Both the position numbers and the translations under genes were made by a program. The notes below the pieces were generated by a model. It made no database searches. It saw only the letters and a list, made by a program, of their open reading frames with translations, and was not told the origin of the DNA. Of a stretch of DNA of 64,000 nt, positions 1 through 64,000 are shown piece after piece. Positions within the stretch are counted from its first letter, which is position 1, and each line of letters begins with the position of its first letter. This DNA comes from a virus (lineage: Duplodnaviria > Caudoviricetes): positions 32,001-96,000 of IMG/VR virus record IMGVR_UViG_3300017721_001026; one strand, 5' to 3'.

Positions 1-978
1 TAGAATATGTGAAAGTGCTCCACCAACAAAATATGACTGTGCAGCACCTACGGTTTTAATATTTGCTTGAGTTCCATCTCTATAACCTGCTCTTAAATCA
101 TGTGCTACTACTTCTAAAATATCATGAACATCATCCTGACAGTTTCTGGCAGTGCTGAATGACATCGTAAATGCACCACCAGCATAATTAACACTAGTGA
201 TAAATCCTACTGCTTCTGCTGCAATATATTCAGCATTAAGATCAATAAGTCTCGCAGCATCCTGTGCTCTATGAGATCCAGCAACACCACTAAATCCACT
301 AGTCAGGAAACCAACTGCCTCACCTGCAATATAATCCGCATTCTGACGGATCATTCTTGAACCATCAAAATATCTATCTGATGCTACACCTTCTAAAGGA
401 ACGAAAGCAATAACTGCCTTGTCACTTTGCATTGGTTCACCAAGGAATCCAGGATCAGAACCACCATCCTGAACGCCTTTAGAACCACCACCAATATCAG
501 CACCTTTACCAATAAATGCTAAATCAGTTAAGTGACATGCATTATTGATATGGAATAAATCTTTATTTGAGTTATTTGGAGCAATATAACAGTTTCTTAA
601 TTCAAAACCTTCTACAGATACATTATCCCTAAGAACAATAGGATTATTTTCGGTATAAAGACCAGCAGAAACTTTAATAGTATCACCTGGTTGAGCAACT
701 TCAGATGCTCTCTTTACACTTGCAAAAGCATCTTGTTGTGTTAAACCACTATTTAAATCATTACCTTCTACAGTAACAAAAAACGTATTACCAATACTTC
801 TACCAGCACCAACCGTAACCACTCGGGTTGCGATTCCTACACCTTCAGTATCTTGACGAACAAATACAGTACCATCAAAATGGTTGATAGCTAACTCACC
901 ATAAGTCAACTGTTCTAGATTAGGGACAGATCCTGGGGTTAAGGATCTCTTTAACCTAATTTTTGGACTTGTATTCAT
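1..978 (-). CDS. Large fibre/virion structural protein, 3'-truncated by the window edge (not in ORF track)
   Basis: ATG at 976-978 with GGAG upstream. Begins MNTSPKIRLKRSLTPGSVPNLEQLTYGELAINHFDG (tail-fibre N-terminal motif), then FFVTVEGNDLNSG..DAFASVKRA and a beta-helix-like region, then repeated 'DAARLIDLNAEYIAAEAVGF' helices. Late-promoter-like AATAAATA at 1018-1025. Confidence 0.7.
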   Translation of the reverse strand, partial: MNTSPKIRLKRSLTPGSVPNLEQLTYGELAINHFDGTVFVRQDTEGVGIATRVVTVGAGRSIGNTFFVTVEGNDLNSGLTQQDAFASVKRASEVAQPGDTIKVSAGLYTENNPIVLRDNVSVEGFELRNCYIAPNNSNKDLFHINNACHLTDLAFIGKGADIGGGSKGVQDGGSDPGFLGEPMQSDKAVIAFVPLEGVASDRYFDGSRMIRQNADYIAGEAVGFLTSGFSGVAGSHRAQDAARLIDLNAEYIAAEAVGFITSVNYAGGAFTMSFSTARNCQDDVHDILEVVAHDLRAGYRDGTQANIKTVGAAQSYFVGGALSHIL

Positions 979-1016
979 CTCAACTCCGTGTAAAGTTACT
1001 TAAAAGCTTCTTTTGT

Positions 1017-1469
1017 CTATTTATTCAAGGTTTCATTTTGTATATTATCAAATGCATTTTTATTTAAAAGTTTTGATAATTCTGCAGTTGATCCCACAAA
1101 TAATGCATTATTGACAGTTGTTGGAGACTGTTTTTTATTGTCTTGATCCAACTCATGCATTTTTTTCTGAAGATCTAATAATTTATCAGTAGCATCAGAA
1201 ACATTTTTGATCAAATGACCAACAACTTCATATGCTCTTGGTGTCTCTGTTTCTTGTGCTAACTCAAGTATTCCGTTTATTGCTTCTTGACCCTTTTCAA
1301 TGATGGAATATAAATTACCTCTAGTATATTCATAATCATTTGTTACATCATCTTTTTTTAGAGGTTTTTCTTTTTTGGGTTCTTCAACAATTTCCGAAGA
1401 TGCTTCTACTTCTACAATAGGTGCTTCTTCAATATTAAATGTTTCATTTAGATCTTCAAATTTTGCCAT
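1017..1469 (-). CDS. g16: Terminase small subunit (gp16-like)
   Basis: DYEYTRGNLYSIIEKG..AINGILELAQETETPRAYEV..NNALFVGSTAEL, typical of cyanomyovirus gp16; follows g15. Confidence 0.92.
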   Translation of the reverse strand: MAKFEDLNETFNIEEAPIVEVEASSEIVEEPKKEKPLKKDDVTNDYEYTRGNLYSIIEKGQEAINGILELAQETETPRAYEVVGHLIKNVSDATDKLLDLQKKMHELDQDNKKQSPTTVNNALFVGSTAELSKLLNKNAFDNIQNETLNK

Positions 1470-2482
1470 CAGATAAACTCTCCATCAAATCCAAAGTTGT
1501 CACCAACTTCTACTAACGCACTATCTGCAGCATCAACAGTATTTACATTAGTTCCAGATACGTGAGATACTGCAGTTGTATTGTTTTGTGCTCTTCTAAC
1601 AAGGAGTTTGTTTTCACTATCAGATTTCTGCTTAACATACATAACCTCTTTATTGATCTGAATCAAATTACCTTCTTCAATAGCACTGATGGAAAGAAGT
1701 GAGATAGTCTCATCAGTTTTATCAATATCAGATACTGTGGTTGTTAATACACCTGCATCAAGATCCTTGACTGCTTCTGGGACAACAGAATATGTGACAT
1801 CTCTGTTGCTCTTGTCACCATCTACAGTAGATGCATAGTGAGAAACTTGTGCCTTTTTGATAATCTTGGCAGATAGATTTTTCGCAACAGGACCAAATAG
1901 GTATGTCTTAGCAGTAAATCTTAATGTGTATATAAGTGCTCTTCTAGTTTCAAAATTTCCTTCGTATTGATCATCCATAGAGATTCCTTCCAAAATAATT
2001 GGAATATCTCTTTTCTCATTCATCTCTTCAACTAATTCTACTGTTAGATTATATTGTGGTTGAAAATATGGGAGTATTTGCTCTACGATTTGAAGCATGT
2101 CATCATTCAACTTTGTATAGATGTTAAGTTCAAATGACATATTGTATGGGACAGGCATAAATGCCTTTTTAATTGATCCGTCTCCAGAAGGAGATGGGAC
2201 AAGAATTTTTTGAGTTGTGGTTACTTTTCTAGAAGAATCATATGTAAGTCCAGTAAACTCAAAAGACATTCTTGGCAATGTAATTTGAGTTGTTTTACTG
2301 AGATCTTCCGATTGCTCTAATCTTGCTAAAAACTTTTGTTGGGGTGCGTATGCAAGAGGGACCTTTACACTGTTAGTAACATTATCGTTAGAATCAGTTG
2401 TCTTAACAGTAACATCGTTAAAGAGCGTACCAAATCCAATAACAATTTTTCTCAGAATTTCGTGGTAAAAATATTCAAACAT
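1469..2482 (-). CDS. g15: Tail sheath stabiliser/terminator (gp15-like) with C-terminal extension
   Basis: YFYHEILRK..GFGTLFN..VPLAYAP.QKFLARL..TLPRMSFE..PVPYN; g13-g14-g15-g16 synteny. Confidence 0.93.
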   Translation of the reverse strand: MFEYFYHEILRKIVIGFGTLFNDVTVKTTDSNDNVTNSVKVPLAYAPQQKFLARLEQSEDLSKTTQITLPRMSFEFTGLTYDSSRKVTTTQKILVPSPSGDGSIKKAFMPVPYNMSFELNIYTKLNDDMLQIVEQILPYFQPQYNLTVELVEEMNEKRDIPIILEGISMDDQYEGNFETRRALIYTLRFTAKTYLFGPVAKNLSAKIIKKAQVSHYASTVDGDKSNRDVTYSVVPEAVKDLDAGVLTTTVSDIDKTDETISLLSISAIEEGNLIQINKEVMYVKQKSDSENKLLVRRAQNNTTAVSHVSGTNVNTVDAADSALVEVGDNFGFDGEFI

Positions 2483-2494
2483 GATAGAACTCTA

Positions 2495-3949
2495 TTAAAC
2501 TCTTCCAAATGGGTTTCTTTCTGTGAAGTCTAGAAGATCATCACCCTCAGATTGAATTTCGACGTTTTCGTCATAACTACTTGATGGGGTGGTTTCTTCA
2601 ACAGTAGATGACTCCTCAGGAATATCATACGTGTTGTCTTCAACCAGTGGATTATCACTAATAGTATTTAGTATAACAATTTTATGTTGTGCTCCAGAAG
2701 TTCCACCAGTAATAACCTCACCATTAATGAAATCACCACTTAGGTTTGATAGACGTAATTTTTTAGTTCCAACATTCCAAGATTTAACTCTTCCTGTTAC
2801 TCCAGAAGTTCCCGTTACTATTTCGTTATATTCAAAGTTTCCACTTCCAATTTGGTTTGGATTTTCAAACGTAATTGATGGTGCAACGGTATATCCAGAT
2901 CCTACATTAGTAATTCTAACTGCACTAATAGTATTATCTGTAGAAATAATTGCTCTACCAGTTGCTGTTGTAAAACCTGTTGGTGGTGATGAGAAAGTTA
3001 TAGTCGGTTCATTAATAAAATTAGATCCTACAGAAGTAACTGTAACAACACCGATTGCACCAGAAGTAATAATTCCAACTGTTGCAGCTGCACCAACTCC
3101 AGTATTATTTCCAGTTATTGTAACCATTGGTGGTTGAGTATATCCAGCACCAGGATTTGATAATTCTATCCCTTGAATGGTTAAGAACCTAGTACCACCA
3201 GAACCATAGGTAGTCCTTCCAGTAACGATTCCAGAGGCATCTACGGCACCTGTAGAGGCATTAGATGTAGATACTCCTAATACTACTGGTGCGTCATATC
3301 CATATCCAAAATCTGATATGTAGAATTTATTCAGAGCACCATTGACCAATCCAGTGAATGCTGCAGCAGTTTCTCCAACACCAGCAGTAGTGAATGTTTG
3401 AATATATCCTTGATCTGTAAAGTTATCATCAATAGCATCTACACCAGTATCAACAACCTCAGTAGAATATCTGAATAGTTCACATCTCAATTCATAGACA
3501 TAAGTTTTTTGGAGTTGATAAAAAGGTTGTTCGTGCTCAACAAATTTAATTTCAAATAATCTATCTCCAAAAGGAAAATAAATCAGATCACCTTCTTTTG
3601 GTCTCGTTGCCAATTCAATATTAGGTAAGTCTCTGATAAGAGGTGTAATATAATTTTCATATCTTTCTTTAGATATTATAAGAGTTAGATCATCAAGATC
3701 TGTAATTCCAAATTTTGATAGTAGTGTTCCCTGCCCATCATACCCATCATAATTATTGACATATGCTTCGATTGGATATGCACTAGTAAATTCTGATTGA
3801 ATTACTTCTTCAATTACCGTATTTTTAGTTAAATATTGTCTTGGAATATAATATACTTCTACACCATACATCCTCAACTGCTCGTTGATTAGGTCTTGAA
3901 CCAAATTCTGTTCACCACGTGAACCTTGTTGAAAATAGGGATTTAGCAT
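2495..3949 (-). CDS. g14: Neck protein gp14-like with internal Gly/Thr-rich repeat insertion
   Basis: LNPYFQQGS..EQNLVQDLINEQLRMYG.EVYYIPR..RPKEGDLIYFP..EHEQPFYQL; C-terminus DFTERNPFG. Confidence 0.92.
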   Translation of the reverse strand: MLNPYFQQGSRGEQNLVQDLINEQLRMYGVEVYYIPRQYLTKNTVIEEVIQSEFTSAYPIEAYVNNYDGYDGQGTLLSKFGITDLDDLTLIISKERYENYITPLIRDLPNIELATRPKEGDLIYFPFGDRLFEIKFVEHEQPFYQLQKTYVYELRCELFRYSTEVVDTGVDAIDDNFTDQGYIQTFTTAGVGETAAAFTGLVNGALNKFYISDFGYGYDAPVVLGVSTSNASTGAVDASGIVTGRTTYGSGGTRFLTIQGIELSNPGAGYTQPPMVTITGNNTGVGAAATVGIITSGAIGVVTVTSVGSNFINEPTITFSSPPTGFTTATGRAIISTDNTISAVRITNVGSGYTVAPSITFENPNQIGSGNFEYNEIVTGTSGVTGRVKSWNVGTKKLRLSNLSGDFINGEVITGGTSGAQHKIVILNTISDNPLVEDNTYDIPEESSTVEETTPSSSYDENVEIQSEGDDLLDFTERNPFGRV

Positions 3950-3953
3950 GGTA

Positions 3954-4796
3954 TCAACCGATCATGTCTAGGGGTGGAAGTTCATAAGTAGATGACATCT
4001 TCTCTCTAATTCTTTCTAATTCTCTTTCAGCATCATCATACATTTGACGACCATTTAGTTCTACACCACCAGGAAGTTTTACTCCTTGGAATTTCATAAG
4101 GTTTTGACCCCATTGTCTTTTTACGAGGGCAGTTAAATAAAGTTTTAGGAAAGAATCATTCCAAACTTTATTGAATGTACTTGGATCAAGTAATCTCCAA
4201 CAATCAATAATCAAATAATCATCTTTAGCAGTAGTACCCCAATCCATATCAATGTAGAGACGATCTTGTCTTTGATTAAATCTAAAATGCTTAAGTGGAT
4301 TTAGTAGGAAGTCAATATCGGAGAGTTTTGACTGAACCATACTATATTGTAAAAGATCAATAGAATCCATGTGGTAAAAATCATTCAGGAATAACTGATA
4401 TTTGACACTAAACATCGATCCACTAGTTGCAGATGATGATTGAAGTCTAAAAATTTTATTTACTCCAGTAACTGAACTTGGAACTGGTAGATAGTTACCA
4501 TTTTCTTCATATGAAAATGATGATGTTGACCCAACTGATTCACTTACTGATTCGGTTGTAATACCTGATATTGCATTACCACCTCTAGATCTTCCTCGAT
4601 CTATATCATCTTGTGTTATTTTATACTTTAAATATGTTCTAATTACACCGTCAAAATGTCTCTCATGAAAATATTGCAAAGCATCATCGACTAGATCATC
4701 AATCTGCTCATCAGCAACATTGATTTCTAGAACAGGAGCACCTAATTGTCTCTTGACATAATTAATTAGATCTTGTCTAGATGATGGTTGTGCCAT
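3954..4796 (-). CDS. g13: Neck protein gp13-like
   Basis: RQLGAPVLEINVADEQIDD..KRQWGQNL.KF.GV.LPGGVELNG..PPLDMIG. Confidence 0.94.
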   Translation of the reverse strand: MAQPSSRQDLINYVKRQLGAPVLEINVADEQIDDLVDDALQYFHERHFDGVIRTYLKYKITQDDIDRGRSRGGNAISGITTESVSESVGSTSSFSYEENGNYLPVPSSVTGVNKIFRLQSSSATSGSMFSVKYQLFLNDFYHMDSIDLLQYSMVQSKLSDIDFLLNPLKHFRFNQRQDRLYIDMDWGTTAKDDYLIIDCWRLLDPSTFNKVWNDSFLKLYLTALVKRQWGQNLMKFQGVKLPGGVELNGRQMYDDAERELERIREKMSSTYELPPLDMIG

Positions 4797-4818
4797 TTTA
4801 TTACAGCTTTAAAATTAT

Positions 4819-5205
4819 TTAGGGTGTAGAGGAAATACCTGGTTTTACCATAACAGATCCATCTACGATTTTATACGTTGTTGTTCCCGAACTTACGAGA
4901 ATATCATAATAATATCTTCCCTCAGTCAATGATCTAGTATCAGTTGCACCCATAGAAATTTTAAATTGTCCATTAGATGCACTTGTAAAACTAAAATCAA
5001 ATGTTCCGTGAGCATACATGGTTGAACCGATTGCCACACTTTTCGTCATTTGGGCAGAACCTGTCCAACCATCAAAGTTATATCTTCCACTACTCATATC
5101 ATAAGTAGTGAAATTTACTTTTAAATCAGAACCTGGATAAACTGAAAAGTTTACTCCATATGGTGCATTTGTATCGGGATTGAATGTTATTCTTTGATTA
5201 GACAT
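4819..5205 (-). CDS. Small virion structural protein (Ig-like/BppU-like fold candidate)
   Basis: ..ISMGATDTRSLTEGRYYYDILV..KIVDGSVMVKPGIS pattern common in cyanomyovirus virion proteins; lies in the structural operon. Confidence 0.6.
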   Translation of the reverse strand: MSNQRITFNPDTNAPYGVNFSVYPGSDLKVNFTTYDMSSGRYNFDGWTGSAQMTKSVAIGSTMYAHGTFDFSFTSASNGQFKISMGATDTRSLTEGRYYYDILVSSGTTTYKIVDGSVMVKPGISSTP

Positions 5206-5405
5206 TTGAGAAGATCCTTAATTTCCTTGAGATCATCCTTGACGGATTTGACATCATCTTCCAGTTTTTCCATTCGTTTCACCTCCCTCTTTTTGTGTTT
5301 GAGGGAGTTCATATAGTTTTCATATTCTGTCATATTAGTATTGACGATTGCATTTGTTCCAGAATCACGATATAGATTTGAATGATTTTCTACTTTTAGG
5401 TACAT
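5187..5405 (-). CDS. Hypothetical protein with C-terminal coiled coil
   Basis: MYLKVENHSNLYRDSGTNAIVN..; the ATG at 5403-5405 abuts the VrlC-like stop, so it is preferred over the track start at 5420. Confidence 0.7.
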   Translation of the reverse strand: MYLKVENHSNLYRDSGTNAIVNTNMTEYENYMNSLKHKKREVKRMEKLEDDVKSVKDDLKEIKDLLKCLIKE

Positions 5406-5406
5406 G

Positions 5407-8400
5407 TTATGCGAATGCAATTGCTCTTAGGTCACGAATTCTTGGTGGGTAACACTGGTTAGTTGATGTTCCAACTAGTTTTACACTAAAGAATTTGAAT
5501 GATGGTAGATTTTCGATAGTGAAGGAGTAATCTTTAAACGTCAATGACGTGGATTGGAATCCTTTATTATCTGTCGGTGTAACCAACTTATCTGATCTAC
5601 CACTGTTCTTGGAAGGATCAATTACCTGACCACTTTCAAGTAAGTTATCATAACCTGGGAATGGATAGTAAATTAATGATTCTGAAGGATCATTGGTCAA
5701 TGCATAGAATGCTCTGATATCAGAGAAGTTATTAATATATGCAGAACACATCAACTTAATATTAGTTGCTGGAATTTCTAACCCAATCGGTTTAGTTGCA
5801 TATAAGAACGCACTAGGATCATCCTGAACAGTTGCTACACGTGGATCAGTTACAAAATCAGTAACTACATTATTAACTCTGTTAGAAACGAAGATAGCAC
5901 CGATTCTATCCATATCAATCACTGGTGATAGTCTAGGATCAAATGATGTCATATTGAGCTCAAGTTCAAATGATCTATTTCCTGGGAGTGTTGTTAATAG
6001 AGCATCAGCATTTGCTTTAGATGCAATCATTCTTGGTGTATCGAAATAATTGTCATCCTCAAGATTGATTGATTGATAACCAGAGTCCAAGAATGAAACT
6101 TCATTACCACTGATACTAGTGGAAGTAACTGTTCTTACTCTTGAAGTCAAATTAGTTCTCTGTAGAATCATTGACTGAACAATTGGTTTCATAACCTCAT
6201 AATGAATATTCTGTGTAGCAGTAGCACTTTCACCACCAGCAGACTTAGACTCATTTGCATACAATGTTGGTAATGATGCTGAGGATGATCTATCAACACC
6301 ATCCGCAGAATTATCAATTTTTAAAGTATAATGGTCGAGACCAATATCCTCAGTTACAGTTGCATCTTGTAGTGAGTGGGACTTGTTGATTCTTCTTAGT
6401 GAAATACCAGCAGTCTCATATTTTTCAACAATAGATTGATCTTCATATGCACCACCGAATGTAGAATCAATACGTCTTATAATACCACCAAGGGTATTAC
6501 CAATCACTGAGGTATATGAGATAATTTCATCTTCAATTTTAACATAACCTGGGTTTGTAGTTCCAACACCAACACCTTCAAAGTTCTCAAAGTCAGAAGC
6601 ATCTGAGATAACTAGATCATCCGTTGAATTAAGTAAATAATCACCCTCAAGTCTTACGATAGGAACATCTGTGGAAACACTATCAATAACAACATTATTT
6701 GTATCTGAATGCATACCATGATTTAGATGATTAACCTTGATATGTAATCCATCAGTTACTACTCTTGGTGAGGTTAAAATATCTGTAGATCCTTGATCAG
6801 TAAACTCTGTAGTTACACCACTAGAATTAATATATCTTAGAGTGTTTCCACCACCGACAATGAAGTCTCCCTGTACTTGATCAAGTACAAGTTCACTGAT
6901 ACCGTAAGTATCGGTTATAGAAAGTTGTAGATTTCTACCAACTCCACCACCAATTGTGGCAGTTAGAACGTCACCAACTTTAAATCCATTACCACCATCA
7001 GAGATCGTAGCAGCAGCTGCGACACCACTGTTTACATGAATATTTGCAGTTGCATTCTCACCTCTTCCAGTTAGTTTGGTTAGTGGAACATTATTATATT
7101 GGAAGAATCCAGATGAAGGTGTTAGTCCGAGACCAGCATTAGTTACTGCCATTGTGCCAGTAGCAATACCAAGACCCATTACATAATTACCAGATGCATT
7201 TGAACTATCTTGGATAACAGTATTACCTGCAACAATATCTTCACCCCAATTTCTTGCGGTTGTTCCAAGTCCAACGATGATTCTTCTAGAATTCATTTCT
7301 AGAGAATCTTTCTTAAGTGTTGCTACTTGTCTGTTTCCAGGAGATAGATCTGGGTTAAAGAAACTAACATTTCCTTCAGAGATAAAGTTTGCTCTGTTAA
7401 GTCTAAACTTAAGATCCTCATACTGACTTGGAGTCCAACTGGATCCATTCTGAGATTTAAACATGGAACCAAGAGATGACTGCTTGGTAATTGGAACTTG
7501 CTGAGACTCGGGTAGTGCTAGTGATGAAACATCAACTTCACCTAGTCTAGAAACCCATAATGTGAAGTCTGTCGCATTAGATCCAACAACAACACAATGT
7601 TCTTTATTGCCTTCCAAGTAAACTGGTGCTGGGAATGTTACAGTTGTAGGAACACTCGCATCATCAGAAACTTGAATTTGTTCACCAGTTAGGACAACCT
7701 GAGACATTGGGTAGATAACTTCTGCTGAAGGGATACCATTTATCATAGGTCTCAATTCAACAAAACACGTTTGTCCAGTTGTTGAAGTTGTTCTAAAGAA
7801 CAGATCAACAGATGTTGCAAAGATTCCTGTAGGATCTGCCTGACTACCAATCATGAAAGACTGTGCAATAGGATCTCTTCTTCTTCTACGACGCCTTGGT
7901 CTTGGTCTTGGTCTACGTCTGGGACGTGGCCTTGGTCTAGGTCTAGGTCTGGGTCTTGGTCTAGGACGTGGCCTTGGTCTAGGTCTTGGTCTAGGACGTG
8001 GTTGAGGTCTAGGTCTAGGTCTAGGACGTGGTTGAGGTCTTGGACGTGGATTTGGTCTAGGTCTAGGAGCAGGACGTGGGTTAGGTGTTGGATTTGGTAC
8101 AGGTCTAGGTCTAGGTCTGGGTGATGGATTTGGTGTTGGTCTAGGTTGTGGTCTAGGACGTGGTTGAGGTCTTGGTTGTGGTTGTGGACGTGGAATTGGT
8201 ACTGGTTGTGGGAGAGTAACATCGATATCTACCGCCAAGTCAACAAGAGTCTCACGACTTCTACTAATAGGTCTAGATTGTTGAGTATATGCGTTGGTAA
8301 CTTCTACATTTCTTGTTGAAATTATCTGACCTTGAACATTATCAATACTTCCCTGAGAGAAGAAATCTTTTTCACCACCAGTGTAAGAAACACCTTCAAT

Positions 8401-11400
8401 CGGATCTAATGTGTCTGCATCACCAATCTTAAAGGTTACATTTCCACTTCTAAACTTGGGAGCTCCCAGTGCATTGGGATTTGGAACATAGAATGATGCT
8501 TGCATCATCCCAACATTATCACTAGTAAGTCTCAAGGTTGTAATTCTTGCTCTTGCACCACTACTTCTACCTTGTAGAATCATACCTTCGGAAACATATC
8601 CAAAATGTTCACCAGACGGTGCTAGAGCCATCGATGCTAGATCTACATTCAGAATTGTTGATGTTGTAGAATATAGGTCGGGCATTTCCTCACGTGTGTA
8701 AGGATTGATGGTATAAACATCTTGAGGATCGTTATATGGTCCCGTTCTATGGTGGGAGTCAGCAACTCTGAAAAGTGCATATGGTAAATCTTGATTTACA
8801 CCTGGTCTTCTTGCATTTGCTCCACCAGAAACAACAGTTTCACCAACTGTAAACGTTCCAGAAATCATTTCAATTTCTAGAAGTTTTGGAACACAATAAT
8901 TAGTTACTCTCGTTGATCCAAAGAACGCATACAATCTGGTATGAGGTTTCATACCTTTAGTAATAATTTCAATATTTCTTGCTCGCATGAAGCTAGAAAC
9001 TTCAGAAGATACAAGTTTATCACCAAGATTAATAGTATTTCCAGGTATTGTCTGTATTCTTTGAGAAAAACCTGGTTGAGTTGCAGTTCCTGTTCTAGTA
9101 ACGGTTTCTAGAGTTGCAGTAGCACTTGCAGTAGCACTTCCTGGTCTTGTGCCATTACCACCACGTAGGGTTTGAGAGTCTCTACCAGATACTGTTCTTC
9201 TAGTGGTTGTTCTACCAGTCCAATTTTTATTCCATCCACCCCATAATGTTGGAGACCAACCTGATTGAGGATCTAGATCTGCTGGAGTTGCTGTAATATT
9301 AGTCTGAGTAATTCCACCAAGTAATCCTTCAATAGTTTGAGTTTCAATTCTTGATTGTTCAATCCAAATATCTGAAGATGGATTGAGTGTTACTTGACCA
9401 GTGTAAAAATCAACAAAGTATGGTGCAGCATTTACAACTCTTGTTGCTGTCAATTGAGATTCTGATTCAACTTCTTCATAGTCTAGGGTTATGACACCCA
9501 TACCATCTGTCCCAGCACTTCCATTTGGATCTATGGTAGATCTTCTAATATTTTCACCAACGAGGTCTTGAGCAAAACGTATATCAGATGTAGGGTCAAC
9601 AACTCCATTAATTCCAGTAGAAGCAGTTGAACCTAGTAATAAGTCAAGTTCTGTAGTATATGAGGAAGGTCTTAGTTCATTATTCTCTGGATCAATAGAA
9701 TTCTTTGCACCCAATTTGATTTGGTTTGTTGTAGATGTGAAGTTATCAACATAAAAACCAGACTTAAATCTGGTTGCTCCATCGGAATCTTTAATTTCTA
9801 AATTAGCAGTATTTGTTTCTAGAAGAGATAGTTGTGTATAATACTCAAGATTTGCAACTCTCTTTTCCAATAGTGCAATATCTTGCATTCTATATCTTTT
9901 GTGATCTAGAATAGATATTTTTGCATCATTGATATTTGACAAATATGGAGGATATGTTACTACAGCAACTTCCATCGAATTATCGAGTGGGAGTGGTGCC
10001 TCTGGATTTTCTTCTGGTGTTCCCTGAACGATTTGGAATGATTTTGATTTGTTTAGATAGATTCTATCAATTCTTCCTAAGTATATTGAATAATCGAGTT
10101 CAACTGACTCATCTGATGCCAATACATTTAAATTATTATTTTGAGGTGAATCAAAAGACCTACCCAAGAATTCAAATGGGGATCTAACACCTTCAGATAC
10201 TGAATATGATTTAACTTTTGGTCTTATATCAATAAGATCACTTTGCCTCAAACCATCAATAGTCGCAATATTTGAATAATCAAAGTTCTCATATGAATTT
10301 GCAGTTACTAGAGTTCCAGTATCTGAACTATCAACACTGGCATATTCGTATATGACAGTTACTTTTTTTGTAGGTGGTTTTGTATTTTCTTTTCTAACAA
10401 TTCTAGAATAATCGTAAATTGTAGATTTAGTTGAGTTATTGAAAGTATATTTTGATGTGATTTCATTATCACCATCTACAATTATACTGATAGTTGCAGT
10501 AATTGAGGATTCTTTGAATGTAATTTCCTCACCAACACTAAATTTCTTACCGTTAAGATAAACTACTTCGGCAGTTGATGAGTTTACTTTGTTAACTAAA
10601 ACAGCAACACAATTACTTTCATTACCAATAATTTCTTCACCATTTAGAGTATCTTCAACACTTCCATTAAAACTACTGACATCACTTAAAGTAAGTCTTG
10701 GTAGTTGTGGTGTTCCAGTTGTAGATGATTCATAAATTGCATGAATTTTAGTAACGTCTGGTTCTAATAGACAGATTTCATTATCCTGAACTCTAGTTCC
10801 ATATGGATAGTTTCCATAAGTTAGACCATCATTTAAAGTTGTCGCACCAACACCAGATCCATCCAAAGATGATTTATCGACAAGAATAGTTTTTACTCTA
10901 TTTCTAATCTTGTTTTGTGATTTTATTTGATTCTTCTTTAGTGTAGAAACTAGAGTTGCTGAACCAAGAACACTTAGACCCTTGATAATTAACTCTCTAC
11001 TTCCACTAGTAATTGTAACTTTATCTTCAGTTAGTGCTTCAGTTTCACCATCTGCATTGATGACAATATATCTTTCTTCATCGAATGGTAAGAATGTCTC
11101 ACCCGTTTCAAGATCAGCAGGAAGAATTGTTAGTCTTCCACCAGTTTCATCAGCAACAATTGGTTCATTGAAAACTTTTCTGATAGTAATTGAAGAATTT
11201 GTTAGGGATACATTTGCTACGTTTTCTTTAGGTAGTGGAGTATATAATGTATCTGATCCGTTATCACCTAACTGAGTGGTTACTTTAGTAACATTAACAG
11301 TTCCATTACCAAATAGTGCTCCGTTATGAACACCTGCGACTGCTTGAGTTGCTTCAACGGTTATATTATCAGAAATTACTGTTGTTACTCTATTGAGTGT

Positions 11401-13206
11401 GGATAGAGTATCACCAGACTTTCTGAATGAGATAAGATCACCAACAACAAAATCTTTTGTAAAATCTCTATCTGCCTGTGCTACAGTTACTCCACCACCA
11501 CTAAAAGTACATTCACCCAATTCTAAGGAAGAAGACTGTCTTACGTCACCAGAGAATGTGGTAATTCCAATTTCACCATGAACTGACTTGACATTGGAAA
11601 TTCCATAATTTGTTGAAGAAAGAACAATTCTATCACTGTCTTCACCGTTAAAGATTAGCTCTTCACCCTTAATGAAGTTACCAGTTACGTTATATGCGGT
11701 GATGATGCCAGAACTTACTGCTTCATATCTAAGATAACCAATAGCACCACTAGATTTACCTTTGATGAACGTAGGTATTTGTTGTAATGTTAGATTTTGA
11801 TTAAGAGTTAGATCAGTAAATGGAACAACATCAAATAGAGTTAAATCAAAGGAATTTGTAAGTGGATTCGCAGAATCATAAGATCCAGTTTCTAGAGCAT
11901 AATCATAAACTCTTGCCAGACCAATTTCTTTACCTGCTGCAACTGTTGCTGCTGCTCCAACTCTTTCACTTCTAAGAGATAGTGTGTATGTTGTAGATAG
12001 TCCAATTTTTGGAGCACCATATACATTATTAAGTCTTAATGTAGACCCAGTTGCATATTCTACTGCTTGAGACTTAAATTCTTTTGTAGTTCTTGGTTTT
12101 AAAATATCTAGTGAAGCACCAGAAGGTATATTTACTTCATATCCTTGAACATATGCTTTACCAGAAGAAAGTTGATATACTGCTAAATCATCTCTAGGTG
12201 TTTCACCAGACTGTGTAGTTTCATCTTCTGCATATATGCCATCACTTCCTTTAAAGTCTTGTAGACTATTTTTTACTTCTAAAGTAAAGGGTTTTATATA
12301 ATAATTACCACTCTCATCAAAGGTTCTTCTTGCCATTTCATCTGCAAGAATATTATACTGTGGGTTTTCAACTTTTGAAGAGGTAATTGCTCCATTAACA
12401 ACCTTAGCTAGTTCAATAAAATTTTGTGGAATTTCATCACCATCAATAATCGCAGACATCTTTGCTGTGATTTTTAGTCTATCAGCACCAGGAGCAGCAA
12501 AGTTAACGAATCCTTGTGAATTATCATATAGTGCTTCATCATCGTAAGAGGAAACAAAATCCTCTTCAACTTCAAAACCTAAAGTAAATGTTGGTTCTGG
12601 TTCTGTAGTAGAAACAATTAAAAACTGCTCTGCAACTTTAACAAAGTATCCCCTTAAAAAGAAAACACCTTCGGTAAGTTTAGCAATACAACCTGATTCA
12701 AATTGTTTTACTGTTGCAACTGAAGCACCTGCAGAAAAACTGGTAATTGCAGCATCAGTTAGAGGAATAGATTCCTGTACAAAAATATCTTCGTCTACTT
12801 CAAATTCTTGCTGTTCATTGTCTATACCACCTTCAAGTAAACTAACGATTATATGTGTATCTTGATATCCTTCAACTTTTGCAATTACACCACTATCTGC
12901 ACCAACAATATTTTTTCCAACTAATGAACTTAAATACTGAGTTATATCTAATCCATTAAAAGTCCTTTCAAGTTCTAAAGAAACTTGATCTGCATTTACA
13001 ACTAAGGATCCAGGAATTACAACAGATCCTTCTTTAAATACATGATTACCAAATTGCTCTACTTGATTTTGAACAATGCTCTGTAGAGTTGTAAGTTCTC
13101 TAGCCTGAACAGGTTGACCAGGTTTGAACAGAACCTTATAAAAGTTATTTGACTCATCAAAATCGTCGAAGTATGGAAATGTGTTTAGATTCGTTAGTTG
13201 TGGCAT
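5407..13206 (-). CDS. VrlC-like (DUF4815-type) large baseplate/tail structural protein with a Pro/Arg repeat insertion
   Basis: N-terminus PYFDDFD..FYKVLFKPG.PVQARELT.LQS; APGADRLKI; ARRTFDESGNY; RYRMQDI..LEKRV.NLEYYT.LSLLE; DPIAQSF; C-terminus PPRIRDLRAIAFA. Confidence 0.88.
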   Translation of the reverse strand: MPQLTNLNTFPYFDDFDESNNFYKVLFKPGQPVQARELTTLQSIVQNQVEQFGNHVFKEGSVVIPGSLVVNADQVSLELERTFNGLDITQYLSSLVGKNIVGADSGVIAKVEGYQDTHIIVSLLEGGIDNEQQEFEVDEDIFVQESIPLTDAAITSFSAGASVATVKQFESGCIAKLTEGVFFLRGYFVKVAEQFLIVSTTEPEPTFTLGFEVEEDFVSSYDDEALYDNSQGFVNFAAPGADRLKITAKMSAIIDGDEIPQNFIELAKVVNGAITSSKVENPQYNILADEMARRTFDESGNYYIKPFTLEVKNSLQDFKGSDGIYAEDETTQSGETPRDDLAVYQLSSGKAYVQGYEVNIPSGASLDILKPRTTKEFKSQAVEYATGSTLRLNNVYGAPKIGLSTTYTLSLRSERVGAAATVAAGKEIGLARVYDYALETGSYDSANPLTNSFDLTLFDVVPFTDLTLNQNLTLQQIPTFIKGKSSGAIGYLRYEAVSSGIITAYNVTGNFIKGEELIFNGEDSDRIVLSSTNYGISNVKSVHGEIGITTFSGDVRQSSSLELGECTFSGGGVTVAQADRDFTKDFVVGDLISFRKSGDTLSTLNRVTTVISDNITVEATQAVAGVHNGALFGNGTVNVTKVTTQLGDNGSDTLYTPLPKENVANVSLTNSSITIRKVFNEPIVADETGGRLTILPADLETGETFLPFDEERYIVINADGETEALTEDKVTITSGSRELIIKGLSVLGSATLVSTLKKNQIKSQNKIRNRVKTILVDKSSLDGSGVGATTLNDGLTYGNYPYGTRVQDNEICLLEPDVTKIHAIYESSTTGTPQLPRLTLSDVSSFNGSVEDTLNGEEIIGNESNCVAVLVNKVNSSTAEVVYLNGKKFSVGEEITFKESSITATISIIVDGDNEITSKYTFNNSTKSTIYDYSRIVRKENTKPPTKKVTVIYEYASVDSSDTGTLVTANSYENFDYSNIATIDGLRQSDLIDIRPKVKSYSVSEGVRSPFEFLGRSFDSPQNNNLNVLASDESVELDYSIYLGRIDRIYLNKSKSFQIVQGTPEENPEAPLPLDNSMEVAVVTYPPYLSNINDAKISILDHKRYRMQDIALLEKRVANLEYYTQLSLLETNTANLEIKDSDGATRFKSGFYVDNFTSTTNQIKLGAKNSIDPENNELRPSSYTTELDLLLGSTASTGINGVVDPTSDIRFAQDLVGENIRRSTIDPNGSAGTDGMGVITLDYEEVESESQLTATRVVNAAPYFVDFYTGQVTLNPSSDIWIEQSRIETQTIEGLLGGITQTNITATPADLDPQSGWSPTLWGGWNKNWTGRTTTRRTVSGRDSQTLRGGNGTRPGSATASATATLETVTRTGTATQPGFSQRIQTIPGNTINLGDKLVSSEVSSFMRARNIEIITKGMKPHTRLYAFFGSTRVTNYCVPKLLEIEMISGTFTVGETVVSGGANARRPGVNQDLPYALFRVADSHHRTGPYNDPQDVYTINPYTREEMPDLYSTTSTILNVDLASMALAPSGEHFGYVSEGMILQGRSSGARARITTLRLTSDNVGMMQASFYVPNPNALGAPKFRSGNVTFKIGDADTLDPIEGVSYTGGEKDFFSQGSIDNVQGQIISTRNVEVTNAYTQQSRPISRSRETLVDLAVDIDVTLPQPVPIPRPQPQPRPQPRPRPQPRPTPNPSPRPRPRPVPNPTPNPRPAPRPRPNPRPRPQPRPRPRPRPQPRPRPRPRPRPRPRPRPRPRPRPRPRPRRRPRPRPRRRRRRRDPIAQSFMIGSQADPTGIFATSVDLFFRTTSTTGQTCFVELRPMINGIPSAEVIYPMSQVVLTGEQIQVSDDASVPTTVTFPAPVYLEGNKEHCVVVGSNATDFTLWVSRLGEVDVSSLALPESQQVPITKQSSLGSMFKSQNGSSWTPSQYEDLKFRLNRANFISEGNVSFFNPDLSPGNRQVATLKKDSLEMNSRRIIVGLGTTARNWGEDIVAGNTVIQDSSNASGNYVMGLGIATGTMAVTNAGLGLTPSSGFFQYNNVPLTKLTGRGENATANIHVNSGVAAAATISDGGNGFKVGDVLTATIGGGVGRNLQLSITDTYGISELVLDQVQGDFIVGGGNTLRYINSSGVTTEFTDQGSTDILTSPRVVTDGLHIKVNHLNHGMHSDTNNVVIDSVSTDVPIVRLEGDYLLNSTDDLVISDASDFENFEGVGVGTTNPGYVKIEDEIISYTSVIGNTLGGIIRRIDSTFGGAYEDQSIVEKYETAGISLRRINKSHSLQDATVTEDIGLDHYTLKIDNSADGVDRSSSASLPTLYANESKSAGGESATATQNIHYEVMKPIVQSMILQRTNLTSRVRTVTSTSISGNEVSFLDSGYQSINLEDDNYFDTPRMIASKANADALLTTLPGNRSFELELNMTSFDPRLSPVIDMDRIGAIFVSNRVNNVVTDFVTDPRVATVQDDPSAFLYATKPIGLEIPATNIKLMCSAYINNFSDIRAFYALTNDPSESLIYYPFPGYDNLLESGQVIDPSKNSGRSDKLVTPTDNKGFQSTSLTFKDYSFTIENLPSFKFFSVKLVGTSTNQCYPPRIRDLRAIAFA
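7876..8211 (-). repeat. Coding tandem repeat (Pro-X)n grading into (Arg-Pro)n and Arg6
   Basis: Plus strand shows repeated ggtcta/ggtctt/ggacgt units; translation PQPVPIPRPQPQPRP...RPRPRPRRRPRPRPRRRRRR immediately before DPIAQSF. Confidence 0.95.
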
Positions 13207-13212
13207 AATTCT

Positions 13213-14781
13213 TTAGAACTGCAATACGATTTTGATATCTTCTCTTTGGTTTTCAGATCTTGTAATAGATGGTCTATTATCAATATAAACCAAATCTCCA
13301 GAGTATTTCTTCACTTCTGGTGTAGAAACCCCATCGGTGAATGACTGTCCAAGATAGTAACTTAGGTTATTTATGACGAATTTATCATCACTAAATGTAG
13401 TATCAATCTTAAGATCTTGATTTGATCCAGTGATATTTAATGTTCCACCACTTCCTGGAGAAGCAGTAAAATCGGTAAAATTATTTCCGTAAACTCCTAT
13501 CCCGTCAGTGTTTTCTAACTCATAATCAAATCCATGAGAAATTCTATCTTGCCAATACTTCAGAACTCCTGTATTTTTGTTATAGGAAACAACTCTACCA
13601 ACTGCAGTTGATCCAGCGGATACAGTTTGTGTAATAGTTGCATTTGCATCAAACGTTGCGTTAATATAATCAGTTGACGCATTAACACCAGTAAGTTTTA
13701 GTGCATATAAGGCACTTGCTTGATTTTTTTGAAGTGATTCTGTAGAATTAAATTCTTCTGGATTTGCAATAATACCAATTCTTGAAACTCTGTTTCCAAC
13801 AATAAAGTCTGGATTCGTTGCATCATTCTTAATTTGAGAATAAATTAAGACTTTTGTACAACCAAGTTCTCTATAGATATCGGCACCATGACCACTTTTT
13901 GGTGGAATAATAACATCAAAAGTTGGAGTTGTTGTTAAACTAGTTGGGAAGTTTCCAGTTGTTAAATCAACACGTGCATATGTGTATCCATTACCACCAT
14001 TTGAAATGGTAACAGAATCAACTTTTGATTGATTATCAATTACAATTGTTGCTTCTCCACCAGTACCATCACCAACAATATCGCAAGTATATACTTGGTT
14101 CGGTGATCCTACATCAACACCTCTAGTTTTAACAGTAGCAATTTTTAACTGACCACTATTTGACGCATTTAGTCTTACTGATTGATACTCGTCTGCAGTA
14201 TCCCAATCAGTTGGAACTGTGATATAATTTAAGGTATCAAATTTAATGATATCGTTTGGGTTAATTGTAAAAAGATATTTCCAAATATATCCATCACCAC
14301 TTGTACCAGCACTTCTTGGTTCTAGGTCGATGAATGTTGGTTCATCAAGTGATGGTCTGCCATTTGGGTTTTCTGGATCTGTTCCATTTTGTAAACAAGA
14401 ATATACTTTAAAGTCCTTATTTACGATATAAAAATTTGCAGAATATAGACTGGTTGCTAATGATGGTTGTGATACTTTATCACGGTTAATATCATGTCTA
14501 TACATGTCATAAGTAATACCTGATGTCCAGATATTTTTTTTCAAAGCAAATCTAACATTATTTGAATCAACTTTTTTCAATCCAATAATTGTATCCCAGT
14601 TATGATTCTCTTGATCAAAATTGTCTTTTGGTGCAGGAGGATCTTCGTCCCAGGTGCTCAAGTATTCATTTGGATTTGTTAATCCAACGAATGTGTAATA
14701 GTTATTGTCGGCAGAAGTAATTTCACTAATGAAATTCTTTGCATTCAATATTCTAAGTTGATCTGTTACGATTGCAGACAT
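13213..14781 (-). CDS. g8: Baseplate wedge subunit gp8-like
   Basis: MSAIVTDQLRILNAKNF..YDMYRHD..VYSCLQNG..DGYIWKYLF..YIDNRPSITRS.NQREDIKIVLQF. Confidence 0.88.
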   Translation of the reverse strand: MSAIVTDQLRILNAKNFISEITSADNNYYTFVGLTNPNEYLSTWDEDPPAPKDNFDQENHNWDTIIGLKKVDSNNVRFALKKNIWTSGITYDMYRHDINRDKVSQPSLATSLYSANFYIVNKDFKVYSCLQNGTDPENPNGRPSLDEPTFIDLEPRSAGTSGDGYIWKYLFTINPNDIIKFDTLNYITVPTDWDTADEYQSVRLNASNSGQLKIATVKTRGVDVGSPNQVYTCDIVGDGTGGEATIVIDNQSKVDSVTISNGGNGYTYARVDLTTGNFPTSLTTTPTFDVIIPPKSGHGADIYRELGCTKVLIYSQIKNDATNPDFIVGNRVSRIGIIANPEEFNSTESLQKNQASALYALKLTGVNASTDYINATFDANATITQTVSAGSTAVGRVVSYNKNTGVLKYWQDRISHGFDYELENTDGIGVYGNNFTDFTASPGSGGTLNITGSNQDLKIDTTFSDDKFVINNLSYYLGQSFTDGVSTPEVKKYSGDLVYIDNRPSITRSENQREDIKIVLQF

Positions 14782-14787
14782 GATCGA

Positions 14788-14807
14788 TTATTTTTAGTTA
14801 TTTATTA
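14788..14807 (-). promoter_or_regulatory. T4-type late promoter (AATAAATA) upstream of g8
   Basis: Minus strand TAATAAATAACTAAAAATAA; the identical 20-mer occurs upstream of the 58548-60242 gene. Confidence 0.7.
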
Positions 14808-15668
14808 GGTTAGTGGTAAGGTTGTTGATCCTACTCCAGGTACATTAATAATTAATTGACTTCCAGTTGAGTCAACATTAATCTGAGCAGTGGTAGTTCC
14901 AGTATTAGTTGAAATACCTAGACTGGACTGGATATATCCAGATGTAAGTGTTATGTTTCCATTATCCATGGAAATATCACCAGTTCCAGTGATGTCACTA
15001 CCGTTTAGATCTAAATCTCCACCCAATTGTGGTGATGCATCTCCCAACAGATGAGTAGAAATTCCTGTCAAACTTGAATATGGATAACTGGTTGCATCAA
15101 CCAAATTAAATTCTGGAGATGCATCAGTATCTCCAAGATTAAAAGTAATTCCTCCAATACTGATAGTAGAGTTCGTTAATGCAGCATTCGGTACGTTAGT
15201 TAGTGACGCACCAGAACCTTCAAATGTAGTAGCAGTAACAATACCAGTTACATTGACTCCAGTTGCAGTCACAGTGACCGCAGAACCTACAGAAAGACCA
15301 ATATCGGTAAAAGTACTTGCAGCACCAATTGTAGTTGCATTGTAGAATGTAGAAACACCTGCAACAGTAATTCCACCACCAACAACTGCAATACCATCTC
15401 TTGCAGTAACCAATCCAACAGAATCAATATTAGTTACATCTTCATATGTAAGAGTTCCAGCAATTCCAACATCACCATTAAAGTATGCTCCAGTAGCAGT
15501 GATGAATCCAACTGTAAGATCGGGGTCTCCAGTTAATAAACTTGTACCATTTCCAAGTGCATCATAAATTTCTTGAAAATTATCGTTAACCTTAACGGCA
15601 CCTACAAGGAGAGAGTCTCCAGTACCGTCATTTGGTGTAGTTCCAGTTGATATACCTTGTAGTGACAT
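14805..15668 (-). CDS. Short fibre / baseplate-attached protein with gp9/gp10-like N-terminal motif
   Basis: GISTGTTPNDGTGDSL..GA.KVNDNF.EIY N-terminus; Gly/Thr-rich fibre body; SPQLGGDLDLNG motif. Confidence 0.7.
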   Translation of the reverse strand: MSLQGISTGTTPNDGTGDSLLVGAVKVNDNFQEIYDALGNGTSLLTGDPDLTVGFITATGAYFNGDVGIAGTLTYEDVTNIDSVGLVTARDGIAVVGGGITVAGVSTFYNATTIGAASTFTDIGLSVGSAVTVTATGVNVTGIVTATTFEGSGASLTNVPNAALTNSTISIGGITFNLGDTDASPEFNLVDATSYPYSSLTGISTHLLGDASPQLGGDLDLNGSDITGTGDISMDNGNITLTSGYIQSSLGISTNTGTTTAQINVDSTGSQLIINVPGVGSTTLPLT

Positions 15669-15690
15669 TATGATAGACTAACTTTATGAC

Positions 15691-16242
15691 TTATTTATAA
15701 GCAGACCATTTAATATCGTTCTTACATCGAATTTCCATATTTACAGAAATCCTCCATTCACTAGTCGGAACAAAATTTGGATCATGATACAAATTTCCAG
15801 GAAAAATGATTAGATCATCTATTCTTGGTTGATAATATCCCCATTTCCCAGAATCTGGGTTTTCAGTGAACATGATTGGTCCACATTCATTACCATTGTG
15901 TTTTGGAACATTCAAATAATAAACAGAATTGATAGTGCAATCATGAATATGTGGGTTAAATGCCCAATATTCATTATTTGTGCAAAATGCCCAACACTTA
16001 TCACTATTATCAGATTTATAATCTAATTTCTTAAACAACTCTTCCGATTTTTTGGTAAATTTTGAATATAAAATGGAAAATAACCCAGTTTGATCTATCT
16101 CAATTGGGTTATTTGATTTATATGCATTTGAATCTCTAATTAGATGTTGTCTCCTACTTGAAAGGACATCATCAATCATTAGTTTTCTATCACTTTCACC
16201 GATTTTTGCAAAATCGTGTAATATAATCACTGGTAGATTCAT
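15691..16242 (-). CDS. 2OG-Fe(II) oxygenase superfamily protein
   Basis: PHIH..INSVYYL..DLIIFPG.LYH..WRISVNM: HxH...H facial triad plus distal R. Confidence 0.75.
   Translation of the reverse strand: MNLPVIILHDFAKIGESDRKLMIDDVLSSRRQHLIRDSNAYKSNNPIEIDQTGLFSILYSKFTKKSEELFKKLDYKSDNSDKCWAFCTNNEYWAFNPHIHDCTINSVYYLNVPKHNGNECGPIMFTENPDSGKWGYYQPRIDDLIIFPGNLYHDPNFVPTSEWRISVNMEIRCKNDIKWSAYK
15692..15699 (-). promoter_or_regulatory. T4-type late promoter TATAAATA
   Basis: Perfect TATAAATA about 24 nt upstream of the ATG at 15668. Confidence 0.75.
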
Positions 16243-16252
16243 TTTATCAATA

Positions 16253-19200
16253 TCAATATTGAGTATATAGTTTACTTCTCAGATGGAATGTTCTACGAAC
16301 AAATGGTGAAGTAGAAATGCCAGCAACACCACTTTCATGATAAGATGTAAACTCTAGAGGTTCTTTTCTACTCTTAGTTGGGTGCCAGTTAATTCTTCCC
16401 CAAGAGAAGTTTCCAAAGTAACCATTATCTTCACCATCATTATCAAGAGTTAATATTGTTGAATCAAAAGTTTCTTGATCATTATCAAACGTACCAAGAT
16501 TTTCTGCAAGATCAATAGGACTTTCTACTAAAGTAGTAATCTTAACGATATTAGTTACTCCAATTCCTGGAATAGACTCTGTAGTTCTGTCAATATCATA
16601 AACTTGGAAGATATTGTTGAACTTATCAGTAGAAATACTAAGTGTACTTCCATCATTATAGAATGCAGTTATACCATTACCAACATTGGTTCTGGAGGCA
16701 GTAAAGTAATAACTTGTTACCAGACCAGTAATACCTTCAGTTGTAATTCCACCAGGGTTAATACCAAGATCTCTGATGAAAGAATCTCTTGGAATGTGTA
16801 GACTTAGTTCTAGTGCAGTTGAACCAACACCAACAGTTGTATTTGCAACAGAAACAATGCTTCCATAATCACCATTATATTCAACCTGTCTAATAGGTTC
16901 AATATACACTTTTGGTGGTTCAACATTCACAGATGGTAATTGAGTTCCAGTGTATCCCAAACCACTATTTGTAACTGTAACAGTATTGATAGATCCATTA
17001 GAAATCGTACAAGTTGCAGTTGCTTGAGTGCCACCAGATGATGGTGGTCCAACTGAAATTTGTGGTGCAAAGGTATACCCAGTTCCAACATTTGCAATTG
17101 TAATGATGGTAATGGATCCTATACCAGAAACAACGGCACTCACAATTCCAGTTCTTGCTTCATCTTGAGAAACAATTTGAATCTGACCAAGTTTCTTGCT
17201 TGCTAGATTTTCTTTGTTATTATCAAAGAATGTAGAAGTTGCTTCCACCCAAGCAACCGTAGTATCGACACCAACTGGTTGGATTAGATTTGTTGTTGGG
17301 AAAATATATGGTTCATACAATGTTCTATCTTTTCCTACATATTCACCATTAATAAAGAGATCTTCAGTCTGCTTACATGCCATCAAAGGACGTTCAATTG
17401 TTTCATCATTTAATCTTCCAATACCACTATATGGATTTGTGAGGATAATATCAGAAGATAGAATATCTTCTACGGTTCTCTTATTCTCAGTTTGGAACGC
17501 AACATCAGACATAATTTTAACTTTATCACCAACCTCAATAGGTTCTACGATATCAACTTCCTCAACGTCAACATCTCTAGTTCCTCTATAGAAAAGAATT
17601 CTAGAAGTATACTCTTCAGGAATTGGTTCTGCAAAGATAATCAAACTACCACCTTTGAAAGTATATGCTTGATTTGGAATCTGTAGAACGTCATTAATAA
17701 AGATCAATAGTGTTGCGGAGACATCAATTTGACTTCCAGGTCTTGCTCTAATTGATAATCTATCACCCTGGAAAGAGATTGGGAATACTCTTGTAATACC
17801 GTTAAATTGATCATCTAGACTATCTAATTGTTGGAGTTGTCCAAGTGACCAAGAATTAAATTCATCACTATGTGTTTCATTTACAGTGATTTGGAATTCT
17901 TCAAATGTCTTAGATGTATCGGTCGGAATACCAGTAGATCCACCAATCGCAACAGTTAGAATTTCACCCTGACCATAGGCATATCCATTATTGTTGAACT
18001 TAAATTCACCAATAGTAGTATCTCTACTAACGAACATGTCAATAGATGCAGTTCTTCCAATACCTTCGTTTGGAGAATCACTAGAATAAATTAGAGGAAT
18101 ATCAGTGTAACTCAATGGTGAATCGAATCTAATTAGTGGTGGATTTGTGCTTGTATATGCAGTTCCTGCATTAGTAATTGCAACTCCAGTTATATGACCA
18201 TTTAAAGCAGTTGCATAACCAATAATGGAAACATCAGATGGGGTCTGTGCAAGAACATTAATGTGAGTCTGAATTCCAGGTCTATAACCAGATCCACTGT
18301 TGGCAATGCTAACAGCAGTAATAGATCCAAGTCCAGAGATTGTTGCAGTAGCACCTGCAGCAACTAAAGGTTGATAAGCAAGACCAGTAGTAGATCCAAT
18401 ATTTACAATTACACCACCGACAGGTAGATTTGGAACATTAATATCTTGACCATCTGTTGCAGTGAAATCATCAGATGAAATAGATCCATCAAATAGAATC
18501 TTAGTTTTTCCACCGACTTCTACAAACTCATAATTACCTGAAATTGAGGATACACCAGGTCTTGTTGGTTGTTGGAAGATGTCCTTAACAAGAACAACTG
18601 CATTGTCTGTAGAAAGACCAACCACATCTTGACCATTAAATTTCATATCGAATGAAGTTCTGATACCAGTAAACTTGGTAGAGATATCATCAAAGATATA
18701 GTTCTTGGTGTAGGTCTCCTCAGATTCATCAACAATTCCAGACCTCATAAATGTTCTTCCATGGAAGTATGAGTTAGTTGTAATCCCAGTGTAATCTCTC
18801 TCAGAAGGATCTACAAATGGAACACCATACTGATTTACATCCACTGTGATAGGTACTTTACCATATGGTGCAGATGTAAAGTTGATTACAGATCCAACAA
18901 TCTTATAATCACCTTTCAGTTTAGTTACTAGGGCACCAGCAGTGTGGATACCAAGTTCAGTTCCCAACCAAGGTCTTCTGACTCTTATTTTGTCTTGAGT
19001 TCCAACACCAACAGTTTCGATCAACATTACTTCATCATCAATCTGAATAACATCAGCAGCGAAGAATGATGTTATTCCTACAGTGTTGATTAATGTCAAA
19101 TCTAGACTAACATCTTCAACAACAGATGTTGTGACTGCCAATCCAACAACTGGAGATTGCATCATATTATCAATTGTAAAGATACCTTTAGCATCTTTAT

Positions 19201-22200
19201 TGGTTGCAGTAATCTTGTGTAGTGTTCCAACACCAACACTATTCAGAGTAAGTGTTACTGGGTTAAACTTGAGAGCATTTTCTGCGGAATCAGCAAACTT
19301 AATTTTACTATCATTAACCTTAACAACATATAGGTCAGTTGGTAATTTATCCGTAGTTCCAATTCCAACAATAGTTGTTGTATCAATACCAATTCTAATA
19401 TCATCTTCACTTGGAACTGTATAATTGACAAGTTCACCACTGACGAAGAAATGATTTGGTAGAATTAAGACATTCTCATCAGTAGAAACTGTTGTTCCTA
19501 ATGCTGAGGAGTCAAATGTTCTTTCAAAAATTAAATCACCTTGATGTCGTAATTCAAAACTTCTCTTAATATCATTTTGTGTCCCAGTATAGGTTCCATG
19601 CAATGTCGAGAACTTACCATTCTCATATTCGTAGTAATTTTCAGAAATTCCAAGATCAACTAATTGAAGTTGATGCGTGAACAAACGAACTTCAATTTCT
19701 CTAGTAAATCCAGGATCTGCAGGATATGGAACAAATTCTAGTCTTGCCTTTTTAGTAGATGGATCAACATAGGTGGTAAATGTTCCTAGACCAACGTCTT
19801 CAAAAATTCCACGATTACTAACTCTACCAAATTCTGTAATATAAGCATCAGTTTCATTATGAGTGAAGACCAATTCAGACATCTGAACAATATTATTAGT
19901 CATGTCTTCAATACTTACATAAGCATTAAATCCTTTATATGATGTATCAAATTCAAGTAATTGAATGGAAGTGTTAACTCCAGCAAATGGTGAAACTGAT
20001 GTAGTTGATCCAAGTCCAACAGTTGTTAATGTGGTATTAAACTGACTAGAACCAGTTCCAGTTCTAGATGTATCTGAAATTGCTACAACAGTGGAAGTAA
20101 CATCATAATTTGTTGATAATCCACTATTCGGTGTCAACTTAACTTCAAGGTCATTGCCATTATATTCAAATTGATATGTTCCAAGACCAAGAGAAACATC
20201 TTGACTAGCAAAGTTATCAGTTGCTAGAGTTGAGAACTCAATATTATGAATATCTGTGCCATCATGAACAATATTAAATTCATCATACTGGAAGTATTGT
20301 AAATCAGAACTTTCAAGAGTTACTAAGACTTTAGCAGATGTATAGGAAGAATCAATACCCACAATTTTTGTAGAAGTTGATGTTCCTTGAGGTAATAATG
20401 CAGTTTGAACTCCTGCGAATCCAATAGAATCACTATGCCCACTAATATAATGAGTTGCAACTCCACTAATAGAATCAGAAATTGTATATTGATATCCACT
20501 AATATTAAAATCAGTAAATTTGGGCTCAATTGGATAGAATAGAAGTAGTCCATTATCTTCAAATACACCAATATCAAAGTACCCGTGAATATCGTTAGTT
20601 TCAACTCTGCCATATTGTGTTATGAATCCGTAAATGTTATTATGAAGTACATTCACAATAATCATTTGTCTTTCACCAGGGAACTTCTTATTAGAAGTAA
20701 ACATCACATACTTTTTAGATCTGAATTTTCTTAAACTAAAAGTATCTACCATTGAGAAAGCAGTTGCTCTCGGATTACTATTAAATTCTTCACTTATATC
20801 ATCAACAATTAGAACTCTATTTCCAATGGACTCGAAATAATCAACTAAAATTAGTGAATTAAATCTGATTTCATCAGATATTTTATTAAGGATATTATTT
20901 TCGGTTACTAAGTCAATATCATGAACACAGTTCAAATCATAGTATGATGTAAAATCTGAAATACCTAAGAAACCAGAATTATTCTGATCTGCAGAGATTC
21001 CAGAACTATTAATTCCAATTTGATCGTCATTGTCAGAAATTACTTGAAGTTCACTAAACTTCTTAAATCCACCAGGGTGTGCTAGAGATTCTATTGGTTC
21101 TTTCCAACTACCAATTCCAACTTCGGATTTTAGTGAATATGAGAAGTATTGATAATAATCACTATCATGAAGTCTTTGAGTTTCTTCATTTAGATAACCC
21201 TTTCTATCATATGGTTTATATCTATCGGAATTTGAAGAATCATACACATAAGTCAGAGAAGTGATACCAACGACTTCTGTTAGAGTTCCACTTGATGCAG
21301 ATGTTTTTCCTCTGATAACATCACCAATATTATATCTTTCAGGGAAACTTGTGAATACTTTTAGTAGTTCATTTTTAATATCCCAAGAAACTACTAAGTC
21401 TTCAGAAACTCCGTTTGTAATAACTTCATTTTCAAAATACTTGTTTGCAATCCTATTTACTTTAAATGTTGGGAATAAACTTTCTGGAATAACTCTACCA
21501 GATGTGACCAAATCATTAAATACACCTGGTCCAGCAGTTGTCTTAACAAAATCACCCATATTAAATGTAAATGATGGTATTTGACCACCAATGTTTGGAT
21601 CTTGGGTTTTTACTGTAAATAATTTTTTATAACCATAATCTGAGGAGTTATATCCTTCATCGGTAGATGGAGATCTAGTTACAACACCCTCAATCATAAA
21701 TTGAGAACCGACAGGGAACGGCCAAGCAGTTATCGTACTAAATCCAACAACATCCAATGTAACTTCAACATCTTTAGTTCCACTATCATACTTCATGGTT
21801 AAAATTTTATAACCATTACTGTTATTGATTGGAAGTAGTCTTGGTTCTACATCATATAAGTTTTTGGTATTTTTAATAACCTGAACTTTAAACCCATCTT
21901 CATTTACATAACGTAAATCTACATCCTCAACAATTTTATTTGTATAACCATCAATAAGAACTAGATCTGGTAGAATTGTATATCTGGTTCCTTTCTCAAT
22001 AACATCAATGTTACCAATTGATGTTAGAGGGTCAATCTTATAGATTGTAGGTGTATATGCTCTAGGTCTTAATGTATTATCTGAAGGGAATTCAAATCCA
22101 ATGTCATCAATTTCAATATCTTTGGAAATACCAATAGTATTTGATCTTGGGAATACAATTGAATCAACACCAGATTCAGATTCTACCTTTTCAATTAGAG

Positions 22201-25200
22201 GTAGTTTTATCAAATTAGAACCTTTGGAAATAAATGATACTTCATTAATTGGTCCAGAAGCAGTCGTTGAAATTGTGGAATATGTTATTGTAGCAAGTCC
22301 AGCAACGTAACTATTTGAGTCTGGTGCATCAAACAATCGATATGAGAATGTTGTGTCTGTTGGTTTTCTTACATTAAAATTACCAGAAATGGGACTATCA
22401 ACAAACTCAACAATATTGAGATTATCAGTATCCAAAGAAATTAATGAGTAAGCTACTGGAACTTGTGCATTTTTTACTGGTTGTAAAATGTAATAAAGTT
22501 TTTGTGGGAAATGACCGTCATACTTTAAGTTTACTCTAGCAGTTAAGTCAACACCTAATCTGCCAGTTGTAGTTACACTAAAATCTCTACCTTTTTCCGA
22601 AGATAAAAATTCATGAGTTAATTCTTTGTCAGTAAAGAATTTGAGATTAAATGCAGAATATCTGATATTATTTCTTACATAAGAAAGACTAAAATCAGAT
22701 ACATCAAATACAAGTGTTTTATCTTTTACCAGTTTAATTGGTGGATTAACTACTAATAATCTACCAGTTGACTGATTTGTAATATTTACTATTCCACCAT
22801 TATTTGGTTCGAGTAGTTTAATGGTATTTTTATTAACAACATTAACTTTATAAACACCATTATTTGCCAATCCACCAGGAGGTGTAATTGATTCTAAAAT
22901 CAAACTTTGATTACTATTTAATCCATGGTTATTGATGGTGATGGTATTAAACTCAGCATTAATATCATCATGAACAAAATCAAATTTACCTACAGCAAAC
23001 TTATTATTTGTTTGGTTATAGAAAACTTGAAGTGTTTTTTCAATATTGGGACGACAGTCAGTGGTAATTTCATCGTCGAAGATTAAATTATGCTTTTCGG
23101 AAGTTGTAAAAGTTGCCTCATAAGTTGTTATGTCAACTCTCTTCACATCATCATATCGTGTAAAGAAACTATGATTGTCTCCTGAACCATGACTTGTAAA
23201 TGTTAGTAGTTCCGTAACACTTCCCAAACCAACAGGTCCAGTTGATCCAACACCAACAGGTCTAGAAGAGACTCCAACAAATCCATTGGGGAAAGGATAT
23301 GCATAATATGGTCTATCTTTAATTAGATTAAAGTTATCACCGAAAGACTCTACTGTTACTGGACCAGAAGTGTAATCATAATAAATTTTATCATTAACCT
23401 GTAATGTATTGTTTGGAATATAAATTCTATCTCCAGTAACAAATCTTGAAGCACTTCCTGCACCAGGATTCAAAATATCTAATGTAGATCCAATACCAAG
23501 ACCAACAGATTCTCTAGGATCAAAATAATACTGAGTATTGAAACGAGAACCAGATTCTGCAAAATCATTAATCAAGAATTTTCTTGTATACTCAGATAAT
23601 GCGGTTCCTACTGGATAACTAGTTCCAATTGTTCCATTTACCTCTCTTTGTACTCTAAGTCTAGAATTTTGAGTATCAATATTTAAAATTTTAATTTGCT
23701 CTTCAAAGTTTCCATACTCAATTTTATAGATGTCATTGGGAAGAATTTTAATAACGTTTTGAGTAGAATCCAACCCAAAAACATTCATATAAGTAACGAT
23801 ACCAGTTACTGAAGGAGTATCGATTACAGTACCAGTTCCAATTCCAGACAATTCTAAGTCTCTGGTTACTGCAATTAATTCCACACCAATTTCAGTCCCA
23901 CTGCTCAAATCATCGATTCTTCCTGGACCAGTATACTGATCATGTGGACCACTACAAATTGCAACCACATTTCTAGTTTGTGGATTGGAAACAATTTCAA
24001 CATTTACAATTGATGAAGTTGCTACAGAAACATTTGTTACACTTGTCCCACCAATACTAGAAATTCTAGCAAGTGGTCTTTTGGTATTTCCACCACTTTC
24101 ACTGAAAATAACTTTATCACCAACTTTAAAGTCTTTTCCTCCAGCAAATACTAAAAGATCATCAACTTTTCCAGGAGATACTGATTTAACTCTAGACTTA
24201 ACATCAATTACCGATGTTGGATTGAAAAGATACTTATATTGACCAAATTCTGTAGATACATTTTGTGGGGTAATATTTCTTAAAAGACCTTCAGTCTTAT
24301 AAGTTTTACTTGTCAAATCACTTTCTTCTGAGAAGAATGATGCTTGATTTATAGAGGAATTGAAATTAAATTCAATTGGTTTTGATTTAAATTTTTCACC
24401 AATAACATATGGATATTCTGGTAACTTAAAGTTTTTAAAGGAAGAATCATTATTACCAATAGTGGCAAAGTATGCATATACACCATTTGGATATTCTGGT
24501 GTTAAGCAAAATCTTCCATTAAATTGATCTAAATCACCATCACTAAACCATTCGTAATCGTTACAGAAAAATCCTAAAGGATAGATGGTAACTGATGGTC
24601 TATTTGCAATTGCTCTCTTCTTATAACCACTTTGCATTCTTTTAATACCACCACTTCCATCTGAATTTGTAAATCCATATGGACCGTAAATTGGATTACC
24701 ATCATATGCCCACCCTATAATAGGTGAGTGCAAGGTAGAATCAGTTTCCCTATTCAGATTATCTAAAACTAGATCTGGATTAAATGTAGTTCTACCATTT
24801 ACAACTTTCTTATTGTAAATATTTTGTCTTAATTTTCTTGGTGCATAACAATGACTATATTGAAGAAGACCATACTCATCAGCTTCTCTATTAGATATTG
24901 TCGAATCTTGATGTAAGAATCCATCATCATCATATATTTGATTACTATTAAGTGCTCGTTCTACTTCATTTACATTCCATCTTATAATTTTTGCTTTAAA
25001 TTTAGATCCTGCTCCCGCAGATACAACTTCTATCTCAGTAGAATCATTATAATCAGCACCACCATTTTTCACAATAACATCTTGTAGTCTCCCATCATTA
25101 TCAATAATTGGAATTAATTCAGCACCAAATCCATCACCATCAGTAAAAATCTGAACTGTTGGTGTGGAAACATATTTTTGTCCAGAATTCTGAATAATAA

Positions 25201-28200
25201 TTGATTTAATTTCACCATCAATGATAAATGGTTTTACTGAAGCAAGTTTGCCTGGTTCAGCAGTTATGTTTGGTTGTCTTTCATAGTTAAAGATATTTGT
25301 ACATCCATATCCAACACCATGACCTTCTAAGAATACTTCGGTAATCTCACCTCTTACAATTGGTAAAATCTGAGGTTGTATTGATTTGGTATCATTACTT
25401 GATGGTGTAATATTAATTTCGATATTTGGATATCTAAAATATTGCTTACCACTACCTTCTGTAGTCAGTTCAACAAAAGTTCTTTGATTGAAATAATAAT
25501 CTTTTGATAAAGTTCCAATACCGATAGATGATAATCTAAAGTTATTATTATCTACTCTAGAAACATAATAATCAGTTCCACTTGATAAACCTGCAATTGG
25601 TGTATTAGTTGACTCATATGTAATTAATTCACCACTGTTAAATCCATGATTTGGGAGATTAATAGTATTTGTATAGTAATTAATCGGTGAAGTAATCACT
25701 GATGGATCATATGAAACCTTTCTATATGTAAAATCATCGGATGAATAATTTACATTTAACCCCGAAAGTCTTTTCTTCTTCTTTACAGCATCAAATTTAT
25801 GGAATCCCTCTCCAAATTCGGTTAGATCAATTGCTTTAAGATTATTCTTAGCATCGATTTCTGAATTGTGAAGAGTAAATGAAGTATTGCCAACTATACC
25901 AACATAATAAATTGCTTTATTTTTTAAACCACCAATTTCTTGATCATTTAGTTCGCAGTTGTAAATAACTCTTTCACCAGGTGAAAATAAATGATCCTCA
26001 AGAGTAATAATTGTATCTGTAGATACTCCAACATTAAAACCACTACTGGAATCAATGGTTACACCATGAGTATAAGTTTCCATTATGGGTGAAACATCGC
26101 ATGATGTTCCATTTCCACCAGTTACTTTTACAGTAGGATCATTCAAATAATTATAACCACCACCAAGAACTTTAAGTTCTCGTATAGAACCCTGAACTAC
26201 AAAATTACCAGTCGCACCAATTCCTCCGTTATTAATTCCATCAGCATTTTCACCATCAAAGAATTCTAGTGCTGGAGGGTTTATAACATCATAATCCTCA
26301 CCACCAGATAAGATCTCTACAAATTCAATTCCACCATAATAGATATTATTTTTTGATTTATAGTTTAATAGTTCAACACCATTTCTAAAAATGCCAATTT
26401 TTCCAGGAACTGTTTCGACTGGATTTGACTGATCTACTGGTTGTTCAATTTTTTTAACCAATCGTTTTGATTTTAAGACAAATGGTTCAGATATGTTAAG
26501 TACTTTTTCAATGTCAAAGAAATCGGAATAATAGAAAATTGCATCAGTGACATTTCCAGTTAGGGAAAGGTAATCTTTTGTGTATACTCTGTTTAAACTA
26601 GTAGATAACTTAACGGTCTTACTATCTACTACAGTAACATAATATCTACCATTTGGTAATGGAATTAAATTTCCACTACTATCAAAAGTGTTTAATCTAT
26701 TACTATCATCATCTTCAGAATATATGATTGAATCCCCAGTATAGAAAGAATGATTTATTTCTGCAGTTGTTGGATTACTATCTTGCCCAACTTTAATTTC
26801 TTTATTTCCAGTTAAATCATTTGAGATATTTAAACTAAATTGAATTCTCTTATCATTTGTACTTAATCTAGAATTTCCATAATTTGGTAATGATGATGCA
26901 GCAATATACATCTCATCAGCAAAAGAATCTGGTCTGTAAATATTTTGAACATCTGTTACATAATTATTTGCTTCTGGGAAGAATATGAAATTTGCTTTAT
27001 TTAATTTTCTCTCAATTACAAATGACTTTGGAGCTGTTAAATCAACTAGAGATTCTGCTGTTATAATGTATTGATTAATACTTTCTCTTGCAGACACAAA
27101 AATATTATATGATGTATTATTGTTATCAATCAAGAAGAATTTGTCAAAAGAAGTTAAGTCAAAATTTCCGTCAACATCACATCTATATGTTTTATTGATT
27201 GAACTCAATAATTCTAAATTTGAAATATTATATGTACCAGTAGCATTATAGGTCCAATTATTGTATTTTCCAGTTCTTTCTCTCAATCCTAAAGTATTGA
27301 ACTTAATTGGATCACCTTGTTCAAAATATGAACTTTCATCTGGTTTAATACCACTTAAGACTTGAGTAACTCTAAAGTAATGTGTTTCTTCATCACTTAT
27401 ATCAATGTATGCATATCTTCTAGAAGATACTAAAGTTCCTCTAGGAATATCAAATTCTACATCAGATACTTCAAAAAATTCATTTACAGTTTTTCCTGAA
27501 TATGATAACTGTTCTACAATAAACTCATTATTAGCAACATTGTAGACATCAAGAGATCCACTATCCTCAAATGATAGTGTAGAATCTACCTGTAAAAATT
27601 CAGGCCATTCATCAGCAGTACCTACAAAATCTTCAATAACTTTTGTGGTTGCTGTAGTAACAAAGGTTCCAAAAACAGTACCGTCAACAGTAATATCTTT
27701 ATCATAGTCACCATCAAGACTTACGAGATAGTATCTTATACCATTTCTCTCAATTCTTTCGACGTTAGTGATGGTTCCATATGCAGTAAGTTCATCTGGA
27801 TCACTAATTGCGTCACTTTCTGGTTGCTTTAAAGTTCTATGTAAGATTATATCAGTAAAATCTGTTGTCTGATCATCAGAATATAAAACTAAGTCCCTAG
27901 TTTTTCTATTAGAAGAAGAACTTGGTTCAAAAACATAGTCTGATGGAATAATTACATCTACTGATTTATTATATAATGCTTTGAATAATATTTCAAATGA
28001 GTTTTTAGTTCCTTTAGATCTATAAAAATCACTAACATGCTTATAAAATAATCTTTCATTTACATCATAATTTAAAATTCTCTCCTCAAATCCTGGTGCA
28101 ATTTGAGACTTTAATTTTTTAAAGAACTCATCTAGGAATAATGCACTTAAGTTATGAACAATTGTTCCATCAAAATGCTCTCTCTTAGAAGTATTTTTGA

Positions 28201-28627
28201 ATGTTAGTTCATCACCAAATTCGGTTATACCATTAAATCCCCGAATAACACCTTTAAATTCAGTTTCTGTTTTTGATGTATACGTTACAATCTCATATTC
28301 ATCTTCATATTCAACGTTACCTATACCAAGTAGACCAAAGGCATATGGATATCCTGAAGTACTTTCGACGGGAATTACATCATCATCATAATCTAATCTG
28401 CTACCACCAACGGGAAGAACTATACTTGTTTCTCTTGGAGTCAGTAAAATATTATCTAAATTGACATATTTGTCAATATTAGACAACAAATCATAAGAAG
28501 CTCCTGGAATTTCATTAGATTCTTGATATTGACGTAGAAAATCCTTAAATAACGGAAATTCATCATTTATAAAATCTGGAATTTGATTTTCCAGAACCTG
28601 AGATAGACGAATTCTTCTTATATCCAT
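16253..28627 (-). CDS. g7: Giant baseplate wedge protein (gp7-like initiator) with repeat domains and a YHYH-like domain
   Basis: Follows g6. N-terminus QIPDFI..FYRSKGT.NSFEILFKALY; LHDSDYYQYFSYSLKS..HPGGFKKFS; HSPIIGWAYDGNPIYGPYG..PEYPNGVYAYF; 4124 aa. Confidence 0.78.
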   Translation of the reverse strand: MDIRRIRLSQVLENQIPDFINDEFPLFKDFLRQYQESNEIPGASYDLLSNIDKYVNLDNILLTPRETSIVLPVGGSRLDYDDDVIPVESTSGYPYAFGLLGIGNVEYEDEYEIVTYTSKTETEFKGVIRGFNGITEFGDELTFKNTSKREHFDGTIVHNLSALFLDEFFKKLKSQIAPGFEERILNYDVNERLFYKHVSDFYRSKGTKNSFEILFKALYNKSVDVIIPSDYVFEPSSSSNRKTRDLVLYSDDQTTDFTDIILHRTLKQPESDAISDPDELTAYGTITNVERIERNGIRYYLVSLDGDYDKDITVDGTVFGTFVTTATTKVIEDFVGTADEWPEFLQVDSTLSFEDSGSLDVYNVANNEFIVEQLSYSGKTVNEFFEVSDVEFDIPRGTLVSSRRYAYIDISDEETHYFRVTQVLSGIKPDESSYFEQGDPIKFNTLGLRERTGKYNNWTYNATGTYNISNLELLSSINKTYRCDVDGNFDLTSFDKFFLIDNNNTSYNIFVSARESINQYIITAESLVDLTAPKSFVIERKLNKANFIFFPEANNYVTDVQNIYRPDSFADEMYIAASSLPNYGNSRLSTNDKRIQFSLNISNDLTGNKEIKVGQDSNPTTAEINHSFYTGDSIIYSEDDDSNRLNTFDSSGNLIPLPNGRYYVTVVDSKTVKLSTSLNRVYTKDYLSLTGNVTDAIFYYSDFFDIEKVLNISEPFVLKSKRLVKKIEQPVDQSNPVETVPGKIGIFRNGVELLNYKSKNNIYYGGIEFVEILSGGEDYDVINPPALEFFDGENADGINNGGIGATGNFVVQGSIRELKVLGGGYNYLNDPTVKVTGGNGTSCDVSPIMETYTHGVTIDSSSGFNVGVSTDTIITLEDHLFSPGERVIYNCELNDQEIGGLKNKAIYYVGIVGNTSFTLHNSEIDAKNNLKAIDLTEFGEGFHKFDAVKKKKRLSGLNVNYSSDDFTYRKVSYDPSVITSPINYYTNTINLPNHGFNSGELITYESTNTPIAGLSSGTDYYVSRVDNNNFRLSSIGIGTLSKDYYFNQRTFVELTTEGSGKQYFRYPNIEINITPSSNDTKSIQPQILPIVRGEITEVFLEGHGVGYGCTNIFNYERQPNITAEPGKLASVKPFIIDGEIKSIIIQNSGQKYVSTPTVQIFTDGDGFGAELIPIIDNDGRLQDVIVKNGGADYNDSTEIEVVSAGAGSKFKAKIIRWNVNEVERALNSNQIYDDDGFLHQDSTISNREADEYGLLQYSHCYAPRKLRQNIYNKKVVNGRTTFNPDLVLDNLNRETDSTLHSPIIGWAYDGNPIYGPYGFTNSDGSGGIKRMQSGYKKRAIANRPSVTIYPLGFFCNDYEWFSDGDLDQFNGRFCLTPEYPNGVYAYFATIGNNDSSFKNFKLPEYPYVIGEKFKSKPIEFNFNSSINQASFFSEESDLTSKTYKTEGLLRNITPQNVSTEFGQYKYLFNPTSVIDVKSRVKSVSPGKVDDLLVFAGGKDFKVGDKVIFSESGGNTKRPLARISSIGGTSVTNVSVATSSIVNVEIVSNPQTRNVVAICSGPHDQYTGPGRIDDLSSGTEIGVELIAVTRDLELSGIGTGTVIDTPSVTGIVTYMNVFGLDSTQNVIKILPNDIYKIEYGNFEEQIKILNIDTQNSRLRVQREVNGTIGTSYPVGTALSEYTRKFLINDFAESGSRFNTQYYFDPRESVGLGIGSTLDILNPGAGSASRFVTGDRIYIPNNTLQVNDKIYYDYTSGPVTVESFGDNFNLIKDRPYYAYPFPNGFVGVSSRPVGVGSTGPVGLGSVTELLTFTSHGSGDNHSFFTRYDDVKRVDITTYEATFTTSEKHNLIFDDEITTDCRPNIEKTLQVFYNQTNNKFAVGKFDFVHDDINAEFNTITINNHGLNSNQSLILESITPPGGLANNGVYKVNVVNKNTIKLLEPNNGGIVNITNQSTGRLLVVNPPIKLVKDKTLVFDVSDFSLSYVRNNIRYSAFNLKFFTDKELTHEFLSSEKGRDFSVTTTGRLGVDLTARVNLKYDGHFPQKLYYILQPVKNAQVPVAYSLISLDTDNLNIVEFVDSPISGNFNVRKPTDTTFSYRLFDAPDSNSYVAGLATITYSTISTTASGPINEVSFISKGSNLIKLPLIEKVESESGVDSIVFPRSNTIGISKDIEIDDIGFEFPSDNTLRPRAYTPTIYKIDPLTSIGNIDVIEKGTRYTILPDLVLIDGYTNKIVEDVDLRYVNEDGFKVQVIKNTKNLYDVEPRLLPINNSNGYKILTMKYDSGTKDVEVTLDVVGFSTITAWPFPVGSQFMIEGVVTRSPSTDEGYNSSDYGYKKLFTVKTQDPNIGGQIPSFTFNMGDFVKTTAGPGVFNDLVTSGRVIPESLFPTFKVNRIANKYFENEVITNGVSEDLVVSWDIKNELLKVFTSFPERYNIGDVIRGKTSASSGTLTEVVGITSLTYVYDSSNSDRYKPYDRKGYLNEETQRLHDSDYYQYFSYSLKSEVGIGSWKEPIESLAHPGGFKKFSELQVISDNDDQIGINSSGISADQNNSGFLGISDFTSYYDLNCVHDIDLVTENNILNKISDEIRFNSLILVDYFESIGNRVLIVDDISEEFNSNPRATAFSMVDTFSLRKFRSKKYVMFTSNKKFPGERQMIIVNVLHNNIYGFITQYGRVETNDIHGYFDIGVFEDNGLLLFYPIEPKFTDFNISGYQYTISDSISGVATHYISGHSDSIGFAGVQTALLPQGTSTSTKIVGIDSSYTSAKVLVTLESSDLQYFQYDEFNIVHDGTDIHNIEFSTLATDNFASQDVSLGLGTYQFEYNGNDLEVKLTPNSGLSTNYDVTSTVVAISDTSRTGTGSSQFNTTLTTVGLGSTTSVSPFAGVNTSIQLLEFDTSYKGFNAYVSIEDMTNNIVQMSELVFTHNETDAYITEFGRVSNRGIFEDVGLGTFTTYVDPSTKKARLEFVPYPADPGFTREIEVRLFTHQLQLVDLGISENYYEYENGKFSTLHGTYTGTQNDIKRSFELRHQGDLIFERTFDSSALGTTVSTDENVLILPNHFFVSGELVNYTVPSEDDIRIGIDTTTIVGIGTTDKLPTDLYVVKVNDSKIKFADSAENALKFNPVTLTLNSVGVGTLHKITATNKDAKGIFTIDNMMQSPVVGLAVTTSVVEDVSLDLTLINTVGITSFFAADVIQIDDEVMLIETVGVGTQDKIRVRRPWLGTELGIHTAGALVTKLKGDYKIVGSVINFTSAPYGKVPITVDVNQYGVPFVDPSERDYTGITTNSYFHGRTFMRSGIVDESEETYTKNYIFDDISTKFTGIRTSFDMKFNGQDVVGLSTDNAVVLVKDIFQQPTRPGVSSISGNYEFVEVGGKTKILFDGSISSDDFTATDGQDINVPNLPVGGVIVNIGSTTGLAYQPLVAAGATATISGLGSITAVSIANSGSGYRPGIQTHINVLAQTPSDVSIIGYATALNGHITGVAITNAGTAYTSTNPPLIRFDSPLSYTDIPLIYSSDSPNEGIGRTASIDMFVSRDTTIGEFKFNNNGYAYGQGEILTVAIGGSTGIPTDTSKTFEEFQITVNETHSDEFNSWSLGQLQQLDSLDDQFNGITRVFPISFQGDRLSIRARPGSQIDVSATLLIFINDVLQIPNQAYTFKGGSLIIFAEPIPEEYTSRILFYRGTRDVDVEEVDIVEPIEVGDKVKIMSDVAFQTENKRTVEDILSSDIILTNPYSGIGRLNDETIERPLMACKQTEDLFINGEYVGKDRTLYEPYIFPTTNLIQPVGVDTTVAWVEATSTFFDNNKENLASKKLGQIQIVSQDEARTGIVSAVVSGIGSITIITIANVGTGYTFAPQISVGPPSSGGTQATATCTISNGSINTVTVTNSGLGYTGTQLPSVNVEPPKVYIEPIRQVEYNGDYGSIVSVANTTVGVGSTALELSLHIPRDSFIRDLGINPGGITTEGITGLVTSYYFTASRTNVGNGITAFYNDGSTLSISTDKFNNIFQVYDIDRTTESIPGIGVTNIVKITTLVESPIDLAENLGTFDNDQETFDSTILTLDNDGEDNGYFGNFSWGRINWHPTKSRKEPLEFTSYHESGVAGISTSPFVRRTFHLRSKLYTQY

Positions 28628-28639
28628 TTTATGTTTAAA

Positions 28640-30583
28640 TTAGAATCTTGGTCGGATGACGTTGTTATCGAAATTAGATGGTGTAGAAATAAATCTATTT
28701 CCAGTGGGATCAGCACCAGATAAAATGTTATCTTCAATAACATTTATGTTAGACTCACCAGTATCAAATTGTAAAAACAAATCCTGAAGTCCAATAATAT
28801 CGTTTGACTTAGGAATGGCTGATATTTGTATTGTTTGATTTGTTTCAATATCTGTTGATGTTATATTTATTGCACTTATATTAATTTCACCTTTATCATA
28901 ATCTATAGTTCCAACTCTCCTTCTTACAATCTCCGCAGAAGATCTTGGTTGATCTTCTGTGCCTTCTTCGGTAACTGTTGCATCTGGAATAGTGATTAGA
29001 ACAAGTTCACCTTTACCATTAATTCCAGGAATGTCGGAAAAGAATACAACCTTACTTATGCCACTCACTTTAAATCCACTGGACTTAATATTATAACCAG
29101 AAGATTTTAGAATTCTAAATGAATTACCAAAACAAACTTCATACTCTGCCAATCTATTTAATATCGATCGCATATCTCTACGAATTCTTACTTCTGTTAT
29201 ATTTGAAGTAATTGATCTATCAGATTGATCGATTAAGGTTGTAAATTTAGTATATCTAAATCTAGAACCATACATGTTCATCTCTTCACTATCAGCAAAC
29301 TTGTCTAAAGTTTTAATTACATTTTGACTTACTGTATATGCATCCTTTGCCAATGATGGATTATAGTATGCAGTAACATCAGATTCAACGTATAAGAATT
29401 TTGTATCTAGAATCTCTGGAACAATTCCTGCTACAGAATAACTTCTAAGTTCTTTCTTAATACTATCCTTTAAACTGTTTGATAAAAACAAACCAGTTTT
29501 TGGTTTAATTGTAATAAAAACTTTTCCAAATCTTGGTGGATTAAGTTCTTCTCCACCAAAAGCATTAATAGAATCTGTTTCAGGATATACACTTCTTACA
29601 ATAGTTTCATAATCTCTTGCAGTTACTGCTCTTCCTTGAGATGAGTAGAATCTAGTAGCATAATTTTTGATAGATTGTGCAGATTCAATACTAGAACCAC
29701 CTCTAGCAGATTGAATTAAAACGGCATCAGAAATATTTCTCTGAATTAGATTACCATTATTGTCATAAAAGTTTCCATTTATTTTAAATGTTGATGCTCC
29801 GTTGGCATCTCCACCATTACAAGTAATATATGATATTTCAACTATATTATCATTCACCAACTCTCTACCAAATACACCATCACCAAAAATTATTTCATAT
29901 TTTTCATCTTCTACTTCCTGTATAAAGAATACTTTTGAAGTCCCACCAACTTCAGTAATTGATGTTGCCATCTTATATACAATAGAATCATTAGAAAAGA
30001 AATTATCTTTTACAGTAACTCTAATCGTACTATAATCTATTCCCACATTTGAAAGAATAAATCTTTGATCTTGAATGTTACTATCTACAGTAAACGTTTC
30101 AGTCAGAAGAGTACCTTCATAGATTGCTACATTATCGAAAGTTGCTCTATCCTGAAAAATTGATGCTGTGATATCATCTGGAATACAAAAAGTAAATCCA
30201 CCAGAAGATCTATTATTTGTGTTTACAGCAACGTTCCCTTTCCTTAATGTGATTGAACGGGGTGCTGATGGGAAATCTGAAGAATCAATAAAGAAACTAA
30301 CTCTTGCTTGTGCAGAAGTTCTAGGTCTCGGTAGATAACCAACGTTTCGTGCAAGGGAAACTACATTTTCTCTTAGAGTTGCACTATCAATAAAGACCTC
30401 ATTACTAAGCATATTTGCGTTGTATGCCGCAATATATGTGTTATAGGCAAGTAGATCAATGATTATTGATAAAGTAGACCCTTCAAAGTCATAATCAGTA
30501 AATGCACTATTAGAACGCAAGTATGACTTGAGTGTATCTTTTATCTGATCAAAGTCTAGACTCGTAAAATTTGTAATTGCCAT
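28640..30583 (-). CDS. g6: Baseplate wedge subunit gp6-like
   Basis: LDFDQIK..TDYDFEGS.LS..DLLAYNT..NEVFIDSATLRENVVSLA; QGRAVTARDYE; AFGGEE..PP.FGKVFI. Confidence 0.93.
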   Translation of the reverse strand: MAITNFTSLDFDQIKDTLKSYLRSNSAFTDYDFEGSTLSIIIDLLAYNTYIAAYNANMLSNEVFIDSATLRENVVSLARNVGYLPRPRTSAQARVSFFIDSSDFPSAPRSITLRKGNVAVNTNNRSSGGFTFCIPDDITASIFQDRATFDNVAIYEGTLLTETFTVDSNIQDQRFILSNVGIDYSTIRVTVKDNFFSNDSIVYKMATSITEVGGTSKVFFIQEVEDEKYEIIFGDGVFGRELVNDNIVEISYITCNGGDANGASTFKINGNFYDNNGNLIQRNISDAVLIQSARGGSSIESAQSIKNYATRFYSSQGRAVTARDYETIVRSVYPETDSINAFGGEELNPPRFGKVFITIKPKTGLFLSNSLKDSIKKELRSYSVAGIVPEILDTKFLYVESDVTAYYNPSLAKDAYTVSQNVIKTLDKFADSEEMNMYGSRFRYTKFTTLIDQSDRSITSNITEVRIRRDMRSILNRLAEYEVCFGNSFRILKSSGYNIKSSGFKVSGISKVVFFSDIPGINGKGELVLITIPDATVTEEGTEDQPRSSAEIVRRRVGTIDYDKGEINISAINITSTDIETNQTIQISAIPKSNDIIGLQDLFLQFDTGESNINVIEDNILSGADPTGNRFISTPSNFDNNVIRPRF

Positions 30584-30985
30584 TTATCTTGTTGGTTGTA
30601 ATACGAAATTAAGTTCTTGTACTGAAATGTCAAGACCGACAATAGTATACCTAATGGTTATTTCATAGTCATTGCCATCATAATTTGGTATACATTTAAC
30701 TTTATCAAGTCTAACTCTTGGTTCGTTAATATTGATTGTAGATGAAATTTCGTCCTTAATTTGATCTGCAAGAACTGCACTCATAGGATTAAAGAGTAAT
30801 CTTGTTATTCTAGATCCAATATCTGGTTGAAAAAACCTTTCACCAGTGGCAGTTAGCACTAAATTACGAACAGACCTTGCAATAGCAACATCATCCTTCA
30901 ATTGAATTAGATCATTAGATAGAGGATTCCTATTAAAAGTTAGACTTAAGTCCCTAAATCCTCTACTTACCCGTTCTAAAGGCAT
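30584..30985 (-). CDS. g25: Baseplate wedge subunit gp25-like
   Basis: FRDLSLTF.RNP..AIARSVRNLVLT..GERFFQPDIGS..EPRV; start placed at MPLERV because the late-promoter-like TCTAAATA lies at 31015-31022. Confidence 0.92.
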   Translation of the reverse strand: MPLERVSRGFRDLSLTFNRNPLSNDLIQLKDDVAIARSVRNLVLTATGERFFQPDIGSRITRLLFNPMSAVLADQIKDEISSTININEPRVRLDKVKCIPNYDGNDYEITIRYTIVGLDISVQELNFVLQPTR

Positions 30986-31030
30986 CAGTATACACAAACT
31001 AGGTATTATCAACCTATTTAGACGATGATT

Positions 31031-31708
31031 TTATGCATCTCCATCAATCTCTTCTTCTTTTTTACGTTCTTGAGCAGTTTTCCAGAAATATTCATCTTCA
31101 CGACCCATTCCAAGACGTTCAAAACCATTTTCAACACTGTAATATTCTGTTGAAACCTTAAAATCAGGCATTTTTGGTTCTTCTGGAGTCAAACTGTTGT
31201 CAAAAATACGCATTCTATTGTTTGGATACAGTGCATACTGACCATTATTGAGTTCAATGAGGTTATGTGACTTATGTTCAGCAGGATTTTCACTTGTTGC
31301 ATAGTCAACAACGTCTGGATCTTGATGATAATTGTCTAAAGTACAAATATAAGTCCCTTTTTGAATACCAAAGTCTCTTGTATACAGTTCATAGTCCATA
31401 GAACCAATAAATTGCTTCTGAACTGAAACTACTCCATAGTCCATACAGTTCCAAAATTGAAGATTTGGAAGATTCATATCAGGATCTGGAGTTTTTGGTT
31501 CTGATAGAAAGGCACTGATCGGCAATTTATCATACATTGCTGCATATTCGGGTAAATATGTCTCAAAATAAAAAGCACGTCCAGGAATCGACTTTGCCGA
31601 TACCCAAACGCCCTTAACAAACTCACCATGACCGAATTGATGATCGGTGAGATATTCTTTTCTAACCCATACTTCCGTTGATGGAAGATTACAAATAAGT
31701 GCTGCCAT
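31031..31708 (-). CDS. Conserved cyanomyovirus hypothetical protein
   Basis: 225-aa ORF LICNLP..VWVRKEYL..QFWNCMDY..EHKSHN..GQYALYPNNR; late-promoter-like GTTAAATA at 31731-31738. Confidence 0.8.
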   Translation of the reverse strand: MAALICNLPSTEVWVRKEYLTDHQFGHGEFVKGVWVSAKSIPGRAFYFETYLPEYAAMYDKLPISAFLSEPKTPDPDMNLPNLQFWNCMDYGVVSVQKQFIGSMDYELYTRDFGIQKGTYICTLDNYHQDPDVVDYATSENPAEHKSHNLIELNNGQYALYPNNRMRIFDNSLTPEEPKMPDFKVSTEYYSVENGFERLGMGREDEYFWKTAQERKKEEEIDGDA

Positions 31709-31733
31709 TAAAAACAGTTAATATCTGTTCTAT

Positions 31734-31883
31734 TTAACGACCTTGACCACGATAACGTTTCTTCTTGCTATTACGGGAGGTTGCTGAAAGTTTAGTATGT
31801 TGACTTGCACCCTGTCGAGTCTTCTTAGGATTACCAGGAATGAAACTAGCACCCGATAATCCAACCTTTGAACGTACTGCCAT
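31734..31883 (-). CDS. Small basic protein, 49 aa (not in ORF track)
   Basis: MAVRSKVGLSGASFIPGNPKKTRQGASQHTKLSATSRNSKKKRYRGQGR*; GGAG upstream and its own sigma70-like promoter. Confidence 0.75.
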   Translation of the reverse strand: MAVRSKVGLSGASFIPGNPKKTRQGASQHTKLSATSRNSKKKRYRGQGR

Positions 31884-31908
31884 GTAACTCCGTTGTGTAT
31901 ACCCCCAT

Positions 31909-31937
31909 ATTATACAATATCATCGATGATATGTAAA
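31909..31937 (-). promoter_or_regulatory. Sigma70-like promoter with a palindrome in the spacer
   Basis: TTTACA-17 nt-TATAAT; perfect palindrome ATATCATCGATGATAT at 31917-31932. Confidence 0.7.
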
Positions 31938-32031
31938 GGGTCTTAAGGATATCTACACACTGTTCTAGGACCTTCTAGAAGGGTCTCTGCAGACGAGAAG
32001 TTACGGGTGTGGAGAGACACGCGCGGGGTCA

Positions 32032-32061
32032 TAAAAAAACTCCACGTCTTATGACGCAGAG
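32032..32061 (-). terminator. Intrinsic terminator
   Basis: Minus strand CTCTGCGTC-ATAA-GACGTGGAG followed by a T run. Confidence 0.75.
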
Positions 32062-32216
32062 TCCTCAACACGTTGTACGATTTCTAATTGATCTAAGTCA
32101 ATATCATTCTGTTCTTCGTATCGTTCTATTGCCAACTCATGAAGAATATCTGCTGCTTCCTCATGAGTGACATTAGAATACATCTTATTACCTTGATAAA
32201 AGATGTCAATATTCAT
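32049..32216 (-). CDS. Small acidic hypothetical protein, 55 aa (not in ORF track)
   Basis: MNIDIFYQGNKMYSNVTHEEAADILHELAIERYEEQNDIDLDQLEIVQRVEDSAS*, directly after the glycosyltransferase-like gene. Confidence 0.65.
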   Translation of the reverse strand: MNIDIFYQGNKMYSNVTHEEAADILHELAIERYEEQNDIDLDQLEIVQRVEDSAS

Positions 32217-32217
32217 A

Positions 32218-32991
32218 TCAGATTACCCGTGTCTTCTCATGCCCAACACGAATGCGTGGGTCACACCAGATATCGTATCCTGCTTCCTTGGCATCCAAAC
32301 AGAAGGAGACATCCTCACCACACATGTCTTGTACTGCACCAGACTCAAAGACTTGCATCTTAGGAGCAAACCAGGGATACTCAAGATTCTCGAAGACACC
32401 GTGCTTGATCAGTACCCATCCGAAACCTGTGTAGTCTACTGTGAATGGCTTCTTACGGTTTGGTAGTGTCTCAATGGTTTCGTGGTTCATGACTCCACCA
32501 TTGGAACGGAAGTCATCCTCTTCAAGCCAGTGGGCAACAGAAGAAGTTTTTCCATCTTCTGTGAGATACCAACCAGCAACTACTTCCTTCTCTGTACCAT
32601 CAGCAGCAAGAGCACTATCACAGAGTTGCCAGAACTTATCAGTGTTGAATACAATATCACTATCAATCCAGAGTTGATAATCATACTCTAGTTTGCCGTC
32701 CCAGGGTTTCTGAGAGGGACCTCGGAGTACATTTGCACCAAGTACTTTACAACGTGCAAAGTTAACCATGGAAGAGTAATCCTGACTGATCTGGATACTC
32801 ATGCCGTTCTGTACTAGATCGAAGCACAGTTGTACAAAGTTCTTGAGAAACGTAAATGAGCAACCACGTCCAGGTAAACAGAAGACAATCTTCTTACCCT
32901 TCATCCTTTCTTTGATTGCATCGATGTCAAACTCAGCAGTTGCACTCTTTTTCTTTGGTGCATTTGCCTTAACAGTAAATCCTTTTGCCAT
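32218..32991 (-). CDS. GT-A fold glycosyltransferase-like protein
   Basis: WIDSDIVF (DxD), TGFGWVLIK.GVFE, GEDVSFC, D..IRVGHEK. Confidence 0.75.
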   Translation of the reverse strand: MAKGFTVKANAPKKKSATAEFDIDAIKERMKGKKIVFCLPGRGCSFTFLKNFVQLCFDLVQNGMSIQISQDYSSMVNFARCKVLGANVLRGPSQKPWDGKLEYDYQLWIDSDIVFNTDKFWQLCDSALAADGTEKEVVAGWYLTEDGKTSSVAHWLEEDDFRSNGGVMNHETIETLPNRKKPFTVDYTGFGWVLIKHGVFENLEYPWFAPKMQVFESGAVQDMCGEDVSFCLDAKEAGYDIWCDPRIRVGHEKTRVI

Positions 32992-33014
32992 AGTTTTAGT
33001 TAACCTTCAGATCA

Positions 33015-33043
33015 ATTCTATCAGTTTATGTGTTGTTTGTCAA
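33015..33043 (-). promoter_or_regulatory. Sigma70-like promoter for the glycosyltransferase-like gene
   Basis: TTGACA-17 nt-TAGAAT with TGn extension. Confidence 0.7.
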
Positions 33044-33231
33044 TAAGATGCTTCAAGCATTTGTTGACGATTAAGTGTCACGACCTCGTATGATAAGTCG
33101 TCCTCTGTATAGTTAGTCTCTAAAAGACCAACCATAGCATTTACAGTATTCCATGTAGTCTTAAATTCTTCTTCCTTAATATTTGGGAAAAGACATTTAT
33201 GCCCTGCGTAGATATGATATAGTTTTTCCAT
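33040..33231 (-). CDS. Hypothetical protein
   Basis: 63-aa ORF in operon context. Confidence 0.65.
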   Translation of the reverse strand: MEKLYHIYAGHKCLFPNIKEEEFKTTWNTVNAMVGLLETNYTEDDLSYEVVTLNRQQMLEASY

Positions 33232-33430
33232 ATAGGACCAATTTTTCCTGTGAAATTTTTTTGACGGATTCTAAAACCCATCGACGAATTATATATGCGA
33301 CCTTACAGGGACGGTTTATACCCTCGGAATTTTTTTTTCTAATCGTTATATCGAACTCTCATTGTCACCTCTGTAGGTTAGGGTCTCTATGCTTTTTTAT
33401 ATACAACCCCCATAATAACAACAACTGCTG

Positions 33431-33459
33431 TTGACGAACGAATAAGACTGTGCTATACT
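33431..33459 (+). promoter_or_regulatory. Antisense sigma70-like promoter
   Basis: TTGACG-17 nt-TATACT with TGn extension; no plus-strand ORF downstream. Confidence 0.5.
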
Positions 33460-33461
33460 TA

Positions 33462-33485
33462 GGAAGGCAGAATGAACTGCCCTCC
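33462..33485 (-). terminator. Stem-loop at the 3' end of the early-gene array
   Basis: Minus-strand GGAGGGCAG-TTCATT-CTGCCTTCC (9 bp, one G-U pair); no clear U-tract. Confidence 0.45.
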
Positions 33486-33511
33486 GTGTTACTTAGTGTA
33501 AGTCTTAAGTA

Positions 33512-33604
33512 TCAATACAGTGCTTCAATTGCCTCAAGAATAAGAAGAATATCATTACCATTCTGTGCGGTTTCGAGTGCAGAGAAGAGATCAGACTTAG
33601 ACAT
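33512..33604 (-). CDS. Small hypothetical protein, 30 aa (not in ORF track)
   Basis: MSKSDLFSALETAQNGNDILLILEAIEALY*. Confidence 0.5.
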   Translation of the reverse strand: MSKSDLFSALETAQNGNDILLILEAIEALY

Positions 33605-33667
33605 GAAAAGTGTTAGATAAGGTGTTCGATTGGTGGGTTTAAAGTCATCACCAGGACTGTTGTAATC

Positions 33668-34015
33668 TTATGCGAAGATGTAACCGTTAGAGAAATCATC
33701 GACGTTGTAGACTTTGCTCTGTCCTGCCATTCCTACAAACTTTCTTACAAACCACTTATAATTCTTCTGGAATACACCCTCACCAGCAATGCAGAAGGCA
33801 TCACATAAGGCATTGAGTCTGCTCTTAGTTGTAACAGTCTGCCAACCACCGTCGAAGATAGTCATCGAATCATCGTTGATCTCTGCAATCTTGTTACCGT
33901 GAAGACGTACAACAGAGACACCAGATTCTGCGTCAAAATGTACCGAAGTGTTCGCAGACTGCCAATCTTTGTTGTTCTGAACTGCTTCGATCATTTGGGT
34001 TTCGATCTTACGCAT
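33668..34015 (-). CDS. Early hypothetical protein
   Basis: MRKIETQM..LHGNKIA..DGGWQTVTTKSRLNAL; start set after the AAAGGAA leader because the track start at 34093 lies inside the promoter. Confidence 0.8.
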   Translation of the reverse strand: MRKIETQMIEAVQNNKDWQSANTSVHFDAESGVSVVRLHGNKIAEINDDSMTIFDGGWQTVTTKSRLNALCDAFCIAGEGVFQKNYKWFVRKFVGMAGQSKVYNVDDFSNGYIFA

Positions 34016-34099
34016 GAGAGGTGCTGTTCCTTTGACTCTCTTATAATACACGGAAACGACCCCCACACAACCGACCATGTGACACTTCGGCAACTGGTT
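34016..34099 (-). promoter_or_regulatory. Early promoter cassette, copy 1
   Basis: Dyad tgtgacactt-cggc-aactgg at 34078-34099, -10 TATTAT, leader AAGAGAGTCAAAGGAA. Confidence 0.75.
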
Positions 34100-34124
34100 T
34101 ATTTGTTTATACTTTCCTCACAGA

Positions 34125-34292
34125 TTACCAAAGTGAATCATACTTATTGGAGAGGTCCTCAATATAACTTTCTACCTTCTCTCCTCCCTGCAATTCAAAT
34201 AACTTTTCCCAGTCAATCTGATGAGGATTAAAGTCATCCATTGCTTCAATCTCAAGAGTGATGCGATACTTTGTCTTCTGTGCGAAAGGCAT
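34125..34292 (-). CDS. Small hypothetical protein, 55 aa (not in ORF track)
   Basis: MPFAQKTKYRITLEIEAMDDFNPHQIDWEKLFELQGGEKVESYIEDLSNKYDSLW*, downstream of a consensus promoter. Confidence 0.75.
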   Translation of the reverse strand: MPFAQKTKYRITLEIEAMDDFNPHQIDWEKLFELQGGEKVESYIEDLSNKYDSLW

Positions 34293-34320
34293 TGTTCTTC
34301 GTTGAATTGAGGACTCTGTT

Positions 34321-34349
34321 ATTATAGTTCATCCTGAGTATAATGTCAA
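34321..34349 (-). promoter_or_regulatory. Consensus sigma70 promoter
   Basis: TTGACA-17 nt-TATAAT, perfect match; a TATAAATA late-promoter motif also lies upstream at 34384-34391. Confidence 0.85.
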
Positions 34350-34421
34350 GAATGTTATAATCAGATTTCAGAATGTTAAAGAGTATTTATATCAGGGTTT
34401 TCATATTTTTTTATCTGGGTG

Positions 34422-34450
34422 TTGACATTTTCTGCAAATCCTGATAGACT
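34422..34450 (+). promoter_or_regulatory. Divergent plus-strand sigma70-like promoter
   Basis: TTGACA-17 nt-TAGACT with TGn extension; points into a non-coding repeat and AT-rich tract. Confidence 0.55.
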
Positions 34451-34497
34451 GCAAGTTAAGATGACTATAAGATCAGGTATTTAATAGGGTATAAAGT

Positions 34498-34613
34498 GAC
34501 TCCACAGATACTCCCTAGACCCCATAAAGTACCTCCATAGAGTATTCCACAGGTTTTTCCACAGATTGTTAATAAACACTCATATACATTTAAAATAACA
34601 TTTATAATTGAAT
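34498..34613. other. Candidate replication origin element (CCACA repeats plus AT-rich tract)
   Basis: GACTCCACA 34498-34506, TATTCCACA 34543-34551, TTTTCCACA 34555-34563, then ~50 nt very AT-rich. Confidence 0.4.
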
Positions 34614-34781
34614 TTAATCAAATAATGGTACAATTTCAGTGTTTTTACACCCTAATTCCTTTACATGACGTTCCCAGAGCATAGCATCTCTTATATCAAA
34701 GAATGTTGCTTCTTGCTTACTCCAATACCCTGACTTCTTCTCTCTCTTGTATACTACACTGAAACGATTCATTCCTTTCAT
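34614..34781 (-). CDS. Hypothetical protein
   Basis: MKGMNRFSVVYKREKKSGYWSKQEATFFDI..; start uncertain (track gives 34802). Confidence 0.6.
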   Translation of the reverse strand: MKGMNRFSVVYKREKKSGYWSKQEATFFDIRDAMLWERHVKELGCKNTEIVPLFD

Positions 34782-34938
34782 AATGTCGAATAACTCCTGC
34801 AATAATAAAGCAATTGGTAATCAGATAAGAGACAAAGATGATTGTTCTAAGTAATGCGATATAGTTATCATATTCATTTGTTTTATCATCACTGAAACTC
34901 CCTAATGTATATTTCCATATCCTCCAAAGTCTTACCAT
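34717..34938 (-). CDS. Small membrane protein
   Basis: LWRIWKYTLGSFSDDKT..D.IALLRTIIFVSYLITNCFIIAGVIRH, one hydrophobic helix. Confidence 0.65.
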   Translation of the reverse strand: MVRLWRIWKYTLGSFSDDKTNEYDNYIALLRTIIFVSYLITNCFIIAGVIRHYERNESFQCSIQEREEVRVLE

Positions 34939-35161
34939 ACTTATTCTTCCTTGTATGAACGTATTCTAGATCTTTCCAATAAGGTTGATGACATAATAAC
35001 AATGTATGAATATACTTATGCTTCTCATTCTTCGTATACTCACAATTAGGTTTTGGTTTAATACCTAGTTCAATTGTAATGTATAAATCATCGACAAAAT
35101 ATACCCAACCACTGAACTCTTTCCATCTTACATAATCATCAATTTGTGGTGAGTATGTCAT
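34889..35161 (-). CDS. Hypothetical protein
   Basis: Y.PQIDDYVRW..GWVYF..YITIELG; stop and start overlap the neighbours. Confidence 0.7.
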   Translation of the reverse strand: MTYSPQIDDYVRWKEFSGWVYFVDDLYITIELGIKPKPNCEYTKNEKHKYIHTLLLCHQPYWKDLEYVHTRKNKYGKTLEDMEIYIREFQ

Positions 35162-35490
35162 GCGGAATAGAGCAATTGTTCAAGTGGATTAAGATTAAGT
35201 TGCATCGATGTATAAGGACTAGTATGATCAACTAGAACCTCTTTACCTATCTTATTTGAGTTGATGGGGGCATGGTAAGTGTTCTTAATGCCTCTCTTCT
35301 TTGTTGATTTTGTTTTGACAAATCCCCAGATGGTGCGAACAAGTTTATCATCATCACGAAAAAGATACCGACGATGATGTAATAACCAAATCGAAAGAGT
35401 GCTAGCATTGTGTTGTTCAACAAAGTAAGAATAACCGTCTGGTGGTGAATGAGGAAAGTCAGATGGGAGTTCTAAGGTCATCAAAGTCAC
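35158..35490 (-). CDS. Hypothetical protein
   Basis: DFPHSPPDGYSY..IWL.H..TIWGF..APINS.K.G..TSPYTSMQLNLNPLE. Confidence 0.7.
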   Translation of the reverse strand: MTLMTLELPSDFPHSPPDGYSYFVEQHNASTLSIWLLHHRRYLFRDDDKLVRTIWGFVKTKSTKKRGIKNTYHAPINSNKIGKEVLVDHTSPYTSMQLNLNPLEQLLYSA

Positions 35491-35686
35491 TGTCAGTTGG
35501 TGATAAATTACCGATCATAAAATCATGAATTTCACTTGTCTTCTCATATTGATCAAGTGCATCATCTTTTAAGATCTTTGATTCTGCTAATAACATTTCA
35601 AAGATTTGTACTGGTTCGATCTTATGATCTAAACAATCTTTGAACCAATGTCTAACTTGAATACGAAGTGATTCGTTTGGTGTCAT
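35459..35686 (-). CDS. Hypothetical protein
   Basis: 75-aa ORF in a tightly packed operon. Confidence 0.6.
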   Translation of the reverse strand: MTPNESLRIQVRHWFKDCLDHKIEPVQIFEMLLAESKILKDDALDQYEKTSEIHDFMIGNLSPTDSDFDDLRTPI

Positions 35687-35808
35687 TACAGAAACTCCAT
35701 GATATAATACTCACAAGTACACTCTAATCGTTCTGCTTCTTGTTCAGCATACTCAATCAACTTCTCAAGTTCAATAACTTCGAGTTCATACAACTTTTCA
35801 GTCTTCAT
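35686..35808 (-). CDS. Small hypothetical protein, 40 aa (not in ORF track)
   Basis: MKTEKLYELEVIELEKLIEYAEQEAERLECTCEYYIMEFL*; TAATG coupling to the next gene. Confidence 0.6.
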   Translation of the reverse strand: MKTEKLYELEVIELEKLIEYAEQEAERLECTCEYYIMEFL

Positions 35809-35945
35809 AGTACAGCAGTGACGGAAATTACAGTGGCATTGGGATTACGTGCAAGAGCAACTTGTCTTGCTTCTGAATAGTTACGGGCAATGACTTCTTC
35901 TTTGAATACACTACCCGCAACATATAATTTAACCTCGCACCTCAT
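35805..35945 (-). CDS. Small hypothetical protein, 46 aa (not in ORF track)
   Basis: MRCEVKLYVAGSVFKEEVIARNYSEARQVALARNPNATVISVTAVL*; ATGA overlap with the next gene. Confidence 0.7.
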   Translation of the reverse strand: MRCEVKLYVAGSVFKEEVIARNYSEARQVALARNPNATVISVTAVL

Positions 35946-36061
35946 AATTTGATAGCAATTTGTTAAACAGTGCAGGTGTTCTCACAGAGAATTGATCCTC
36001 ACAATCTTTTTGCTCTTCAATTGTCATTAACTGAAGTGCAGTCATCAAAACATTTAACTCA

Positions 36062-36250
36062 TCAGATGTGAGTTTGACTTTTGTGAATGAAACGGTCGAA
36101 CTTTTCAATTTGATAACCCTCTTTGAGTGCTTGGTTGATGATACTCGAATACGAATGTGATGTCAAGGGAATATATCTGTGAATCAGATAATCCTCACAA
36201 TCTTCTGAAAGTGCTTCTAATTCATGCTCATTAAGTGCGTCAAGATCCAT
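36062..36250 (-). CDS. Hypothetical protein
   Basis: 62-aa ORF. Confidence 0.55.
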   Translation of the reverse strand: MDLDALNEHELEALSEDCEDYLIHRYIPLTSHSYSSIINQALKEGYQIEKFDRFIHKSQTHI

Positions 36251-36288
36251 GTAACAATGTTTTGATGTTCACACTAATTATAAAACTT

Positions 36289-36438
36289 TTAGTAATCATA
36301 ATCAGCAGACAAGTATTCATTCATGTTAAACTCTTTCTCATCTGCAATTTCTGGAATGTCATAGATTTCAGCAGGAAGATCCATGATTTCACGAATCTTT
36401 GCATCTGTATCAATTGCAAATGGATCAGTGTAATTCAT
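36289..36438 (-). CDS. Small acidic hypothetical protein, 49 aa (not in ORF track)
   Basis: MNYTDPFAIDTDAKIREIMDLPAEIYDIPEIADEKEFNMNEYLSADYDY*. Confidence 0.55.
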   Translation of the reverse strand: MNYTDPFAIDTDAKIREIMDLPAEIYDIPEIADEKEFNMNEYLSADYDY

Positions 36439-36492
36439 TGAGTAAAAAAAAGATTCAGGATGATTGGATATGTTTTGCTGTTGTAGTTTACA

Positions 36493-36645
36493 TCATCCTC
36501 CAAACATATCATCAAATAATTGTTGTCCAGAACGTTCATTTTTTTCTGCTTTCTTTGCATATTGCTTCATACGTTCGAGTGCTTCTTCACGTGAGATTGA
36601 CTCGGGAAAGTAATAGTGACGACCTGCTGGATTAGTGTAAAGCAT
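36493..36645 (-). CDS. Small hypothetical protein, 50 aa (not in ORF track)
   Basis: MLYTNPAGRHYYFPESISREEALERMKQYAKKAEKNERSGQQLFDDMFGG*. Confidence 0.6.
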   Translation of the reverse strand: MLYTNPAGRHYYFPESISREEALERMKQYAKKAEKNERSGQQLFDDMFGG

Positions 36646-36686
36646 TGGTTTGCGAATAGAAAGGTTTGAAAGTTGTTGCTTAATGT

Positions 36687-36875
36687 TCAGTTTGATGCTG
36701 CCTCCATGTATACATCATAAAATAAATCGAATGCAGGACCATCACCCGCAAAAGAGTTAATCTCTGCCTGATCACATACCCAATCGAATGCCATATCAAG
36801 GTCAGCACCTGTTTCAATCACAAAGGATTGTAAACCACGGATTGCATCAACGAATTTGGAGTTGTTGAGAAGCAT
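36687..36875 (-). CDS. Early hypothetical protein
   Basis: MLLNNSKFVDAIRGLQSFV..; first gene after promoter cassette copy 2. Confidence 0.65.
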   Translation of the reverse strand: MLLNNSKFVDAIRGLQSFVIETGADLDMAFDWVCDQAEINSFAGDGPAFDLFYDVYMEAASN

Positions 36876-36958
36876 TGGATTCGTTCTGTTCATGCTGTTA
36901 GTATGGCAGATTTTGAGGGCAATTGCAAGGCAGAATGGACACCTTGCTCACTGGCACA
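36876..36958 (-). promoter_or_regulatory. Early promoter cassette, copy 2
   Basis: Dyad atggacacct-tgct-cactggcaca at 36935-36958; TTGCAA..GCCATACTAACAGCATG. Confidence 0.75.
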
Positions 36959-36959
36959 A

Positions 36960-37154
36960 TCAATAATGATACTTACTCCCTGCATAGTTAAAGTCATCCA
37001 TTGGGTCAGATGGGTTCTCTAATGAATAATTAACAGCATTGTCCCAATCACCACGAGCAATGTCATTTAAGACATTAAGAATATCTACCTGTGTTTCTGT
37101 ATGCTCATCCAGAATCTGAATGTATGCATTGAATGTTTCTTGTGTGACTGTCAT
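36960..37154 (-). CDS. Hypothetical protein
   Basis: C-terminus DDFNYAGSKYHY. Confidence 0.65.
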   Translation of the reverse strand: MTVTQETFNAYIQILDEHTETQVDILNVLNDIARGDWDNAVNYSLENPSDPMDDFNYAGSKYHY

Positions 37155-37197
37155 TTTGTGTGAATTAGTGAGTGAATGAGTAAGTGTTACTTAGTGA

Positions 37198-37464
37198 TCA
37201 GAGTTCTGCCATCATTTCATTCATTTCATCAAAGTTGATTGCAGGGTCATTCCATGCAACACCGTCACCAGTTTTCTGGAGAAACTTACCAATTGTGCCA
37301 TCCATCATGCAACGGACAAACTTATCATAAGGTGTCTCATTTGCATCGCAAAATGTTACACATGCCTTTGCAGTATTGTAGAGAAACTCTTCATTACCGA
37401 TCCAAAGTGATGCGTTCCAGGTCTCATAGTTTGCCCAACCGTTGTAAGTTTCGTTTGCGGTCAT
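37198..37464 (-). CDS. Early hypothetical protein (YNGWxNYETW family)
   Basis: TYNGWANYETWNASLWIGN; start set after the AAGGAA leader. Confidence 0.75.
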   Translation of the reverse strand: MTANETYNGWANYETWNASLWIGNEEFLYNTAKACVTFCDANETPYDKFVRCMMDGTIGKFLQKTGDGVAWNDPAINFDEMNEMMAEL

Positions 37465-37551
37465 GGTGGTTTCCTTGATTTCCATACTGTTAGTATGGCA
37501 GGTTTTGAGGCATTTGGCAACCGATAGTGGACAGTTTGACCAACTGGCACA
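37465..37551 (-). promoter_or_regulatory. Early promoter cassette, copy 3
   Basis: Dyad gtggacagtt-tgacc-aactggcaca at 37527-37551; TTGCCA..GCCATACTAACAGTATG. Confidence 0.8.
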
Positions 37552-37552
37552 G

Positions 37553-37753
37553 TCATCCGTGATTTTCCATAAAATCCTTTAGTGTGTAACCTTCTCCAGT
37601 TGATGTTTCTTCTATCAATTCATCCAATGAATAACATTCTAATTTCAAACGATACTCTTCGGGAGTATCATCATCAGGATCAGGATCGTCATGGCAAAGA
37701 TAGTCCCATTCATGAACAAGTGCATCGATGAGTTGTTCTTTAGTGTAAGTCAT
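37553..37753 (-). CDS. Hypothetical acidic protein
   Basis: TKEQLIDALVHEWDYLCHDD. Confidence 0.65.
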   Translation of the reverse strand: MTYTKEQLIDALVHEWDYLCHDDPDPDDDTPEEYRLKLECYSLDELIEETSTGEGYTLKDFMENHG

Positions 37754-38019
37754 AGTTTACCACCAACAACGGCAGATCCTACAACTCTAGTGTATAGATG
37801 TAGTGTGCCTTCTTGTTCACACTTAAGATGCCATCTTGTCATAATAGTGACACCATCTTTTGTGGCACCAGTAAGCATAGCACGACCCTGTTTTGTCATT
37901 GTTGAATACAAACCATAACGAGTTTTCCAGACATAGAATACATCATCAACTAATTCTGCATCATCAGGAATACCCATCTCTCGCAGGTTTGCTGTCTCTA
38001 ACATTTCTTCGTGTGTCAT
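37750..38019 (-). CDS. Hypothetical protein
   Basis: IDD-like VFYVWKTRYGL..VGSAVVGGKL; ATGA overlaps with neighbours. Confidence 0.65.
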   Translation of the reverse strand: MTHEEMLETANLREMGIPDDAELVDDVFYVWKTRYGLYSTMTKQGRAMLTGATKDGVTIMTRWHLKCEQEGTLHLYTRVVGSAVVGGKL

Positions 38020-38303
38020 TTTGTCTCCATTAATTCTTGTTGTGATAACATATATTGCTCTTCTGTTGCTTCTTCTACTGCATCTTGAATTGTCTGATAG
38101 ATGTAATCACAATCACCAACTTGATAGAAAATATTTTCAGCAAGTTTAGAATTGTTCGTTGCAACATATTCTTGCTCACCACCATTATCAGTCAGATAAC
38201 AATCCTCAGCAGTGTAAATCCATGCGGCACAGTATGCATCTTCTCCCTGCCTTTCAATCATTCGTGATACTCGGTCTTGAAGTTGCTTGAGTGTGTAGTT
38301 CAT
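38016..38303 (-). CDS. Hypothetical protein
   Basis: 95-aa ORF in operon. Confidence 0.65.
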   Translation of the reverse strand: MNYTLKQLQDRVSRMIERQGEDAYCAAWIYTAEDCYLTDNGGEQEYVATNNSKLAENIFYQVGDCDYIYQTIQDAVEEATEEQYMLSQQELMETK

Positions 38304-38341
38304 GATTTGAATGATTTAGATGAGTGAGTGTTAGTTAGGAG

Positions 38342-38509
38342 TTAGAATACGTTGGTCCATGAATAATGCTTTGCAGAACTAATCCTGCCATCTTTGAGTA
38401 ATCCATCACAGACACGACAGAATACTTCAAACTTTTCCAATCGTGTCATGTTAGCATCAATTTTCATTGAAGTTTCACCGACGACTTTGAGAACTTGACC
38501 TTTGAGCAT
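38342..38509 (-). CDS. Small hypothetical protein, 55 aa (not in ORF track)
   Basis: MLKGQVLKVVGETSMKIDANMTRLEKFEVFCRVCDGLLKDGRISSAKHYSWTNVF*. Confidence 0.65.
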   Translation of the reverse strand: MLKGQVLKVVGETSMKIDANMTRLEKFEVFCRVCDGLLKDGRISSAKHYSWTNVF

Positions 38510-38513
38510 GATG

Positions 38514-38741
38514 TTAGTTATTTGTGTTAGTTAATTTAAATTCTTGAGGTACAAATAAGACATCATTTTCACTACCTTCAATCCACTCCCACCATTCTTC
38601 TAACAATGGTTCAGTTCTTTCTTCATTATAGAATTCTCCAACTTTATCTTCTTCCATAATTGTATCAATTCTTTCTTTAGTAATCATTAGCAATTCATTC
38701 ATTTGTGAAGAAAGAGATTTATTTAATTCCATTGATGTCAA
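38514..38741 (-). CDS. Hypothetical protein
   Basis: 75-aa ORF overlapping the upstream stop. Confidence 0.55.
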   Translation of the reverse strand: MTSMELNKSLSSQMNELLMITKERIDTIMEEDKVGEFYNEERTEPLLEEWWEWIEGSENDVLFVPQEFKLTNTNN

Positions 38742-38914
38742 ATAGCATAGGTTTGATTGATTGCATCAGTCTTAAACTTTCTGCATAGTTTAAACAGCAG
38801 TTTTAAATCATCTGCAATCACATAACGGAACGAAGATGATTCAATGATAAACTTATCATCCTCCAACCATACTTGTGGGAGTTGTTTTTTGTAGATTGGG
38901 AAGTCAGTTGGCAT
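38738..38914 (-). CDS. Small hypothetical protein, 58 aa (not in ORF track)
   Basis: MPTDFPIYKKQLPQVWLEDDKFIIESSSFRYVIADDLKLLFKLCRKFKTDAINQTYAI*. Confidence 0.6.
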   Translation of the reverse strand: MPTDFPIYKKQLPQVWLEDDKFIIESSSFRYVIADDLKLLFKLCRKFKTDAINQTYAI

Positions 38915-38938
38915 GATGAAAAGATTTAGTAAAGAATG

Positions 38939-38968
38939 TGAAGCGATTAGTGTGAGTTAATCGCTTCA
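38939..38968. repeat. Perfect 11-bp inverted repeat (hairpin) between early genes
   Basis: TGAAGCGATTA-gtgtgagt-TAATCGCTTCA. Confidence 0.8.
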
Positions 38969-38969
38969 A

Positions 38970-39224
38970 TCACCAACGAGTTTGAATCAGTGCAGAGTTG
39001 AAAAGTTGTGGTTCTGTGTGAAGATCAGTCACTTCATAGTTGTAACCATAAACACGATTGTCAACCTCTTTTTCAAACATACACTTATTGATATAAGACT
39101 TAGATTGCATGTCATTAGCAAACGTAACTGTCTTATACATTAAACGCTCACTGATACTTCCATCAGCATATTTGACGGGATAGAAATCAACAACCATGTT
39201 ACCGTGCTGTGCTGTGAGTTGCAT
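38970..39224 (-). CDS. Early hypothetical protein
   Basis: MQLTAQHGNMVVDFYP..; follows promoter cassette copy 4. Confidence 0.7.
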   Translation of the reverse strand: MQLTAQHGNMVVDFYPVKYADGSISERLMYKTVTFANDMQSKSYINKCMFEKEVDNRVYGYNYEVTDLHTEPQLFNSALIQTRW

Positions 39225-39306
39225 GAGGTTTGTTCCTTTGACTCTTTAATAATACATGATTTTGGTGCCCTGTGTTGGTTTTGTGGACACCTTACCGACT
39301 GGCACA
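39225..39306 (-). promoter_or_regulatory. Early promoter cassette, copy 4
   Basis: Dyad gtggacacct-tacc-gactggcaca at 39283-39306; TGTATTATTAAAGAGTCAAAGGAA leader. Confidence 0.8.
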
Positions 39307-39951
39307 CCCAACTAAGTAACCCATTGCAAAACAATCTAGACTCTTTTGTGCCATATATGCCTTACGTTTTAGGCAACTAATTGCAAGTTTTTCCTGATCA
39401 TCTTTGCGTTTCTGCTTACACTCTTCATCAATAACATTTTGAATTTCATCAATGATATTCTGAAACTTTTCTTTTTCAGTACCATTAACCAGAGTTTGTG
39501 CTTTCTTCAGTTTAATCTGAATGATCTTGCGGTTTGCATAATCATCATCCAAACCACTGTTAATCTCAAACTTAGCACAATCTACAGCACTCAACAACTC
39601 ACTGATGGAGAGTTTTGTCGTCTCTACTTGATCATAACAGACTTCAATCTTGTTGAAATAGTTGATCATCTCGGGGAGAACTTTCTCCTCAAAATAATCA
39701 TTACTGAACTCAAACCACTCTCCACTAGTCTGGAACTCTTTGTAGAGTTTGTGAAAATAACCCTCATGCATATAAGCATCTTTTCCTGCCTCAAATGTGC
39801 GGATCAGATGAACTGGAAGAGGGTTGCCAGTTTGAATATCTTTGATTCTCCTTTTAGGATTGTCACTGACACCAATTTTGATGTTTACCTTATCATAAAT
39901 GCCTCGGATTTCGGCAAACATGACATAAACGTGGAGAGTAGTGGTTTTCAT
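39292..39951 (-). CDS. GIY-YIG family (T5orf172/Mug113-like) nuclease, possible homing endonuclease
   Basis: VYVM..IKIGVSDNPKRRIKDIQTGNP..E..FH..GEWF. Confidence 0.75.
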   Translation of the reverse strand: MKTTTLHVYVMFAEIRGIYDKVNIKIGVSDNPKRRIKDIQTGNPLPVHLIRTFEAGKDAYMHEGYFHKLYKEFQTSGEWFEFSNDYFEEKVLPEMINYFNKIEVCYDQVETTKLSISELLSAVDCAKFEINSGLDDDYANRKIIQIKLKKAQTLVNGTEKEKFQNIIDEIQNVIDEECKQKRKDDQEKLAISCLKRKAYMAQKSLDCFAMGYLVGCASR

Positions 39952-40283
39952 CAGTTAGCAGCAGTGAATTGGTTGAAGAGAATAGATTCTAAAGAATATG
40001 CTTCATTTTCTCTCTCTTCATCATCAAATTGTCCATTTTCGTTTTGAACAACGTGAACCAATTCATGCATCAATGTGGTGATATAATCCTTTTCATTCAG
40101 ATCATTGTGAATCTGAACAAATTGCTCATCACCATTAACCTCAGTGAATCCAAAGGCATTATCATCACTTAGGTCAGTGTGATAAACCTCAACGTCACTG
40201 TCAATCTCATATTTGGTTGTAAAGAATTCAAACACACTTTGAGTGAGGTGAGTGTGTTGAGACTTGCCAGAGGTGAATAACAT
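39951..40283 (-). CDS. Small zincin-like metallopeptidase (HExxH)
   Basis: TTLMHELVHVVQ..ENEAY.LE; start set at MLFTSG (TGATG coupling) rather than the track start at 40496. Confidence 0.7.
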   Translation of the reverse strand: MLFTSGKSQHTHLTQSVFEFFTTKYEIDSDVEVYHTDLSDDNAFGFTEVNGDEQFVQIHNDLNEKDYITTLMHELVHVVQNENGQFDDEERENEAYSLESILFNQFTAAN

Positions 40284-40546
40284 CAGTAGGAAACAATTTT
40301 GTAGGTGTTGAGATCGTCCTGAACAACTCTGTCCTTTGGTGATAACATAGACCTTTCGAGTCGCAGTTGCCAACCCTCTTGAAGATCGTTTTCTGCGATA
40401 ACAGCAAACCCGAAACATCCTGGTGTTGGCATCATAAACAGACCATGCTTTTCTGCCTCTTGAGTGTTCTCGAAACCTCTCGCAGTGATCGTCCAATCTT
40501 TACCATCAGAACCCTTGCCATAGTAAGCACAGATGAAGTCTCGCAT
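40283..40546 (-). CDS. Early hypothetical protein
   Basis: 87-aa ORF directly after promoter cassette copy 5. Confidence 0.7.
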   Translation of the reverse strand: MRDFICAYYGKGSDGKDWTITARGFENTQEAEKHGLFMMPTPGCFGFAVIAENDLQEGWQLRLERSMLSPKDRVVQDDLNTYKIVSY

Positions 40547-40629
40547 GGGTTGAATTCCTTTGACTCTTTAATAATACACGAAAACCGACCCATATCAACC
40601 GATAGTGGACACTTCGACCAACTGTCCAC
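40547..40629 (-). promoter_or_regulatory. Early promoter cassette, copy 5 (best dyad)
   Basis: GTGGACACTT-CGACC-AACTGTCCAC at 40605-40629; TTGATA..TGTATTATTAAAGAGTCAAAGGAA. Confidence 0.85.
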
Positions 40630-40660
40630 CAGTCAGGGCAAGGGATCACAAGGTGATATA

Positions 40661-40735
40661 AACTGATTTTTCCATATTTTAATCTGAGATGGGCATCAGG
40701 TCATCACCGACAACAAAATTATGGAGAAATCAATT
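40661..40735 (-). ncRNA. Structured RNA candidate, abiF-motif-like long hairpin
   Basis: ~20-bp imperfect stem AATTGATTTCTCCATAATTTT / AAAATATGGAAAAATCAGTT enclosing GTTGTCGGTGATGACCTGATGCCCATCTCAGATT; family assignment from memory only. Confidence 0.45.
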
Positions 40736-41061
40736 TACTTATCCCACCAATGTCTAGTTTTGTCCGCAATCCACCCTAAAGCACAAATTGCTCCGATAGG
40801 TACAATAATCCACCAGAACTCCATCATCAACCATGTGGCAAATACTATGCAACCAAGTACAAACCAACCACCCATATCTCCTATGTCGGAGAGTGAAGAA
40901 CCTCCACCAGAACTAACCTCATGTAGATTACTAACACGTTCAGCACCGTAGATTCTTCTAAGTTGAGAATCTGCACCATGGAAGGTGTTAGCCTCGACCT
41001 CTAAAATTTGTTCTCCAGCAGAAGAACCCAACCAACAAGATGCTCTCCAAGTTGCCATCAA
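40735..41061 (-). CDS. Hypothetical membrane protein
   Basis: Soluble N-terminus, Gly/Ser linker, two hydrophobic helices. Confidence 0.7.
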   Translation of the reverse strand: MMATWRASCWLGSSAGEQILEVEANTFHGADSQLRRIYGAERVSNLHEVSSGGGSSLSDIGDMGGWFVLGCIVFATWLMMEFWWIIVPIGAICALGWIADKTRHWWDK

Positions 41062-41448
41062 TTAATCCTCCCAATGTTCATAGGACCATTTGTTATTTGT
41101 CACAGAGTAATAGACATCTTTGATGCCACATTCTCTGAGGTATGCTTCACAAATTGGACAAGGTTTTGCCATTCTAAGTTCATTTTGTTTGTGACCTCCT
41201 AAACGAGCAACAACAATTTTATCTCCATCTTCTTTAGATTTAACTAAAGCAGATAATTCTGCATGAAGATAGATTTTTTGTGGTCGTCCTACTTTTTGTG
41301 CCCAATGTGCTTGAAGTGGATGAGTTTTTTTCTCATTGTTAGTTGCACAAACAAGAACACGATTCTTTTTAAGTAGAATAGCACCAACCTTTTTCTTTGA
41401 AGGTGATGATTCTGCGACCTCAGTTGCAAGTTTAAAAAGATTTTCCAT
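41062..41448 (-). CDS. CMP/dCMP-type zinc-dependent deaminase
   Basis: KVGAILL..LHAELSAL..AKPCPICE (HAE...PCxxC); start set at MENLFK. Confidence 0.8.
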   Translation of the reverse strand: MENLFKLATEVAESSPSKKKVGAILLKKNRVLVCATNNEKKTHPLQAHWAQKVGRPQKIYLHAELSALVKSKEDGDKIVVARLGGHKQNELRMAKPCPICEAYLRECGIKDVYYSVTNNKWSYEHWED

Positions 41449-41720
41449 CAACAATCGTCCGACGAGATTTCTTCTTCTGTAGAGTTCCAAAAATCTTCCC
41501 AATCGTCCGCAGATGCATCTCTGACTGCATTCAATTTATCGAGTAGATTTGCACATTTTTTCTCATATCTTGCAAAGTATTCATGACTATCACGAACCTC
41601 TGCAATAATATCATCAAATAGTTCTTCCATTCCCGTTTCTTCGTCTGAAATGTAGTCAAAGATGGCAACATTTAGACGTTCACGACGTTGATCAGAGTAA
41701 GACATTTGATTGTAGTCCAT
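41448..41720 (-). CDS. Hypothetical protein
   Basis: MDYNQMSYSDQRRERLNVAIFDY..; acidic C-terminus. Confidence 0.65.
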   Translation of the reverse strand: MDYNQMSYSDQRRERLNVAIFDYISDEETGMEELFDDIIAEVRDSHEYFARYEKKCANLLDKLNAVRDASADDWEDFWNSTEEEISSDDC

Positions 41721-41778
41721 AGGTGATTGGATAGTAGGATAACACATTGTAATTTAGTACGAAAGTTCTTCGGAAGGA

Positions 41779-41964
41779 TTACTCAAAGCATGGGATTTTT
41801 GACTTTGCTTCTTCTTCATACTTTTCAGCATAAACACCAGCAATCCATTCAGATTCAAGTTGTGTTGGTTGATCACCGTATCCAATTTGTGGACCTAAAT
41901 CAGATTTACGACCAATCCAGACACGTTGACGAGTTTGAAGATTTGATGCTTGTGAGAGGATCAT
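41779..41964 (-). CDS. Early hypothetical protein
   Basis: MILSQASNLQTRQRVW..; the track's N-terminal extension is promoter sequence. Confidence 0.65.
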   Translation of the reverse strand: MILSQASNLQTRQRVWIGRKSDLGPQIGYGDQPTQLESEWIAGVYAEKYEEEAKSKIPCFE

Positions 41965-42045
41965 GGTGTTTTCCTTTGACTCTTTAATAATACACGACTG
42001 AGAGGCATCTACAAGGGTCTGTGTGCCACTTGTTTCATCGTCCAG
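41965..42045 (-). promoter_or_regulatory. Early promoter cassette, copy 6
   Basis: Degenerate dyad tgtgccactt-gtttc-atcgtcca; TTGTAG..GTGTATTATTAAAGAGTCAAAGGAA. Confidence 0.7.
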
Positions 42046-42919
42046 GTGTCTCCCACCGTTTTGGCATGTTAAAGTTGAACATCGAGAAAATTTCACGATC
42101 TACAAGTTTAATCACCATCCCAGAATCATCGGCAATAGTGAAACCCTCCTGCTTGATTTGCAGAGACCCAATGAAAGACTTGGGACAATTTGTGATCTTG
42201 AAACTATCCATCAGATCCTCTTTCATCTCAATGACAGTGAGATAAAGACTTGCAAGTTTAGGACAATCAAACACCAACGTCAGCAATTCATGTGTCAGTG
42301 CTTTTTGTTCTCGAATGAAAGCATTGATGATTTTCTTACAACAATCTGCTGTACGTTGATCTAGAAACTTAACCTCACTGACATCAATTCGTGGTGTTTC
42401 TGGTCCTCGCATCCAATCGACACAAGGTTGAACCCACTTAACCTTTTGATTGTCAATAAAATGTTCTTTAAGTGGAGATGCTACAGCATTGCGAAGATCA
42501 TCTTCTGCAAAGTATTCTGTATGAGGTGCAACAATGAACTTTTGTGTCACATACTCGGGAAATTCATAAGAGATAGTATTCTGAGTAAAGATACGTTCAG
42601 CACCCCAACCAAGGAAGTCACCTTGAAAGATTCTATCAGTGCGAGGGAGAAACTGATAAGCAAGATGAAGAATCTCTGCCATCTCACCATCATAAAAGAA
42701 TTCAATCTCTTCGGGAGAGTGTGCAATACGGATCTTTTTCTTGTTGAAAACTGCTTTGTTACCAACGAAGAATGTGCCAGTGGCAGGATCTTTGCCCCAA
42801 ACAATAGCAATACCATCCATCTTCACACTTGCATGTGTGAAATTGTAGAGTAGATCAATGGCAGATAGATCACCAGTCAGGATCTCATCTTCGGGATGCT
42901 CTTGGTGCTTGTTTTGCAT
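42035..42919 (-). CDS. DUF6267-like protein with a KxDG nucleotidyltransferase/ligase-like motif
   Basis: QNKHQEHPED..SVKMDG..FFVGNKAVFNKKK..QGDFLG..EGF..IKLVDRE.FS..NF. Confidence 0.65.
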   Translation of the reverse strand: MQNKHQEHPEDEILTGDLSAIDLLYNFTHASVKMDGIAIVWGKDPATGTFFVGNKAVFNKKKIRIAHSPEEIEFFYDGEMAEILHLAYQFLPRTDRIFQGDFLGWGAERIFTQNTISYEFPEYVTQKFIVAPHTEYFAEDDLRNAVASPLKEHFIDNQKVKWVQPCVDWMRGPETPRIDVSEVKFLDQRTADCCKKIINAFIREQKALTHELLTLVFDCPKLASLYLTVIEMKEDLMDSFKITNCPKSFIGSLQIKQEGFTIADDSGMVIKLVDREIFSMFNFNMPKRWETPGR

Positions 42920-43000
42920 GGTTGTGTTTTTCATACTGTTAGTATGGCACGGAACGACAGGGAAATCAAGTGATAGTGGACACTTCAACCAACTGGCACA
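42920..43000 (-). promoter_or_regulatory. Early promoter cassette, copy 7
   Basis: Dyad gtggacactt-caacc-aactggcaca at 42976-43000; TTGATT..GCCATACTAACAGTATG. Confidence 0.8.
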
Positions 43001-43086
43001 CTCAAAAACCACTCAGTAAAGAATAAGTTAATCGAGTTCCCCAATTCATCATGATGAAGAATGAACTTATGAATAAAAGTTTTTCC

Positions 43087-43638
43087 TTAGAAGTCAAGAT
43101 AACCCTCGATTGCTTTGTTGATAGCATCAGACAGATATGATGGTGGTTGAGTAACATCATACTCACCCAGATCACACTCATAATAGTCACCCAACTTCAG
43201 TTCAATCATGGCACCGTCAGCACCTTCCTGATAGAGTGATCTTGCCTTCTCATCTTCAACAATCACCACACGACGTGCTGTAAGATCCATCACCATCATG
43301 TAGTCAAATGTTTTTATTTGCTTGAAATCTTCTACAGTTTTAGTCTCACTCAGGAAAGATTTGACTTTGAACTTTTTTGTGGCATTGACATCTTTACGTT
43401 TATAGAATAAATTCTTACCCATCTTCAGTTCTACTTTCTTATCACCGAAGAGAAAATCATAACCAGTTTGATCAACACGTTCAAGATCTGAGAACTTTGC
43501 AATTCCTTTCTCTACAGCAGTTGCACGAGCAAAGTTATCAGCATTGGAGGTGAATCCTTTGTCACTGTAGAGAGAATCTACAATACCGAAGATCTTTCCC
43601 CAGTCAGTTTTTGTTTCGAGAGAGTCAATCAGGTGCAT
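43087..43638 (-). CDS. Putative PD-(D/E)xK nuclease-like protein
   Basis: VEKG..GYDFLFGDKKVELKMG (D...ExK); start set at MHLIDS. Confidence 0.5.
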   Translation of the reverse strand: MHLIDSLETKTDWGKIFGIVDSLYSDKGFTSNADNFARATAVEKGIAKFSDLERVDQTGYDFLFGDKKVELKMGKNLFYKRKDVNATKKFKVKSFLSETKTVEDFKQIKTFDYMMVMDLTARRVVIVEDEKARSLYQEGADGAMIELKLGDYYECDLGEYDVTQPPSYLSDAINKAIEGYLDF

Positions 43639-43846
43639 TGTTTTGTTGAGAAAAAGTTTTTTCTGTGATAGAGTGCATGTCACTCAGAATCTGTAACTCT
43701 TTAAGATGCCATGAAGAAAGATTTGAGATAGCATGATTCATACAGTGCTGAAGAACCTCTGCCCCATCATCATACTCACATAATTCGCAGAATGTGTCTG
43801 CAAACCACGTTTCGTAATCTTTCTTGACCTTATCTGGAGTTTTCAT
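43625..43846 (-). CDS. Hypothetical protein
   Basis: 73-aa ORF in operon. Confidence 0.55.
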   Translation of the reverse strand: MKTPDKVKKDYETWFADTFCELCEYDDGAEVLQHCMNHAISNLSSWHLKELQILSDMHSITEKTFSQQNNAPD

Positions 43847-44242
43847 TTACGAACCCTGATAGTATGCATTACGATAGAGATAACCACCAGACCATTCACA
43901 GTTATCCAACACAAACTGACGTTCTTGCATGATCAAGAGATTGAAACGTACACCTTTTGCAGGTGCCTTGATTGATGCTGGTTTATACATCTCACCAGTC
44001 TTCTTATCAATGAAGGCATGAATTGAATCTTGCTTACCATTTTTAGTCATGAAGATCTTGTGATACTTACGACCCATGGAGTCAAGATAGAAACCTATGT
44101 TACTACCAGTTTTTGGTGCAGTTTGTGTTAGTGCATCACACAAAATAAGACAATACTTAGTAATGTTCAGTCGAATAGTGTTTTGTGCATCCTTCTGAGC
44201 ACAGAAATCAGAAAATTCTTTGTTCACTGGTGTGGTGGTCAT
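43847..44242 (-). CDS. Early hypothetical protein (GRKYHKI...KAPAKGVR family)
   Basis: GRKYHKI..SIHAFIDKKTGEMYKPAS.KAPAKGVRFNL..WSGGYLY. Confidence 0.75.
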   Translation of the reverse strand: MTTTPVNKEFSDFCAQKDAQNTIRLNITKYCLILCDALTQTAPKTGSNIGFYLDSMGRKYHKIFMTKNGKQDSIHAFIDKKTGEMYKPASIKAPAKGVRFNLLIMQERQFVLDNCEWSGGYLYRNAYYQGS

Positions 44243-44323
44243 CTGGTTTCTTCAGAACAAATATAATATAAGGTATTTCTGGGGCAAAGTCAAGACCTAG
44301 TGGACACCTTGCCAACTGTCCTA
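44243..44323 (-). promoter_or_regulatory. Early promoter cassette, copy 8
   Basis: Dyad gtggacacct-tgcc-aactgtcc at 44300-44321; TTGACT..TATTAT. Confidence 0.75.
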
Positions 44324-44917
44324 CTTTTTGTCTGACGTGCAACAAACAAATTTTGTGACAGCATATCTTTCATTCTCGATAACATCTGTAACACTGTGCT
44401 CAACCCATCCAGGAAATATAATTGTTCTATTATTTTTTGTTTCTATTTCTAGATCTTGCTTGGGAAAGTATAAATTTCCACCAGAATCCTCTTTATAGCA
44501 TAATGTGGTACTAATTAAAGCATGAACCCAATAGTCTGTATGTGGTTCATATCCATCACCAGGATAATATCTCCTAACTTTGGTATAATCTGTATCAGAT
44601 TTTTCATATGTCACCCAATATTGATTATTTTGTATCAAATCATCAAAAAATTTATCATCATTAAAGAAAATATCTCCAGTAATGTTTAGAATGTCGGAGA
44701 CAGATCTTTGACTATACAGTGCATCCAATGACATACCTTTTGCTGTTGTCATGTAGTTTCCATTTTCATCCTTTGCAGCATAATACTTTTCTGGATCATT
44801 CAATTTATCGAGAAGAAATTCAAGTTCTCTCCAAATCAGTTTTAGTTGTTCTGCATCGAAGGTATCTTCTATGATAATGTATGGAAATGGTTCGTTAAAA
44901 ATCTGGTAATTCATCAT
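44321..44917 (-). CDS. 2OG-Fe(II) oxygenase (prolyl-hydroxylase-like)
   Basis: RYYPGDGYEPHTD..GGNLYF..IIFPG..EHSV..RY. Confidence 0.85.
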   Translation of the reverse strand: MMNYQIFNEPFPYIIIEDTFDAEQLKLIWRELEFLLDKLNDPEKYYAAKDENGNYMTTAKGMSLDALYSQRSVSDILNITGDIFFNDDKFFDDLIQNNQYWVTYEKSDTDYTKVRRYYPGDGYEPHTDYWVHALISTTLCYKEDSGGNLYFPKQDLEIETKNNRTIIFPGWVEHSVTDVIENERYAVTKFVCCTSDKK

Positions 44918-45110
44918 TCTGCTCCTCCAATAAGTCCTTCATAGTATCCATAAACTCATCTGCATGTCCTAAAGTATCTAAGGCATGGATCATTTCACCC
45001 AATGTCTTAACAATAAAAGGTTTCTCATTTCTTGCAGCAAATGCTAATGCTTCACGAAGATGTGTCTGAGCAGAGTCTAATTCGTCTTTAACTTGATCTG
45101 ATAGTGCCAT
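44895..45110 (-). CDS. Hypothetical protein
   Basis: MALSDQV..L..AQ.HLREALAFAARNEKP. Confidence 0.7.
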   Translation of the reverse strand: MALSDQVKDELDSAQTHLREALAFAARNEKPFIVKTLGEMIHALDTLGHADEFMDTMKDLLEEQNDELPDF

Positions 45111-45763
45111 TAGTTTTTTCTTCCTGTGTAGATTTTCTTTTCATTATCCCATTCAAAATGGTCAACCATTTCAACATCATCGTCACTTAAGTATAAACCC
45201 CATCCAGTTGCAATATATTTACTGCAAGAATATACGGGATTTCCACGATGAGTATGAGTGTAGAATGCTGGCCAAATTAACATCGTACCTGCCTTTGGTT
45301 GTACTCTGAGACCTTGCCAAAGAAACTCAGTTTCACCTTCACCTTCAGGAATGTCATTCAAATATAACATCCATGCAACACATCTGTCAACGACTCCTAG
45401 ATCATTTACCTCACAATGCCAATCATGAAATCCACCTCTAGGTGAAGTCTTTTGTATTTTTACCTCATCAAAATAGACATCAATATAATCAGAAACCCAA
45501 TACTTTTTACGGTATTGTTCCCAACAATGATCAACAACTTTTAGGACAAGATCTGCACAAGGATTGCCTGATTCCAAGTACCATTGTTCATCATGACGAG
45601 CAAGATAACCTCTCTCACTTTCATCTGAACCATATCCTGCTTTTATTTTACAATCAGAATCGTCGGGATGTTTATAGTTAGATTCAAAGTATTCAATAAC
45701 ATTGTCACATGTAGATTTATCTAATGAATTTAGATAAACACCAATAAAATCACTATCCTTCAT
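45110..45763 (-). CDS. 2OG-Fe(II) oxygenase
   Basis: GGFHDWHCE..WMLYLNDI..GETEF..IWPA.YTHTHRGNP..KYIATGW. Confidence 0.88.
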   Translation of the reverse strand: MKDSDFIGVYLNSLDKSTCDNVIEYFESNYKHPDDSDCKIKAGYGSDESERGYLARHDEQWYLESGNPCADLVLKVVDHCWEQYRKKYWVSDYIDVYFDEVKIQKTSPRGGFHDWHCEVNDLGVVDRCVAWMLYLNDIPEGEGETEFLWQGLRVQPKAGTMLIWPAFYTHTHRGNPVYSCSKYIATGWGLYLSDDDVEMVDHFEWDNEKKIYTGRKN

Positions 45764-47121
45764 ACAATCCAGGTTATGATAGAATATCTAGTTCCTTCAG
45801 TTACAGGTAAAATCTCATGTGGGTACATAAAATTAGATGGGAAAACTAATACATCACCAGCATTGAGTTTATACACTAATTCACGGTTGAATAGTGCAAC
45901 TTCACCACCTTCATAACCATCATTCATTGACATAATGACAGTCAATGCTCTAGGTTGGTCTTTAAATGAATCAGTATGCTGAATATAAAAGTCACCTTCT
46001 TCATACTTTAGTAGTTCATATCCACTATCTTCTTGAATCTCCAATTCAAATTCAGGATAACTTTCCTGATATTCTTCAATGATACCTTTTACAACATTAA
46101 AGAGATAATTATCAATTTCTCTCCTACCCTCTTGATTATTTTCCTCAATAACTGCTTGATCTGAAATTGGAATAAACTCACATCTTCTTGCATCTGGATC
46201 ATGCCCAGCACCAGTTAATGTACTCTCCCAATAGTTAGTTGGAGCATATTCTTCCAAAAGTTTATCGCAAAAATCTGGATCAATAAACTCTTCTTTGTGC
46301 CAGACAAAATGCTCCAAACTAAAACGACTTAATTCCTTTGTTTTAGTTTGTATTTCTGGTGTATTCTTAGGTTTAAGGAACTTTTCATATTTACTATTTG
46401 CTATAACAACGTCATCAAAATTGATATATTGTTCTGTTTCATCATCCTGTTCAATAATATCTAATGAGGATGACTGTTGATCTCTATATTTTTTAGGGAG
46501 AATTGTTTTTGTGGATACATGGTCAAATTTGTTTTTCATTTCATCATACTCCTTTTGTAGTGCTTCATGATCTTCAATGTCTTCTGTGATTAGTCTATCA
46601 AAATATGTGCAACCATACATTCCTCTACTTCTCACATAGTGTAAGAAGATTTGTGCATAATAGTCACCTTCAAATCTACCTCTCCAGTGTGGAGAAACAC
46701 AACCTAAGTATAACACAGCATCACCAGGATTCAAAGTGATGCATTTTTTTACACTTTCTGGTGTCTCAATCCAGATTGCCCAAGGTTTATCACCACCAAG
46801 ATGTACTGTCATTGATATTTCACAAGCAGGACGATCTGTGTGCCTCTTAAGAACACTGTCGTTGCGATATATTCTGGAGTAAGTATATGTTGGTAGAACA
46901 GTTTCACCGATAAGTTCACTAACTGTGCTAGTTTTATTGGTGAGTAATTCTATAGCAGGATGAAAGTTAAAGCATGATGAAGAGTTTGGTGCCTGTTCAT
47001 CACCTTCAAACTTAAATTGTGCGTCTGTTACGATAAACTCTGTTTCTAATCTTTTAGCATAATCTAAATCAATAAAACCAGGAACAACAATGTAGTTGTT
47101 TTTCAATAATTCAAGTTTCAT
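45760..47121 (-). CDS. Tandem two-domain 2OG-Fe(II) oxygenase
   Basis: Domain 1 LKRHTDRPACEISMT..HWR; domain 2 YIQHTD..YEGGE..FPSNFMYPHEI.PV..GTRYSI. Confidence 0.88.
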   Translation of the reverse strand: MKLELLKNNYIVVPGFIDLDYAKRLETEFIVTDAQFKFEGDEQAPNSSSCFNFHPAIELLTNKTSTVSELIGETVLPTYTYSRIYRNDSVLKRHTDRPACEISMTVHLGGDKPWAIWIETPESVKKCITLNPGDAVLYLGCVSPHWRGRFEGDYYAQIFLHYVRSRGMYGCTYFDRLITEDIEDHEALQKEYDEMKNKFDHVSTKTILPKKYRDQQSSSLDIIEQDDETEQYINFDDVVIANSKYEKFLKPKNTPEIQTKTKELSRFSLEHFVWHKEEFIDPDFCDKLLEEYAPTNYWESTLTGAGHDPDARRCEFIPISDQAVIEENNQEGRREIDNYLFNVVKGIIEEYQESYPEFELEIQEDSGYELLKYEEGDFYIQHTDSFKDQPRALTVIMSMNDGYEGGEVALFNRELVYKLNAGDVLVFPSNFMYPHEILPVTEGTRYSIITWIV

Positions 47122-47127
47122 ATGTCA

Positions 47128-48474
47128 TTACTTATCGTTTTTATCTAGAACTTCTTTTAATGCAGCAAACCATTTAACTGCCTTATCTAGAGGCATTCCA
47201 TTACCATCGTCTCTCTCATCATCTGTAAGAGTAGTGTATAGTTTTTCTGGATCAATTTCATCCATGAGTGACAAAATGTCATCAACACTATATTCTTGAC
47301 CACTCTCAATTTCTTGTCTCTCTATACTTTCTTTAGCAAGTTTAGATAGTTGACTTGGATCAGTGTTTTCTGCCTTATGTGATTCAAGAAGTTTTGCTCT
47401 TTGCACTTCTCTATACTCTTTCTCTGCCCTATCAAATTCTCTCTCTAATGCATCATCAAGTTCATCATATGTCTGTTCAATATCCATTTTCTTAAGAACT
47501 TCTTCATGAGATCTCATGATAATATCCATCTCATGATCAACTTCCTGTTGGAATTTTTTCTGTTCCAACTCATGATCAAGTTTCATTTTTTCTCTCTCAC
47601 GCACAACTTCTTCCATTGTAAATTGTGCATCACCCCATGCAGTTTCAAGTCCTTGCTTTTGAAGTTCAAGTTCCATTCTAGAAATTTCAATTTGTTCTAG
47701 TTCAAGTTCACGAACTTTATCATCATTTGCTCTCTTAAGTTCTTTTTCTTGCTCATCTTCAAGAATGTTCTTTTCGAGAAGTTCTGTTTCTCTTTCCATC
47801 TTATCACGTTCCATCTGAAGCAGTTCTTGATACTGCTTTCTTTCCTCAATAAATTCTTCCTTTTCTTTTTCAAAACTATGATAAAGTTCATCATACTTTT
47901 TAGAAAGTTCTAAAGACTTTTTCTGAAAGAATTCATCTGCTTTTTGTTGTTCAAGTGCTGCAACTTCTCTTTCTCTTGCTGCTTTTTCTCTCTCAAGTTC
48001 CATCAGAGTGGTTTGCCTATCATAGACACTTTTCTGTTCTTCTTTAGATTTTAGATCGTAAAGTTTTTCTTTCTCACTACGAAGTTCTTCATTTTGCTTT
48101 TGAAGATCATTAATGATGACAAGTTGTGCTTCTTTCTCAAGTTTATCAATGTTCAATTCTTCAATCTGCTTAGAAAGATTTTCCTCTTCTTCTAATGCCG
48201 CAGCAAGTTCTCTCTGCTCATAGATTGACAAGAATGTATTAAAATAGTCTAGATATGGTTGAACAATAGTATCAAATTCATCTTCACTAAAAATTTTATT
48301 TGGTACAGGATCTTCACCAATGACATCTTCATATTCTAATTCACCTCTGCCATCTCTCCACTGAATTGCATGGACAGTTTCATCATCAAAGTCCCAAGGT
48401 GCATTATCCTCAAGATCAACAGTCTTACCATCTACAATAATTTTTTTATCTTCTGGGATGATGGAAATTTTCAT
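47128..48474 (-). CDS. Acidic long coiled-coil protein with a tail-fibre-assembly-like N-terminal domain
   Basis: N-terminus IIPEDK.IIVDG..VHAIQW.DG.GELEY; ~300 Pro-free Glu-rich helical residues (aa 74-372). Confidence 0.6.
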   Translation of the reverse strand: MKISIIPEDKKIIVDGKTVDLEDNAPWDFDDETVHAIQWRDGRGELEYEDVIGEDPVPNKIFSEDEFDTIVQPYLDYFNTFLSIYEQRELAAALEEEENLSKQIEELNIDKLEKEAQLVIINDLQKQNEELRSEKEKLYDLKSKEEQKSVYDRQTTLMELEREKAAREREVAALEQQKADEFFQKKSLELSKKYDELYHSFEKEKEEFIEERKQYQELLQMERDKMERETELLEKNILEDEQEKELKRANDDKVRELELEQIEISRMELELQKQGLETAWGDAQFTMEEVVREREKMKLDHELEQKKFQQEVDHEMDIIMRSHEEVLKKMDIEQTYDELDDALEREFDRAEKEYREVQRAKLLESHKAENTDPSQLSKLAKESIERQEIESGQEYSVDDILSLMDEIDPEKLYTTLTDDERDDGNGMPLDKAVKWFAALKEVLDKNDK

Positions 48475-48857
48475 TGTTGTTCCTCGTCAGATTCGGGTAG
48501 TAAATTTTCTTCTTCATTATCTATACCTTCGATTTGTTCAATGTATTCAGAAACATTGACACCCTGTGCTTCACACATATCAAGATACATATTGCCAACG
48601 GCATCTAACATGTTCTGATTAGTTTCATGTGCCTTTGTCATTTCATTACGGAATGATTCAACAGCAGAACTTGTAGATCTTTGTTGTTGACTATTTTCAA
48701 TCATCAACATTGGCATCCATTGAACTGCACAAGACCAATGATCTACTGGATTTCCAGTGTTAGGATCTTGCCCAGTGATATGTGTATACCATGCACACTT
48801 ATGTTCGACACAATCTTTTTTAATAAGCGGACACCACTTGCCAGTTGATTTAGTCAT
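48471..48857 (-). CDS. 4-Cys putative metal-binding protein associated with fibre genes
   Basis: CPLIKKDCVEHKCAW..WSCA..P.L.IENSQQQRST..AVESFRNE. Confidence 0.65.
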   Translation of the reverse strand: MTKSTGKWCPLIKKDCVEHKCAWYTHITGQDPNTGNPVDHWSCAVQWMPMLMIENSQQQRSTSSAVESFRNEMTKAHETNQNMLDAVGNMYLDMCEAQGVNVSEYIEQIEGIDNEEENLLPESDEEQQ

Positions 48858-48870
48858 AAGATAAAATTCA

Positions 48871-48884
48871 GTGTATTATTTATT
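48871..48884 (-). promoter_or_regulatory. Late promoter (AATAAATA) for the Cys protein / coiled-coil / oxygenase genes
   Basis: Minus strand ATAAATAATACAC; the same 13-mer occurs at 50731-50743. Confidence 0.6.
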
Positions 48885-48893
48885 ATAGCACGA

Positions 48894-50156
48894 TCAATCC
48901 AAACTGCAAAGAATCACATCAATATATTGAACTCTCAATGGTGATAATCCTGCTGTAAATGATATTGGAGATCCAGTAAATGGATGAACGTGTGCTTGAC
49001 CACCACCAGTTGATGATGTTGCAGGTGCTTGAGTATTATTTGCCCTGATAGTACCACCAGGACTCAAAGTTCTCAATGGGAATCTTATACTCGTAACTTG
49101 AGGATATCTTTGAGGTGTACGATATGCTCTTGGTTGTCTATAGGATGCAGGATTTCTTTGAGGAACTGTTATTCTAAACGGAATATCCACTCGGAAACCA
49201 TTTCTCTGCCTGAATGAATATCTCACTCTAAATGTTCTCGGTTGCCTCTGTCTAAAATCTCTTCTCTGCCTACCATTTCTGGGTTGTCTAAAGTTACGAG
49301 GTTGACGGAAAGATCTTCTCTGTCTTCCAGATACAGGTCTTCGAGTTTGCCTTCTTTGCCTATAACTTGTATTTCTAGGTTGTCTTCTTACTGCTCTTCT
49401 TGGGAATCTATCGTTTCTTCTACGTCTCCCTCCTCTTCTTCTTGGTTCTCTATCATTCCTTCTTACACCAACACGGAAAGAGTTTGGAATTGGTCTTCTA
49501 CTTCTTCCACCACCCTGACGGAAACTAAATGGTGCTCTAGATCTTAATGGAACACGGAAAGGAACAGGAACTCTGAAAGTAAATGGATTTCTAGAACGTG
49601 TTTGATATCTAACTCTAAAGTTTCTTGGTTGTCTCTGTCTAAGTGGAACTCTCTGCCTTTGTGGTTGTCTATAGTTAAGAGGTTGTCTTACATTTGTTGG
49701 TTGTCTAAAATCGACACTAACTCTAGTGTCTAGAACAATTCTAGTTGATGCTCTAATATTATATCCACGTGGTTGTCTATTATTTTGTCTAAATGGTGAA
49801 GAACCTTCGGAAGATCTATATGAATTAGGATTACTTCCAGTGTTATGTGTATGTGCAGGAAGTTGATCTGTTGTTAATGTTGTTGGTCCAGTGCTTCCTG
49901 AAAGAGTTGAAGAAACAGTGCTGTCTGCACCAGAATCATTAAATAATGTAGTGAAACTTACAGATCCAGCAGATGATCCACCAGTACCATCAACAACTCT
50001 AAGTGATTTATCGTTTTCTGATATATCTTTAGTCCAACCAGTTGGTGCTGCCGCCTGGTAAAATACCATCGTAGAGGATTGAGGAATAATCCCGTAAAAA
50101 CTATTTAACTGACTGCCACCACCAAACTGAATTCCGTCTGCCTTTAAAATTGACAT
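48894..50156 (-). CDS. Short tail-fibre/collar-type protein with HxH motifs and a ~260-aa Arg-rich insertion
   Basis: Collar-like FYQAAAPTGW..LRVV.G.GG; TTLTTDQLPAHTH..GGGQAHVH..VQYIDVILC; paralog of 50167-50703. Confidence 0.75.
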   Translation of the reverse strand: MSILKADGIQFGGGSQLNSFYGIIPQSSTMVFYQAAAPTGWTKDISENDKSLRVVDGTGGSSAGSVSFTTLFNDSGADSTVSSTLSGSTGPTTLTTDQLPAHTHNTGSNPNSYRSSEGSSPFRQNNRQPRGYNIRASTRIVLDTRVSVDFRQPTNVRQPLNYRQPQRQRVPLRQRQPRNFRVRYQTRSRNPFTFRVPVPFRVPLRSRAPFSFRQGGGRSRRPIPNSFRVGVRRNDREPRRRGGRRRRNDRFPRRAVRRQPRNTSYRQRRQTRRPVSGRQRRSFRQPRNFRQPRNGRQRRDFRQRQPRTFRVRYSFRQRNGFRVDIPFRITVPQRNPASYRQPRAYRTPQRYPQVTSIRFPLRTLSPGGTIRANNTQAPATSSTGGGQAHVHPFTGSPISFTAGLSPLRVQYIDVILCSLD

Positions 50157-50166
50157 ATCTTATACC

Positions 50167-50703
50167 TCAACTAAAACGACAGAGAATGACATCAATATAT
50201 TGAACTCTCAGATCAATACTTCCAGAATATGGTGATGCTCCACCAGAAAATGGGTGAGTATGTGATGTTCCACCACCAGTTGGTGATGTTGCAGGTGCAT
50301 CAGAATTTACAGCACGTCCACCAATACCAGGAGATCCAGGACTTACGTTAACTTGAGAACCCGCATTGTGTGTATGTCCAGGAATTTGCTGAGTGGTCAA
50401 TGTTGTTCCTCCAACAGTACCAACAGCAGTTACAGTTCCACTAATTGGACGAGTTGATGTGGGAAATATGGTAGAGAATGGTTGTCCACCAGGACCAGCA
50501 GTTCCACCAGAACCAAATCCTCCACCAGAACCAGATACAACTCTAAGTGCTTTATTATTATGAGTGGTTACTTGTGCCCATCCACTGGGTGCTGATGGTT
50601 GATAAAACACTGCTACACTATTCTGAGGAATAATGCCATACTTAGAGTTTAAAACAGTATTATCAAGTCCAAATTGTATACCACTCGTTTGCAGAATAGA
50701 CAT
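50167..50703 (-). CDS. Short tail-fibre/collar-type protein with HxH motifs
   Basis: FYQPSAPSGW..ALRVVSG..TTLTTQQIPGHTH..GGGTSHTH..VQYIDVILC. Confidence 0.78.
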   Translation of the reverse strand: MSILQTSGIQFGLDNTVLNSKYGIIPQNSVAVFYQPSAPSGWAQVTTHNNKALRVVSGSGGGFGSGGTAGPGGQPFSTIFPTSTRPISGTVTAVGTVGGTTLTTQQIPGHTHNAGSQVNVSPGSPGIGGRAVNSDAPATSPTGGGTSHTHPFSGGASPYSGSIDLRVQYIDVILCRFS

Positions 50704-50730
50704 ATTATACCAATTACTAACAACGGATAC

Positions 50731-50744
50731 GTGTATTATTTATC
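50731..50744 (-). promoter_or_regulatory. Late promoter-like (GATAAATA) for the fibre paralog pair
   Basis: ATAAATAATACAC, shared with 48871-48883. Confidence 0.55.
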
Positions 50745-51402
50745 CAATATTAAATGCGATAGATATTCTCTCATTGTCACTAAAATGTGGTGTAACATAA
50801 TGCCCAACTGTAGAAGGCATTAAATACAACCTATTTACCTCAGGTTTAATTACCCATTCACAATGATTGGGGACATCGGCAAATGCAGCATTATGATTTG
50901 ATGGATCAGTTCTGAGAATAGTTAAGTTTCCCTCGTTTTCTTCAAGATTATCAGGAATCATTGGATAATAGATTCCAATAACTGAGCAACCAGGATGTGT
51001 ATGAAAGACGTTGTAACCCATTCCTTTGTTGATGTTAATCCACCAACCAATTTGCTCATCACTAACTCTTGACCCAGAACCACAATCTTCTAACATATCA
51101 TTTGTCAGGTCAATAACATTTCTAGCAAGATTTTGGATTGCAGGTGTAACTCCTCTCCGTATTTCACATAATTCAAAAACTTGACTTTGCCACCCATCTG
51201 CAAAGTTAGATTTCCTAACTCCATTCGGATACTTATCTTTTAGTTCAAAACACTCATCAACAATTTCTTGATTATCAAAATCTAATTTATAATCAAAAAA
51301 TGGTGTGGTGAACAATTCAATTCTATCCCTAGTTTCTACTTCTATAGGAACAAAATTATCATCATTTGGTTTTACTTCTGGTCTAAATCTATGCTCTGTC
51401 AT
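50740..51402 (-). CDS. 2OG-Fe(II) oxygenase (TIGR02466-like)
   Basis: WININ..YN.FHTHP..IYY..MPS..GHYV.P..RISIAFN. Confidence 0.85.
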   Translation of the reverse strand: MTEHRFRPEVKPNDDNFVPIEVETRDRIELFTTPFFDYKLDFDNQEIVDECFELKDKYPNGVRKSNFADGWQSQVFELCEIRRGVTPAIQNLARNVIDLTNDMLEDCGSGSRVSDEQIGWWININKGMGYNVFHTHPGCSVIGIYYPMIPDNLEENEGNLTILRTDPSNHNAAFADVPNHCEWVIKPEVNRLYLMPSTVGHYVTPHFSDNERISIAFNIG

Positions 51403-52133
51403 TATTCTCTTGCCCTAGGATTCCTGAAGAAAAATACTTGATTAATTCTAAACTCAGCATCACTATAGTGATCCGCAAAGTAATTTTTACCCGTAAGATC
51501 CATACTGTGATAATAGTAAGATCCCTCAAACATAACAAATCGATTGAACTTTGATCGAAATCTAACTACAATTTCCCACAAATCTTTAGGTGTCCATGGA
51601 ATAGCATGTTCATCTCTCACACCACCATTCTCATCTAAGGGTAAAATTTTTGGATTGTCAGTAACAGTTGGTTTATATAAATTTGTTCCAATCTCTTCTT
51701 TCTTTGAAAGATAGCAGATACCATTATATCCTCCATCGTGATGTGGCCACCAAAAATGAGTGTCATGTGGGTTTTCTTTAACTTTCGAGAATCTTGTGAA
51801 ATTAGTTACAATCTCATCATCTAGAGGTTGTTGATTACAAATATTGCTAAGTTTATTATATAATGAACAGATACCAGGATGTTTCATCATATGTCTGCGA
51901 TCTTCAAAGTATTTGGTATTAAGAGTTCCTCTACCTAAATCCCATTCTGGTCCAACTTTCCATAGTGGTGGTTCAATCGAAAGTAAGTAACTATAAACAT
52001 CATCAGGTCTTTTATAAAAGTTATCCATCCAATAAAGATTAGATACTCTATTACCATCAACAAACTCAATAATATTCATATTTGAGAAATCATTAGTCTC
52101 AAATAGTGTTGGATCTCTTCTCAAATCTCTCAT
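51402..52133 (-). CDS. 2OG-Fe(II) oxygenase-like (DUF6445-type)
   Basis: DNFYKRPD..PHHD..NGICYL..GTNLY..KFNRFVMF..YHS..RINQVFF. Confidence 0.75.
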   Translation of the reverse strand: MRDLRRDPTLFETNDFSNMNIIEFVDGNRVSNLYWMDNFYKRPDDVYSYLLSIEPPLWKVGPEWDLGRGTLNTKYFEDRRHMMKHPGICSLYNKLSNICNQQPLDDEIVTNFTRFSKVKENPHDTHFWWPHHDGGYNGICYLSKKEEIGTNLYKPTVTDNPKILPLDENGGVRDEHAIPWTPKDLWEIVVRFRSKFNRFVMFEGSYYYHSMDLTGKNYFADHYSDAEFRINQVFFFRNPRARE

Positions 52134-52693
52134 AAAAATATTTCTCCTATCTTTTCATCGTCTAAACAAAAACCAAACACCCATAGTATTCTAGGATTAT
52201 CACCTTTGGTTACAGTAACTTCATGGTGAATTTCAGATACTTGATATATTAAAAGATCTGTAGGATCTAAGTCAGTATATTCTACACCACCAATGATAGT
52301 ATGTCCACCCCTATCGGCATGTTGTGTAATGGCATTAAAATGAACTGTTTTCGTATCTGGATAATATGTAGGATCAATATGTTCTTCTATTCTTCCACCA
52401 GAATATCCAATACCATTTACAATCCCATGACTATATGATGGAGGACTTTTGTATTCATACAAGTCAAAGTAATTTATAATTCTTTGTCTGGCAATGTATG
52501 CGGCATCAGGATAATCTATACTTGGAGCAACTGATTCATTTGGAAACCGAGTTGTAAACCTTGTTCCAGAATTATCAGGATCCATGTTAGCATCCTCAAA
52601 GAACTCTTGACAGCAGTTATCAATAGTCCATTGATTTAGTTTTCTTACATCATCTTGAAATAGAAAGTTTCTGAGAACAAATGATTTAGACAT
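52130..52693 (-). CDS. 2OG-Fe(II) oxygenase
   Basis: GGRIEEHID..GGH..HHEV..G..PRILWVFGF; start set at MSKSF (track gives 52765). Confidence 0.8.
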   Translation of the reverse strand: MSKSFVLRNFLFQDDVRKLNQWTIDNCCQEFFEDANMDPDNSGTRFTTRFPNESVAPSIDYPDAAYIARQRIINYFDLYEYKSPPSYSHGIVNGIGYSGGRIEEHIDPTYYPDTKTVHFNAITQHADRGGHTIIGGVEYTDLDPTDLLIYQVSEIHHEVTVTKGDNPRILWVFGFCLDDEKIGEIFL

Positions 52694-53354
52694 CGGTTGT
52701 GCAGTATTCACTTGAATTTTGACTTTCTTCTTCAAATGAAAAGATTTCATACTCCGTATTAACATTAAATGATAAAATTATTCTATCTACATCACTTTGA
52801 TTTGGTGCAGTATAGTGGAGAACATATGATGGAAAAAATATCATTGATCCCTCTCTAATTCCAGGTGGAATAATATTACAGGTTTCAACATCTGCCAGAT
52901 TAGGATTCAAAAAGATAGTTGGTGTATGATGTTTTGGATCAAATTGAACAAAACAAACTGCACTGAATCCTTGAGACCCATGGTTATGAACTTGATGAAA
53001 CTTAGTGGTTGATGCTTTCTCAAACCATGAAGTACAAACTTCTACACCACATTCAAATGTATCAGCAAGTGCTTCTAACTCATCCCTAAAAAGATCCATG
53101 ATTAGTTCATCATAGGTCTCTCCATGGTCATGATTAAAATGATAATCAGTCTCTACATCTAAACTGGTTTCACTTCCTGTGGCAACTTTAAATTTAGATT
53201 TATCAGATTTTCTTCTCTCATACATTTCAAGAAGTTCTTTTTTCTTTTCCTCCCAATTTTCTATCTTAAGATGTAGAAGTGGAGTAGAGAACATAGGAAT
53301 TAAATATTCTTCATTTCCATTTGGTACATCACCATAAATTGCAAATTCAGTCAT
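52686..53354 (-). CDS. 2OG-Fe(II) oxygenase (TIGR02466-like)
   Basis: SWF..HQVHNHG..FSAV..EG.MIFFPS..LHY..N....RIILSFN. Confidence 0.85.
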   Translation of the reverse strand: MTEFAIYGDVPNGNEEYLIPMFSTPLLHLKIENWEEKKKELLEMYERRKSDKSKFKVATGSETSLDVETDYHFNHDHGETYDELIMDLFRDELEALADTFECGVEVCTSWFEKASTTKFHQVHNHGSQGFSAVCFVQFDPKHHTPTIFLNPNLADVETCNIIPPGIREGSMIFFPSYVLHYTAPNQSDVDRIILSFNVNTEYEIFSFEEESQNSSEYCTTDV

Positions 53355-53355
53355 A

Positions 53356-53583
53356 CTATTTCTTTTTTTGTTTCTTAAGGTGTCTTTTTTGCAATTTTAA
53401 CACTGCTGACAATGCTGTGTCAAAGTTACGATATAATGTTCCTGTTGGTTTTCCTTCAATGATAGTAGTGTATTTCTTTTTCTTACCTGCTATCGGAATC
53501 ACAACAAAATTACCATCATCAGAACAAAATTGCTTACGATATACAGATTGTAAGATTGATGAGTTAGTGTATGTATACTTCAT
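53356..53583 (-). CDS. Small basic hypothetical protein
   Basis: 75-aa Lys-rich ORF after the helicase. Confidence 0.6.
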   Translation of the reverse strand: MKYTYTNSSILQSVYRKQFCSDDGNFVVIPIAGKKKKYTTIIEGKPTGTLYRNFDTALSAVLKLQKRHLKKQKKK

Positions 53584-53586
53584 AAA

Positions 53587-54834
53587 TTACTTCTTAATTA
53601 CGGAAACAGCAGCAGCACCTTGCTCAAACACAATGTCAACAACATTCTGAATCTTTTGAGCAGTCTGAATACCAACTTTGTTATAAGCAGGAATACAAAC
53701 CAAACCATAAGATTTGGTATACTGATCAAGTTTACCTGGAACAATAGTTCCATTGCGAAGACCAGCAGCATCATCTTTATGCAATCGAATCACACGACCG
53801 ATAGTCTGACTGATGCCAATGTAATTCATTGACCTCATAAAAATAACAGAATTAAGACCAGAGACGTTGATACCTTCTGAGAGGATGCTGTGATGAAGCA
53901 CAACAAACTTTTTAGTATCATCCTTACCCCAAGCACTCAAAGTGTCAAAGAACTTCTCACGGTTGACCTTACGACCATCGATGATAGCACCAGTCTTAGC
54001 AGTGATATACATGTAAGAATAACCACGCAATTCTAGTTGAAAAGTAAAGTCAGACTGACCAATCAAATTGATAATGTTCTGCGTAGATTTAGAACAGATC
54101 AATGCTTTATCAGCACCAGTCTCGTCAATAGTCTTAATTAGATGTGTAGAATCCCGAACAGGAACATCAGGGTAAAGATCTACATTATCTAATTGATTGA
54201 CAACAACCTTAGGAGGAATGATAAAACCACCATTCACAAGTTCAGGAGCAGGAACCTGACAAATAACCTGACCGTAAACTTCAGGATCATTCATGCCAGG
54301 TTTCATCACTGTGATAGAATGCTTTGGAGTTGCAGTAAAGAAGTAGCAACGATCAGCATTATGACTGAAAAACTCAGTAGGAGGAAAAAAGTTACGAGTC
54401 ACAGAATTGTGTGCTTCATCAAAATAGATGTTGTTTACCTCAATATCTGCTTCCATAACACGATGGAGAGAATGATATGTGGTAAAAATGATGCAGTTCT
54501 CACCTACTGCACGTGCAGTATTAGCAAACATGTGGATTTGATCTGCTTTAGTGGTGCTGAAATGCTGTGTCTCACCACTATGAACATGCATCACATGTGT
54601 ATGAGTTGTATCAATCAACTCAAGGAATTCAGAGCACAGTTGTTCTGCCAACAGAATACGTGGAGCAACAACAACAGTCGTCATTCCGTTGTCAATATAC
54701 TTACAATTCTCTATGACATCTTGAATCATACAGATAGTTTTACCACCACCTGTAGGAACAATGATTTGACCGATGTCATGCTTAAGCATAGCATCACAAG
54801 CACGTTTCTGATGAGGACGAAGAGTGATGGTCAA
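53587..54834 (-). CDS. SF2 DEAH-box helicase (ResIII-like)
   Basis: LRPHQ; PTGGGKT (Walker A); FDEAH; TATP; LSEGIN; QTIGRVIR. Confidence 0.9.
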   Translation of the reverse strand: MTITLRPHQKRACDAMLKHDIGQIIVPTGGGKTICMIQDVIENCKYIDNGMTTVVVAPRILLAEQLCSEFLELIDTTHTHVMHVHSGETQHFSTTKADQIHMFANTARAVGENCIIFTTYHSLHRVMEADIEVNNIYFDEAHNSVTRNFFPPTEFFSHNADRCYFFTATPKHSITVMKPGMNDPEVYGQVICQVPAPELVNGGFIIPPKVVVNQLDNVDLYPDVPVRDSTHLIKTIDETGADKALICSKSTQNIINLIGQSDFTFQLELRGYSYMYITAKTGAIIDGRKVNREKFFDTLSAWGKDDTKKFVVLHHSILSEGINVSGLNSVIFMRSMNYIGISQTIGRVIRLHKDDAAGLRNGTIVPGKLDQYTKSYGLVCIPAYNKVGIQTAQKIQNVVDIVFEQGAAAVSVIKK

Positions 54835-54916
54835 ATGCTTTCCGTATCAATGTATATACTATAAAGCACCCAGACCCTAAAGTCAAGGTGCTTGTGACAG
54901 TTTAAGAACTGTTCCT
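54835..54916 (-). promoter_or_regulatory. Early promoter cassette, copy 9
   Basis: Dyad tgtgacagtt-taag-aactgttcc at 54893-54915; TTGACT-17 nt-TATAGT. Confidence 0.7.
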
Positions 54917-54917
54917 A

Positions 54918-55082
54918 TCAGAGAAATTTAAGTGTTTCTTGTTGTTTAAAATATAATTTTATATATGACTTAAGAGCCGTTCTTAGTTCTTCAATATCCT
55001 CAATTTTATCGATATCTCTTGAAAGTCTTTCATACTCAAAAGATTTTGATGGAGTTCTTAAAGAAATCTCAGATGGGTTCAT
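54918..55082 (-). CDS. Small helical protein, 54 aa, NblA-like (not in ORF track)
   Basis: MNPSEISLRTPSKSFEYERLSRDIDKIEDIEELRTALKSYIKLYFKQQETLKFL*; AAGGA upstream. The ORF is well supported; the NblA similarity is by eye only. Confidence 0.6.
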   Translation of the reverse strand: MNPSEISLRTPSKSFEYERLSRDIDKIEDIEELRTALKSYIKLYFKQQETLKFL

Positions 55083-55170
55083 GAAAATATATCCTTTAGT
55101 AATTTTCTATTATTATATAGATGATTACTCTGAATTGTCTAGAGCTATCTTTTCTAACCCTGACAAACGT

Positions 55171-55199
55171 AGTCTAGCAGGGTTTAGATATCTTGTCAA
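55171..55199 (-). promoter_or_regulatory. Sigma70-like promoter with an inverted repeat straddling the -10
   Basis: TTGACA-17 nt-TAGACT; AACCCTG/CAGGGTT arms either side of the -10 box. Confidence 0.65.
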
Positions 55200-58100
55200 T
55201 AGAACCCAGCATCCATCTCAACATTTACAATATTCAGAACTTCTTTAACTTCTTCACCAGTGTCAACTGTTGCTGCTTCAAAGATTGTAGTAAGTCCAAG
55301 AGTATTGTTTATATTAATATAGAGATTCTGTAACTCCATCTCTGATGGAAGTCCTTGAGGTAGAACATAACGATCTCTTCCAATTTCACCAGTGCCAGGA
55401 TCGGGATCTACATCAGTGCGAATTGCAACTCTTCCTGCGGATTGATCATAGAAAATACCAGCATACTTATGAGTTGAAAGACCAACATCATAACGTGCCA
55501 TCAAAATACCAGCATCACCAGTATTTCCTACTGCTACATTAGGTGGAATGAGTGTACCTTCATTGAGTGGATCTTCAATGAGACCAAGTGTGAGAAGGTT
55601 ATCTCTAATGTTGACATCCTGAACATTCAGTCTTGCTTCAATACCATTAAAGAATGCACTATTAGCAGTAACATCACTTGAAATTGCAACACTACCAGTT
55701 CCATCTTCCATTGCAATACAAATAGTTCCACCACCAGCACGCATGGTGCCTGTGCCCACCTGTAAATCACCTGCAACAGTCGTTTTTACATCACTGTCCA
55801 TTGTGATATTATCTTGACCATTACTTGCACGAATGATATCACCATTGACTTGAATTGGTCCAGCAAATATGGTATTATTATTTGCTACCATAGTGATATT
55901 AGTATCACCAGTACCTGCTAAGATATTATTACCTTCAACTCTAATATCACCAGTAAAACTTGTTAATTCTTGATCATCAAACATCAAGATATTAACTGTA
56001 CTGTCAGATGCTAGAATTTGATTTCCACGAACTTCTAGATCACCATAAAGAATAGTTTTACTATCACCAATCATCTGGATGTTAGTAATACCAAACCCAG
56101 TTTGAATGTCATTACCACCAACAATTAAATCACCAGTAGTTTCTACATACGTTCCAGCAGTACCGACTGTAATCGCAGTTGCCCCATCATCTGCCTGAAT
56201 AGTGTTCTTACCAAGTCTTAGGAAACTAAAAATTTCGGTAACATTACTTCTGATAGTGGTAACACCAATATCATTTCCACCAATTACAATATCAGTTGCA
56301 CTTTTAAATAGGTCTGCTCTTAATGATGTATCTGCGATATTGATATCGTTTTGATCACACTTAATATAAGTACCACCAATTTGTACCCAACCAGAAATTG
56401 CTACATATGTGTTATCGAAAAGTCTAATTGCTGTGTCACCAGTAGATGCCTGAATATCATTTTGCGAAAGTCTAAGTCTCGTTAGTTCAGTTACATTACT
56501 TCTAATAGATGTAAATCCACCATCGGCACTTTCTGCTTCACCAATATCAATAAATCTTGCATTACTTGCAAGATTGAGTTCTTTAACACCATAATTTAAT
56601 AGGTCAAATCTTAAATCAACTTCAGATTCGTCTGCATTAATTGCAGTACCAAGAACATTCAGGTTGTTATGTACGAATAGACTTGTACTAAATGCATCCA
56701 AGTAGAAACCTGGGTTGACAAATAGTTGGCCACCAGCAGCAGTTTGATTTTGTCCAGAGTTACCCATTGCTGGATAGAAGAACTCAGGATTTATACTATT
56801 ATTTTCGTCTTGCTTATATAAATCTACGTTATTTGCTTGGAAAGCAGTAGCTACATATGCATTATTGTAACTATCACTAATAACATTTAAAAATCCAGTG
56901 ATTGTTGCGACACCAACATGACTAAAGAAACCTGCACTATCAACATTGGCAAATGTTGCTTTACCTGGACCAACATCTAGATAAACTTCATTCTCATCAG
57001 TTCCACCTCCCGCACCAGCAACAGATAAGTAAGCAATAGTTGCACCCAGACCAACGTCTAGGTTTACCATATTTACCTGACTGTCTGTTCCAAGAGGACC
57101 AATATCTAAGAAGTGGAAGAAACCAGTTTCCCAACGTCCACTTTCAGATCCAATGAACGCATGTGGTCTACCATCAGCAATCTTTGGTAATAAGTCTGTG
57201 AGTGTTGATGTACCAAAGTTAATACTTGTTCTATTTCCATTGGCAGCAGCACTTCCATCTACAAATCTTTTATCACCAGAATCAATTCCTACATAAACTT
57301 CTGGAACTCTAAATGCAGTATTATTAAAGAAAGTGTTCTCTGATGCACCTATTGGGTTACTATAATCAATACTAGAACCAACTGAAATGGAACCATCAAT
57401 TTTAGTAGATTTACCGACACCTAAGTTACAATCAACTTGAAGACCACCACTAGTATAAATTGCTGGTTTTGCAAAATTGTCAGAGATTCCAATACCAGGA
57501 TTATTCTCAAATTCTGGACTTAAAACTCTTAATGTTGGACGAACACTGGCACCTTCTGCTGGAACAACATCAACACCTTCCATGAAGGTTGCTGTGTCAT
57601 AGAATATTGAACCTGGAACAACAACAAATTCTGTTCCAAGTCCTGGTTGACCAGATATTACAGGATCAGTACCATTGAAATGTACTCTACCAGCAACATA
57701 TAATGCACTTTCTTTAGGATCATCTGATCCAACATTATCAATAACAACTAGAGCATGTGCTACGCTATCACTATCAGCATATGAACCACCACCAGGACCA
57801 ACAGGACTGAGACCAAAATCTGCGTTACCATTTGATGGATCACTACCTTGAGCATTTGCAACAGGAACTGACGGTTGTCCAATATAAACCGTTCCCATTC
57901 CAGTGTCACGGGAAAGAGTAGTAACTCCAGTAACTACAAGATCCCTAGTTGTTGTTAGTCCACCTACGTTTAACTTGGGGAATGTAGCACCAAAACCAGT
58001 TACAGAACCACTAGATCCATTATCAATATTTAAGTTTCCTTCAATATAAACATCATCTAACAAATATGACTCATTAAAGTTGATCAGTGAGTCATTGGCA

Positions 58101-58264
58101 TTAGAACCTCTTGATGTTCTCTCTGTTAGATAGTCACCGACCGTGCTACCGATACCCACACCACCCAACATCACTATAGATGTTGACAATCCTATGTTTT
58201 GATTAGCATCTCTAATTTCAACAAAAGATGCAAATTGAGATAATTCTCTACTATTTCTAGTCAT
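55196..58264 (-). CDS. Large tail-fibre/virion structural protein
   Basis: 1022 aa, Gly-rich beta repeats 'GDL.V.GN.I.A..G..NI.M' in the C-terminal half; late-promoter-like ACTAAATA at 58297-58304. Confidence 0.7.
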   Translation of the reverse strand: MTRNSRELSQFASFVEIRDANQNIGLSTSIVMLGGVGIGSTVGDYLTERTSRGSNANDSLINFNESYLLDDVYIEGNLNIDNGSSGSVTGFGATFPKLNVGGLTTTRDLVVTGVTTLSRDTGMGTVYIGQPSVPVANAQGSDPSNGNADFGLSPVGPGGGSYADSDSVAHALVVIDNVGSDDPKESALYVAGRVHFNGTDPVISGQPGLGTEFVVVPGSIFYDTATFMEGVDVVPAEGASVRPTLRVLSPEFENNPGIGISDNFAKPAIYTSGGLQVDCNLGVGKSTKIDGSISVGSSIDYSNPIGASENTFFNNTAFRVPEVYVGIDSGDKRFVDGSAAANGNRTSINFGTSTLTDLLPKIADGRPHAFIGSESGRWETGFFHFLDIGPLGTDSQVNMVNLDVGLGATIAYLSVAGAGGGTDENEVYLDVGPGKATFANVDSAGFFSHVGVATITGFLNVISDSYNNAYVATAFQANNVDLYKQDENNSINPEFFYPAMGNSGQNQTAAGGQLFVNPGFYLDAFSTSLFVHNNLNVLGTAINADESEVDLRFDLLNYGVKELNLASNARFIDIGEAESADGGFTSIRSNVTELTRLRLSQNDIQASTGDTAIRLFDNTYVAISGWVQIGGTYIKCDQNDINIADTSLRADLFKSATDIVIGGNDIGVTTIRSNVTEIFSFLRLGKNTIQADDGATAITVGTAGTYVETTGDLIVGGNDIQTGFGITNIQMIGDSKTILYGDLEVRGNQILASDSTVNILMFDDQELTSFTGDIRVEGNNILAGTGDTNITMVANNNTIFAGPIQVNGDIIRASNGQDNITMDSDVKTTVAGDLQVGTGTMRAGGGTICIAMEDGTGSVAISSDVTANSAFFNGIEARLNVQDVNIRDNLLTLGLIEDPLNEGTLIPPNVAVGNTGDAGILMARYDVGLSTHKYAGIFYDQSAGRVAIRTDVDPDPGTGEIGRDRYVLPQGLPSEMELQNLYININNTLGLTTIFEAATVDTGEEVKEVLNIVNVEMDAGFY

Positions 58265-58317
58265 CTATTTCTTTAGCTAGGTGGATCTCTTAAGAGTATT
58301 TAGTTTTTAATAATCTG

Positions 58318-58548
58318 CTATTTATTATATACACCTCTGGGATACATCTGACCAGACTGTGGTCTCCCTGGTGCATTCCACCCACGTTGCTGTGTAGTTA
58401 ATCCCACAACAGAAAAATTAACACCAAGTAAATTTGCATCACGAAATATAGGATTTAATGTTATTGTTGTTACTTTTGTTGATTGAAAACCAGTAGATAA
58501 ACCAGAAGATTGAACTGATCCTAATGATGGGATAGAATAATCTGCCAT
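58318..58548 (-). CDS. Small virion-associated protein, paralog of 60259-60537
   Basis: MADYSI..RPQSGQMYPRG.YNK. Confidence 0.7.
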   Translation of the reverse strand: MADYSIPSLGSVQSSGLSTGFQSTKVTTITLNPIFRDANLLGVNFSVVGLTTQQRGWNAPGRPQSGQMYPRGVYNK

Positions 58549-60242
58549 CAGACTCTCCTTGCACAGAGTGCAATACCTGAGGTTTCTGTATGTTGATTAT
58601 AAGAAGCCTGAATTATCTCATAAACTTCAGAACCACTAATTGTGATTGTGTCACCTTGTGTAAAGTTTGTTTCACTAGTAGAGTATTTAAAATCAATTAA
58701 AACAAAATCATCTGGTAGATAATATGGACAAGGAACCATTTTGGAGCAAACTGGAATTCCTTTGATAACAGAATTATAATCTAATTCTGCGGGAGAACTT
58801 ACACTATCTGGATAAGTTGCTTTGGTATGATTTGAAGTTCTTGCATATATTGCATTTGGACCACCAATATTGCTTTCATGATAACCATATGCTTGTGAGG
58901 TCTGCCCATTATAATCATTATTAGTGGCAGACGTTGATGACATTGTACTTCGATACTGATCTGCAAAAACAGTTCTTCCGATGGAATCGGAATTACTTCT
59001 CGCATTCATATAACCAACAAATGCAGATCTTAAATTTGCAACTCCATTCATAGTATCAAGTGGAGATGACTCAGTGTAATAGTTATAAAAGTTTCCATGA
59101 GTTAGTGTGTCAAAATTTATTTGTGAAAAATTTCCATAAATTGTATTAGTACAACGTTGTGGTCGAATAATAGTTATTGCATTATTATAGCAATAATCAT
59201 AATCCCATAGTGATGAAGTGTAATTATGGAAAAAGAATGTTAGAAATACATTATTATCAATTGATGAACCTGCTAATGTTGGTTGACTAAAAGAAAATAT
59301 TGCAAATTTAGGATCAAGAGCAGACTGATATATCCTTAATTTTAAGTCATGGGTTGACGGAGAACTTGTTGTTGCAAATCTGAGAGCATTTGCAAATGAA
59401 GTATTATAATTTGGATTGCAAGATCCCACTTGGTTACTTCTAAATGCTGTATGGTAAGTGTTGCTAGTGGGATCATATCCATCATTTGAAGTTACATTAT
59501 ACCATGCTGATGAGGCACTAGTTACTACGTCACTACCACTAACACCAGTAGTGTCTACAAGATATTGACCAGCAAATCTATATTGAAATCCAGAAGAACC
59601 ATCAGTTGTGTTAGATGCCTGCGACTGTGATGGATTATTGTCATTGTCAGTATCAGTATATTTTGGTGAATATGGATGGAATGCACTCCCTACAGCAAAT
59701 GATAAATTAAAGTCAGACCAAACTTGAAATCCTCTATAAGTTGTACCATATTTTTTACCAGACTCAATTTCATGCCTTAAGACAGCAAAAGGATATTCAC
59801 TTCCAACTCCAACATGTTTTTGATAAAATGTAGTTGTAGATCCATATGATGTTGGTGAACCATTTCCAGCAACACTTACAGTAATACCTAATCCAATAGC
59901 AGCACCACCACCAATTAAAGATGGATCAAAAGTTAAATACTCACCATCAATATATCCATATCCAGGACGATTTACGTGTATATCAATAATTACACCACTA
60001 CTTCTGTAAATATCAAAAGTTGCACCAGTACCAATTCCAGATGTTGTTGATGCTTCAACGTTATAATAATCGTCCTCATTTGCAGTTAATTCACCACCAT
60101 TTCTCTGAGTAACAAAGGTGACAATACCTGTTAGAGTTTCACCATGAAACTCTACAATTTCAAATGCTTCTTCAAGTGCAAGAACGACATCAGATCTTGC
60201 CCAACCTGCTGATTTTGTAATTGTGCTGATGGATACTGCCAT
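58548..60242 (-). CDS. Virion structural/receptor-binding protein, paralog of 60537-62495
   Basis: Shared blocks YGSTTTFY, K.YGTT.RGF, DP.FA.FSF, and a C-terminus VIKGIP..PCPYYLPDDFVLI..QGDTITISGSE..ASYNQ..CAR. Confidence 0.7.
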   Translation of the reverse strand: MAVSISTITKSAGWARSDVVLALEEAFEIVEFHGETLTGIVTFVTQRNGGELTANEDDYYNVEASTTSGIGTGATFDIYRSSGVIIDIHVNRPGYGYIDGEYLTFDPSLIGGGAAIGLGITVSVAGNGSPTSYGSTTTFYQKHVGVGSEYPFAVLRHEIESGKKYGTTYRGFQVWSDFNLSFAVGSAFHPYSPKYTDTDNDNNPSQSQASNTTDGSSGFQYRFAGQYLVDTTGVSGSDVVTSASSAWYNVTSNDGYDPTSNTYHTAFRSNQVGSCNPNYNTSFANALRFATTSSPSTHDLKLRIYQSALDPKFAIFSFSQPTLAGSSIDNNVFLTFFFHNYTSSLWDYDYCYNNAITIIRPQRCTNTIYGNFSQINFDTLTHGNFYNYYTESSPLDTMNGVANLRSAFVGYMNARSNSDSIGRTVFADQYRSTMSSTSATNNDYNGQTSQAYGYHESNIGGPNAIYARTSNHTKATYPDSVSSPAELDYNSVIKGIPVCSKMVPCPYYLPDDFVLIDFKYSTSETNFTQGDTITISGSEVYEIIQASYNQHTETSGIALCARRV

Positions 60243-60248
60243 TGGTTT

Positions 60249-60268
60249 TTATTTTTAGTTATTTATTA
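60249..60268 (-). promoter_or_regulatory. Late promoter (AATAAATA), identical 20-mer to the g8 promoter
   Basis: TAATAAATAACTAAAAATAA. Confidence 0.7.
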
Positions 60269-60537
60269 AATCTAGGATACATCTGACCATTTGGTGGTCT
60301 ATCTTGAGAATCATTTGGACTTACAAATGATTTGGAATCTGGAAGATAAAGTGTTTTTGTTTCTTCAAAACTAATTGAACCAAGTCTTTTGGTTCCATTC
60401 ATTACAATTTTAATAACACTTCCATCTCTTTGCCAAATATAGTCATATGTTGTACCAATAACTGCATCAACATTTAATGCTGTTGATGCAATCCCAGTAA
60501 CTGTGGTTGTTAAATTTGCAATAGACCAGTCTGCCAT
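60259..60537 (-). CDS. Small virion-associated protein, paralog of 58318-58548
   Basis: MADWSI..RPPNGQMYPRFNK. Confidence 0.7.
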   Translation of the reverse strand: MADWSIANLTTTVTGIASTALNVDAVIGTTYDYIWQRDGSVIKIVMNGTKRLGSISFEETKTLYLPDSKSFVSPNDSQDRPPNGQMYPRFNK

Positions 60538-62495
60538 TAAACTATCCTCGCACAGAATAAAATTCCTCTTGTCCTGGTGGTCTGATTATATGATGCTTCA
60601 ATTACTTTATAAATTTCAGAACCACTAATTGTGATAGTATCTCCTTGCTGAATATTTGCACCTGTTTGATTATAGTCAAACTGAATAAGAACAAAATCAT
60701 CTGGTAGATAATAGGGGCAAGGTATCATTTTTGTTGAAAGTGGAATACCTTTAATTACCGCATTAAAATCGGTAGAAGGATCCAGTTTATCTGGACCTGC
60801 TTGGGAGATACCACCAGTTGTTCTCTTGTCAGTACCTCCTGGTCTATAGTAAATACTTACAGTATTTGTAGAAAGTGTCTGTTCATAAGTCTTTGCTTCA
60901 TAGGTATCTTCAAAAAATGTGTCAGATGTATCACCATAATATTGATCATAACCAAATTCTGCAGATCTTTTTGATGGATAGTTAGTACCTTCATGAATTC
61001 CTTCAAGATAAGTTTTAAATTTTATTTTAGGATCAGTTGTATTTCCTCCTTCACCATCAATTACTGTCACTCCACTCAAATATAGATAATCCAAATCCCA
61101 AACATTAGTTGTATAATTACTGAAGAAGAATGTACTTTTAGTTGTCGTATCAAATACTGTACTAGAAGCAGTTGGTTTGAAGAAAGAAAATACTGCAAAA
61201 TTCGGATCAATACCAGATCTGTAAACAATTAAATTGAGTTCATATGTAGTAGAACCACCTGTACTCAAAGATGTTTGACCCTGCTGATACAGATTGCCAG
61301 TTTGTAATAGTTTTGATTCAGAACCGTGTATCACATCAAGATTACTCCAATCTAAGTATGGTGTTCCAGAAAAACGTCTTCCATAACCATGACCACCAGT
61401 TGCAGTTTTAGAAGTTGTACTATTATTTGCTTGTGTAGGTGTTGGGTTATAACCAGAACCTGCTAAAAGATATAATGTTGAATTACTATTGTTAAATACA
61501 AATCCTCTCCAAGTTGTTCCATATCTCTTATTTTCATCTATAACTTGTTTCCAAACTGCGGAAGAAGTACTTCCGTTTCTGTAAGCATCATAAAATGTTG
61601 TAGTAGAACCATATCCAGTTGTTGAAATGTTTCCAGCATCTGCAGGTTCTACAATGATTGTTGGGTGTAATGCTTCATCAGTTGCAATAGTCGTACTATC
61701 TCTAAGTGGTTTTACATAATATGTTCCTCTCTGACCCCATTCTGGTGTCCAAATCACTGTTGCGTTTGCATCATTACTGTATCCATTTGAATAATGAACA
61801 TCTACTGCATGATCAACATTGTCTACAACAGATGTTTGATAACAACCCGCTAAACTTCCACCAAAAGTTCCAGAGTCAACGATTCCCATATAATATCTAG
61901 CACTACTACTTCCCATATTACCCACAAGAGTTAAGGTATCACCTTCTTTAATGGTAATTGTAGTTCCAGGACCAAGAACTGAACCATTTCTATCTTCACC
62001 AGTTGCATACCAATAATCAACATTGGTTGTAAATGTTACTGCATATGAAACACCACCAGAAATTGTTGAATCAACAATAACTTGAGCTGTAACATGATCT
62101 TGATCATAAGTTCCACCAAAGTAAGATGAAGGTATTTTTATAACTTCTCCACCCACATAATTTTTTCCACATCTATTAACTTGGAAAAAAGTTAATTCAC
62201 CATTATGGTCGTAAAAACCGTCAATATTATTAGTTATTCTATGTCCATAAAGTTCGGCACCTGTTCCAATTCCAGTTGTTTCGGTTACATATGCCTCAAA
62301 ATATTCATTATCTGATCCAGTAAGTACATTATTACCAACGTTTACACTACTTATTCCAGAAACTAATCCATAATCAGTATCACCATGCCATTCTAACCAA
62401 GTTAGTTGTTGTTCTAGTAAGTTAATAACGTCTTCACCATTCCAGGTGCCTACGTCGGCAGTATTGACTCCTACTGTATTGATTGCGACTGCCAT
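60537..62495 (-). CDS. Virion structural/receptor-binding protein, paralog of 58548-60242
   Basis: Same conserved blocks; extra internal segment (ITIKEGDTLTL..WTP..GTYY). Confidence 0.7.
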   Translation of the reverse strand: MAVAINTVGVNTADVGTWNGEDVINLLEQQLTWLEWHGDTDYGLVSGISSVNVGNNVLTGSDNEYFEAYVTETTGIGTGAELYGHRITNNIDGFYDHNGELTFFQVNRCGKNYVGGEVIKIPSSYFGGTYDQDHVTAQVIVDSTISGGVSYAVTFTTNVDYWYATGEDRNGSVLGPGTTITIKEGDTLTLVGNMGSSSARYYMGIVDSGTFGGSLAGCYQTSVVDNVDHAVDVHYSNGYSNDANATVIWTPEWGQRGTYYVKPLRDSTTIATDEALHPTIIVEPADAGNISTTGYGSTTTFYDAYRNGSTSSAVWKQVIDENKRYGTTWRGFVFNNSNSTLYLLAGSGYNPTPTQANNSTTSKTATGGHGYGRRFSGTPYLDWSNLDVIHGSESKLLQTGNLYQQGQTSLSTGGSTTYELNLIVYRSGIDPNFAVFSFFKPTASSTVFDTTTKSTFFFSNYTTNVWDLDYLYLSGVTVIDGEGGNTTDPKIKFKTYLEGIHEGTNYPSKRSAEFGYDQYYGDTSDTFFEDTYEAKTYEQTLSTNTVSIYYRPGGTDKRTTGGISQAGPDKLDPSTDFNAVIKGIPLSTKMIPCPYYLPDDFVLIQFDYNQTGANIQQGDTITISGSEIYKVIEASYNQTTRTRGILFCARIV

Positions 62496-62498
62496 TTA

Positions 62499-64000
62499 TT
62501 ATGCCTCTAATTGGAGAATGGTTAGGTTTGCGTTAATTGATTGTGTACTTCCAGATAGATTTGTAATTGCCATATAGATTATGGTATCAACTGGATCATC
62601 CATGTTTCCACCCATTGTGAATGGAGAGATTTTTTGTTCAGTAGAGATGCCTGTCGTTACAACTTCAGCAATAACTCCACTTCCTGCTGCTGGATCTTCC
62701 CCAACACTTCTACTAGAATCAGTAGTTCTAGATTCACTATCAGTATATATTCTAATCCAACCTGCCGTAGATAAACCAACTTTCATCAGTGCATAAGACT
62801 TAAATCCAGTAACTGTTACAAGACCTACAGCATTATCAGCAATAGATCCTGTGGATGCAGAAACTATTGTTCTATTTTGTAGTGAACCACCAGATGCAGT
62901 AACAGTAGCAATACCAGAACTGTAACTAACATCTAGACCAGCATCAAAGTTGATAGTCTTTGCAGAACCAACGTTTGATCCACTGTTTTCAACAACAACA
63001 CCATCACCAGTTGCATTAACATTGAGTAGTGCAGATCCGTCAATAGCAGGTAATACACCAGTAAGTTCACCTGAAGGAATACTTGTGAGACCAGCACCAG
63101 AACCAACAAATTCTGAACCAGAACCAGAAAGTGTTACATCACCATAAACAGTAATTCCGTTAGTTGCAGTTTCAAGTCTTAATGTATTGTTATAATAAAG
63201 ATCAACTGCACCATCGGAATGTGCAAGTAATCTTTTACTTCCATTTTTATCAATTTTGGTATCTCCATCAGAACGAATAAACAATGTTCCTGTTCGTTGA
63301 TAAGCAATACCAACATCACTGCCAGTTTCGTAAATATAAAGATCATCATCTACACCAACCTTCAATCCAGAACTGAAACCGTCACCAGTACTCACACTTG
63401 TTGCTTCTACACTCTGGAATGTAGAAACACCAGAAACCTTCAGAGTATCAGTTTCAATATGTCCAGTTACATCAATACCAGTGCTAGTAATATCACTAAA
63501 TCCTGAAGTTCCTGTTGTGCTGATACCAGGAATAGCTGCTGTAACTGTAACAACACCAGCAGATACTGGAGATACATCTAAACCAGTAGAGAAATCAACT
63601 GTTGAAGCAGCACCAATTGATGAACCACTATCCTTGATTTCAATACCAGATCCAACAGCAGATACACCAGTAAGTGCAGAACCATCGAGTGCAGGTAATA
63701 CTCCTGTAAGTTGTCCAGCAGGCAATCCTGTAAGTCCAGAAGCAGCACCAGAGTAAGATGTGGCAGTAACACTACCACCAACAGTTAGCATGTCTGTGAG
63801 AACTGTTGTATTGATACCAGTTCTTCCTTCATTATTAATGTATTGTCTAATATTTCCTTCACCATCAGCAATAACAACTCGATTAGATAGACCTCTAATG
63901 TCTAGACTACCAGAGTTACCGTCATATCCACCAACAACAATGTTATATTGTCCATTAGTAATCAGTTGTCCTGCTTTAATACCTAGACCAACATTATATC
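62499..64000 (-). CDS. Tail fibre protein, 5'-truncated by the window edge
   Basis: The frame stays open from 63791 to the edge (YNVGLGIKAGQLITNGQYNIVVGG.., YadA-head-like). Also GAVDLYYNN..RLET..GI.V.G fibre repeat and a duplicated LT.LP.G.LTGVLPA.DGSAL module. Confidence 0.8.
   Translation of the reverse strand, partial: YNVGLGIKAGQLITNGQYNIVVGGYDGNSGSLDIRGLSNRVVIADGEGNIRQYINNEGRTGINTTVLTDMLTVGGSVTATSYSGAASGLTGLPAGQLTGVLPALDGSALTGVSAVGSGIEIKDSGSSIGAASTVDFSTGLDVSPVSAGVVTVTAAIPGISTTGTSGFSDITSTGIDVTGHIETDTLKVSGVSTFQSVEATSVSTGDGFSSGLKVGVDDDLYIYETGSDVGIAYQRTGTLFIRSDGDTKIDKNGSKRLLAHSDGAVDLYYNNTLRLETATNGITVYGDVTLSGSGSEFVGSGAGLTSIPSGELTGVLPAIDGSALLNVNATGDGVVVENSGSNVGSAKTINFDAGLDVSYSSGIATVTASGGSLQNRTIVSASTGSIADNAVGLVTVTGFKSYALMKVGLSTAGWIRIYTDSESRTTDSSRSVGEDPAAGSGVIAEVVTTGISTEQKISPFTMGGNMDDPVDTIIYMAITNLSGSTQSINANLTILQLEA

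Follow-up and report, generated by a model that had tools for sequence, protein, structure and literature searches.

The receptor-binding tips of T4 gp37 (2XGF), gp12 and gp10 carry a collar-type domain with HxH motifs, and gp37 reportedly emits its needle and head between two such motifs. In T4, the fibre gene is followed by genes for assembly helpers. Tail-fibre assembly chaperones of the Phage_tail_APC type, such as PSSM2_030 and CRP-361 gp41, have an N-domain with the pattern IIPxD...DG...HAIQW...G.IEY. The collagen-type prolyl 4-hydroxylases (P4Hs) of B. anthracis (3itq, 5hv0) and PBCV-1 (5c5t), and the Pseudomonas prolyl hydroxylase PHD (4iw3), share a conserved HxD...H...R.

A Conserved Twelve-Gene Block Shared with Phage S-SCSM1

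We analyzed a stretch of 64,000 nucleotides (the window) from an uncultured marine cyanophage, an S-SCSM1-like T4-type cyanomyovirus. Positions 44321 to 53354 hold twelve open reading frames, all on the minus strand, as an earlier sequence-only reading had delimited them. Neighbouring genes overlap or lie no more than 36 nt apart, and from cys to ox8 they either overlap or leave a gap of up to 6 nt. Synechococcus phage S-SCSM1 (MK867354) carries the entire block as ORF240-251, in unchanged order and at 79.7% nucleotide identity. At the protein level, identity to the orthologue is 77% for FibL and 71% for the acidic protein. The S-SCSM1 paper labels the ORFs as tail fibre, short tail fibre, hypothetical proteins and oxygenases; the word "arginine" occurs 0 times, and it mentions neither an Arg-rich insert nor a link among the block genes (PMC9602691).

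Approximately 20 distinct loci from metagenomes show this gene order, the most divergent with a FibL identity of about 33%, and the block stays whole where the helicase has shifted to the other side, which supports it as a conserved unit. All insert-bearing loci seen retain ox1-4, fibS, fibL, the genes for the Cys4 and acidic proteins, ox56 and ox7, while ox8 is confined to an S-SCSM1-like subclade. The core of two fibres, Cys4, chaperone, double oxygenase and small ORF is present in many cyanomyoviruses without any insert. In the ox56 tree, the insert-bearing loci form one clade, and the insert, ox1-4, ox7, a longer chaperone and a longer ox56 linker all belong to this same clade. The predicted association of repeat-bearing fibres with oxygenase arrays is thus seen in the insert loci, but it traces to a single origin and represents one evolutionary event followed by co-retention. 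A PF13640 oxygenase also stays with the fibre, Cys4 and chaperone genes through rearrangements in P-SSM2 and three other loci (L035, L112 and L121), and in L121 it sits between the fibre and Cys4.

FibS and FibL Are Fibre-Tip Paralogues, One with an Arg-Rich Insert

The gene fibS (50167..50703, minus strand) encodes a 178-aa collar/HxH fibre-tip protein, and fibL (48894..50156, minus strand) its 420-aa paralogue. The flanks on either side of the FibL insert are 48% and 58% identical to FibS, so the proposed pair of a short HxH fibre and an insert-bearing paralogue was borne out. The insert itself is real, but spans 246 aa (residues 119-364, DNA ~49065-49802) and not 260 aa. In FibS, H110, H112, H148 and H150 are invariant, and the YIDVIxC end is also conserved. 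Its profile matched a trimeric tail fibre (9qgo, 1.9e-9); the Pfam Collar model PF07484 gave no match in the fibre proteins. The S-SCSM1 orthologue, ORF244, carries a "virion protein" mark from mass spectrometry and was tied by HHpred to T4 gp37/gp12/gp10 at 99% (PMC9602691 supplement). FibS and FibL are thereby shown to be small proteins built on the collar/HxH domain of receptor-binding tips. Unlike the T4 fibres, they consist of the tip alone (178 or 420 aa) and lack a long shaft. The FibL orthologue of S-SCSM1 has no virion-protein flag, but since just 6 usable tryptic peptides are expected from it, this is weak counter-evidence.

The insert takes the place of a short loop linking the two HxH motifs, the site from which the gp37 needle and head are said to emerge. 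It contains 74 Arg, 0 Lys and 28 Pro (30% Arg, 11% Pro, 10% Gln, and aromatic residues as well), and RQP occurs 10 times compared to 0.9 expected; FibL has a net charge of +63. Unlike the gp37 needle, this projection has no HxH metal ladder and instead consists of a Lys-free RQP/aromatic hexad repeat with an Arg/Gly apex.

Comparison with the S-SCSM1 orthologue revealed zero indels within the insert. Its omega of 0.30-0.41 equals that of the folded flanks across dS values of 0.4-1.2; the insert is kept by purifying selection. A period-6 Arg/Pro repeat is combined with a period-2 alternation of hydrophobic residues. The Arg/Gly-richest apex lies at 0.505 ± 0.066 of the insert length (64 homologues), and the two arms grow in step, from 137/124 to about 175/166 residues. 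These patterns support a constrained two-armed repeat structure. An AF2 monomer of FibL reached a pLDDT of only 35 with a 12-row alignment, which counts against this reading; the two-armed beta projection is proposed from sequence statistics.

The Cys4 Protein and a Chaperone Relative Follow the Fibre Genes

The Cys4 protein (48471..48857, minus strand) is a conserved partner of collar/HxH fibre tips. The four cysteines noticed earlier (C9, C16, C21 and C43) are shared without exception by 17 homologues, and the unannotated family comprises at least 7,686 clusters. Of 36 evaluable loci in bacteria or prophages, 34 have Cys4 after a fibre tip of this type, and it is also found 3' of such fibres in P-SSM2, a Roseobacter podovirus and a Ralstonia phage. 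Very different phages, with no insert and mostly no oxygenases, pair it with this fibre tip. Cys4 is thus a general fibre partner and not a component special to the insert module. In bacterial genomes, 35 of 38 collar/Cys4 modules are without an oxygenase, which counts against a link between oxygenases and fibres.

The acidic helical protein (47128..48474, minus strand) has the N-domain of tail-fibre assembly chaperones. Its N-terminal 40-140 aa align to PSSM2_030, which bears Pfam Phage_tail_APC, and this region also aligns to CRP-361 gp41, annotated as "tail assembly chaperone". As in these phages, the gene is placed after the fibre and Cys4 genes. Judged by these alignments, the protein is a member of the tail-fibre assembly chaperone family. 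Unlike its relatives, it lacks the C-terminal APC motif; an acidic helical stretch of about 300 residues without Pro, and a C-terminus of another kind, stand in its place. The segment from residue 74 to 372 is devoid of Pro and rich in Glu, Lys and Leu, with weak heptad periodicity; of the "acidic coiled coil" proposed earlier, the acidity (net charge −60) stands, but the coiled coil was not confirmed. The homologues of insert-less phages are equally acidic (266 aa, net −48; 348 aa, net −80). Together with the chaperone N-domain, this argues against a charge-matched partner of the Arg-rich insert. Longer inserts do come with longer acidic proteins (FibL of 420-441 aa with 421-448 aa, and of 494-517 aa with 472-493 aa). 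The orthologue in S-SCSM1 carries no virion-protein flag, despite 26 good tryptic peptides expected.

Oxygenases on Both Sides of the Fibre Genes

The two-domain oxygenase gene ox56 (45760..47121, minus strand) begins 6 nt after the chaperone gene. Its C-domain matched PF13640 (8e-16), and among solved structures it comes closest to the prolyl hydroxylase of P. putida (4iw3, 3e-4), which we take to be an EF-Tu hydroxylase with a host-type target. The N-domain had no Pfam match; H94-x-D96...H145 is preserved in 95% or more of its 39 homologues. The interdomain linker has 99 aa here versus 27-49 aa in insert-less phages. Both ox7 (45110..45763, minus strand; PF13640 1.2e-10) and ox8 (44321..44917, minus strand; PF13640 2.5e-9) encode P4H-like oxygenases with nearly full-length profile matches to the P4Hs of B. 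anthracis (5e-11) and PBCV-1 (2e-8). A small acidic protein of 71 aa (44895..45110, minus strand) is conserved 3' of the oxygenase(s); it has homologues in nearly all loci, including insert-less ones, and no family match. The profiles support placing ox7, ox8 and the ox56 C-domain in the peptidyl-prolyl hydroxylase family, which would fit protein hydroxylation. Unlike known P4Hs, these enzymes are encoded inside a fibre/chaperone operon, and ox56 fuses two oxygenase domains via a variable linker.

Upstream of the fibres, ox1 (52686..53354, minus strand; Pfam 3e-10, PHROG 81), the first gene of the array, and ox4 (50740..51402, minus strand; Pfam 2.8e-14) encode PF13759-type 2OG-Fe(II) oxygenases, whose profile matched only the uncharacterised structures 3bvc and 2rg4. 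The start of ox2 (52130..52702, minus strand) was set at 52702, as in S-SCSM1 ORF241. Its product in the window had no Pfam or PHROG match; H108-x-D110, H160 and R171 are invariant, and weak WelO5 matches appeared in 5/9 homologues (best E 0.003). Among phage isolates, only S-SCSM1 has an ox2 homologue. The ox3 product (51402..52133, minus strand; PHROG 1644) is DUF6445-like (E 9.6e-4; matches below cut-off in 6/9 homologues), with H131, D133 and H209 invariant. Both ox2 and ox3 keep an invariant HxD...H...R and are probable oxygenase genes. The domains above Pfam cut-offs are those of ox1 and ox4 (PF13759) and of the ox56 C-domain, ox7 and ox8 (PF13640). Hence, of the eight domains in seven genes counted earlier, five are firm and three (ox2, ox3 and the ox56 N-domain) probable.

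Candidate Promoter Motifs Separate the Fibre Genes from ox1-4

The late-promoter-like 13-mer ATAAATAATACAC lies 34 nt before the fibS start (50731..50743, minus strand), and a second copy 20 nt before the cys start (48871..48883, minus strand), in agreement with the sequence-only reading that the fibre pair and the Cys/acidic genes have it in common. These are exactly two copies in 64 kb (0.32 expected with one mismatch allowed). The motif ATAAATA is found at 10 sites on the coding strand and at none on the other, and precedes fibS, cys and two large virion-protein genes. Distant loci keep it 32-41 nt ahead of their first fibre gene. The cys-side 13-mer is limited to the S-SCSM1-like clade; one other locus, L018, has ATAAATA further upstream of cys. 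Late units starting at ATAAATA motifs would comprise the fibres, the helpers, ox56, ox7, the small ORF and ox8, with transcription running on through overlapping or nearly abutting genes.

A sigma70-like promoter, TTGACA-18-TAAAAT (53394..53423, minus strand), is located ~70 nt upstream of ox1 and matches at 11/12 positions, with TG. In 10 related loci, the two hexamers are preserved and the spacer varies; as the site lies inside a 75-aa ORF, coding constraint may add to this conservation. From these features, we infer an early promoter of ox1-4.

A Probable Fibre-Tip Module and Its Alternatives

Considering all the evidence, the block is probably the receptor-binding fibre-tip module, with helpers and oxygenases, of a T4-type cyanomyovirus resembling S-SCSM1. 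As the repeat patterns suggest, the insert would exit the collar as a beta-rich arm, turn at the Arg/Gly-rich apex and return, and a trimer would form a polycationic projection touching anionic surface polymers of the cyanobacterial host. Cys4 and the acidic protein would be fibre assembly factors and not parts of the appendage, the middle of the chaperone relative having expanded into a long acidic helical region. The insert could also be an intrinsically disordered tether of polycationic character, or serve to bind nucleic acids or membranes. We doubt this: low complexity and the lack of a confident AF2 structure speak for it, but zero indels, flank-like omega, strict periodicities, a central apex and matched arms do not, and AF2 monomer runs on intertwined trimers with 12-row alignments often fail.

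The role of the oxygenases is less settled. The prolyl-hydroxylase-like enzymes may hydroxylate fibre proteins or helpers during assembly; fibre hydroxylation is plausible, but fibres or helpers as their main targets are a tentative proposal that we rate as less likely than not. Fibres adjacent to P4H-like genes at other loci are not Pro-rich, which speaks against it. There is a considerable chance, somewhat short of even, that the oxygenases are unrelated to fibres and serve auxiliary or host-takeover functions on host proteins, nucleic acids, metabolites or the 2-oxoglutarate pool. The nearest relative of the ox56 C-domain, with its presumed EF-Tu target, and the early-type promoter of ox1-4 agree with this. 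In the published view, the 2OG oxygenases of cyanophages act on the 2-oxoglutarate and nitrogen status of the host (PMC3037559). The S-SCSM1 genome has 24 oxygenase genes at scattered sites (PMC9602691), more occur elsewhere on this contig, and adjacency to fibres could arise because both gene kinds pile up in plastic regions of cyanomyovirus genomes. Such independence does not explain why a PF13640 gene holds its place in the late fibre/Cys4/chaperone unit in many lineages and orders, why ox56 lies 6 nt from the chaperone gene, or why the ox56 linker grew longer at the node where fibre and chaperone did. At the other extreme, all seven oxygenases would place multiple hydroxyl groups on the Arg, Pro and Asn residues of the RQP repeats, with the acidic protein as a charge- and length-matched sheath or partner. 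Retention of the complete block in each insert-bearing locus despite divergence and helicase rearrangement, the opposite charges of +63 and −60, and lengths that rise together favor it. Nevertheless, we consider it quite improbable, given one clade with one origin, an acidic family that is as acidic without the insert and related to chaperones, the separate promoter of ox1-4, ox3 relatives in 37 phage records without an insert fibre, and an ox1/ox4 family with no known substrate. A functional tie of ox1-4 to the fibre is likewise unlikely. The idea of a tailored appendage is partly supported: it keeps the conserved block, the late fibre motifs, the P4H-like domains and the two-armed repeat insert, but is weakened as to the acidic partner, the Cys4 protein and the coupling to ox1-4; its "RiPP-like" logic is an analogy.

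Mussel foot adhesive proteins contain hydroxylated Arg, Pro and Tyr in cationic repeats. The fibre-tip module resembles them, by analogy and not by homology, in having cationic, aromatic, Pro-containing short repeats beside hydroxylases. If the likeness extends to function, the projection would be an adhesive relying on hydroxylated residues and cation-pi contacts.

Gene Order and Nearest Relative

The window comprises bases 32001-96000 of a 153.8-kb IMG/VR contig that is ~67% complete. Among isolates, the nearest is the 229-kb T4-like cyanomyovirus S-SCSM1, a Synechococcus phage whose ORF240-251 match the block one-to-one at 79.7% nucleotide identity. All twelve genes lie on the minus strand, with gaps of at most 36 nt or overlaps at every junction. 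In the order of transcription, the oxygenase genes ox1 (52686-53354, 222 aa), ox2 (52130-52702, 190 aa), ox3 (51402-52133, 243 aa) and ox4 (50740-51402, 220 aa) are followed by fibS (50167-50703, 178 aa), which encodes a plain fibre-tip protein, and its paralogue fibL (48894-50156, 420 aa). Behind the fibre pair lie cys (48471-48857, 128 aa), encoding the four-cysteine protein Cys4, the gene of an acidic protein (47128-48474, 448 aa), the double-domain oxygenase gene ox56 (45760-47121, 453 aa), ox7 (45110-45763, 217 aa), a small ORF (44895-45110, 71 aa) and ox8 (44321-44917, 198 aa). This twelve-gene order, which is that of the S-SCSM1 counterpart, confirms the block as the sequence-only reading had described it.

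A fibre-tip and chaperone module, of a general kind already known, is the best description of the region. Undescribed so far are the Arg-rich, two-armed insert of FibL, the Cys4 partner family, and a resident prolyl-hydroxylase-type oxygenase that in one clade is a battery.

The Fibre Pair and the Arg-Rich Insert

FibS and FibL align with 48% and 58% identity across the two flanks, and a short loop of FibS is replaced in FibL by 246 additional residues (119-364). When the fibS-family profile was compared with solved structures, it matched the trimeric tail fibre 9qgo (1.9e-9) and 9nxk (0.006). The histidines of both HxH pairs are invariant in proteins of the FibS type (H110, H112, H148 and H150; 18 sequences) as well as of the FibL type (H102, H104, H389 and H391; 12 sequences), and so is the C-terminal end, YIDVIxC, throughout the fibre-tip family. 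In their profile similarity and two conserved HxH motifs, FibS and FibL resemble the collar/HxH tip of T4 gp12 and gp37, and the earlier assignment of the pair as HxH fibres is upheld by the match to 9qgo and the invariant pairs. For the S-SCSM1 orthologues, an HHpred probability of ~99% to T4 gp37, gp12 and gp10 was reported (PMC9602691). Neither FibS nor FibL had any Pfam match at E ≤ 0.01, the phage tail collar family (PF07484) included, and the same holds for two fibre paralogues without the insert that are encoded in a related locus.

In the GenBank record of S-SCSM1, ORF244 (fibS) is flagged as a virion protein by mass spectrometry; ORF245 (fibL), for which just 6 tryptic peptides would be usable, is unflagged. 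The AF2 monomer of FibL, computed from a 12-row alignment, was unusable (pLDDT 35), and the predicted complex of three FibS chains with Cys4 scored 0.00, which counts neither way. Three metagenomic proteins of ~580 aa (P0073, P0082 and P0101) contain three tandem collar/HxH domains per chain; such a protein may be a fibre-tip pseudo-trimer made of one chain.

The insert consists of 30% Arg, 11% Pro, 10% Gln and 7% Phe, and contains no Lys, His, Cys, Met or Trp. RQP occurs 10 times, compared to 0.87 expected, Arg and Pro are autocorrelated at lags 6, 12 and 18, and hydrophobic residues alternate with period 2, as in a beta-strand. Measured against seven relatives (dS 0.4-1.2), the insert has an ω of 0.30-0.41, equal to that of the folded flanks, and indels are essentially absent. 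In 64 homologues, the 14-mer richest in Arg and Gly has a relative position of 0.505 ± 0.066 within the insert, and in a long-insert subclade both arms are extended (~175/166 vs 137/124 residues). These features fit a projection that would run out and back, turning at an Arg/Gly apex; the insert lies between the HxH motifs, which is where T4 gp37 carries its needle. When the insert was the query of a protein-language search, the sole lead was a weak one (score 0.80), to clusters named "phage tail fibre repeat". Insert-type proteins of 411-527 aa make up ~80 metagenome clusters; among 50,697 phage records, S-SCSM1 was the only one with such a fibre. Arg-rich fibre inserts were not described in any paper found in our literature searches.

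Cys4 and the Acidic Protein

Four cysteines are invariant in Cys4, and a core of 75 residues is highly conserved. The protein belongs to no Pfam or PHROG family, a profile search of the PDB returned no match, and its AF2 model (a hairpin and helices, pLDDT 51) was too weak for fold searches. Its relatives form at least 7,686 clusters at 90% identity, every one labelled hypothetical. In P-SSM2 and a Roseobacter podovirus the Cys4 gene directly follows a gene with a collar/HxH end, and in a Ralstonia phage it lies one gene downstream of such a gene. On bacterial and prophage contigs it stands directly after a collar/HxH fibre-tip gene in 34 of the 36 evaluable loci, which span Proteobacteria, Verrucomicrobia, Patescibacteria and Melainabacteria. 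Cys4 is thus a very large unannotated family, found almost always right behind this fibre-tip type in phages of many bacterial phyla, and its adjacency is a useful marker for annotating receptor-binding modules.

The N-terminal domain of the acidic protein recurs in PSSM2_030, which has the Pfam tail-assembly-chaperone domain (BLASTP 3e-5), and in CRP-361 gp41, whose annotation is tail assembly chaperone (2e-9); a non-insert homologue matched at 2e-8. The genes behind Cys4 in insert-less cyanophages and in many prophages encode the same domain, and the TACN profile matched in 17 bacterial loci, adjoining Cys4. Like the genes of tail-fibre assembly chaperones, that of the acidic protein sits after a fibre gene. 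However, the C-terminal APC domain (Phage_tail_APC, PF16778) that is present in PSSM2_030 and in the chaperone of a Coraliomargarita contig was not found in the acidic protein, which has no Pfam match over its 448 aa. For the S-SCSM1 orthologue 26 good tryptic peptides are expected, yet it carries no virion flag, which fits a chaperone role.

Charge matching was considered as a sign that FibL and the acidic protein are partners, and was dismissed, the homologues in insert-less phages being no less acidic (266 aa, net -48; 348 aa, net -80). The negative charge is therefore older than the Arg insert. The coiled coil originally ascribed to this protein is not established since heptad periodicity is weak: hydrophobic autocorrelation at lag 7 is only 0.08, and the composition fits a charged single alpha-helix, too.

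The Oxygenases

Seven oxygenase genes with eight domains had been counted from the sequence. Five of these domains score above the Pfam cut-off, ox1 and ox4 as PF13759, and the ox56 C-domain (59 bits), ox7 (43) and ox8 (38; cut-off 27) as PF13640. The other three are probable oxygenase domains: Pfam matches are below threshold or missing, and the HxD...H motif is conserved. The ox2 family matches WelO5 (0.003) and the ox3 family DUF6445 (3.5e-4), each with an invariant HxD...H...R; the ox56 N-domain has no match, and its H94-x-D96 and H145 are kept in at least 95% of 39 homologues. Comparison of the ox2 and ox3 profiles with those of ox1/4 and ox7/8 by hhalign was uninformative (probability <3%), and PDB profile searches with ox2 and ox3 returned no match. 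The PHROG labels "ferrochelatase" for the ox56 N-domain (phrog_3531, phrog_2954) and "minor coat protein" for ox3 (phrog_1644) look like misnomers, the HxD...H motif being conserved in both.

Among known structures, the ox7/ox8 profile matched the prolyl 4-hydroxylase (P4H) of B. anthracis over nearly the full length (5e-11) and the PBCV-1 enzyme (2e-8), followed by collagen lysyl hydroxylase and PiuC. The structure nearest to the ox56 C-domain, in which the iron/2OG site (H382, D384, H435 and R445) is conserved, is the P. putida prolyl hydroxylase (PHD) 4iw3. ox1 and ox4 matched two uncharacterised structural-genomics proteins only. The ox56 C-domain, ox7 and ox8 are thus similar to P4H-type PF13640 enzymes in Pfam match and HxD...H...R motif, a likeness we would read as homology only.

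Spread and Evolution of the Module

The module was surveyed in 78 IMG/VR loci. Many cyanomyovirus contigs have an insert-less core of two fibre genes, Cys4, chaperone, a two-domain oxygenase (~384 aa) and a small ORF; in one locus the oxygenase is shifted upstream of three fibre paralogues. The well-studied isolate P-SSM2 has the same module: PSSM2_028-032 (L080:3315-6699) encode a collagen-repeat fibre with a collar/HxH end, Cys4, a Phage_tail_APC chaperone, a PiuC-type PF13640 oxygenase and a small ORF. The Coraliomargarita MAG contig PAAN01000007.1 (L121:1029-3966) encodes an Mtd_N and collar/HxH fibre, a PF13640 oxygenase, Cys4 and a Phage_tail_APC chaperone, so that here a P4H-like gene belongs to a fibre-chaperone module whose gene order is not that of cyanomyoviruses. 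On a Melainabacteria contig, a PF13640 oxygenase is found immediately upstream.

Genes ox1-ox4 lie upstream in every insert-bearing locus, and nearly all of these loci have ox7 and a chaperone of 421-493 aa. The ox56 interdomain linker (residues 177-275 here) measures 99-155 aa in insert-bearing loci vs 27-49 aa in insert-less ones; linker, fibre insert and chaperone were lengthened at one and the same node. The block is also intact where the helicase gene lies on its other side.

In the ox56 tree, insert-bearing loci form one clade (SH-aLRT 94); the single apparent exception is a fibre cut by the contig end. It follows that the insert and the additional oxygenases were acquired a single time. 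A RiPP-like tailoring cluster, as initially envisaged, would pair substrate and enzymes repeatedly and independently, and this single clade argues against it; the association of insert and oxygenases is co-retention, not repeated independent evolution. Only the lone PF13640 oxygenase recurs beside fibre modules in other arrangements.

Transcription Signals

All 10 ATAAATA copies in the whole window are on the minus (coding) strand, the plus strand having none; 7 of them lie no more than 60 nt upstream of an ORF that starts with ATG and is at least 60 aa long. The motif precedes fibS, cys, the gene of a 1,022-aa virion protein and that of a 564-aa fibre by 20-55 nt, and the copy before the first fibre gene is kept in distant, insert-less loci. 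No ATAAATA was found before ox1 or ox56. A TTGACA-18-TAAAAT site lies ~70 nt before ox1 and is conserved in ten related loci. Scans of the region for terminators and σ70 promoters were at chance level overall, and only this site was backed by conservation. Given the conserved site, ox1-ox4 may be read as an early or middle unit, and fibS-fibL and cys-chaperone-ox56-ox7-small ORF-ox8 as putative late units, judged from motifs only.

The conserved σ70-like ox1 promoter lies inside the coding sequence of a 75-aa Lys-rich ORF (53356-53583) between the helicase gene and ox1. A 54-aa ORF (54918-55082) occupies the position of nblA (ORF237, phycobilisome degradation protein) in the S-SCSM1 annotation.

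Possible Substrates of the Oxygenases

To our knowledge, cyanomyoviruses carry many 2OG oxygenase genes whose substrates have been unknown for fifteen years, and modulation of host 2-oxoglutarate is the sole idea in print. According to this proposal for cyanophage 2OG oxygenases (PMC3037559), the enzymes of the block may act on host 2-oxoglutarate metabolism; S-SCSM1 has 24 such genes (PMC9602691). Our literature searches found no paper connecting phage oxygenases with fibre hydroxylation. That the late P4H-like enzymes hydroxylate the fibre is a reasonable idea, which we would put forward tentatively, as less likely than not; for ox1-ox4 the same activity would be more doubtful. It is also possible, if unlikely, that the late P4H-like oxygenases, or even the whole battery, would hydroxylate Pro, Arg or Asn of a polycationic beta-needle while Cys4 and the acidic protein, acting as a long helical chaperone, fold it.

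Collagen repeats, suggested by the P-SSM2 fibre, were also considered as a general P4H substrate and rejected, as the collagen-like fibres in these loci are Pro-poor. The fibres adjoining P4H genes in three comparison loci (L085, L112 and L121) are not Pro-rich.

A prolyl-hydroxylase-type oxygenase is a stable member of the late fibre-tip/chaperone operon in many lineages, and in one clade it is accompanied by six further oxygenase domains and a highly unusual Arg-rich fibre projection. As S-SCSM1 is a cultured phage, a substrate hypothesis can be tested directly on its ORF244-251. If fibre hydroxylation is true, the fibre would become the first example of a phage adhesin that needs post-translational hydroxylation to function, and the first concrete substrate for cyanophage 2OG oxygenases.

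Follow-up and report, generated by a model that had tools for sequence, protein, structure and literature searches.

The 448-aa acidic protein encoded in this phage genome is best explained as a lengthened version, specific to one lineage, of the accessory proteins for fibre tips that make up a large, unnamed family. Our leading reading, which we regard as about evenly poised between right and wrong, is that it acts as a fibre-tip assembly factor: the N-terminal domain (N-domain) would recognise the HxH tip of the fibre, a 4-Cys protein would serve as its partner, and the long helix and C-terminal domain (C-domain) would be a clade-specific elaboration kept together with an Arg-rich hairpin in the fibre. 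We favour this reading because of the position of the gene next to fibre genes and because short relatives of the protein carry the Phage_tail_APC domain.

A conserved acidic gene in a putative late gene pair

The initial annotation had placed a gene at positions 47128-48474 of the window (the whole 64,000-nt stretch of viral DNA analysed here), and a single ORF of 448 aa was found there on the minus strand. The window belongs to a 153.8-kb viral contig with a completeness estimate of 67%, and is syntenic with, and approximately 80% identical at the DNA level to, Synechococcus phage S-SCSM1, a myovirus of the Kyanoviridae. The S-SCSM1 homologue of the protein, SSCSM1_247, is annotated as 'hypothetical protein'. 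A composition count gave a net charge of -60 and an Asp plus Glu content of 29%. AlphaFold2, run on a 26-sequence alignment, predicted a beta N-domain, one helix and a small helical C-domain. Searches with the whole protein against Pfam, PHROGs, NCBIfam and PDB sequence profiles returned no meaningful match, and the ESM Atlas returned no usable one. Because 48 homologues, with identities of 35-81%, all fall within 440-470 aa, and dN/dS is 0.06-0.42 across all three parts of the protein, we regard the ORF as a real gene under purifying selection.

Table 1 Features of the fibre-tip locus in the window.
Feature	Position	Strand	Basis or remark
CDS of 448-aa acidic protein (P0001), stop codon included	47128..48474	(-)	ORF list and translation, homologues, dN/dS
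N-terminal beta domain (aa 1-83), invariant HAIQW motif, fibre-adjacent family domain	48226..48474	(-)	AlphaFold2, HMM search
Single predicted alpha-helix (aa 84-366, ~42 nm), acidic, Pro-free	47377..48225	(-)	AlphaFold2, composition, periodicity
Variable linker (aa 367-396) and conserved small helical C-domain (~aa 397-448; DEIDPEKLY...KAVKWFAALK)	47131..47376	(-)	Alignment, AlphaFold2
Two-domain 2OG-Fe(II) oxygenase, directly downstream, 6-nt gap	45760..47121	(-)	Pfam PF13640, PHROG 61/3531
4-Cys 128-aa partner gene (orf128)	48471..48857	(-)	Stop overlaps acidic-protein start by 4 nt
T4-type late-promoter-like motif CTATAATAAATAATAC	48873..48888	(-)	ATAAATA core 26 nt upstream of orf128 ATG
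420-aa HxH tip-domain fibre paralogue with Arg-rich insert	48894..50156	(-)	78 Arg, net +63
178-aa insert-less HxH tip-domain fibre paralogue	50167..50703	(-)	46% identity to CRP-361 gp39 C-terminal tip

In the direction of transcription, the locus runs from several 2OG-Fe(II) oxygenases through the 178-aa fibre, the 420-aa fibre, the 4-Cys 128-aa protein and the 448-aa protein to the two-domain oxygenase, which is retained downstream in class I loci (the class that includes this phage) and in several class II loci. In an alignment of the fibres, an RRRGG-RRRR centre is conserved in most class I inserts, with an R-rich, G-containing equivalent in class II. Sequences of classes I, II and III were also compared with cultured phages by tblastn, yielding S-SCSM1 as the sole match.

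ATAAATA is the core of the T4-type late promoter. The window contains 10 copies of it, where 27 would be expected, and all 10 are intergenic and on the coding strand. One copy precedes the 178-aa gene and another the 4-Cys gene, where the core lies 26-27 nt upstream in 12/12 class I loci. The surrounding 16-mer is near-identical among these loci, with 1-3 substitutions in five of them, and its flanks diverge. The 4-nt overlap between orf128 and the acidic gene is likewise kept in class I loci. From the conserved late-promoter-like motif and the overlap we infer that the 4-Cys and 448-aa genes probably form a late, translationally coupled pair, a two-gene unit that lies behind this motif and directly follows two HxH-tip fibre genes.

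The N-domain defines a large family encoded beside fibre tips

The predicted strands of the N-domain lie within aa 3-62, and a separate model of aa 1-95, built with 74 relatives in the alignment, reached a pLDDT of 92. Alignments of the family revealed its hallmark: the residues H-A-I-Q/H-W, G and E never vary in the N-terminal beta domain, and all are present in the 448-aa protein. A profile of the domain was searched against 1.84 billion cluster representatives, giving 1,103 representatives at E <= 0.001 with the domain N-terminal in every case. The clade of the 448-aa protein tops this list; most representatives are 75-220 aa long and a few are 420-491 aa. Neither Pfam nor the PDB contained a match to the domain. 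In fold searches, the best Foldseek E-value against the PDB was 0.76, and the best VIA-wide Z of 3.9 reflected a common arrangement only. Against BFVD, the N-domain model matched only uncharacterised phage proteins; a 404-aa look-alike from 'Myoviridae sp. ctWaE18' is among them. A word-based search for shorter relatives yielded only fragments, and a scan with the pattern HAIQW[NRK][DN] added no relatives. Judged by these profile and fold searches, the N-domain defines a large, unnamed family with neither a Pfam model nor a solved fold.

In the short relatives, the N-domain is followed by Pfam PF16778 (Phage_tail_APC, 'Phage tail assembly chaperone'), with scores of 61, 53, 50, 49 and 72 bits against a cut-off of 26.6, and in the relative P0077 the N-domain region is spanned by PHROG 4912 ('tail fiber assembly'). 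These PF16778/PHROG 4912 proteins, such as gp41 of phage CRP-361, resemble the 448-aa protein in having a homologous N-domain with the HAIQW motif, in being acidic, and in being encoded after an HxH-tip fibre and a 4-Cys protein, with a 4-nt overlap with the latter. They differ in being 130-170 aa long and ending in PF16778, whereas the 448-aa protein has a helix of approximately 283 aa and an unrelated C-domain. The PF16778 profile did not match the whole 448-aa protein or its C-terminal 69 aa, even at E <= 1, and a jackhmmer search seeded on the PF16778 domain recovered 10 short relatives and no long-rod form. Conversely, matches to a jackhmmer profile of the C-domain, which AlphaFold2 modelled with low confidence, were restricted to long-rod forms. 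For the PF16778 relatives, 'tail assembly chaperone' is an annotation name, known from sequence within the N-domain family, and the 448-aa protein had no direct match to any chaperone family, which counts against a chaperone reading.

Approximately 260 loci were then collected from viral contigs and assemblies, anchored either on the 448-aa protein or on the fibre, and their ORFs were classed by iterated profiles. In 94/94 distinct loci with complete genes, the gene for the N-domain protein closely follows between one and three genes whose products terminate in the HxH tip domain seen in the 178-aa protein, with a 4-Cys homologue in between in most. The N-domain is the part of the family that stays constant in this position, regardless of the kind of fibre. 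The initial description of the N-domain as a kind found beside fibre genes is thus borne out, the fibres upstream in these 94 loci being of the collar/HxH type.

The whole cassette of fibre tip, 4-Cys protein and N-domain protein is also present in Roseobacter phage CRP-361, a cultured T7-like podovirus. Its gp39 is a 914-aa T7-type tail fibre (PF03906) in which the last 160 residues align with the 178-aa protein (E 6e-20; identity in Table 1). The following gp40 is 52% identical to the 4-Cys protein, and gp41, which consists of the N-domain plus PF16778, overlaps gp40 by 4 nt. The same gene order therefore recurs from myoviruses to a T7-like podovirus. By comparison with this cassette, the 178-aa and 420-aa proteins are identified as predicted free-standing fibre-tip domains, and the 448-aa protein as the positional equivalent of a tip-specific assembly protein.

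This position is shared with T4 gp38 and the Tfa-type proteins of lambda and Mu, also encoded immediately downstream of a fibre gene. Assembly proteins of the gp38/Tfa type are specific for the C-terminal tip domain of the fibre (PMC3004832); no sequence or fold similarity between them and the 448-aa protein was detected.

The long form and the Arg-rich insert occur together

The survey separated two kinds of locus. Long forms, with the rod and a homologous C-domain (420-502 aa), stand beside an Arg-insert fibre in 32/32 distinct loci. The remaining 62 N-domain proteins, which are 74-352 aa long and have no long-form C-domain, stand beside an insert-less fibre in 62/62. Wherever enough sequence was available downstream of an insert-bearing fibre, a long form followed. 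Long versions beside insert-less fibres, named in the initial annotation as the case that would speak against a link, were looked for with sampling anchored on either gene, and numbered 0/62. Three apparent exceptions to the pairing proved to be acidic fibres of 900-1,200 aa that a crude Arg-count rule had mis-flagged.

In a tree of the N-domain, the long forms make up one clade (support 62). Because they do, their co-occurrence with the insert is counted as a single evolutionary event, and probably reflects a single origin after which the two were faithfully inherited together, rather than co-evolution on several occasions.

Rod length and acidity are not tuned to the insert

The initial annotation had taken the length and charge of the helix to match those of the Arg-rich element, and had predicted about 1.1-1.2 helix residues per insert residue across homologous loci. 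Comparison of the two classes, with identities of 35-81% to the window protein in class I and of only 21-42% within class II, gave a different picture. The distance between the HxH motifs of the fibre is 275-297 residues in class I (mode 284) and 353-381 in class II. The corresponding rod measure, taken between QPY, where the N-domain ends, and the DP motif of the C-domain, is 330-337 residues in class I and 349 in class II, and the Pro-free stretch reaches up to 333 residues in class I and is exactly 338 in 17/17 tabulated class II loci. Between the classes, the insert therefore grows from approximately 284 to 358 residues (by about 74) and the rod by only 5-13, a slope of approximately 0.1-0.2. 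Within the classes, rod and insert lengths correlated at r = -0.11 and -0.29. These comparisons indicate that rod length is strongly constrained, being strictly kept at sequence identities of 21-45%, and is not set by the insert.

The proposed match of length and charge stands only for the whole-protein total in this phage's own clade; taken by itself, the helix accounts for about half of the insert's charge in class I and about a third in class II. Nor is the acidity adapted to the insert. Beside neutral fibres that lack the insert, the median charge per residue of N-domain proteins is -0.16, against -0.10 for the long forms, and these proteins beside insert-less fibres reach net charges down to -68 with helical stretches of approximately 100-170 aa. 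Acidity is thus a family trait, stronger per residue in the relatives beside insert-less fibres.

Across 31 loci, the negative charge of the protein and the positive charge of the insert covaried with a raw r of 0.85 (0.91 within class I), and phylogenetic contrasts reduced this to 0.59-0.65. In the control comparison, contrasts against insert charge gave r values of 0.65 (448-aa protein), 0.64 (adjacent oxygenase), 0.51 (4-Cys protein) and 0.46 (unrelated flanking ORFs). Charge covariation as specific support was downgraded after these similar values. Little of the variation in charge is attributable to locus GC content (for the insert, r = 0.29). Charge profiles along rod and hairpin, with r = -0.10 in class I and r = 0.69 in class II (p = 0.06, 8 bins), were rejected as evidence. 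As a caution, totals of charge and length that matched in one genome did not hold up across relatives.

These results bear on two alternatives. In the first, the protein would be a generic chaperone of the tip domain, its rod an oligomerisation or spacer element unrelated to the Arg insert; the rod would by chance have originated in the same ancestor and would hitch-hike in a tightly linked cassette. The single clade, and hence single origin, of the long forms, the lack of length scaling, the non-specific charge covariation and the occurrence beside insert-less fibres of 70-170-aa helical extensions with equal or higher acidity would all be expected of it. Yet no decoupling was seen in 32 distinct loci, down to approximately 21-30% identity and with either gene as anchor, and both elaborations are large (~250 and ~250-300 residues) and under purifying selection. 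We consider this reading unlikely.

The second alternative casts the protein as a scaffold on which the Arg/Pro/Asn-rich insert would be offered to the adjacent 2OG-Fe(II) oxygenases, the acidic helix holding the unfolded cationic arms during hydroxylation. A two-domain, P4H-like oxygenase does come immediately after the gene in class I loci and in several of class II, an oxygenase lies within the cassette itself in locus L026, and oxygenase acidity covaries with insert charge as strongly as that of the 448-aa protein. That covariation is partly locus-wide, however, and hydroxylation of the fibre is purely conjectural here. The S-SCSM1 genome encodes 24 oxygenases (PMC9602691), and adjacency is weak evidence because oxygenases are abundant throughout this genome type. 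The scaffold reading appears very unlikely to us.

The predicted helix and comparison with T4 rod proteins

Residues 74-372, described in the initial annotation as about 300 Pro-free, strongly acidic residues, form a 299-residue Pro-free stretch with a net charge of -36. In the monomer modelled by AlphaFold2, aa 84-366 form one straight, uninterrupted helix, with pLDDT > 90 for about aa 120-320. The helix-length arithmetic of that annotation was reproduced for this phage, 283 residues at 0.15 nm giving ~42 nm.

Of the coiled coil proposed in the initial annotation, the long, acidic predicted helix was borne out; the periodicity was weak. The whole-rod spectrum had no 3.5-residue peak relative to shuffled controls, either in the window sequence or in the family average. 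The exception is a heptad signal around aa 147-225, with a/d occupancy reaching z >= 2 nowhere but in windows that begin within aa 147-189. Because heptad periodicity is this weak, a coiled coil is not established. The rod is 28% LIVMFYW; charged residues account for 48%, among them E with 23%, K with 11% and R with 7%, and opposite-charge i,i+4 pairs are enriched (z = 3.2). An ER/K single alpha-helix (SAH) was considered and set aside, the rod being too hydrophobic at that LIVMFYW content.

Two T4 proteins provide comparisons. The general chaperone gp57A, which acts on gp12, gp34 and gp37, is likewise all-helical and Pro-free; it oligomerises, is needed to fold trimeric fibres including gp12, and is absent from the virion (PMC3004832). 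The authors of the S-SCSM1 study place the neighbouring fibre in the gp12 type (S-SCSM1 supplement). Compared by description, gp57A has 79 aa with no aromatics and no globular domains, whereas the 448-aa protein has a helix that includes aromatic residues and two flanking domains.

The second is fibritin (gp wac), which has a dual role as structural whisker and helper in fibre attachment (PMC3004832). A fibritin-like strut or whisker would be a fixed-length oligomeric rod of ~42-50 nm, with the N-domain on the fibre tip and the C-domain on another virion part or the host, and might aid fibre attachment as gp wac does. The likeness lies in architecture, a small N-domain, a helix of ~300-340 aa and a small C-domain, and in size (448 against 487 aa; PMC3004832). 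Constancy of rod length over deep divergence is expected of a fixed-distance spacer, and the gene adjoins structural genes behind a late-promoter-like motif. Fibritin, however, belongs to the virion, carries a foldon and has heptads that are clear and segmented, whereas the 448-aa protein has weak heptads, no Pfam match and hence none to Fibritin_C (the foldon), and an S-SCSM1 homologue that bears no virion label. A search of the phage's own contig with PF07921 (Fibritin_C) gave no match, with the controls equally silent. The short family members, moreover, are chaperone-like and not fibrous.

For S-SCSM1, 45 virion proteins were identified by MS (PMC9602691). In GenBank, SSCSM1_244 and 236 are labelled virion protein and SSCSM1_247 is not; among the homologues of the present locus, that of the 178-aa protein carries the label and those of the 420-aa, 4-Cys and 448-aa proteins do not. 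The missing label of SSCSM1_247, despite many tryptic sites, argues against a strut, and its absence from the virion is read from these labels and not from the MS table, making it weak evidence. Overall, we judge the strut improbable.

Proposed role in fibre-tip assembly

Returning to the assembly factor, the N-domain would dock on a nascent fibre at its HxH tip domain, a step drawn from gene order only because no solved structure matches the N-domain fold (best Z 3.9). The 448-aa protein and its 4-Cys partner may then act together as a holdase or trimerisation aid and would not be a major part of the virion. The ~283-residue helix and its own C-domain would have arisen once, in the lineage in which one fibre paralogue gained the Arg-rich hairpin insert. 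Because helix and insert have been kept together since that origin, the helix probably serves the insert, for example by maintaining the solubility of the polycationic arms and holding them off nucleic acid until the trimer forms. A holdase-like role of the acidic helix towards the cationic arms is thus plausible from sequence comparison. A complex prediction with the full-length 420-aa fibre and the 448-aa protein scored 0.00, giving no verdict either way.

The initial annotation had offered a chaperone, sheath or ruler. An accessory or chaperone role fits the family context, and the ruler and the stoichiometric sheath fail the comparative tests: because rod length is fixed independently of the insert and acidity is inherited from the family, the protein would be neither a ruler nor a stoichiometric, charge-matched sheath. 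A more specific proposal, which we consider distinctly unlikely, is that the S-SCSM1-like fibre-tip cassette is devoted to maturing a polycationic beta-hairpin, a system in which the 42-nm helix, anchored by the N-domain on the HxH tip, would lie as a transient electrostatic 'scabbard' along the Arg arms, with the 4-Cys partner and the oxygenase contributing. If true, this would amount to a chaperone principle undescribed for any phage, in which charge shields a fibre element along its whole length.

Implications for phage fibre biology

By sequence comparison, the protein belongs to a known kind, the tail-fibre assembly or accessory proteins, and what is new is the giant helix inserted into it, within an N-domain family for which no database model exists. 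The analysis also defines a widespread, unannotated three-gene cassette of HxH-tip fibre, 4-Cys protein and acidic HAIQW N-domain protein, which occurs in marine bacterial viruses of both the myovirus and the podovirus type. Its annotation would name thousands of 'hypothetical' phage genes and mark receptor-binding fibre tips. The S-SCSM1 clade presents this cassette as an extreme pair, an Arg-rich insert of ~250 residues and an acidic helix of ~280 residues that were never found apart. Since S-SCSM1 is cultured, the handling of a polycationic fibre element by a long acidic helix is a testable proposition.

Organization of the fibre region

The sequence ATAAATA occurs 10 times in the window against 27 expected, and all ten sites lie on the coding strand, each preceding a gene. 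Judged from this arrangement, ATAAATA behaves like the core of a T4-type late promoter. The sites split the fibre region in two, separating a unit of fibre genes from a helper unit that comprises the 4-Cys protein, the acidic protein (the 448-aa long-helix N-domain protein) and the oxygenases.

Features of the fibre cassette and of related loci
Feature	Location	Strand	Remark
ATAAATA	window 48877-48883, 50737-50743, 58319-58325 and 7 other sites	(-)	site count in window
Fibre with Arg-rich insert	window 48894-50156	(-)	alignment A7
128-aa 4-Cys protein	window 48471-48857	(-)	motif CPL..K.C.EHKCAW...W.C..W.P.L.IENSQQQR...ESFRNEM
Two-domain 2OG-Fe(II) oxygenase	window 45760-47121	(-)	directly after acidic protein
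Oxygenase	L026 2726-3328		
T7-type tail fibre of Roseobacter phage CRP-361 (OR420750)	L268 435-3938		C-terminal homology to 178-aa protein

In the fibre alignment A7, most class I sequences share a conserved RRRGG-RRRR element in the middle of the Arg-rich insert, and class II has an R-rich, G-containing counterpart. The element sits midway between both HxH motifs of the fibre, a location consistent with a hairpin turn. Compared with those of class I, class II inserts are ~74 residues longer and contain more N, Q and P.

Proteins encoded beside the fibres

The 4-Cys protein, for which Pfam and PHROG returned no match, is kept within the cassette in every class (>170 ORFs among the fetched loci). 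It is likely a co-factor, putatively zinc-binding, in assembly of the fibre tip. The two-domain oxygenase gene immediately follows the acidic-protein gene in class I and at several class II loci. At locus L026 an oxygenase gene lies between the 4-Cys and N-domain genes. These placements hint at possible hydroxylation of the proteins of the fibre tip.

The N-domain proteins of loci L075, L078, L079, L140, L144, L149, L156, L246, L258, L260 and L262 form a third class. They are 258-352 aa long, have net charges of -34 to -75 and are encoded beside two or three tandem, insert-less tip proteins of 170-190 aa. Their middle is helical, with internal tandem repeats in the L260 protein, and their D/E-rich tail carries the conserved motifs FDGNVDPSLFDD and DLSVLDSEFNLELLF. 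A further long protein sharing the N-domain fold, the 404-aa A0A8S5MY66 from an unrelated uncultured myovirus (Myoviridae sp. ctWaE18), was matched in BFVD (E 3e-6, 28% identity).

Distribution of the tip cassette

The free-standing 178-aa cyanophage protein, a tip-domain fibre paralogue, is homologous to the last 160 residues of the CRP-361 tail fibre, and gp40 of this podovirus is 52% identical to the 128-aa 4-Cys protein. The fibre homology suggests a mobile unit: from sequence comparison, the tip domain and its two helpers appear to transfer as one cassette between podoviruses and myoviruses.

Follow-up and report, generated by a model that had tools for sequence, protein, structure and literature searches.

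The tip of the T4 long tail fiber (gp37; PDB 2XGF) is a trimer in which the chains run out and back and HxH motifs lie on the axis, and HxH-bound iron ions form a ladder along the length of its needle. T4-like cyanophages matter for carbon cycling in the ocean, but to our knowledge their receptors and fiber tips are largely unknown. The tips of gp12, of the Photorhabdus Pvc13 fiber (9QGO) and of the Pseudomonas phage Pa223 tail fiber (9NXK) have conserved APxGW, TLTxxQxPxHxH, and GGGxxHxHP motifs, with approximately 40–50 residues between the His motifs. The paper on 9QGO describes that fiber region as homologous to the host-binding domains of phage short tail fibers. The protein described here, P0001, has the same three motifs, but 287 residues lie between its His motifs. 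Structure modeling and sequence comparison suggest that the inserted sequence is most likely one extremely long, conserved, two-armed β-hairpin.

The window analyzed is a stretch of 64,000 nucleotides (positions 32,001 to 96,000 of IMG/VR virus record IMGVR_UViG_3300017721_001026). Its DNA was 82% identical to that of S-SCSM1, a Synechococcus phage of the Kyanoviridae, and by this measure its source appears to be a cyanomyovirus close to S-SCSM1. The gene for P0001 and that of a shorter paralog were located as follows:

48894..50156, minus strand: P0001, Arg-rich fiber-tip protein, 420 aa, ortholog of S-SCSM1 ORF245
50167..50703, minus strand: P0002, 178-aa paralog without the insert, directly upstream of P0001, ortholog of S-SCSM1 ORF244

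P0001 was 77% identical to ORF245 (421 aa), which is annotated as "short tail fiber protein"; ORF244 is annotated as "tail fiber protein (virion protein)." In the HHpred results of the S-SCSM1 supplement, ORF245 matched T4 gp12 at 99.2% probability, and ORF244 matched gp37 (99.5%), gp12, and gp10 (PMC9602691). The text of that paper does not discuss ORF244/245 and does not mention the Arg-rich insert. Virion mass spectrometry of S-SCSM1 flagged ORF244 and not ORF245, which is weak evidence on the latter because trypsin would shred the insert.

P0002 and P0001 have their ends in common (N-terminus MSIL..GIQFG and C-terminus LRVQYIDVILC; approximately 52% identity), and P0002 lacks aa ~121–370 of P0001, the stretch from HxH to HxH being a loop of approximately 35 aa. 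The original prediction had placed the insert between the two HxH motifs, as was found here, but had described it as replacing a loop of about 10 aa; relative to the paralog it is essentially a pure insertion of approximately 250 aa (121–370). The parts of P0001 were assigned as follows, those of the insert partly on the basis of an AlphaFold2 (AF2) model:

49854..50156, minus strand: N-terminal part of the base (tip) domain, aa 1–101, common to P0002
49845..49853, minus strand: first HxH motif, H102-T-H104, invariant in 81 homologs
49434..49796, minus strand: putative outgoing arm, aa 121–241, with AF2 strand 139–219 and proximal stem P121 to P177
49605..49643, minus strand: motif LRQRQPRNFRVRY, aa 172–184, direct repeat of aa 301–313
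49416..49442, minus strand: tip RRRGGRRRR, aa 239–247, with the mirror center G242-G243 and low AF2 confidence
49056..49427, minus strand: putative returning arm, aa 244–367, with AF2 strand 269–348 and proximal stem R310 to G367
49218..49256, minus strand: motif FRQRQPRTFRVRY, aa 301–313, direct repeat of aa 172–184
48984..48992, minus strand: second HxH motif, H389-V-H391, invariant in 81 homologs
48897..49046, minus strand: C-terminal part of the base domain, aa 371–420, ending in LRVQYIDVILC

The base domain was homologous to known fiber tips. P0002 matched the C-terminal tip of the Photorhabdus Pvc13 fiber (PDB 9qgo, 3 chains) at E = 5e-4, and a profile of 53 short relatives matched 9qgo at E = 3e-10 and the Pa223 tail fiber (9nxk) at 7.7e-8. 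The residues equivalent to HxH were invariant or nearly so in these 53 relatives. The base of P0001 is accordingly classed, on sequence similarity, as a probable fiber-tip (receptor-binding) domain of the gp12/gp37/Pvc13 type. By homology it is probably trimeric, since 9qgo and 9nxk are three-chain structures and some relatives contain three tandem copies of the tip domain in one chain. The tip-domain family comprised 5661 relatives among 1.84 billion representative proteins, and the Arg-rich insert was carried by only ~15 of its 50%-identity clusters. Pfam gave nothing for P0001 at E ≤ 1, including Collar (PF07484), and nothing relevant for ten relatives; no Pfam family was found for P0002, and PHROGs gave no family for either P0001 or P0002. 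A feature-based lead to Collar came from one ESM Atlas cluster, 30% of which carries PF07484. A Foldseek search with the P0002 monomer model yielded only weak rows (6ov6, T4 gp10, 9nxk, 8on5, and 1ocy; E ≥ 0.24) that were thematically consistent and not significant.

The insert as delimited in the original prediction (49047–49823) corresponds to aa 112–370 of P0001. The residue counts given there proved exact: these 259 residues contain 75 Arg (29%), no Lys, 6 Asp, and 2 Glu, and His, Cys, Met, and Trp are all absent. That this Arg content had arisen despite an AT-rich genome carries little weight, because AGA, itself AT-rich, accounts for 59 of the 78 Arg codons, and Arg is thus not costly in such a genome. 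The motif RRRGGRRRR starts at aa 239 with its GG at 242–243, as had been placed, and the turn is flanked by RRNDREPRR (aa 232) and RRNDRFPRR (aa 246). The alternation of Arg between sequence parities was likewise borne out, with 17 odd and 3 even positions in aa 112–200 vs. 6 odd and 19 even in aa 280–370; near the tip the parity was mixed.

Mirror symmetry about G242-G243, which had been noted by eye, was far beyond chance. There were 27 mirrored Arg pairs at i + j = 485, accounting for 54 of the 75 Arg, and this was a single maximum at the sum corresponding to G242 and G243. The runner-up sums had 19–20 pairs and lay at ±6 and ±12, as echoes of a 6-residue period. The best mirrored-Arg count in 500 residue shuffles never exceeded 20, and none reached 27 (0/500). 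Composition alone therefore does not account for the symmetry, which is real. Pro-Pro mirror matches taken by themselves were not above chance. The proper mirror signal is the Arg/Pro pattern and not the two long motifs: LRQRQPRNFRVRY and FRQRQPRTFRVRY do have midpoints 64.5 residues on either side of 242.5, as the claim of mirrored positions required, but they are direct repeats that look mirrored because each sits in the middle of its arm.

A search of 5.8 billion proteins recovered ~80 full-length relatives of 411–527 aa, with identity down to ~30%. All of them had two HxH motifs, 278–382 residues apart, and H102, H104, H389, and H391 were invariant in the 81 homologs aligned. The spacing from P121 to P177 was 56 aa in 76 of the 81 homologs and 62 aa in one five-member subfamily, and that from R310 to G367 was 57 aa in 81/81, down to 30% identity. 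All remaining length differences fell in the distal stretch from P177 to R310 (125–226 aa). The densest Arg cluster stayed at the midpoint of this stretch, in forms such as RRRGGRRRR, RRRRRRWGRRRRR, RRRRGGARRRR, and RRGGRRRRR. Arm lengths ranged from 58 to 113 aa and were correlated (r = 0.89; 20 length classes), a value taken from the clear poly-Arg cases only, as the center of Arg density was unreliable in Arg-poor subfamilies. For 24 of 31 length classes, the best Arg mirror sum of the distal part alone deviated by no more than 8 from the anchor sum. The original prediction had expected indels in homologs to occur in mirrored pairs, and across the 81 homologs the arms did lengthen together instead of by unpaired indels. 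From the fixed stems, the centered poly-Arg, and the correlated arms, it follows that the hairpin grew and shrank at its tip, with both arms changing together.

The insert was under purifying selection. Compared with S-SCSM1, the insert had a dN/dS of 0.33 (base domain, 0.34) and contained no indels. Substitutions were mostly at the third position of the codon, and a different codon encoded 18 of the 73 conserved Arg. The frame is therefore translated and constrained. The extreme cationic charge pointed out in the original prediction holds for P0001 itself (net +63) but is not a constant of the family, as the homologs examined spanned net charges of +30 to +87; what is constant is the fold.

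The AF2 model of P0001, obtained with the alignment of the 81 homologs (A3), contained two uninterrupted strands, 139–219 and 269–348, with ten-residue block means of pLDDT of 64–87 and 66–88, respectively. The tip (aa 228–272) had pLDDT < 50, pTM was 0.18, and the base domain was poorly predicted, which is expected of a monomer model of a putatively intertwined trimer. Covariation was calculated on the same alignment, independently of AF2, as mutual information with APC. The inter-arm signal peaked on the antidiagonals i + j = 485, 489, and 487 (z = 4.4, 4.0, and 3.4), and no direct shift was as strong in this alignment. Among the top 50 inter-arm pairs, 23 were at sums 483–491 vs. 4.5 expected. 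When Arg columns were removed, the antidiagonal signal persisted (z = 3.0–4.9). The signal occurred on odd sums only, which is a β signature, because side chains share one face of an antiparallel β ladder. With an effective sequence number of ~46 and related sequences, these z-scores and the r values are descriptive and are not probabilities. The AF2 model, the covariation, and the co-varying arm lengths thus agree with the out-and-back β-hairpin that had been proposed, symmetric about the GG turn and emerging from the inter-HxH loop of a gp12/gp37-type tip.

The two faces of the predicted ribbon differed in composition at every register from 485 to 489: one contained 43 R and 22 P, plus S and N, and the other 21 Q, 15 F, 12 V, 8 Y, and 8 T. 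The repeat of the insert is a hexad, Φ-R-Q-P-x-N, in which x-R-x-P-x-N forms the Arg/Pro/Asn-or-Ser face. At register 485, Arg was opposite Arg in 21 pairs, and P153/P159 were opposite P332/P326. By general β-sheet geometry, regular Pro on one edge parity would be expected if the outer edges of the ribbon lack hydrogen bonds. The length of ~40 nm that had been proposed is an upper bound, as it needs all ~120 residues of each arm as straight strand; the AF2 strands cover 81 + 80 residues, or ~27 nm, part of which had block-mean pLDDT of 64–70, and a supercoiled trimer would form a shorter rod. A trimer prediction with three copies of aa 122–362 and alignment A3 had a score of 0.00 and pLDDT < 50 for the partner chains and was given no weight in either direction. 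Packing +63 per chain into a trimer would be difficult in the absence of counter-ions, and this consideration counts against the model given below.

The insert resembles the gp37 tip in its out-and-back chain topology, as judged from the AF2 model, the antidiagonal covariation, and the arm lengths. It differs in that it has no His and hence none of the repeated iron-binding HxH motifs, in its Arg content of 29%, in its R-x-P-x-N repeat of 6 residues, and in being a single insertion into a compact domain of ~170 aa. No solved structure with a comparable hairpin was found with the P0001 model: the best Foldseek E value against the PDB was 0.7, for rows that were just long-hairpin proteins, and the wide VIA search returned one row, 6lmh_A (Z 2.7, 48 residues aligned, rmsd 7.5). 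The top Foldseek rows, lysenin (a pore-forming toxin) and phi29-like tail proteins, do have very long hairpins (E ≥ 0.7), but these belong to many-stranded barrels, are amphipathic for lipid, and are not Arg-coated. The β-ribbon arms of the HU/IHF type are, like the predicted P0001 ribbon, two-stranded antiparallel Arg/Pro ribbons projecting from a compact body, but they are ~10 times shorter; the 6lmh match is not significant, and nothing ties P0001 to DNA. The reminiscence of Arg-rich cell-penetrating and antimicrobial peptides is limited to the local composition of the tip (RRRGGRRRR), as those peptides are short and free, whereas the P0001 tip is embedded in a 420-aa structural protein.

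Two genes downstream of P0001 recurred together with it:

48471..48857, minus strand: Cys-bearing protein, 128 aa, 5 Cys, directly downstream of P0001 in all loci
47128..48474, minus strand: acidic coiled-coil protein, 448 aa, net charge −60, in 9/9 loci examined with the Arg insert

Of the nine loci, one is in this window, one in S-SCSM1, and seven are on metagenomic contigs; the proteins from these contigs were 32–50% identical to P0001. Gene order was the same in 9/9: 2OG-FeII_Oxy_5 genes, one or two short paralogs (170–179 aa), the Arg-rich protein, a protein of 112–133 aa with 4–5 Cys, an acidic coiled-coil protein of 443–500 aa, and two 2OG-FeII_Oxy_3 genes. No family was found for the acidic or the Cys-bearing protein in Pfam and PHROGs. 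The Cys-bearing protein was found in many phages; its relatives adjoin fiber genes with this tip domain in other phages, and in S-B05 it is next to a fiber gene ending in the tip domain. From this distribution it is read as a protein that probably assists the tip domain in general. By contrast, a search of 50,697 phage records placed the acidic protein in S-SCSM1 only, the sole isolate with the insert, and it is read, from the same kind of comparison, as a candidate hairpin-specific partner. The net charges of insert protein and acidic protein nearly cancel (+63/−60 in this window and +65/−62 in another pair). Across the nine loci the charges were correlated (r = 0.78) and a longer insert went with a longer acidic protein (r = 0.89), correlations that are confounded by phylogeny, with two main clades only. 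The acidic protein, of approximately equal and opposite charge, may neutralize the insert at some stage. Most simply it would mask the charge while assembly proceeds, given that ORF247, its ortholog in S-SCSM1, is not among the annotated virion proteins.

We give a probability of about 60% to a joint model in which a tip of the gp12/Pvc13 class bears an antiparallel, Arg-coated ribbon between its HxH motifs, the resulting rod binds polyanions, and the acidic protein shields it. The chain would exit the base domain between the HxH motifs, run out for ~120 residues, turn at RRR-GG-RRRR, and return antiparallel in the register i + j = 485–489, with the paired arms lying within one chain or between neighboring chains. 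The Gln/aromatic faces would pack together, as three hairpins about the trimer axis, or onto a partner, leaving the Arg/Pro face exposed on an Arg-coated rod ~25–40 nm long. Carried on the virion, such a rod could bind polyanionic material of the host surface (LPS or polysaccharide), with guanidinium contacts that would survive the ionic strength of seawater. The co-inherited acidic coiled-coil protein, with its equal and opposite charge, would act as a chaperone that shields the insert while assembly takes place in the cytoplasm.

The symmetry might instead be the mere footprint, without structural meaning, of a tandem duplication of ~129 aa plus a local duplication of 14 aa. Colinear direct repeats are indeed present within the insert (149 to 282, 174 to 303, and 194 to 321; shifts of 127–133 aa) and include both 13-aa motifs, whose DNA forms a repeat of 38 nt at 87% identity, 387 nt apart. 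Tandem Repeats Finder reported nothing beyond two weak rows that overlap, for an array of 22 nt (period 6/12; scores 30–35), and no DNA inverted repeat was found; the mirror pattern therefore does not stem from a palindrome in the DNA. A translation cannot yield an Arg mirror pattern at a single sum, nor covariation on antidiagonals rather than direct shifts, nor distal expansions that stay centered across lineages of very different length. A simple tandem duplication is rejected on these three observations as the whole explanation, and we regard the footprint reading as very improbable; a direct duplication folded into a hairpin adds a local dyad and is compatible with the mirror reading. It is also distinctly unlikely that the insert is an intrinsically disordered, protamine-like region, serving as a flexible polycationic tether or nucleic-acid binder, with the AF2 hairpin an artifact of the repeats. 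Its composition (R, P, Q, S, N, and G) is typical of disordered regions, and the low pTM, the tip pLDDT, the lack of a structural precedent, and a sole weak fold match to the DNA-binding β-arm of an HU-like protein (the 6lmh row) point the same way. Against this, where a disordered region would have neither conserved length or position nor predicted structure, the insert had proximal arm lengths essentially fixed to 30% identity, arms that lengthen together, block-mean pLDDT of ~64–88 over the predicted strands, and register-specific covariation confined to odd sums that persisted without Arg columns. Furthermore, its dN/dS equals that of the folded base domain, and one of its faces is hydrophobic/aromatic.

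The remaining alternatives accept the hairpin or are compatible with it and concern its working state. In one, which we consider unlikely, the hairpin is real but, instead of working as a bare cationic needle, forms a permanent, roughly charge-neutral composite fiber with the acidic coiled-coil protein, whose gene is the second one downstream. The strict co-occurrence of the two proteins, the near-cancellation of their charges, and the correlation of their lengths are what such a fiber would lead one to expect. However, ORF247 was not flagged in the S-SCSM1 virion although it is rich in Lys/Arg sites and ought to be readily detected, the locus with a 323-aa HxH spacing has an acidic protein of 447 aa, no longer than those of loci with shorter inserts, and the phylogenetic confounding noted above applies to both correlations. 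The other, highly unlikely as the chief function, is that the insert serves as a substrate array for the flanking 2OG-Fe(II) oxygenases, which would hydroxylate Pro, Arg, or Asn on its outer R-x-P-x-N face; the modified surface would then be the functional one, and not the bare charge. Oxygenase genes flank the insert gene on both sides in 9/9 loci, but this linkage is weak evidence because S-SCSM1 has 24 scattered 2OG-Fe(II) oxygenases (PMC9602691) and cyanomyovirus gene order is conserved; moreover, such modification is compatible with the Arg-coated rod and does not exclude it.

The gene itself was already known through its gp12-like annotation in S-SCSM1; what is new is the Arg-rich, conserved structural element on a known tip domain, and our literature search found no paper combining an arginine-rich insert with a cyanophage tail fiber. 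If the Arg-coated hairpin model is true, the ribbon would be among the longest two-stranded β structures known and a rare visible case in which evolution has lengthened a hairpin symmetrically from its tip. The family would offer a testable handle on the first contact of T4-like cyanophages with Synechococcus and Prochlorococcus. The pairing of opposite charges points to a general strategy by which strongly charged virion components could be made in cells, and the Arg-only, Lys-free design may show how electrostatic recognition works at seawater ionic strength. Only tentatively, and with more doubt than confidence, can the proposal be extended to a new class of fiber element: a 25–40-nm rod consisting solely of paired β-arms of ~120 residues, with Arg/Pro/Asn outside, a Gln/aromatic core, and symmetric growth at the tip, provided with a dedicated charge-matched acidic partner and possible 2OG-Fe(II) tailoring, and giving marine cyanophages a polycationic probe, tolerant of salt, with which to bind or breach the host envelope.

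A further observation concerned the residues next to the turn. Positions 237 and 251 were E/F in one ortholog set and F/E in another, and E/E and F/F never occurred. The swap fits a spatial pairing of the two positions near the turn; it could instead reflect gene conversion between two DNA repeats spaced 14 codons apart rather than compensatory change.

The gene encoding the Arg-rich fibre-tip protein (P0001) and the short paralog gene (P0002), together referred to as the fibre pair, were flanked by the following genes:

48471-48857, minus strand: Cys-bearing protein of 128 aa (CPLIKKDC...HKC...WSC), with 5 Cys in the window copy
47128-48474, minus strand: acidic coiled-coil protein of 448 aa, encoded two genes 3' of the Arg-rich protein gene
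45760-47121, 50740-52133 and beyond, minus strand: 2OG-Fe(II) oxygenase gene array, on both sides of the fibre pair

The gene for the Cys-bearing protein was located immediately 3' of the Arg-rich protein gene in every locus examined. Relatives of this protein were identified in P-SSM2, P-SSM5, S-B05, S-B43, one Roseobacter phage, and one Ralstonia phage, and in S-B05 the gene adjoined a fibre gene whose end corresponded to the same tip domain. A general role in assembling the tip domain is probable for the Cys-bearing protein. For the tip domain itself, several relatives, including P0077, P0085, P0086, and P0147 (577-592 aa), contained three tandem copies with 11-12 HxH motifs in a single chain, and P0130 (362 aa) contained two. 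In these multi-copy relatives, a domain that normally forms trimers may be arranged as a pseudo-trimer within one chain.

The acidic coiled-coil protein contained 129 Asp and Glu residues in total and had a net charge of -60, in contrast to +63 for the Arg-rich protein. Its gene was found in all nine insert-bearing loci examined, and S-SCSM1 was the sole carrier among 50,697 phage records. Across the nine loci, which fall in two main clades, the acidic protein was correlated with the Arg-rich protein in net charge (r=0.78) and with the insert in length (r=0.89).

The oxygenases were of the Oxy_5 type upstream and of the Oxy_3 type downstream, the latter set including a 453-aa protein with two domains, and the order of the oxygenase genes and fibre pair was kept in 9/9 loci. 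The outer face of the predicted hairpin carried R-x-P-x-N; Arg, Pro, and Asn are residue types open to hydroxylation by 2OG-Fe(II) oxygenases. Regarding the short paralog, two copies (176 and 179 aa) preceded the Arg-rich gene in some loci (e.g., L005, 6912-7991), and one in others.

Within the insert, one residue pair was compared among orthologs:

49416-49463, minus strand: aa 237 and 251 of P0001, on either side of the turn

The combinations were E237/F251 or F237/E251, and also T/I and A/I, while E/E and F/F were never found. Such a pattern would come either from linked substitutions on the two sides of the turn or from conversion between the two repeats, which are spaced by 14 codons.
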